Positions 1-24,418 of a stretch of DNA of 24,418 nucleotides are shown in pieces. How positions within the stretch are numbered: the first letter of the stretch is position 1; every line of letters starts with the position of its first letter. The stretch is from a virus (Duplodnaviria; Caudoviricetes): positions 1-24,418 of the IMG/VR virus record IMGVR_UViG_3300030207_001179, one strand, 5' to 3'. The position numbers were made by a program, and so were the translations under genes. The notes beneath the pieces are model-generated. The model was not told the DNA's origin. It saw only the letters and a program-made list of their open reading frames with translations, and ran no database searches.

Positions 1-26
1 ATGAATTTTAATTTAATTTTCAAATA

Positions 27-71
27 ATATTGTACATTTGTTATCTGTACATTTTATATCTGTACATAGTG
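27..71. repeat. Three imperfect 15-bp tandem units, each containing the palindrome TGTACA
   Basis: TGTACAT starts at 31, 46 and 61 (exact 15-bp period). Units: atattgtacatttgt / tatctgtacatttta / tatctgtacatagtg. A related palindrome TGTATACA lies at 93-100. Confidence 0.8.
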
Positions 72-140
72 CCGATACAATCTACGACATACTGTATACA
101 CGTTGGGGTATATTAGAGTGTTGAGATCTTTTTTATATTA

Positions 141-219
141 TTAGTAACACTTGGTAACACCTTAGTAACACCCTTATTACTATTGGTTAGTAACACTGTT
201 ATGACTAAGTGTTACTAAC
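141..219. repeat. Iteron-like 10-bp repeats TT(A/G)GTAACAC: four direct and one inverted
   Basis: Direct copies at 141-150, 151-160, 162-171 and 187-196; inverted copy GTGTTACTAA at 209-218. 186-197 and 208-219 form a perfect 12-bp inverted repeat with a 10-nt spacer. Confidence 0.9.
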
Positions 220-227
220 AGTATAAG

Positions 228-269
228 ATTATAAATTAATATATATATTATATATATATATATATATTA
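228..269. repeat. 42-bp pure A/T tract with (TA)n microsatellite
   Basis: No G or C from 228 to 269; alternating TA at 239-248 and 249-267; palindrome TAATATATATATTA at 237-250. Confidence 0.9.
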
Positions 270-301
270 CCAAGATTTATTTTTTTGTTGCTTAGGAATT
301 G

Positions 302-322
302 TGTTATTATGTTACTAGGAGA
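302..322 (+). promoter_or_regulatory. Putative extended -10 promoter and Shine-Dalgarno site for the terminase operon
   Basis: TGtTATTAT at 302-310 fits TGn-TATAAT with one mismatch; AGGAGA at 317-322 lies 6 nt before ATG 329. No convincing -35. Confidence 0.4.
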
Positions 323-328
323 ATTGAT

Positions 329-901
329 ATGGTAAAGAAGACTACGGTCAGAAAAAGAAGTGTTGTTGCTAGGACACCTGCTGAGAAGTTTAGAGACAAT
401 GTATTGGTTGGATACCCTGAATGGGTTACATGGTCTAGGAAGCTTAGAAGGATCTTTGTGTGTTTACCCTCTTATGGGGTAGGTAAAGAAGCATTAGAGT
501 CTATGTGTGAAGACTTTGATTGGAACTATTCAAACACTGAGAAGTTGACCCAGGGTAATGCTACTTTCAAGAAAGCAGTAACAGAGTTTGTAGAAAATGG
601 TTACAAGTACAGAACAGTTCTTAGATACCCTAAATCAAAAAACCCTATACCCTTTCAGATCAAGTGGTCTAACCTACAACAAGTCTATATGATGGAGTCT
701 GGTATAACCTCATTCATCAAAGCAGAGACTGGTAAAATATCACCAGCAGAAAGTAAATTGATAGAGAAAGCAGGTTTGCTAGAAATAGAACCTTTGGTAC
801 ACTTACCAGATGAGACACCTAAAAATGTTCCACAACAACAGGTAGACATTTCTGGTGAATCAAGTTTATTTCAATTGCAAACTAACTTAAACGGAAAATA
901 A
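329..901 (+). CDS. Putative terminase small subunit (190 aa, start reassigned to ATG 329)
   Basis: Abuts TerL (TAA-ATG), suitable size, basic N-terminus. The SD AGGAGA favours ATG 329 (MVKKTT...) over the track's TTG 299. Function is inferred from position only. Confidence 0.5.
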   Translation: MVKKTTVRKRSVVARTPAEKFRDNVLVGYPEWVTWSRKLRRIFVCLPSYGVGKEALESMCEDFDWNYSNTEKLTQGNATFKKAVTEFVENGYKYRTVLRYPKSKNPIPFQIKWSNLQQVYMMESGITSFIKAETGKISPAESKLIEKAGLLEIEPLVHLPDETPKNVPQQQVDISGESSLFQLQTNLNGK

Positions 902-2419
902 ATGTCATATCAATATACACCTTCTCCATGGCAGAAAAAGTTTCATGAGTCTAAGAGCAGGATTAAAATTGTATGGGCTGGTCGTAGAGCAGGTAAAGGT
1001 AGAGCAGTTCTTTCGGAACTTATGGTTGCTATCGCAGAGGCAGCTAAGACTCCTTTTCTAGCAGACAAAGAAATGGCGAAGGCAGCTAACCTACCAGTAG
1101 GATATGATCTAACTAACACACTAGAACCTGCAATCCATATATGGGTAGTTGCACCTAACTTTGCACAGAGCAGACAAGCATGGAACGAACTAAAACAATT
1201 CATACCACCAGAACTTGTAGTAAAAAGAAAACAAGGACAAGGTGGTGGTCGTGGTGACGGATGGAGAGAAGATGCAAAGTCTGTATGGCTATATCTAAAA
1301 AGTCCTAACCTAGTAAGACGAGATGTCTATATTGAAATAAAATCTGCTGATGATCCAGAATCTTTACAGACTGCAGGACCAGACTTTATCTGGATTACAG
1401 AGTCACAAGATATAAAAGAAGCTGCATGGAATAAACTAAGACCTATGCTTAACTCAGCTGGTCGACTTGGTAGAGGTTGTGTAGAAGGTATACCACCATT
1501 CCAAAGAACACACTGGTTTTCAAAACTTTTTAAATGGTCTAAAGAAAACCCTAGCGAAGATTACGAATCCTTTCATGCAACGAGTTTTGATAACGTATTC
1601 CTATCACAAAAACAGAAGTCTGCTATTGAAGACGAAAAAGCAACTATGCCAGAAATGGTATGGAACAGAATGTACATGGCTAAACAACCAGATGGTGGAG
1701 GTGGTTTCTTCAGACCTAGCAAGATACAAGAAGCTGGTACTGGTAAAGAAATGTTAATGCCAGATCCTAATAGAAGGTACGTTGCTGGATTAGACTTAGG
1801 TAAGAAACAAGACTATACAGTGTTCATTGTAAAAGATGCAATGAGTAGACAATCTGTGTATGCTTTAGAGATGTCTGGTAGTGACTGGGTTAGCCAAATA
1901 GAAACCATCAACTCAGAAATTACTAGATGGAAAGTAGGAGATGTTAGGGTTGACTCAACTGGTCTTGGTGATGTAGTATTTGACCATCTACTATCTTCTG
2001 GATTGCCAGTGACTTCATTTAAATTTAGCACTCAAAGTAAATATCAATTGTTTCAAAATTACTATCTAGCGCTAGAAAATGGGACTGTACATTTCCCAGA
2101 AAGTTGGGATACACTAAAAAGACAACTAGAAGATATAAGTATCAGACCTAGTGGAAATGGTTCATATGTGTTTTATAATGAATCAGGGGAACATGATGAT
2201 TGGGTTGATGCAGAGCTGTTAGCTCTAATGGCTAGTGATCCACCAGGGTATGAAGACGGTGAGTATAATTATTTGGGAGCTATAAGTAGAATGAGACCTA
2301 TAAGACCTACAGACTCTAAGAGACCGTCACGATTTATGCAAATGAGAAGACAACAAAAGACAAAACAAAAATTACAATATTTAGAAGAAAACGAATTAAT
2401 TAGTAGTGAGACTAGGTAA
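902..2419 (+). CDS. terL: Terminase large subunit
   Basis: N-terminal YTPSPWQ adenine-binding motif, P-loop GRRAGKG, WVVAPNFAQSR, KSADDPESL, and an RNase H-like nuclease domain with GLDLGKKQDYT, VDSTGLGD and HDDWVDA. Confidence 0.95.
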   Translation: MSYQYTPSPWQKKFHESKSRIKIVWAGRRAGKGRAVLSELMVAIAEAAKTPFLADKEMAKAANLPVGYDLTNTLEPAIHIWVVAPNFAQSRQAWNELKQFIPPELVVKRKQGQGGGRGDGWREDAKSVWLYLKSPNLVRRDVYIEIKSADDPESLQTAGPDFIWITESQDIKEAAWNKLRPMLNSAGRLGRGCVEGIPPFQRTHWFSKLFKWSKENPSEDYESFHATSFDNVFLSQKQKSAIEDEKATMPEMVWNRMYMAKQPDGGGGFFRPSKIQEAGTGKEMLMPDPNRRYVAGLDLGKKQDYTVFIVKDAMSRQSVYALEMSGSDWVSQIETINSEITRWKVGDVRVDSTGLGDVVFDHLLSSGLPVTSFKFSTQSKYQLFQNYYLALENGTVHFPESWDTLKRQLEDISIRPSGNGSYVFYNESGEHDDWVDAELLALMASDPPGYEDGEYNYLGAISRMRPIRPTDSKRPSRFMQMRRQQKTKQKLQYLEENELISSETR

Positions 2420-2422
2420 ACA

Positions 2423-4360
2423 ATGGTTTTAGATTATGGAACAAACTCAACTGGAGAAAACTCAGACGTTATTAACGTAGAGGCATCAAACCCTACAGAT
2501 GAACCAGAGATAACATTACAGTGGGTAAAAGAAAAAGCACAATCAGGTCACGAATTATTTAGAGAGTTTCGTAGTAAAGCAGAAGAACTAGATGACTTTT
2601 ATCTAAACAACTTTGACTTTAGTGTTCCAGAAAACGGAACATTGATTAGACTAGGTACTGCACAGTCAGTAATAAATACTCTAGTTGCACACGTTAGTCC
2701 ACAGTTCTTGGATATATCTGTTCCACCTCCAGGTGCAAGAGGACAAGCAAGAGCTGAACTAATGGAAAAGTTTTTGACAGGTGCTCACCATATGATAGAA
2801 CACAGAACACCTGTATACAGAGAGATTACTAAACACGCTGGTCTTTATGGTATTGGTTGGGAGAAGATAGAGTTTACTGCAAATGAATGGAGTGACTTTC
2901 CAGAAGCACCACCACATGAAGAAGAAGCAAGTGCAGAATACAGAGAACAAGTTAGAGAAGTATTAGATAAACGATCTGTTTCATGGCCCATAAAATCTGT
3001 AGCCGTAAATCCTCAAAACCTTATATGGGATTTGAATAATGGTACACAACCTAGATGGGTTATATATGAATATCAAGTAGATGCAGAATGGGTACAAGCT
3101 CACTTTCCAGAATGGAACGTACACAAAAAAGGTTACGTTACTTTCCAAGAAGTATGGACTGCATCACAAGTAGGATACCTAGCAGATGATAAATGGGTAT
3201 TAGAACCTAGACGACACGGTTATGGTAAACTACCTTGGATTATGTACTGGCCCCAGATGGGATTAGATACTGGTAACTCAGAACCAGAAACTTTATACAT
3301 GGGATTACTAAACGGATCTATAGATATGCTAAGAGCTCAAAGTCAATTAGCATCACACTATATTGACATCGTAGGTAAATCAGCATGGCCCACACTAGAA
3401 TTTACAGGACCACCAGGAATTACAGAAGAAGTGCAAGCTGCATGGGATGATACTCCAGGTGCAAAGAATATTAAACCACCACAGGTAAATGTTAATGCAT
3501 CAGATACTCCAAGACCACCAGCGGAGATTGGTATTGCAAAACAATTCTTAGATGAAGCTATTGAAGCTAATACAGTTCCTGCTGTTGCTAGAGGACAAAG
3601 ACCTATGGGTGCAGCGTCTGGTTATCATACTGCTGTGCTAGCTGGTATTGCATCACTTAACTTTGGTGCAGTAAAAGAAGCAATGGAACGTGGTTTACAA
3701 GAAAAAGGTGAATTAGTTCTAAGAATTGTAGAACATGTAATTGATGATAAACTAACAGTATTCGGTAAAACAGAAGCTGGAGTTTTAGATGCAGCTATCA
3801 AACCTTCTGACATCAAAGGGCATTACGTCAACATTGTTCGTATTAACTCTGTGTCGCCAGAAGAACAAGAAAGAAGACTTAACCTTTGGGCTAACTTGTG
3901 GAGATCAGGGTACGTTGATTTGGACACTGCTCTCAGAAAAGGTGGGGTAAGTAATCCTTTGGAAGTTCGTGCTAAGATACTAGAAGAACAATTTATAAAC
4001 TCACCAGGTATACAAGAACAGTTACAAATGGCAGCTGCATCTAGAATACCTACCATACAAAATATTATAGAAGCAGCAGGACAGCAAGGTGCAGTTCAAA
4101 CTCCAACTCCAGAAGAGACGGCAAGAAATATTTTGAACACACAAACATCTATGCAGTTACCTAACGCAGGAAATTTTCAGCAAGGTAACCAAGCTGGCAT
4201 AAGACCTAACAACCCAGGTACAGGAGTACCACAAACTACTAGACCTGTAATACCAGGATCTATAGACGAAATGAATCAAACAGCTCGTGCTGTAGCAGGA
4301 CCAAGAACTGGTAATGTTAGAGTACCAGGGGCAGACATATCACCAGGAGCAAGAGGATAA
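2423..4360 (+). CDS. Portal protein (podovirus/P22-like size) with Q/P/G-rich C-terminal tail
   Basis: 645 aa directly after TerL. Portal-like segments LYGIGWEKI, AVNPQNLIWD and HGYGKLPWI, a stem/crown-like region EANTVPAVARGQ...ASGY, and a low-complexity C-terminus. Confidence 0.85.
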   Translation: MVLDYGTNSTGENSDVINVEASNPTDEPEITLQWVKEKAQSGHELFREFRSKAEELDDFYLNNFDFSVPENGTLIRLGTAQSVINTLVAHVSPQFLDISVPPPGARGQARAELMEKFLTGAHHMIEHRTPVYREITKHAGLYGIGWEKIEFTANEWSDFPEAPPHEEEASAEYREQVREVLDKRSVSWPIKSVAVNPQNLIWDLNNGTQPRWVIYEYQVDAEWVQAHFPEWNVHKKGYVTFQEVWTASQVGYLADDKWVLEPRRHGYGKLPWIMYWPQMGLDTGNSEPETLYMGLLNGSIDMLRAQSQLASHYIDIVGKSAWPTLEFTGPPGITEEVQAAWDDTPGAKNIKPPQVNVNASDTPRPPAEIGIAKQFLDEAIEANTVPAVARGQRPMGAASGYHTAVLAGIASLNFGAVKEAMERGLQEKGELVLRIVEHVIDDKLTVFGKTEAGVLDAAIKPSDIKGHYVNIVRINSVSPEEQERRLNLWANLWRSGYVDLDTALRKGGVSNPLEVRAKILEEQFINSPGIQEQLQMAAASRIPTIQNIIEAAGQQGAVQTPTPEETARNILNTQTSMQLPNAGNFQQGNQAGIRPNNPGTGVPQTTRPVIPGSIDEMNQTARAVAGPRTGNVRVPGADISPGARG

Positions 4361-4551
4361 TGGCAAAAAATACACACCCATTAGAATTAGCATTTATGAA
4401 ATTTGATGAGACTACACAGCGAATGCTTAAACAAGTCTCTCAAAGTTTTGGTAACCTAGAAAAAATACCAGAAGTAAAACAACCACAGACTAGAAAAAAG
4501 AAACAAACTATATACAGCAACAATATGCCTAATCCATTTGGAGGGAACTAA
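4360..4551 (+). CDS. Small hypothetical protein (63 aa)
   Basis: TAATG-coupled to both neighbours; GAGG SD upstream. Confidence 0.75.
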   Translation: MAKNTHPLELAFMKFDETTQRMLKQVSQSFGNLEKIPEVKQPQTRKKKQTIYSNNMPNPFGGN

Positions 4552-6776
4552 TGACTACAGACAATTCTTATCAAAGACAAAACGAATTATTACCTAACCC
4601 ATTAGTTAGTGCAACAGATCCTAATACAGTATTTACAGGACCAATGGTTAGATTTATTCAAGATGTTCTTACAACAGGATCAAACTATGCGGAAACATAT
4701 TACGATGAAGGTGTGTTTTCTTCAACAAGAAAGAAAAACTGGGATTTAGATGAAACAGTAAATCAAATTAATCAAAGTGATGCTCCAGCAAACACACCTC
4801 TTTTTAACAATAGGTTACTTAATTCAAAAATTAACGCTTTTACTAGTAATCAACAAGAAAGAGATGCCCTTGTAGATTATTTTTCAAAAGTTAGCTTTAG
4901 TAAAAATGATTTAAATGCACTTAATAGGATAGTTGGTAGGATGGTAGATCCTGATGTTGCAACAAGAGTAGCAGCTGGTCTTGACACAAATCCAATAGCA
5001 TATGATGTTACTAATCAAACACCCTTTGCAGCAGATCAAATATTTACTGAAGAAGGTCTTTATACAAATCCCTTTGGGGAAACAGATCTAGATGCTATAC
5101 AGTATGGACTTCTTGGCAATAACGTTGTTTTTCCAGACACAGCTGCACCTCCAGTAGAGTCAGCCAGTTCTGCGATGGGTTCTATTGTTCCTAGTAATGT
5201 TACTCAAGATAACTTAACAGAATACTTAAATCAGTTAGGCACAACAGCAGATGATCTTTACTCACAAATTATAGCTAACCAAGATGAATTTCTTGTTAAC
5301 GAAATTGACCCAGATACTGGAACAGTAATTGGGCAAGTGCTTGACCCAATCGCACAACTTGTTGTAGAAAGAGCGGCAATTGCTAGTGAAGTAGATATGC
5401 AAAGAGAGATGGCTAAGAATGAAAGAGATTTTCAAGAAAAGGCAAATAGATTACAAAGAGCTCATAATGAATTTGTAGCTACTATACAAGCTAATGCTAC
5501 TTTAGATGCAAACCAAAAACAATTAGAAATTGCTCAAGCTCAAATAGATTTAGACAGAGAACTTGCAACTGCTAGATCGGAAGCAGATGTAGCCGAGGCA
5601 AATAGGTTAATTGCGTTAGACCAACAACGATACGAAGAAAGTGTAGCAGCTAGGAAAGCAGAAGCAGAAGCTAGGCAAAATCAGTTTGACTTGCAGATGC
5701 AGGAGTTACGAGACCGTAGAGCTTTAGATGAACAACTTGCAAACTTACAGGCTCAAGTTGGACTAGGTGCAAACGTAACACAAGAAAGAGTTGCATTAGA
5801 AAATCGTTTAGCAGCTGAAAGGTCAGCAGACCAACAAAGAATAGCAGATATACAAGTTGCAACTACACAAGCTGCAGCCCAAGAGGCTATTGCAAAAGCA
5901 AACCGAGATGCACAAACAGCTATAGCAAATGCACAGGCTAGTCAAACAACTACACTTGCAGATAAAGAAATAGCAATACAAGAAATATTACAAGAAAGAG
6001 ATGAAGAAATTGCTAGATTAAATCGTTTAGCACAAGAAAACATAGCAACTACACAGGCACAAACATCTCCTTTCTTTGGTTTAGATACACCAGCCGAAAG
6101 AGCTCAAGCTCAACTTGCAGGAACTGGTGGAGCGTTTGGTGCATTAGGAACACTGGCTGCATCTGGAACACCATTTACAGCAGACGATATTTCACAGGCA
6201 CAAAGAGGAGGACTAAGTGCAGCTGAACAACTAGCGTTAGCAAGAGCACCAGGTAATCCTTTTAATCTAAGTGCTAACCAACAGATAGCATTACAGACTG
6301 CCCTAGCAAGGGGAGGCTTAACTGCCGAAGAACAGTTCAACTTGCAAACAGCATTAGCAAGAGGTGGTTTATCTGCTGAAGATCAATTTGCATTACAAAC
6401 TGCCTTGGCTAGAGGTGGACTTACACCAGAACAAAGGTTAGCAGAACAAAGAGCTACAATTGCATCAGATATATTTAGGGCATCACCTCAAACATTAGGT
6501 GCATTGTCTGGAGTATTAGGTGGTAATCAAAACTTAAGAACTGCACTGAATCCATTTTTAGGAACTACATTTACAGGTAATGGTACAACTACAACTCCTA
6601 CTACCAATATGTCTGTTCCTACACTTAGACAATACCAGTCACAAACTCCATTTGAACAAGGAGCAACTCAAGCTAATTTTGCTGCAAGTGGTCAAAATTT
6701 AGAAGAGTCAATATTGGGAGGAACTCCTTTTGGAGTAAACATCCCTACAGGTACACTATCAGCACAGAATATATAG
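4551..6776 (+). CDS. Putative internal virion / DNA ejection protein with long coiled coil
   Basis: 741 aa; central A/Q/E/R-rich helical region, G/A-rich C-terminal third with 17-aa repeats. Composition is typical of podovirus ejection proteins; function is inferred. Confidence 0.55.
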   Translation: MTTDNSYQRQNELLPNPLVSATDPNTVFTGPMVRFIQDVLTTGSNYAETYYDEGVFSSTRKKNWDLDETVNQINQSDAPANTPLFNNRLLNSKINAFTSNQQERDALVDYFSKVSFSKNDLNALNRIVGRMVDPDVATRVAAGLDTNPIAYDVTNQTPFAADQIFTEEGLYTNPFGETDLDAIQYGLLGNNVVFPDTAAPPVESASSAMGSIVPSNVTQDNLTEYLNQLGTTADDLYSQIIANQDEFLVNEIDPDTGTVIGQVLDPIAQLVVERAAIASEVDMQREMAKNERDFQEKANRLQRAHNEFVATIQANATLDANQKQLEIAQAQIDLDRELATARSEADVAEANRLIALDQQRYEESVAARKAEAEARQNQFDLQMQELRDRRALDEQLANLQAQVGLGANVTQERVALENRLAAERSADQQRIADIQVATTQAAAQEAIAKANRDAQTAIANAQASQTTTLADKEIAIQEILQERDEEIARLNRLAQENIATTQAQTSPFFGLDTPAERAQAQLAGTGGAFGALGTLAASGTPFTADDISQAQRGGLSAAEQLALARAPGNPFNLSANQQIALQTALARGGLTAEEQFNLQTALARGGLSAEDQFALQTALARGGLTPEQRLAEQRATIASDIFRASPQTLGALSGVLGGNQNLRTALNPFLGTTFTGNGTTTTPTTNMSVPTLRQYQSQTPFEQGATQANFAASGQNLEESILGGTPFGVNIPTGTLSAQNI
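6291..6422 (+). repeat. Three in-frame 51-nt (17-aa) repeats with core LQTALARGGL
   Basis: LQTALARGGL starts at 6291, 6342 and 6393; a degenerate copy (AQRGGLSAAEQLAL) lies just upstream. Confidence 0.9.
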
Positions 6777-6784
6777 GAGGATAA

Positions 6785-9700
6785 ATGACAACACCACCTT
6801 TTGGAACAGGATACTCTTCCTCTAGTACATCATCATTCTTTGATAAGTTGAGACAAAAAAGACTTCAAGAACAAAAACGTCAGCAACAAAGACTAGCAGA
6901 TGCTCGTAAAAGAATACAAGCTGCTCGTGAATCTCAAAGAATTAGAGATCAATACGAACAAGGTAATGTTACAACTGCACTAGGCCCAGCAGTAACTCCA
7001 ACTCCAGGACAATACTTACCTGTTCCTCCACCTACTCCAAATGATATTTATGTAAAAAACCTAAACGTTTCAAATCCAGAAATGATAGATTACGGTAAGT
7101 TTTTTGGATCAGGTGTTTTAGAAAATATAACAGAAGCTGGTATAACTACTTTAGGTAAATTAGAACCAGCTATGAATACAGCAGCGGGATTAGGTGCAAG
7201 GTTACTTCCAGGTGGTTCTGAGTTTGACAAACAATTACAAGCAGTAGTAAAAGAAAGAGAAGAAGCTGGAAAGGCAGGTGGTCTAAGAGGGTATTTTGCA
7301 TCTGGAACTGAAGCAGCCAGACGTGCAGAAGTTTTGCAAAGAGGTTCAGAATACGGTGCGTCAATTGCACTTTCAGCATTACCAGACAATTTGTTTGGCA
7401 CAGGTATAGACACAGATACATTAAACAACAAAAGAAAAAAATATTTTGAAGAATTTACAGGTGAAGAATGGAGTTTTGGTAACTCTATTAAATATTGGAC
7501 AGACGATCTTCGTGCAACAAGACAAGCGTACTTAGAAGTAGAACAACCAAAGTATGTAAAAGGAACTTTAGAATTTTTTGGTGACCCAATAAACTTATTG
7601 ACTGGTGGTAGTCTTGCAGAAGTAACAGCGGCATATAAAATTATTAAGGCAGGGGCAACTAAATCTGCTAGATTAGCGGCAAAACCTTTGGGTTATAATG
7701 ACTTCCTAAAAGGCGACAATACGATAAAAGATAATGTAAGAAATGCTAATGCAGCAACAGACCCAGATATACAAAGTGAAGTTGCAGAAAGATTTGTTGT
7801 AGATAGTCCTCTTGCTGGTACAAGGTCTACTACTGTTTTTGATCCTGATTCTAATATAATAGATAAACTATCTGGTGTAAAAAGTGCTTCTAAAAAACAA
7901 AGTCTATTTACTGATGAATTACACAGTCAAACTTTAAGGCGTATATCAGAGACAACTCCAGGTGTTTTAATAAAAGTTATTCAACAAGGAAACAAATTGT
8001 TAGATAATCTTGGTCTTTCTTTTATGACTAGAACAACGGCATATGCAACAAGATTAATAAATCCAAAGTTTGTTGCTAGCGTTGGTAGAGATAAAGCAAA
8101 TCTTCGTAACTTGCAAACAACTATTACTATTACAGAACAAAAACTAAAAAACCTTTCATATGCGTCTTCTCAATCTCTTCTTACTAAACTAGGAAAGTTT
8201 GATGATGTGTTTCAAGTAAACCCTAATAAAGTAGGAAATTATATAGATGATATTGAAGATGGAATGATTCACTTTAATAAAACTTTTAATAAAAAAATAT
8301 TTGAAGAAGCTGCAAAAAAAGAAGTCAACCTTATAAAAAATTTTGATAAGGGTACAGGTGCAGCACAAAGAGTAACACTAAAAGATTTATATGCAGAGTT
8401 TACTGGTTTGACTGCTAAACAAGATAAACGAGTAAATGTAAGAATGCAAGAAAACTTTATTCATGAAAGTATTATTTCACAAGCAATAGTAGATTTAAAA
8501 TATATTGCAAAAGAAAACAAAGTAGTAGCAGATTTAAATCCTGCATTCAAAGGTAAAACCGCAAATCCTTTTTGGGATGGTAAAAATATTACAGAACAAG
8601 GTGAATACTTCATACAGAAATCTTTAAACTCAGTTGAACAAGTAAATCGTCTTGATGCTATGGGAGCTCCTATAAAAGTTGCTAACACCAAAATAGTAAA
8701 AGGCAAAAGGGTTTTAGATGGAACATCTACAGTTTTAACAGGACAAGATAAGTATACGTTCCAACAACTTGCTGGTGGACACATAAGTAGAAAAGCTTAC
8801 TTTGATGAAAAAATTAAATACAAAGGTAAAAAGAATTATCAACATGAAGGTGATTACAGAAATGCAAACGATAAGATAGGTAAATATTATAACGAGGCTA
8901 GGAAAGTATTAAACCCTGAAGACATTCATGATGTTGCTCTAAAAGATAATGGCATAAGATACTTTTCTCCAGATGAAATGGTTCACTTGCAAATGCAAGC
9001 TCATTATGAACAGATAGCACAGATTTATCGTTCTTCTCAATATCAAAAGTTTTTTGAGGCAAACCCAGCTATGTTAGAAAAGTATGGTGCTAAAGTTTTA
9101 AAAACTAAAGCAGGGCAAAAGAAAAACGTAGAAGGTTTATTTGATATTAGAACTAACATAGCAACTGGTAGAAGTAATGTATATGAGATTACAAAAAAAG
9201 ATGTTAGTAAAGTTTCAGAAGGTGAAGTTATAGATGAAACCAGTAGAATTTTTGACAGTTTGTTTTTTCAAAATAGAGAACAAGCAGAAAACTTTGCAAG
9301 GCAAGCTGATGTACTTTTAGAGTCTAGGGCTTTAAAAATGTCAGACCTTACTTCTGTTGGGAAGATGACTGATCACTTTAAGAATGTTTTATTAGGGCAA
9401 ACAGGCACAGGATTAGATATTCCTGCCAACCTAACAAGCACAGTAACTTCTACTGGTAGATTGTTTGGTACTGGTCTAGACGTAGCTGGTTCATTCTTGT
9501 ATGGTTTAGTTTTCTTTGGAAAGGCAAACTCAGAAATACTAAAAGGTATTGCACAAGGTAACAAGGCTAGAGTAAACACAGGCTTAGAAATTATGAAAGT
9601 TCTAGGTAAAGCTCAATATAATGCATTTAAAGTTTTTGGAGATCAAAAGGCAGTTCAACAAAGAATATGGCGAAAAGACAGAGCAGATGCTATTAGAAGT

Positions 9701-11677
9701 GCGTCTACTTCTGGAGTAATTTTTAATCAACCTACAATAGAAACTTTTGAAGCTTTGCATAAAGGTGGAATTGTAAACAAACTTTTAGGTACAAATGGTA
9801 GAGCAGCGTTTGAACAGGCAGAACGTATATGGAGAAATTCTATTGATGAAATAAAAATAGGTACATGGGAATCTTTAACAAAACATTTAGATCCTGTACA
9901 AAATGCAACAGAACTAAGACAGATTGCAGAGTTTATAAACAAAGGTATGGGTACTTTAGACAGTGCTGCAAGTGGTGTTGGTAGAGCTCAACGAGAAATA
10001 GAAAGTGCATATTTATTTTTCTCTCCAAGAATGACAAGGTCTATAGTTGGATTATTAGGTGATGCTGTAACAATGGGAGGAAGGCAAGGTCAACTAGCAA
10101 GAGAAGGTGCTATAGGAGCTTATGCTTCTTTACAAGCTTATACATGGGCAGTAGGTCAAGCACTAGGGCAAGAAGTAAACTTAAATCCATTTGAACCAAA
10201 CTACATGCAAGTTAAGTTGCCAGTTTTAGATACTTATGTAGGACCAGGTGGTCAGATAGTTTCTTTACCTAGAGCGATTATTAGATTACTAGGAGGCCCA
10301 GATGATATGGATGCTTTATATCAAGAGGTAGATGCAAACGGAGATTTTAAAGATCAACCTTGGTTTAAGTTTATACGAAGTAGAGCATTTACTTCACCAG
10401 GTGGTTCTATGATGGCAGAGGCAATTACAAATGAGAATTACTTTGGAGAACCATATGAAGGTGTAAGCGATTTTGCTCTTGCTCAAACAGGAAGACTGTT
10501 ACCTTTTTGGGCTCAAGCAGTTACAGAATCAGTGTTAGATGAAAGTGTTACGGCTAGTGCAGCTGGCGGTCTTGCTGAATTTGCAGGTCTTAGATCTGCA
10601 CCAGAAACAGTTTGGGGTCGTAATAAAATTCTTTTGAATGAAGCAACAAAAATGCTTTACCCTGACACTGTAAACTACTATGACTTAGATCCTATTGCAA
10701 AAAAAATAATACGAGAAGAGTTAGCAAAAGGTGATAGTAGTTTTTTTAATAGAGTAGAAGTAGAAGGTGGAGCACAACTTCTAAAAGAGTATCAACAAGT
10801 AAACCGTATTATGGAAAATCAAAGAGCAAATAGCAATCAAGACTCAAATAAAATAAATGAATTTTATGATGAATTAGAAAAGATAGGTGCTGAAAAAGAT
10901 TTGTATGCTGCAACAGAATTGAACAAATATAAAAACAGTAATCAAAATACTAGAGATCGTAGAAAAATAATACAAGATATTAACAAAGAATTTGCAAGAC
11001 GATACGACAAACTTTATGACCCTCAAGGCGAATACAAAGATGTATTGAATTACTTATCTAGGTTAGATACTGCTAGAGGATTAGAAAGTCCTGAGTCAGT
11101 TTGGATAACTTCTTACAAAGAACAAGTTTTATATAACGAGGCTTTTGATGTAGTTTCATCAGACAACATAGAATACTTTGATTATCAAAAACAAGACCAG
11201 ATGAGACGTGCTTGGATAGATCAATATGGCACAGATGCATTTGAATATGTTAGGCAGTATTTTGCAATAACTCAAGATTTAGAACCAGATGAGAAAGAAC
11301 TAAAAGATGCTAGAGAATACTTTTCTTATTACTGGGATGCCAGTGAGTTAGCTGCACTAGAAGATACTGCAAGACGGTTTAATATTCCTAAAGAATCTAT
11401 AGAACAATATCATTATTCAAAAGCAGGAATGACAGAAGACCAGAAGATACTAATAGACACTTTACCTGAAATGAGATTCTTTAACAAAAGACGAAAAAAT
11501 ATACAGGATGAGTTAAGAAAAAACAACCAAGCTTTAGATGGTTTTATATATAGATGGAACTATTCAGATACATTATTACATCCTAGAAATAAAGGCACTG
11601 AAGGTTTTTGGACAGACAAGAGAGCTATTGACTTGACCAATCCTAATCACTTATACTCTACATATAATAACAATTAA
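6785..11677 (+). CDS. Large putative internal virion / DNA ejection protein (1630 aa)
   Basis: Strong SD AGGAGG; largest ORF in the window, mostly helical in character. The segment FFSPR...NPFEPNYMQVK...ITNENYFGEPY...AEFAGLR recalls large phage ejection/polyvalent proteins. No enzyme motif recognised. Confidence 0.55.
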   Translation: MTTPPFGTGYSSSSTSSFFDKLRQKRLQEQKRQQQRLADARKRIQAARESQRIRDQYEQGNVTTALGPAVTPTPGQYLPVPPPTPNDIYVKNLNVSNPEMIDYGKFFGSGVLENITEAGITTLGKLEPAMNTAAGLGARLLPGGSEFDKQLQAVVKEREEAGKAGGLRGYFASGTEAARRAEVLQRGSEYGASIALSALPDNLFGTGIDTDTLNNKRKKYFEEFTGEEWSFGNSIKYWTDDLRATRQAYLEVEQPKYVKGTLEFFGDPINLLTGGSLAEVTAAYKIIKAGATKSARLAAKPLGYNDFLKGDNTIKDNVRNANAATDPDIQSEVAERFVVDSPLAGTRSTTVFDPDSNIIDKLSGVKSASKKQSLFTDELHSQTLRRISETTPGVLIKVIQQGNKLLDNLGLSFMTRTTAYATRLINPKFVASVGRDKANLRNLQTTITITEQKLKNLSYASSQSLLTKLGKFDDVFQVNPNKVGNYIDDIEDGMIHFNKTFNKKIFEEAAKKEVNLIKNFDKGTGAAQRVTLKDLYAEFTGLTAKQDKRVNVRMQENFIHESIISQAIVDLKYIAKENKVVADLNPAFKGKTANPFWDGKNITEQGEYFIQKSLNSVEQVNRLDAMGAPIKVANTKIVKGKRVLDGTSTVLTGQDKYTFQQLAGGHISRKAYFDEKIKYKGKKNYQHEGDYRNANDKIGKYYNEARKVLNPEDIHDVALKDNGIRYFSPDEMVHLQMQAHYEQIAQIYRSSQYQKFFEANPAMLEKYGAKVLKTKAGQKKNVEGLFDIRTNIATGRSNVYEITKKDVSKVSEGEVIDETSRIFDSLFFQNREQAENFARQADVLLESRALKMSDLTSVGKMTDHFKNVLLGQTGTGLDIPANLTSTVTSTGRLFGTGLDVAGSFLYGLVFFGKANSEILKGIAQGNKARVNTGLEIMKVLGKAQYNAFKVFGDQKAVQQRIWRKDRADAIRSASTSGVIFNQPTIETFEALHKGGIVNKLLGTNGRAAFEQAERIWRNSIDEIKIGTWESLTKHLDPVQNATELRQIAEFINKGMGTLDSAASGVGRAQREIESAYLFFSPRMTRSIVGLLGDAVTMGGRQGQLAREGAIGAYASLQAYTWAVGQALGQEVNLNPFEPNYMQVKLPVLDTYVGPGGQIVSLPRAIIRLLGGPDDMDALYQEVDANGDFKDQPWFKFIRSRAFTSPGGSMMAEAITNENYFGEPYEGVSDFALAQTGRLLPFWAQAVTESVLDESVTASAAGGLAEFAGLRSAPETVWGRNKILLNEATKMLYPDTVNYYDLDPIAKKIIREELAKGDSSFFNRVEVEGGAQLLKEYQQVNRIMENQRANSNQDSNKINEFYDELEKIGAEKDLYAATELNKYKNSNQNTRDRRKIIQDINKEFARRYDKLYDPQGEYKDVLNYLSRLDTARGLESPESVWITSYKEQVLYNEAFDVVSSDNIEYFDYQKQDQMRRAWIDQYGTDAFEYVRQYFAITQDLEPDEKELKDAREYFSYYWDASELAALEDTARRFNIPKESIEQYHYSKAGMTEDQKILIDTLPEMRFFNKRRKNIQDELRKNNQALDGFIYRWNYSDTLLHPRNKGTEGFWTDKRAIDLTNPNHLYSTYNNN
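11628..11657 (+). promoter_or_regulatory. Putative sigma70-type promoter for the scaffold-capsid genes
   Basis: TTGACT (11628-11633), 18-nt spacer, TATACT (11652-11657), inside the 3' end of the 1630-aa gene and ~50 nt before the scaffold ATG. Confidence 0.55.
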
Positions 11678-11707
11678 AACTATCTATGGATAGAAAGGTC
11701 TAAGGAC

Positions 11708-12487
11708 ATGGCAGAAGAAGTCAAACAAAACTCACCAGAAGCAACTGCACAACAAATTCTTGCAGACAATTCCAAGGAACAACCCCAAGAAACTGTAGCA
11801 ACTCCTGAACAACCAGCAACAACTGAGACTCCAGACGTATCAAGTTTAGTAGACAAAAGACTACAAGACTTTATAGGAAAAGAACAAGGTAGACTGGCAC
11901 AAGTGTCAGGACAAAAGATAGCCGAGGTGAAACAATCTTTTGACAGTAAGTTAGAAGAATTGAATCAGAGATTAGAGCCTTTGATGCAAATGGCTAACGC
12001 ACAAGAAAGAGAAAGACTTCTTAACCTTGACAATGAACAACTAGCAGAGATGGTATTAAAACAAAGGTCACAACCAGCTACGGCACAACCACAACCTGTA
12101 CAACAGGAACAACAAGTAGACCCTAATATAAATGCTTTGGCAACAGCTACACAGGATTTGTTAAATCAAAACGGTCTTGATATAAAAATAGAAGACTCAA
12201 GATTGTGGGATGGATATACCCAAGGTATGTCTTTATTGCAGTCAATTGATTTAGCAAGAAAAAATATTGAGAAAATGAAAGGCTCACAACCTCAACAGGC
12301 TCAACAACCTGCGGCAACTACACCAGCTCCAGCTACTCCTTCGACTCAAGGTGCTCCACAAAAAAGCGTAAAAACAATTAGCAGTTTGTCTGATGCAGCA
12401 CAATTATTTGCAGATGGTAATATAGACTCTACTCAATATAGAGATGCCAAGAAACAAATAAAAAGTTCTGGGTCAGCAACATTATAA
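11708..12487 (+). CDS. Capsid scaffolding protein
   Basis: Directly upstream of the capsid gene; acidic, Q/P/E-rich N-terminus, coiled coil, flexible P/A/T linker and a short basic C-terminal helical element. Confidence 0.75.
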   Translation: MAEEVKQNSPEATAQQILADNSKEQPQETVATPEQPATTETPDVSSLVDKRLQDFIGKEQGRLAQVSGQKIAEVKQSFDSKLEELNQRLEPLMQMANAQERERLLNLDNEQLAEMVLKQRSQPATAQPQPVQQEQQVDPNINALATATQDLLNQNGLDIKIEDSRLWDGYTQGMSLLQSIDLARKNIEKMKGSQPQQAQQPAATTPAPATPSTQGAPQKSVKTISSLSDAAQLFADGNIDSTQYRDAKKQIKSSGSATL

Positions 12488-12499
12488 GGAAATAAAACA

Positions 12500-13396
12500 A
12501 TGGCAACAGGATTATCCCTTTCAAGCTCCTCGAGTTTGAGTGATATGTCTAAAATCATTGTCGCTGAATCAATTGATAACGTAGAGCCGTCAGCACCTAT
12601 GATGGACCTTGTGATGAGGTATGATATAGAAGCTGGCAGTAAACAGATCAACGTTCCTATTTGGGGAAGACAAAGTGCAGTAGCTCTTACTGAAGGTGTA
12701 GATTTATCTGTACCACAGCAGGTTACAGCAACAGTTGTAAGTTTGACTGCATCTGAACACGGAATACTATCATTTGTTAGTGACCGATTACGACATGAAA
12801 ACAACGAAAACGTACTGTCAGCAGTAGGTACTATGCACGGTCGTGCAGTAGGAAGACTACTAGACAGTGACTTATTGACACTATTAGACGGTTTCTCAAA
12901 GTCTGTACCAGGTGCAGGTAGCAATGCAACATTTACTACAATTGCAGGTGCAGTATCTTATTTGAGAACCGACAACAACTCAACATTTGGACCAGCTCCA
13001 AGTAGACCTAATGCAGTTCTACACCCAGAGCAGATACGAAGGTTGACTCAAGAACTTGCAGGTATACAAGCAGCAGGCACAGGAATGCCAGCTCAGACTG
13101 TACCAGAAGGCCCATCAGCTGACATAATCAGTTCTTACTGGAGAGGTAACGACCCAGTATTTGGTGTCCCGATCTATGAAGATGGAAACATCTCACGAGA
13201 TGGATCAGGTGACTCAAAAGGTGGAGTCTTTGCAATGGAAGCATTAGCTCTTGCAATGCAGAAAGAAATTACTGCTGAGGAAGAGAGAGACGCATCTCTA
13301 AGAGGTACTGAGATTGTAACAACTGGTACTTGGGGTGAGTCAGAAATCGTAGATACTTGGGGAGTTGAAATTCTTTCAGCTACTGATGCTGTCTAA
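12500..13396 (+). CDS. Major capsid protein (probable HK97 fold)
   Basis: 298 aa after the scaffold. HK97-like pattern: INVPIWG...ALTEGVDL (E-loop), long helix GTMHGRAVGRLLDSDLL, AVLHPEQ, VFGVPIYEDGNI, and terminal EEERDASLRGTEIVTTGTWG. Confidence 0.88.
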   Translation: MATGLSLSSSSSLSDMSKIIVAESIDNVEPSAPMMDLVMRYDIEAGSKQINVPIWGRQSAVALTEGVDLSVPQQVTATVVSLTASEHGILSFVSDRLRHENNENVLSAVGTMHGRAVGRLLDSDLLTLLDGFSKSVPGAGSNATFTTIAGAVSYLRTDNNSTFGPAPSRPNAVLHPEQIRRLTQELAGIQAAGTGMPAQTVPEGPSADIISSYWRGNDPVFGVPIYEDGNISRDGSGDSKGGVFAMEALALAMQKEITAEEERDASLRGTEIVTTGTWGESEIVDTWGVEILSATDAV

Positions 13397-13412
13397 GAAA
13401 GGTAGGTAATTT

Positions 13413-13772
13413 GTGGTAACTCAGGATACGTCTCAATGGATTAACAAAAAACGAGGACACGTCAAAAGGTTCTTGAGTGAATCTATTGCAGAGTTAAACC
13501 TTGATATTCCAGCTGATGCTGAGAAGGTGACACTTTATGACCAGAGAGATGGTTCAAAGTTAGTCATCCCGAGATATGCCGCAGACACTTATCTAAAAAA
13601 ACCGTTTACCATTTGTGATATAAAAAATGGAACAATTGTAGATAACATAGACTCCAACAAAAAATTATTTGATTGGAAGCCACCTTCTAAGATTGAGGAT
13701 AGTGTAGCCAGCGCAGGTAAAGCTATCTCAAAAACTAAGAAACGAAAAAGAGGAAAGAGAGGCAGAAGATAA
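13413..13772 (+). CDS. Hypothetical protein with highly basic C-terminal tail
   Basis: GTG start after AGGTAGGT; ends KTKKRKRGKRGRR; TAATG-coupled to the next gene. Confidence 0.75.
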   Translation: MVTQDTSQWINKKRGHVKRFLSESIAELNLDIPADAEKVTLYDQRDGSKLVIPRYAADTYLKKPFTICDIKNGTIVDNIDSNKKLFDWKPPSKIEDSVASAGKAISKTKKRKRGKRGRR

Positions 13773-14245
13773 TGGAACAACCAGTTATTGCACCACCGAA
13801 AATAATGCAAAACTATTGGAGGGATGAAGTCATTGCACAACATCCTGACATGGTTAAGGAATATTTGGAGAGGAACAATTTACAGGAATTACCGTTACCT
13901 GAATACGTTACACCAGATCAAGCGATATTTTATCGTGAGATAAATGGTGAATGGGAAACTCTTAAGTACCCTGGACAGATTCATGGTCTCGCCACTGCCG
14001 TACAGAAAAATTGGCTCATGGCTCGCCCTGTGCTTGAGACGTTAGAAGCCGATAGTACCGAAGCTTCCAGTGAGAGCAGTCTAGAGGTGGCTACCGATAT
14101 GTTAGCACAAGAGTTAAAGAAACGGGAAACAAGAGAAATTAACAAAAGTAAATCTTTGAAATGTACTGTAAAAGGTTGCAGAAAAAGATTTGCTACAGAG
14201 AGTAACATGAAGATTCATATTACTCGGAAACATAAGGAAAATTAA
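13772..14245 (+). CDS. C2H2 zinc finger-containing protein
   Basis: C-terminal CTVKGCRKRFATESNMKIHITRKH = C-x4-C-x3-F-x5-M-x2-H-x4-H (14162-14233). Confidence 0.8.
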   Translation: MEQPVIAPPKIMQNYWRDEVIAQHPDMVKEYLERNNLQELPLPEYVTPDQAIFYREINGEWETLKYPGQIHGLATAVQKNWLMARPVLETLEADSTEASSESSLEVATDMLAQELKKRETREINKSKSLKCTVKGCRKRFATESNMKIHITRKHKEN

Positions 14246-14247
14246 CT

Positions 14248-14601
14248 ATGAGTGCTGGAACACGACAATATGAGAGTGGTTCAACAACCACCACTTTGTC
14301 TGGCAATGCAGATTTAACTATTACTGCTGCTAGTACAAAGTTACAAATCGTTGACCCAGGTGGTTCAGGAAGAAACTTAGACTTGGTAGCTGTAGATGCT
14401 TCTGAAACTGGTGTAACTACAAGTTCTTTTGAAGTTTACATACAGAACGAGGCAGATGCTGACGAAGATCTAACTATCAGAGATGGTAACAACAGTGACA
14501 ACCAAATCGCTTTAGTTCACCAAAACTCTGGTGCTTGGTTTAAATTTGTGCCAGACGGAAGTGCTGGTCAATGGGTTTCTTCAACTTCTGGAGACAACTA
14601 A
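14248..14601 (+). CDS. Putative capsid decoration / minor structural protein
   Basis: 117 aa, acidic, S/T/G/D-rich with beta-strand pattern; last gene before a hairpin that closes the capsid block. Confidence 0.45.
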   Translation: MSAGTRQYESGSTTTTLSGNADLTITAASTKLQIVDPGGSGRNLDLVAVDASETGVTTSSFEVYIQNEADADEDLTIRDGNNSDNQIALVHQNSGAWFKFVPDGSAGQWVSSTSGDN

Positions 14602-14615
14602 AAATTAGTAATAAT

Positions 14616-14645
14616 AATAGAGGGGGATTTATTTCTCCCTCTGTT
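14616..14645 (+). terminator. Stem-loop (weak terminator, attenuator or processing site) after the capsid block
   Basis: AATAGAGGGGGA-tttatt-TCTCCCTCTGTT: 12-bp stem with two G-U pairs in the 14602-14661 gap. No long U tract follows. Confidence 0.55.
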
Positions 14646-14661
14646 AGACAAGGAATATATA

Positions 14662-14967
14662 ATGGCAATATTAGGATATGAGAAATTAGCTGTGGCTGCC
14701 TCAGCAGTTGGCTTGGCTAGTGTTCCATCAGAAGCTACAGTTGCACACATACAATGTGATACAGCAGCTGTTAGGTTTAGATATGATGGTACTGACCCAA
14801 CAACAGCAGAAGGCACAACTATTGCAGCAGACGGAAGTATTACATTGATGGGAACTGATGTACTTAATGCAGTAAAGTTTATAAGAACTACTTCTACAAG
14901 TGCTTCACTAAAAGTGGCATATGGTTCACACACATCTGGTGTAGCTGGCTTTCAGGATGCAATCTAA
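14662..14967 (+). CDS. Small beta-rich putative structural protein
   Basis: SD AAGGA; 101 aa, A/T/V/G-rich; VRFRYDGTDPT motif. Confidence 0.55.
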   Translation: MAILGYEKLAVAASAVGLASVPSEATVAHIQCDTAAVRFRYDGTDPTTAEGTTIAADGSITLMGTDVLNAVKFIRTTSTSASLKVAYGSHTSGVAGFQDAI

Positions 14968-15401
14968 TGGCTCATGACAAAAATCACATTGTTAGAAAAC
15001 AAGAACAAACTATCGTAGAAGTAGATGTTCCAGGTAAAGATCTAAAAATTCTTGTACCTGATAATGTATACGCATACGGTGATGATAAATCAGTAGTTCA
15101 AATGACTGAAGATATTGTTGGTAAACATGCTGATAACAACAATAAAGCAGCAGAAAAAGCTGGTGAAGATGCAAGAGAACAATTGCAGACTACAGATTTT
15201 GATTTGAAAAGAAGACAAGTAGCAATAGACAAATTAAAAGCAAAAAAACCTAAAGCATTGTTTTATCCAGACTATGATGACTTCGGTGCAATCAAGGGTG
15301 GCAAGTGGGTGTTTTCATACACAACTGAAGCTGGCTTAGAAGAAATACGAGAACATTACTTTACTACTGAAGAGGTAGCAGGTTTTGGAGTTAAGTTGTA
15401 A
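14967..15401 (+). CDS. Hypothetical protein (144 aa)
   Basis: TAATG-coupled to the upstream gene and abutting the downstream gene. Confidence 0.75.
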   Translation: MAHDKNHIVRKQEQTIVEVDVPGKDLKILVPDNVYAYGDDKSVVQMTEDIVGKHADNNNKAAEKAGEDAREQLQTTDFDLKRRQVAIDKLKAKKPKALFYPDYDDFGAIKGGKWVFSYTTEAGLEEIREHYFTTEEVAGFGVKL

Positions 15402-15698
15402 ATGGCATCTATTACAGCAGGTACTAAAACAGTTAGTTCAGCTGGAACAAGAGTGCAAGTTACTACTACTCCAACACCAGTAAGACGTGTTAGATTCCAA
15501 GCACCACCAGGCAACACTGGTATAACTTATGTTGGTGGTTCAGATGTTTCATCATCCGTAGCAGGTATTGAATTTTCAGCAGCAGGTGGTAGTGAGACTA
15601 TAGATTTTACGGAAGGAAGACCAGGAGACTTGTCAGAATTTTATTGCGATTCTGCATCGGATGGGGATAAAATACATTTTATTGGAGTATTAGTATAA
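15402..15698 (+). CDS. Small beta-rich putative structural protein
   Basis: 98 aa, T/S/G/V-rich; QAPPGNTGITYVGGSDV motif; coupled to the next gene. Confidence 0.55.
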   Translation: MASITAGTKTVSSAGTRVQVTTTPTPVRRVRFQAPPGNTGITYVGGSDVSSSVAGIEFSAAGGSETIDFTEGRPGDLSEFYCDSASDGDKIHFIGVLV

Positions 15699-17017
15699 TG
15701 CCAACAACAATTTCATCAACAACATCATTAGCAACTATGCTACCAGAATATGCTAGACGTATAGGTGCATATGTTGGATCGTTTACAACTACAACTGCTA
15801 TAGCTGCAAATACATCTGTAGTATGCACAACCCTAGCAGATAGAGGCTTTGATGTAGATGACCTACTAAATGATTTTTATATAAAGATAACATCACAAAA
15901 TAATGATGGTGCTATTCGTAGAATATCTGATTACACAGGTAGCAGTGGAACTATAACTGTATCTGGTTCTAGTCTTAGTTCAGATAGTAGTACACAGGCT
16001 ACGTTTGAAATATATAGATATGATCCTCAAAGACTAACTGATACGTTGCAAGATGCAGCTCAAGAAATATTCCCTAGAGTATTTGTTCCTGTGTATAACA
16101 ATACAAGTACGGCTAAAGAATTTCAATATAACTTTACTAGACCTACTTCTATCCCAAGAGGATACGTTAGACAGGTATGGATAGAGAAAAGAATAGATGC
16201 AAAAACAAGTACAGATAATATTCTTAGTGACCAGAACTGTGACATGGAAGAATCATCCTCTAGTATTACTGACTGGACTGCAAGTAATATTACTGCTGCT
16301 GTAGAAGCAGATACTACTGACCCAGATAATGCAATGGTATGGGGAGAATCTCAATCTGCAAAACTAACTGTGTCTGCATCTTCTGTAGGTCAGTTCTATT
16401 TATCAGTAACTAATCCTACTAACTACGAGGGTGAAGAACTAAACTTTGCTATATGGGTATACTCTAAAACTGCAAGTCGTGTATCAGCATTTTTACAAAC
16501 AGACTCTGATACTGTAGTTACTGGAGATTCACATACGGGAAACGGCTGGGAAAGAATAACAGTTACTACTGTTGCTAACAATGTTTCTAGTTCTATCAAG
16601 GCAGGACTACAGATAAGTTCTGGTACAGCTTTTACTTGTTATGCTGATGAGGCAATCGCTACTTCTGGTAGAGAAGAAATGCCTAGAGCAGGTAGGATTG
16701 CAGTTAGAAACTGGAGAGAAGAAGACACACAAATTAGAATTACAGAGGCAATACCAGAAGATCATAACCTAATGATTGTTGGTATGGGTATGCTAGACTT
16801 TGGAAACTTATCCTCTTCAGCACAAGAGATAAACGAAAACAGTAGAAGGTTGCTATATAACGTAGCTGCTAGTATTTTATTCCAAGGTGAAATAGATACA
16901 GTTGACTCTACAGAACAGCAACAAGCATTGAATAGATTTAATCACTATAGAAATAGAACAAATGAAATGATGGGTGCAATGACACCTATGGCTATGATAA
17001 GGAACACAGCTTCGTAA
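15698..17017 (+). CDS. Putative head-tail adaptor-like tail protein with inserted carbohydrate-binding-like domain
   Basis: Lies before a nozzle-sized gene; helical N- and C-terminal segments flank a jelly-roll-like insert (~16217-16660, NILSDQNCDME...W...SQSAKL...FAIWVY...GWERITV...YADEA). Confidence 0.55.
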   Translation: MPTTISSTTSLATMLPEYARRIGAYVGSFTTTTAIAANTSVVCTTLADRGFDVDDLLNDFYIKITSQNNDGAIRRISDYTGSSGTITVSGSSLSSDSSTQATFEIYRYDPQRLTDTLQDAAQEIFPRVFVPVYNNTSTAKEFQYNFTRPTSIPRGYVRQVWIEKRIDAKTSTDNILSDQNCDMEESSSSITDWTASNITAAVEADTTDPDNAMVWGESQSAKLTVSASSVGQFYLSVTNPTNYEGEELNFAIWVYSKTASRVSAFLQTDSDTVVTGDSHTGNGWERITVTTVANNVSSSIKAGLQISSGTAFTCYADEAIATSGREEMPRAGRIAVRNWREEDTQIRITEAIPEDHNLMIVGMGMLDFGNLSSSAQEINENSRRLLYNVAASILFQGEIDTVDSTEQQQALNRFNHYRNRTNEMMGAMTPMAMIRNTAS

Positions 17018-19506
17018 TGCCACAACATACAGATGTAAAATTACAAAACACAGACGGCAGTTCAAATCCTGTAGAACTTACTTTATGGAAGGATAGTCCT
17101 AGTCTCCCAGGTGGTTATTCTTTAGGCAACAAGGCTTTCTTACCCCCTAGACAACCGACAGATGATGCGAACTACCAACAGGTAGATCCTAATGCCTCTA
17201 TGACGTACGACCTTACTTCTTTCCACAGAGGTTTCGGTCAAGGAGAAGATAGAAGTTTTGGTAAAGACAATAGGTATGGGTACTCTGACGGTGTGTTAGC
17301 AAACTTCAAAGGTGAGTTAACTTTAGGTTATGCACAAGAAGAAGTAGATATGATTATTAGAAATGGTAGATTTGAAGATACTGAAATCAACCAATGGACT
17401 GCAACTAACGTAACACCAGTTAGAAGTACATCTGATCCTAGATCAGGTGATGCCTCTCTACAAGTAACAGTTGGTTCTAACAATGGTACTCTGGTTCAAT
17501 CGTTTGTTGCTAAGTCAGCAGCAGCTTTGAATGGGCAGAACTATCAAGTCTTAGCATATGTAAAGAGAGTATCTGGTAGTGGTAGTTGTACACTTACTAC
17601 AACTAATGGTTCTGGTAGTGACAACTCATCTACGAGTACATCTTATTCTTTGATAGAAATACAAGGCACAGCAGCTAGCGCTGGTACTTCAATAACACTT
17701 ACGTTTAGTACGGCATCAGATGTGTGGCAAGTAGATGATATATGTGTAATTCCTGCAGGTGGTGTATCTTTCCCTGTACCTCCAGTCAACTTTGAAGGAT
17801 ACCTATATGCAATATGTGGACAGACACTTTTGTTTTGGAATGAAAGTAGAAAGGCATTTGATGTAGGTTATTACTTTGATAGAGTAATGTCTACGATAGA
17901 AGTCTTTGATGGTAAGTTGTTGGTAGGCAGTGACAATATAGATGGCAGTAGTAACTATAAATATTTTTACATAACAGTTGGTGGTAATCCAGCAAGTACA
18001 ACTATTACTGTAAACACAGTAACAAGTTCAAGTGCATCTGTAGCAAGAGCACAGTTCTTCGTAAAGGCTAGGAACGCCAACGGAGATTATGCAATAGCAA
18101 AAGTATATTCTAATAAGGTTTCATTCCTAGTTGATCCAGCCGTTAGTTCGCCTGTATGGGGTGGAGAACTAGAGGTAGGTAAGTCAGATAGAAATGTAAC
18201 CAATGCATTCTCAGCTAATGACACCTTGGTAGTTGGTAAAGAAGATGGCTTGTTTGTTTATGATAGAAACTTCAACCAGTTTAAAGATGTATCTCCAGAG
18301 GCTAACCTATTCACTGGTAGTAATAATTTCAAGAGAGCAATTGCAAGGGCAGGTAGAATATTTGCAACATCTGGAGACAGAGCATTCTGGTCTATACCTT
18401 TTCTTGTAGAGGGTAACCAGTGGGAAGATATATCTTACTTACTAAAGGCAACCAGTTTTATTGGTTTTGGTGGTAGAGTTACATCAATAGCACAAGATGT
18501 AAATAATATATTTGTTACCATAGCAGACGATCTAAAACCAAGTACACAGTTGTTTCCATATTCATTCCCTTTTGATTTTAGTACACAGGGTATTTCCCAG
18601 AAGATATATTTAGTTGGAATAAAAAACCAGAAAGAACCTAACGAGTCTGGGCCAGAAACAGTTGCACATACTATTACGTCTTTAGATATGACAGAGTGTA
18701 ATCAACTGGCAAGGTATAAAGATAATGCTAGTACATCAACAGGTATATCTAATACATTTGCTTTTGGTACATTTACTAACGATGACACAAGTGGATCTAA
18801 CGATCAAGAACCTAGAATAACTAGGTTAGTTATGCCACTAGAAAATGAACATCCTAGTTTGGTTGGTAGTAGACAGATAAGAACATCTGGTGAGTTTTAT
18901 ACATCCTTCATGGACTTTAATTTCCCAGACCAAGAGAAGTCTTTAGTGAAGGTTGCATTCCTTACAAAGAACGTAGACTCAGATAGTACAGTAAAACTTG
19001 AATATAAAATAGACGATACAACTGACGATGATGACCAGGGTTGGACTACCATAGGAACTATTAGTTCTTCTGGACACCAAGTATTAACTCCATCACTAAC
19101 AAGTCCAGTTGCATTCAAACGTATTAGATTTAAATTAACTTTGGTTACTGGTAATAGAACAGACCAAGGCCCAAGGATATTGAGCATGGTAGTACATTCT
19201 ATTTTCAACCCAGTAGATTTCCTTAGTTGGAATTTACAATCAAAGTTATTAGATGCTAGACTTACAGGTAGAAGGTTAAGACAAGTTAATGATACGCAAG
19301 TATTAAGTTCTGTCTTGAGCAACTTAGATACCTTGAGACAACAGGCATTTATTTTGTATACAGATCTTGATGGTACACAGTACCGTGCAAGAATAACAAA
19401 CAGAACTTTAGTACCTTTAGATAGAGATCGTAGGTTTATTAGTGGAGCTGCGACAGAAAGGTCTTATTTACTATCACTAACATTGAATGAGGTGAAAACA
19501 AGTTAA
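17017..19506 (+). CDS. Putative tail nozzle / tubular protein B-like protein with CBM_4_9-like insert
   Basis: 829 aa; beta-propeller-like blades (TLVVGKEDGLFVY, GRIFATS, NNIFVTI), C-terminal GEFYTSFMDFNFPDQEKSL and RIRFKLTL; insert IIRNGRFE...SGDASLQV...VDDICVIP. Confidence 0.6.
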   Translation: MPQHTDVKLQNTDGSSNPVELTLWKDSPSLPGGYSLGNKAFLPPRQPTDDANYQQVDPNASMTYDLTSFHRGFGQGEDRSFGKDNRYGYSDGVLANFKGELTLGYAQEEVDMIIRNGRFEDTEINQWTATNVTPVRSTSDPRSGDASLQVTVGSNNGTLVQSFVAKSAAALNGQNYQVLAYVKRVSGSGSCTLTTTNGSGSDNSSTSTSYSLIEIQGTAASAGTSITLTFSTASDVWQVDDICVIPAGGVSFPVPPVNFEGYLYAICGQTLLFWNESRKAFDVGYYFDRVMSTIEVFDGKLLVGSDNIDGSSNYKYFYITVGGNPASTTITVNTVTSSSASVARAQFFVKARNANGDYAIAKVYSNKVSFLVDPAVSSPVWGGELEVGKSDRNVTNAFSANDTLVVGKEDGLFVYDRNFNQFKDVSPEANLFTGSNNFKRAIARAGRIFATSGDRAFWSIPFLVEGNQWEDISYLLKATSFIGFGGRVTSIAQDVNNIFVTIADDLKPSTQLFPYSFPFDFSTQGISQKIYLVGIKNQKEPNESGPETVAHTITSLDMTECNQLARYKDNASTSTGISNTFAFGTFTNDDTSGSNDQEPRITRLVMPLENEHPSLVGSRQIRTSGEFYTSFMDFNFPDQEKSLVKVAFLTKNVDSDSTVKLEYKIDDTTDDDDQGWTTIGTISSSGHQVLTPSLTSPVAFKRIRFKLTLVTGNRTDQGPRILSMVVHSIFNPVDFLSWNLQSKLLDARLTGRRLRQVNDTQVLSSVLSNLDTLRQQAFILYTDLDGTQYRARITNRTLVPLDRDRRFISGAATERSYLLSLTLNEVKTS

Positions 19507-21503
19507 TGGCAAATGAATTTAAACACGCATCAGTTGGAACAGAGTTAACACAGGCAGAGTACGAAGGTACTGCATCGCACGTCTTAGACTCTCAAGCAGC
19601 TGGAGATATTATATATGCTAGTTCTACCACCCAGTTATCAAGACTTGGTATAGGTACAGCTGGTAAAGTGTTACAGGTAAACTCAGGGGCATCTGCACCA
19701 GAGTGGACAGCTGCACTTACTGGAGTAACATCTATACATGCAACTGATTTGATTATAGGTGAAGACTCACAAACTGCTATAGACTTTGGAACTCCAAACG
19801 AAATAGATTTCAAAGTAGACAATGCAAACAGACTTACTCTTACAACTGGTGCTTTGTATCCAGAAACTGATAACCAAATAGACTTAGGTACAAGTTCTTT
19901 AGAATTTAAGGATGCTTACTTTGATGGCACTGTAACATCAGATGCCTTTGCTGGCCCTCTTACTGGTGATGTAACAGGTACAGCTACTAATGCAACTCAT
20001 GTAACTGTTGCAGACAACGAAAGCACTGATGAAAATAATCTAATTCCATTTATAGAAGATACTTCTGCAACTGGAAATGTAGGACTAGAATCTGATGGAG
20101 ACTTTCATTACAATCCTAGTTCTGGTACTGTTACTGCTACAACATTTGTTGGTAATTTAACTGGTACTGCTTCATTAGCAACTACAGTAACTATAACTGA
20201 CAATGAATCAACTAATGAGGATAATGCTATTATCTTTACAGCAGGGGGAGACGTTGACGGTGGTAATCTTGGGTTAGAGTCAGATGGCACTTTGACTTAT
20301 AACCCTAGTACAGGAAAGATTACAGCAACTGGTTTTATAGGTGCGTTAACTGGTGATGTTACTGGAGATGTAACTGGTAATGCAGACACAGCGACAGCAC
20401 TAGCAACGGCTAGAACAATTGGTGGAGTATCTTTCAATGGAACTGCTAATATAAATCTTCCTGGTGTAAATACAGCAGGTAACCAAAATACTTCTGGAAC
20501 GGCAGCTGTAGCTACTACTGTAACAATTACAGATAACGAATCTACAAATGAAGACAATGCAATTGTGTTTACTTCTGGTGGAGATGTAGATGGTGGAAAC
20601 ATAGGTTTAGAATCTGACGGTACATTAACATATAATCCAAGTACAGGCAGTATAACTGCTACTGGATTTATTGGGGCATTGACAGGTAACGCTAGTACAG
20701 CAACTGCATTGGCAACAGCAAGAGCAATAAATGGTGTAAATTTTGATGGTACTGGTGCTATTACTGTACCAGCAGCTGGTTCTACTCTTAGCGATACAGT
20801 TCCTGTAAGTAAAGGTGGAACTAATGCTACTTCACTTGCAGATAAAGCTGTACTTATTACTCAAGATTCAGGTACTGATACTGTAGCAGCAGCAGCAATG
20901 TCAACAAATGGTCAGTTGCTTATTGGTGGAACTGATGGACCAGCGGTAACTACTCTTACAGCAGGAACTAATATGACAGTTACTAATGGTAATGGTTCAA
21001 TAACTCTTGCAGCGGCGTCTGGTGGGATTGAAAAAGCAGTTATATATAGACTGACTAGCAGTTTTACAGGAGATGCTGATCCAATTTCTTCAAACCTTGC
21101 AAAAGATAATACTCGTGGAGATAGTACACTTGGTGATAGTTTGGTATTAAATGAAAGTAGTGGAGTGTTTGATTTTGCAGGACCATCTAGTAATGGACCT
21201 GGCACAGGAACTTATTTAATACAAGCACACGCATTATTTGGGAATGGTGCTGCCGACCCTGAAACTAACCTAATGATAGAAGTAGCAACTGATGGAAGTA
21301 CATTTGAGCAAGCTAGCACTTCACAAGGTAGTGTTTACAATAGTAGTGCAAGGTCTGTGTTGACTGCTAGTTATATTTTTCAAGTAACTAATACTTCTAA
21401 CGATAAAGTGCAATTTAAAATTAGTGGTAATAGTGGAAGTAACACTATTTTTGGAGACTCAAATATAAACTATACATACTTTACATTTATAAAATTAGCC
21501 TAG
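19506..21503 (+). CDS. Tail fibre protein
   Basis: 665 aa, T/G/A-rich; GDIIYASSTTQLSRLGIGTAGKVLQV, VPVSKGGTNA and two ATALATARxIxGVxFxGT fibre motifs; beta-rich C-terminal tip domain. Confidence 0.88.
   Translation: MANEFKHASVGTELTQAEYEGTASHVLDSQAAGDIIYASSTTQLSRLGIGTAGKVLQVNSGASAPEWTAALTGVTSIHATDLIIGEDSQTAIDFGTPNEIDFKVDNANRLTLTTGALYPETDNQIDLGTSSLEFKDAYFDGTVTSDAFAGPLTGDVTGTATNATHVTVADNESTDENNLIPFIEDTSATGNVGLESDGDFHYNPSSGTVTATTFVGNLTGTASLATTVTITDNESTNEDNAIIFTAGGDVDGGNLGLESDGTLTYNPSTGKITATGFIGALTGDVTGDVTGNADTATALATARTIGGVSFNGTANINLPGVNTAGNQNTSGTAAVATTVTITDNESTNEDNAIVFTSGGDVDGGNIGLESDGTLTYNPSTGSITATGFIGALTGNASTATALATARAINGVNFDGTGAITVPAAGSTLSDTVPVSKGGTNATSLADKAVLITQDSGTDTVAAAAMSTNGQLLIGGTDGPAVTTLTAGTNMTVTNGNGSITLAAASGGIEKAVIYRLTSSFTGDADPISSNLAKDNTRGDSTLGDSLVLNESSGVFDFAGPSSNGPGTGTYLIQAHALFGNGAADPETNLMIEVATDGSTFEQASTSQGSVYNSSARSVLTASYIFQVTNTSNDKVQFKISGNSGSNTIFGDSNINYTYFTFIKLA
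19998..20687 (+). repeat. Three ~56-58-aa modules (DNEST...GLESDG...YNPS...TAT.F.G.LTG) in the tail fibre
   Basis: Copies at 19998-20165, 20181-20354 and 20514-20687; copies 2 and 3 share 54 of 58 residues. Confidence 0.92.
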
Positions 21504-21515
21504 GAGGAATGTAAC

Positions 21516-21854
21516 ATGGATATGACAACAGGTAGACCGAATCATATTGAAGATGTTCTTATAACATTAAATGCAGGACAATGGTTTAGTTGGTCAGATA
21601 GCTCAAATAAAGTTTATGCAAACTTAACAGTTGCTAGTGGTCACAGTAAACCAACAGAGTCAACTTTGACTACAAAGTTAGCCGAACTACAAGCAGCTTG
21701 GGATACAGAAAATGCTGCATATAGACTCAATAGGAAAGCAGAATACCCTAGTATTGGTGACCAATTAGATATGCAATACCATGACGCGGTCAATGGTACA
21801 TCTACCTGGAGAGATGCTATTGCAGCAGTAAAGAGTAAGTATGCAAAATCATAA
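21516..21854 (+). CDS. Tail fibre-associated (assembly/chaperone-like) protein
   Basis: SD AGGAGG; follows the fibre gene. C-terminal RKAEYPSIGDQLDMQYHD...WRDAIAAVKSKY is a motif I recall next to fibre genes in marine phages. Confidence 0.65.
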   Translation: MDMTTGRPNHIEDVLITLNAGQWFSWSDSSNKVYANLTVASGHSKPTESTLTTKLAELQAAWDTENAAYRLNRKAEYPSIGDQLDMQYHDAVNGTSTWRDAIAAVKSKYAKS

Positions 21855-21893
21855 TAATGGGTTATGATTATATAAAATATTAAGGAGATAAAA

Positions 21894-22064
21894 ATGGATC
21901 AAGAAAATTTAGGAACAATAACTATGGATGATGTACTTTTGTTATGCAAACTTAATAAAGTTTTTGAATCACAGTTAATTCTAATAGCACAATCAAGAAT
22001 GAATACACAAGAGAAAGGAGAAAAAAATGCCTTATCACACAACAAAGAAGAAGAAAAAAAGTAA
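21894..22064 (+). CDS. Small hypothetical protein (56 aa), not in the ORF track
   Basis: AAGGAG SD then ATG; MDQENLGTITMDDVLLLCKLNKVFESQLILIAQSRMNTQEKGEKNALSHNKEEEKK. Confidence 0.7.
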   Translation: MDQENLGTITMDDVLLLCKLNKVFESQLILIAQSRMNTQEKGEKNALSHNKEEEKK

Positions 22065-22122
22065 CGGAATGAGAAAAAAGGGAATGGGGATGAAGTCTAA
22101 ACCAAAGAAAAAGAAATACTAA
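22027..22122 (+). CDS. Lys-rich microprotein (31 aa), not in the ORF track
   Basis: AAGGAG SD 6 nt before ATG; MPYHTTKKKKKSNGMRKKGMGMKSKPKKKKY; 14 K/R, no D/E. Confidence 0.7.
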   Translation: MPYHTTKKKKKSNGMRKKGMGMKSKPKKKKY

Positions 22123-22123
22123 T

Positions 22124-22297
22124 ATGAAAGTAAAGAATGTAAACATAGACTCTTTGAGTAAAAGGCAACAGGCTTCTATGAAAAGACACGGCAAACACCA
22201 TACTGCTAAACATCTTAGAGAGATGGTGAAGTCTATGAATAGAGGTAGAACTTTTACGCAGTCTCATAAATCTGCTATGAGAAAAGTAGGAAAGTGA
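22124..22297 (+). CDS. Basic His/Met-rich small protein (57 aa), not in the ORF track
   Basis: Starts 1 nt after the previous stop; MKVKNVNIDSLSKRQQASMKRHGKHHTAKHLREMVKSMNRGRTFTQSHKSAMRKVGK. Confidence 0.8.
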   Translation: MKVKNVNIDSLSKRQQASMKRHGKHHTAKHLREMVKSMNRGRTFTQSHKSAMRKVGK

Positions 22298-22371
22298 TAG
22301 GTGATAGAGTGTTTAGTTTTATATTGTTTATAGCAATGCTAATCACTTTATTATTTATAGGAGAAATGTAA
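22294..22371 (+). CDS. Putative single-pass membrane micropeptide (25 aa), not in the ORF track
   Basis: GTG overlaps the upstream TGA (GTGA) and its TAA overlaps the next ATG (TAATG); MIGDRVFSFILFIAMLITLLFIGEM. Confidence 0.55.
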   Translation: MIGDRVFSFILFIAMLITLLFIGEM

Positions 22372-22562
22372 TGGCTACTAAAAAGAAAAGAAAATCAACA
22401 GTCAATCAAGCAGGTAATTATACTAAACCTACTATGAGGAAACGATTGTTTCAGAGAATAAAAGCAGGTAGTAAAGGTGGTGCTAGAGGGCAATGGTCTG
22501 CTCGTAAAGCTCAGATGTTGGCTAAACAATACAAAGCAAAAGGTGGAGGATACAGAAACTAA
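22371..22562 (+). CDS. Small basic protein resembling the N-terminal half of DUF5872
   Basis: NYTKPTMRKRLF...GSKGGARGQWSARKAQMLAKQYKAKGGGY; 19 K/R, no D/E. Family assignment is from memory. Confidence 0.75.
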   Translation: MATKKKRKSTVNQAGNYTKPTMRKRLFQRIKAGSKGGARGQWSARKAQMLAKQYKAKGGGYRN

Positions 22563-22681
22563 TGCCAAAAGGAAAAAAGGGATACTCTGCTAAACAAAAA
22601 AGAATAGCAAGAGTAGCACCACCAAGAAATAAAATAACTGGTGCAGATTTTAAAAAACTAAAACGAGGTAGACGCAAGTAA
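22562..22681 (+). CDS. Basic microprotein (39 aa), not in the ORF track
   Basis: TAATG overlaps at both ends; MPKGKKGYSAKQKRIARVAPPRNKITGADFKKLKRGRRK; 16 K/R. Confidence 0.8.
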   Translation: MPKGKKGYSAKQKRIARVAPPRNKITGADFKKLKRGRRK

Positions 22682-22923
22682 TGGCTAAGACCAAACGTCA
22701 ACAATCTTTAACTAAGTGGACTAAACAGAAGTGGGATTACGTTTCACCTGGGGATAAGAAAAAACCTAAAGGTAAACGTGGTAGGTATTTACCTGCTAGT
22801 GTTCGTGCTAGTCTAAGTCCAGGAGAAAAGGCAGCTACTAACAGGAAGAAAAGGAAAGCTGGTGGTGTAGGTAGTAGGGCAAAGTATTCAAAGAAAATAG
22901 CAAAGGGTGTAAGGAGTGCTTAA
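22681..22923 (+). CDS. Small basic protein resembling the C-terminal half of DUF5872
   Basis: QQSLTKWTKQKW...RYLP...LSPGEKAATNRKKR; 26 K/R in 80 aa. Family assignment is from memory. Confidence 0.75.
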   Translation: MAKTKRQQSLTKWTKQKWDYVSPGDKKKPKGKRGRYLPASVRASLSPGEKAATNRKKRKAGGVGSRAKYSKKIAKGVRSA

Positions 22924-23198
22924 TGGTAGCAAAGAAATATCAAAATCCTAAAGGTGGGTTGAATGCAGCAGGTAGGGCATACTTCAAAAGAAAAGAAGGA
23001 TCTAATCTAAAGAGACCACTGAAGTCTGGTACATCACCTAGACGTGTAAGTTTTGCCGCTAGGTTTGGTGGCATGAAAGGTCCTATGAAAGATAGTAAAG
23101 GTAGACCTACTAGAAAGGCATTAGCATTGAGAGCTTGGGGGTTTAGAAGTCCTGAGTCTGCTAGAAACTTTGCTAAAAGACACAAAAAAAAGAAATAA
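22923..23198 (+). CDS. Small basic protein (DUF6321-like)
   Basis: NPKGGLNAAGRAY...NLKRP...RRVSFAARFGGM...ALRAWG; 28 K/R in 91 aa. Family assignment is from memory. Confidence 0.7.
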   Translation: MVAKKYQNPKGGLNAAGRAYFKRKEGSNLKRPLKSGTSPRRVSFAARFGGMKGPMKDSKGRPTRKALALRAWGFRSPESARNFAKRHKKKK

Positions 23199-23201
23199 TA
23201 T

Positions 23202-23486
23202 ATGGTAGATAAATCTCAAAAAGATATTAAAGAGAAAGATGGGAATGTAAATCTAACTGGAACACAGTTGATTACCTTCCTTATTTTTTTCCCAATCGTA
23301 GTAGTGTGGTTGTTCCTCGCTGCTAGAATAGTTTGGAGTGCATCAAGTAATCCTGAGACCCTAGATTCTATTGAGGGATTACTAACAGCTTTGGCAGTCT
23401 TGTCGTTGCCAGTCGCTGGTGGACTATCAGAAATACTTAGGGCATATGCTGCTGAGGTAACAGACAAGAAAAAAGGAGATGACTGA
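23202..23486 (+). CDS. Holin-like membrane protein with two predicted TM segments
   Basis: Hydrophobic LITFLIFFPIVVVWLFLAARIVW and GLLTALAVLSLPVAGGL; charged termini; 94 aa. Confidence 0.5.
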   Translation: MVDKSQKDIKEKDGNVNLTGTQLITFLIFFPIVVVWLFLAARIVWSASSNPETLDSIEGLLTALAVLSLPVAGGLSEILRAYAAEVTDKKKGDD

Positions 23487-24364
23487 TGAAGATAACATTC
23501 AAGTCAAAAACATTTCGTTTTCCTAAAATCTACATACCAAAGATTAGGGCAAAGCTCAGTCTGCCAGTATTGCAGATGGCTATACCACGAATTACTACGA
23601 AGTTAGGTTTAGGAGATAACTTCAGAAAAATAATGGGCATATCGTTGTCCTTAGCAGGTTTGATAATAGTAGGTTCTGTTTATTTTGCTATTGCAGGAGT
23701 AAATCAAGCACCAGTATTTCCACAGTCTGCAACATACGATATGAACGAAAACACAACTAACGTCCCAGTAGGTAACGAGGGATCGGAACTAACACAGACC
23801 TTAGCCTTGAATATAGGTGGTGCTAGGATAGAGTCAATTATTATTGATGACATCAACGTAGGTAGTACAACTATTACCGACTCACTAAAGATATTCGCAA
23901 CAGGCGCTCATTGGATAGAGGTAGATGAATTACTGATAGACAATCTTACTGCACCTGACTTTGTGCTAGGCTCAAGTGAGATCTATGAGTTAGTCGTAAA
24001 AGACAACAAAGCAGATGGTAATTCGTTTAGTCCAACTTTGACTAATGGGATAGCAGATATTACATTGGCATCTACTCGTGGTGCAATAGACCTGCCCGCA
24101 GTTACAGGTTCAGATTATGACCGAATAGTCATCAACACGAGTGGTGCTAATGCACAGATAGGCAAGTTACACATCAAGAACTTGAAGGCGTATGATGAAG
24201 GCATTGTTCTAAACAACTTGAAGGTTGGTAAGTTAACAATACAAAACTCTTCAATTGGAGATGGCGATGGGATTGACTCCGCAGATTTTATTATTCAATC
24301 AGATACTAAGATCGCACAGTCTACATTGACCAACAATGCAGAAGTACCGATTAGCGTAAAGTAG
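23486..24364 (+). CDS. Membrane-anchored protein with probable beta-solenoid external domain
   Basis: TGATG-coupled; basic Pro-periodic N-terminus, TM segment IMGISLSLAGLIIVGSVYFAIAGV, then repeated I/V-x-x-L-x-I-x-N strands. Confidence 0.6.
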   Translation: MKITFKSKTFRFPKIYIPKIRAKLSLPVLQMAIPRITTKLGLGDNFRKIMGISLSLAGLIIVGSVYFAIAGVNQAPVFPQSATYDMNENTTNVPVGNEGSELTQTLALNIGGARIESIIIDDINVGSTTITDSLKIFATGAHWIEVDELLIDNLTAPDFVLGSSEIYELVVKDNKADGNSFSPTLTNGIADITLASTRGAIDLPAVTGSDYDRIVINTSGANAQIGKLHIKNLKAYDEGIVLNNLKVGKLTIQNSSIGDGDGIDSADFIIQSDTKIAQSTLTNNAEVPISVK

Positions 24365-24371
24365 TTTTATT

Positions 24372-24418
24372 ATGATGGGTAAACTAAGACCACAGATATT
24401 TCTAGCGATAATTGTCCT
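24372..24418 (+). CDS. Partial small membrane protein (truncated by window edge)
   Basis: ATG 7 nt after the previous stop; MMGKLRPQIFLAIIV... has a basic start followed by a hydrophobic run. Confidence 0.5.
   Translation, partial: MMGKLRPQIFLAIIV

Follow-up and report, generated by a model that had tools for sequence, protein, structure and literature searches.

The distal end of the virion operon described here raises the question of what a run of very small and strongly basic proteins does for a tailed phage. Our window, by which we mean the whole 24,418-nucleotide stretch analysed, is an entire IMG/VR virus record (IMGVR_UViG_3300030207_001179; completeness about 63%) and consists of a single plus-strand virion operon whose genes include those for a terminase, a capsid protein and a tail fibre. 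Near its end lie six cationic ORFs, A to F, of 31, 57, 63, 39, 80 and 91 aa, all on the plus strand. An initial annotation had proposed that they form a dedicated late module located between tail and lysis genes, and its count of 119 Lys/Arg versus 9 Asp/Glu residues in 361 aa, like the six sizes, was exact on recount. Charge per residue ranges from +0.25 to +0.45 for these ORFs versus -0.09 to +0.10 for the 22 other ORFs counted, and the six proteins together carry a net charge of about +110.

The members of the cluster differ in character. ORF A (22027..22122, + strand), preceded by AGGAG, encodes a low-complexity Lys/Met/Gly peptide at +0.45 per residue and is, to judge by composition, probably the sole protamine-like member; its homologues were sought only among the loci that we fetched, where they occur at 9. 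ORF D (22562..22681, +) is an optional member, a basic peptide whose C-terminal motif is conserved and which has a homologue in phage HTVC034P; the family was found at 26 loci in the same restricted search. Neither A nor D matches a Pfam or PHROG family. In contrast, invariant Trp, Tyr, His or Gly positions are present in the family alignments of B, C, E and F, which match phrog_31838 (ORF B, 22124..22297, +; homologue in phage HTVC111P), phrog_17747 (ORF C, 22371..22562, +), phrog_14910 (ORF E, 22681..22923, +) and DUF6321 (ORF F, 22923..23198, +). Five His residues of ORF B are invariant among 19 aligned homologues and could possibly form a small metal- or phosphate-binding motif. The Atlas look-alike cluster for ORF B includes one member recorded as Nucleocytoviricota.

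All six ORFs are under purifying selection, with dN/dS values between 0.04 and 0.20 (A 0.10, 5 pairs; B 0.04, 9 pairs; C 0.08, 115 pairs; D 0.20, just 3 pairs; E 0.10, 8 pairs; F 0.08, 58 pairs), as computed for homologues with identities of 80% or higher, a filter that pushes such values low. Purifying selection and the existence of homologues together rule out an artefact of composition, and selection combined with the position in the virion operon supports the proposal of a dedicated late module of real genes. We also agree that the cluster is no tandem duplication, given that profile comparison of families B, C, D, E and F, with A left out, yielded no pair above a probability of 30.

The chain of junctions (a 1-nt gap, one GTGA and four TAATG) was described correctly, but a seventh ORF had been missed. 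This 25-aa hydrophobic ORF (22294..22371, +), a predicted single-pass membrane peptide that accounts for the GTGA and the first of the TAATG junctions, keeps its frame and hydrophobic core in all 10 close relatives examined. Its stop codon is lost in 4 of these 10, and the frame then continues beyond the start of the next gene. Four TAATG junctions exceed the maximum of 2 seen in 2000 mononucleotide shuffles. However, overlaps of the -1 type are found at 12 of the 27 junctions in the operon, and at 8 of 21 outside the cluster, and thus translational coupling, which had been presented as a special feature, is a local habit and marks nothing peculiar to these genes. Within the cluster, 10 sites resembling sigma-70 promoters versus 8.4 expected are at chance level, and nothing exceeding chance was found in searches for a terminator or an RNA family. 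One RNA run contains three contigs that are 90-95% alike to parts of this region, one of them with C joined straight to E, and such contigs cannot prove transcription.

Family matches place the large terminase at 902-2419 (+) and the capsid protein at 12500-13396 (+); the nearest cultured relatives of the latter, at 35% identity, come from pelagiphages HTVC112P and HTVC111P. The phage is probably short-tailed. Upstream of the cluster is a 665-aa tail fibre gene (19506-21503, +; PHROG tail fibre matches), and this gene together with a 112-aa gene of phrog_9114, to which no function is assigned, occupies 19506..21854 (+). A 56-aa ORF (21894-22064) then overlaps ORF A by 38 nt; it shows weaker selection (dN/dS 0.40, 2 pairs), and other genes take its place in relatives. 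A gene of 167-168 aa (PHROG 4102, ‘terminase small subunit’) is inserted directly upstream of the cluster in some close relatives (L178:4295-4798, L172 and L199) and is lacking from the window. Elsewhere in the operon, a 157-aa ORF located 3' of the capsid gene (13772-14245) ends in a C2H2 zinc-finger-like motif that falls below the Pfam cut-off, the 119-aa ORF just before it has a basic tail at its end, and a helical motif of about 17 residues is repeated at 5900-6450 within the ORF at 4551-6776, a 741-aa probable internal virion protein.

Two ORFs immediately downstream look membrane-anchored. The first (94 aa; 23202..23486, +; dN/dS 0.035) has two hydrophobic segments and is holin-like by shape only, with no Pfam or PHROG family above cut-off; the second (292 aa; 23486..24364, +) has one hydrophobic segment followed by a beta-rich region and no lysin match in the same databases. 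Pfam and PHROG searches recognised neither a lysin nor an endolysin among the window ORFs, and no head protease was recognised among the 28 ORFs of this record, which is only about 63% complete. Visual inspection of three close relatives showed two further small ORFs at the end of the operon and, beyond them, genes on the opposite strand.

GenBank phage records match F in 435 cases, C in 17, and E, B and D in one each, with best identities of 61-79% for F and 73-87% for C. Among IMG/VR stretches we estimate about 11000 carriers for C, a family that forms 1397 clusters at 50% identity, and 2100 for F, which was confirmed in 7984 of 8000 scored near-length candidates. Carriers include phages of SAR11, OM43, SAR116, Roseobacter and cyanobacteria; HMO-2011 is one of the cultured carriers, and F is encoded by the T7-like cyanophage S-TIP37. 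In MEP402, F-C-E lies ahead of the terminase; in HTVC034P, F, D, C and E occur amid further cationic ORFs; in HTVC111P, B is accompanied by three more; HTVC200P carries F and two more between the scaffold and capsid genes; and in MEP301, F is immediately upstream of the portal gene.

We then evaluated a non-random set of 262 IMG/VR loci, comprising the best 80 matches each for C, F and E and all 25 for B. The density of other cationic small ORFs is 2.0-2.3 per kb up to 500 bp from the anchor gene versus 0.09-0.16 per kb beyond 1 kb. After merging of these loci into 138 groups, 126 had enough flanking sequence for analysis, and at 113 of these 126 non-redundant loci at least two cationic genes are present, in 74 gene orders. 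These families are therefore clustered, as had been anticipated, rather than scattered, and they are shuffled across many unrelated aquatic phages. Clusters contain from 1 to 7 genes with a median net charge of 63 (about 26 to 96 between the 10th and 90th percentiles), and draw on more than a dozen further cationic families, including G (a weak DUF5754 match) and H (DUF5824), as well as many low-complexity peptides resembling A that have no assigned family. At 50 loci, the nearest large named gene encodes a head, packaging or portal function in 22 cases, a tail protein in 5, a ferredoxin-like protein in 3, and a lysin and a ribonucleotide reductase in 2 each; 16 loci have none. The proposed link to lysis genes is consequently weak, since lysin is so rarely the neighbour and none was recognised in the window. 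Some C/E clusters (at L228, L216, L246, L065 and others) reside on larger contigs near ribonucleotide reductase genes and belong to a different, larger virus group, with genes for distant relatives of the window's own 94-aa membrane protein close by.

Family F or its relative L is present without G in 49 of the 126 clusters, G without F or L in 44, neither in 33 and both in none; at loci with C or E the corresponding numbers are 24, 43, 32 and 0, and shared ancestry inflates any p-values calculated from these counts. Moreover, G replaces F at the identical position in close relatives of the window phage. This mutual exclusion suggests specific slots rather than bulk charge alone. Homology between F and G was considered and rejected as weak (E 0.009).

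The cluster had also been viewed as six unrelated units, and this view does not hold for C and E. ORFs C and E are the N- and C-terminal halves of one DUF5872-like protein, which exists in fused form in bacterial genomes. Of the 80 best-matching GTDB loci, 42 have both in one protein (36 as C+E and 6 as E+C), and C precedes E in 78 of the 78 clusters that contain both genes. DUF5872 is the nearest named family to ORF C in the Atlas (0.87). The window's C and E do not match DUF5872 (PF19197) at the Pfam cut-off; one of 32 C members gives E 0.045, two of 47 E members match (best 3.2e-5), one fused C+E protein scores 27.1 versus a cut-off of 27.5 over profile positions 2-98 of 116, and four other C+E fusions and one E+C fusion show no match at 1e-4. 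The C+E fusions are encoded among housekeeping genes at all five bacterial loci whose neighbours were checked, and split C and E genes adjoin terminase or capsid genes at both loci checked. The N-terminal tails of the bacterial fusions are often rich in Lys and Ala, which we take to be a likeness to the histone-H1 type. Predicted from 7 sequences, the model of a bacterial C+E fusion is helical, with a mean pLDDT of 67.7 and a pTM of 0.38. The permuted E+C form occurs at six Pelagibacteraceae loci (including L330:2734-3150 and L341:2698-3165), and the L330 copy is flanked by a short-chain dehydrogenase gene and a TspO/MBR gene, apparently on a chromosome. From the chromosomal C+E fusions it follows that this domain is of use where there is no capsid, an argument for nucleic-acid binding of a general kind that also keeps a cytoplasmic role alive.

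What bears on a possible capsid location comes from family F. ORF F matches DUF6321 (PF19846) at 84.3 bits, with a cut-off of 28.5, over positions 2-72 of the 72-position profile, and is predicted to form a four-helix mini-domain (pLDDT 85.9). The F module is also present in 551 longer proteins. In a set of 123 F-bearing proteins related to one another in sequence (120 listed plus three phage proteins), a Glu lies within 4 residues upstream of the module in 66 and Gly-Gly within 8 residues in 52, leaving 5 with neither; these classes represent 36, 32 and 5 distinct upstream 16-mers, respectively, and the chance expectation for a Glu within 4 residues is 0.28. The polyproteins that carry F contain many Glu sites, the Glu residues before the module in T4-like cyanophages resemble those used by the prohead protease, and T4 gp21 cleaves after L/I-X-E according to the available part of PMC9026906. 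Furthermore, a targeting-like motif occurs 21 times versus 2.0 in 500 shuffles (maximum 8), a tenfold enrichment of this motif class in the Glu-type F proteins, which are related sequences. One stand-alone DUF6321 protein of 91 aa, encoded by S-CREM1 gene 179, begins with MKTYNDFITE, which is identical at 7 of 10 positions, including 4, 7, 8 and 10, to the MKTYQEFIAE of T4 IPII and IPIII. In the 10-residue capsid-targeting peptide of T4, residues 4 and 7 are assigned to targeting and 8 and 10 to processing (PMC9026906, available part). The motif is absent from all six window ORFs.

An F homologue has also been detected in virions. Gene 115 of S-SM1 (cluster T4-GC119; 1488 nt) encodes a 495-aa polyprotein with F at its C-terminal end, and the accessible portion of PMC3037559 (Suppl. 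Table 8, whose column order is deduced from gene sizes) records this protein in purified virions with 13 peptide counts that are not resolved by module. Within that same portion, the ‘structural protein’ label of T4-GC119 derives from the S-SM1 virion proteomics, the gene is present in 15 of 16 cyanomyophages (S-PM2 lacks it), and the Syn9 homologue is not detected in virions (PMC3037559). The identical label on S-P4 and other phages cites T4 GC0119 and is no independent evidence.

The second linker type also recurs with family C, which follows Gly-Gly in 46 of 84 longer proteins with extensions of at least 30 aa, some of which look like over-called starts; Gly-Gly occurs 111 times in these extensions versus 55 when shuffled. 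One protein joins F and C via Gly-Gly linkers. By analogy with eukaryotic viruses, Gly-Gly may represent a protease site. Several large proteins (P0002, P0004, P0021, P0100 and P0107), some with LysM, have basic modules split by repeated KYGG, KKGG or AEGG, and these may point to a so far unrecognised phage protease system that matures proteins at Gly-Gly. Homology of C and E to other modules of the T4-like polyprotein was not accepted, since HHalign gave E 0.004 and 0.017 at probabilities below 10, as the best of 12 comparisons each.

Taken together, these observations lead us to assign a probability of about 0.52 to the reading that the cluster encodes late-made, capsid-packaged nucleic-acid-binding cargo that works like the internal proteins of T4. 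The targeting peptide, the protease-like linkers and the virion detection all come from homologues, the virion data from one polyprotein of one myophage, and because the window ORFs carry no targeting peptide, packaging here is extrapolated from F homologues of another lineage. Judging from its position, the coupled run of genes would be translated late in infection, and the products would either be taken up into the prohead or go in after the DNA. During packaging, their Lys and Arg residues would offset DNA phosphate charge, much as internal-protein lysines are described as touching DNA phosphates in T4 heads (PMC3012670, available part), and the folded members (B, C+E and F) might recognise specific partners or nucleic-acid structures. 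On ejection, the proteins would leave together with the DNA, and might then protect it or affect the host. There would be few specific slots, each filled by interchangeable families, and where a phage has a head protease, the modules would arrive as polyproteins to be cleaved; the window phage encodes them as separate mini-genes. Packaging and DNA binding of the window proteins themselves are thus best regarded as predictions.

A quite different role is conceivable for the same proteins if they act late in the cytoplasm, binding to RNA, ribosomes or the host nucleoid and steering the cell, and are packaged incidentally or not at all. Their size and composition resemble those of small RNA-binding proteins, fusions of C and E exist in bacterial chromosomes (with E+C at the six Pelagibacteraceae loci), the exclusion between F and G implies a specific target, and the high identities across hosts (61-79% for F, 73-87% for C) are expected of a conserved one. 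We nonetheless judge this reading unlikely, because the genes are located among virion genes and F homologues have the targeting peptide, the linkers and the virion detection. Likewise, no likeness to ribosomal proteins was found: Pfam gave no ribosomal or RNA-binding family for the ORFs, profiles B, C, E and F, run against solved chains with an E limit of 1, gave no ribosomal-protein match or solved relative (the best match of C being a phage N peptide at E 0.28), and a search of 48161 chains with the F model produced an uninformative best Z of 3.1. A transient role in the assembly or packaging of heads, in which the proteins bind scaffold, portal or terminase and mostly leave the head at maturation, would account for the many genes that adjoin scaffold, portal and terminase genes and for polyproteins whose numerous Glu sites resemble those of cleaved core proteins, and T4 IPIII influences the rate of head assembly according to a source available in part. 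It fits poorly with the detection of the homologue in mature S-SM1 virions, as given in the accessible portion of that report, with the strongly positive net charge, and with locations at tail genes and operon ends, and we regard it as very unlikely.

Two further readings were considered. Were the proteins pure protamine-like counter-ions, any basic peptide would suffice and the total charge in the head alone would count, which agrees with the variation in gene number (1 to 7) and cluster net charge and with the many A-like low-complexity peptides. This may be true of ORF A, yet for the cluster as a whole it is distinctly unlikely in view of the invariant Trp, Tyr, His and Gly residues, the low dN/dS values, the confident predicted fold of F and the fixed order of C before E, and additive charge does not predict the exclusion between F/L and G. 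The earlier suggestion of condensation or charge neutralisation in the capsid therefore survives in part: F homologues back the capsid interior, but most members, with the invariant cores of B, C, E and F, are not protamine-like. The other suggestion, of cationic peptides that disrupt the envelope during lysis together with neighbouring membrane proteins, could draw on the conserved 25-aa hydrophobic ORF within the cluster, on the small membrane-type ORFs downstream here and in close relatives, and on HTVC111P, whose cluster sits after the lysozyme gene. We find it hardly credible, given a hydrophobic fraction of just 0.13-0.23 in the cluster proteins, the rarity of a lysin as the closest large named gene (2 of 50 loci), the lack of a recognised lysin in the window, and head-targeting signals on F homologues.

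The packing of tailed-phage genomes is usually ascribed to polyamines and metal ions, with internal proteins of the T4 type seen as a speciality of one lineage. If the cluster proteins are packed and bound to DNA, they would represent a widespread and overlooked counterpart of the T4 internal proteins. A role as head cargo would provide a function for a sizeable set of the hypothetical genes that abundant ocean phages carry, and would allow small phages to be used for testing what internal proteins of the T4 type are for, a question that has long stood open. Such proteins are easily missed because gene callers drop them and because trypsin, by computation, leaves only 1-4 usable peptides (at least 7 residues) per protein. 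A bolder generalisation, which we offer tentatively and think more doubtful than the packaging of the cluster, is that a modular core-protein kit exists across unrelated aquatic tailed-phage lineages. More than a dozen cationic mini-domain families would fill few slots (C+E; F or G), encoded either in coupled mini-genes or in polyproteins cut by proteases (T4-like at Glu linkers, others at Gly-Gly), would be packed with the genome, and would enter the cell as a DNA shield or counter-defence payload, with the domains also serving bacterial chromosomes and giant viruses.

The locus had been called the best candidate for an undescribed system. No such cluster, slot exclusion, split and fused forms or link to head targeting, nor any mention of DUF6321, was found in the literature searched, whose coverage excludes most subscription papers; the families themselves are already catalogued (DUF6321 and four PHROGs), without function. 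ORF F is a member of DUF6321, a module also present in T4-GC119, but is a stand-alone 91-aa gene amid other cationic families. C and E, which resemble the halves of DUF5872, are separate genes here and do not reach the Pfam threshold. Among the other cluster members, DUF5824 is matched above its cut-off (57.7 bits) and DUF5754 weakly. Both DUF5872 and DUF5754 are listed for an algal giant virus genome in the available part of PMC12085832.

With T4 IPI, IPII and IPIII, the cluster proteins share small size, basic character, variability among phages and, presumably, the nature of non-essential-type cargo, and the likeness extends to a DUF6321 homologue with a nearly identical 10-residue targeting peptide and to others with gp21-type Glu linkers. 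In contrast, the T4 proteins are mildly basic (13-34 Lys and Arg versus 11-25 Asp and Glu), compared with +0.25 to +0.45 per residue in the cluster, and show no Pfam or PHROG family match to the window ORFs; small phages and bacterial chromosomes encode the cluster modules too, and these can also follow Gly-Gly linkers. Because the window ORFs lack the targeting peptide, we do not file them as members of the T4 internal proteins. Another parallel is provided by adenovirus VII and mu and, in a source available in part, ascovirus P64, which are basic virion proteins that condense DNA. Adenovirus core proteins are released from precursors at Gly-Gly sites. Unlike these core proteins of eukaryotic viruses, most cluster members look like folded mini-domains, and several families are present per phage genome in exchangeable slots.
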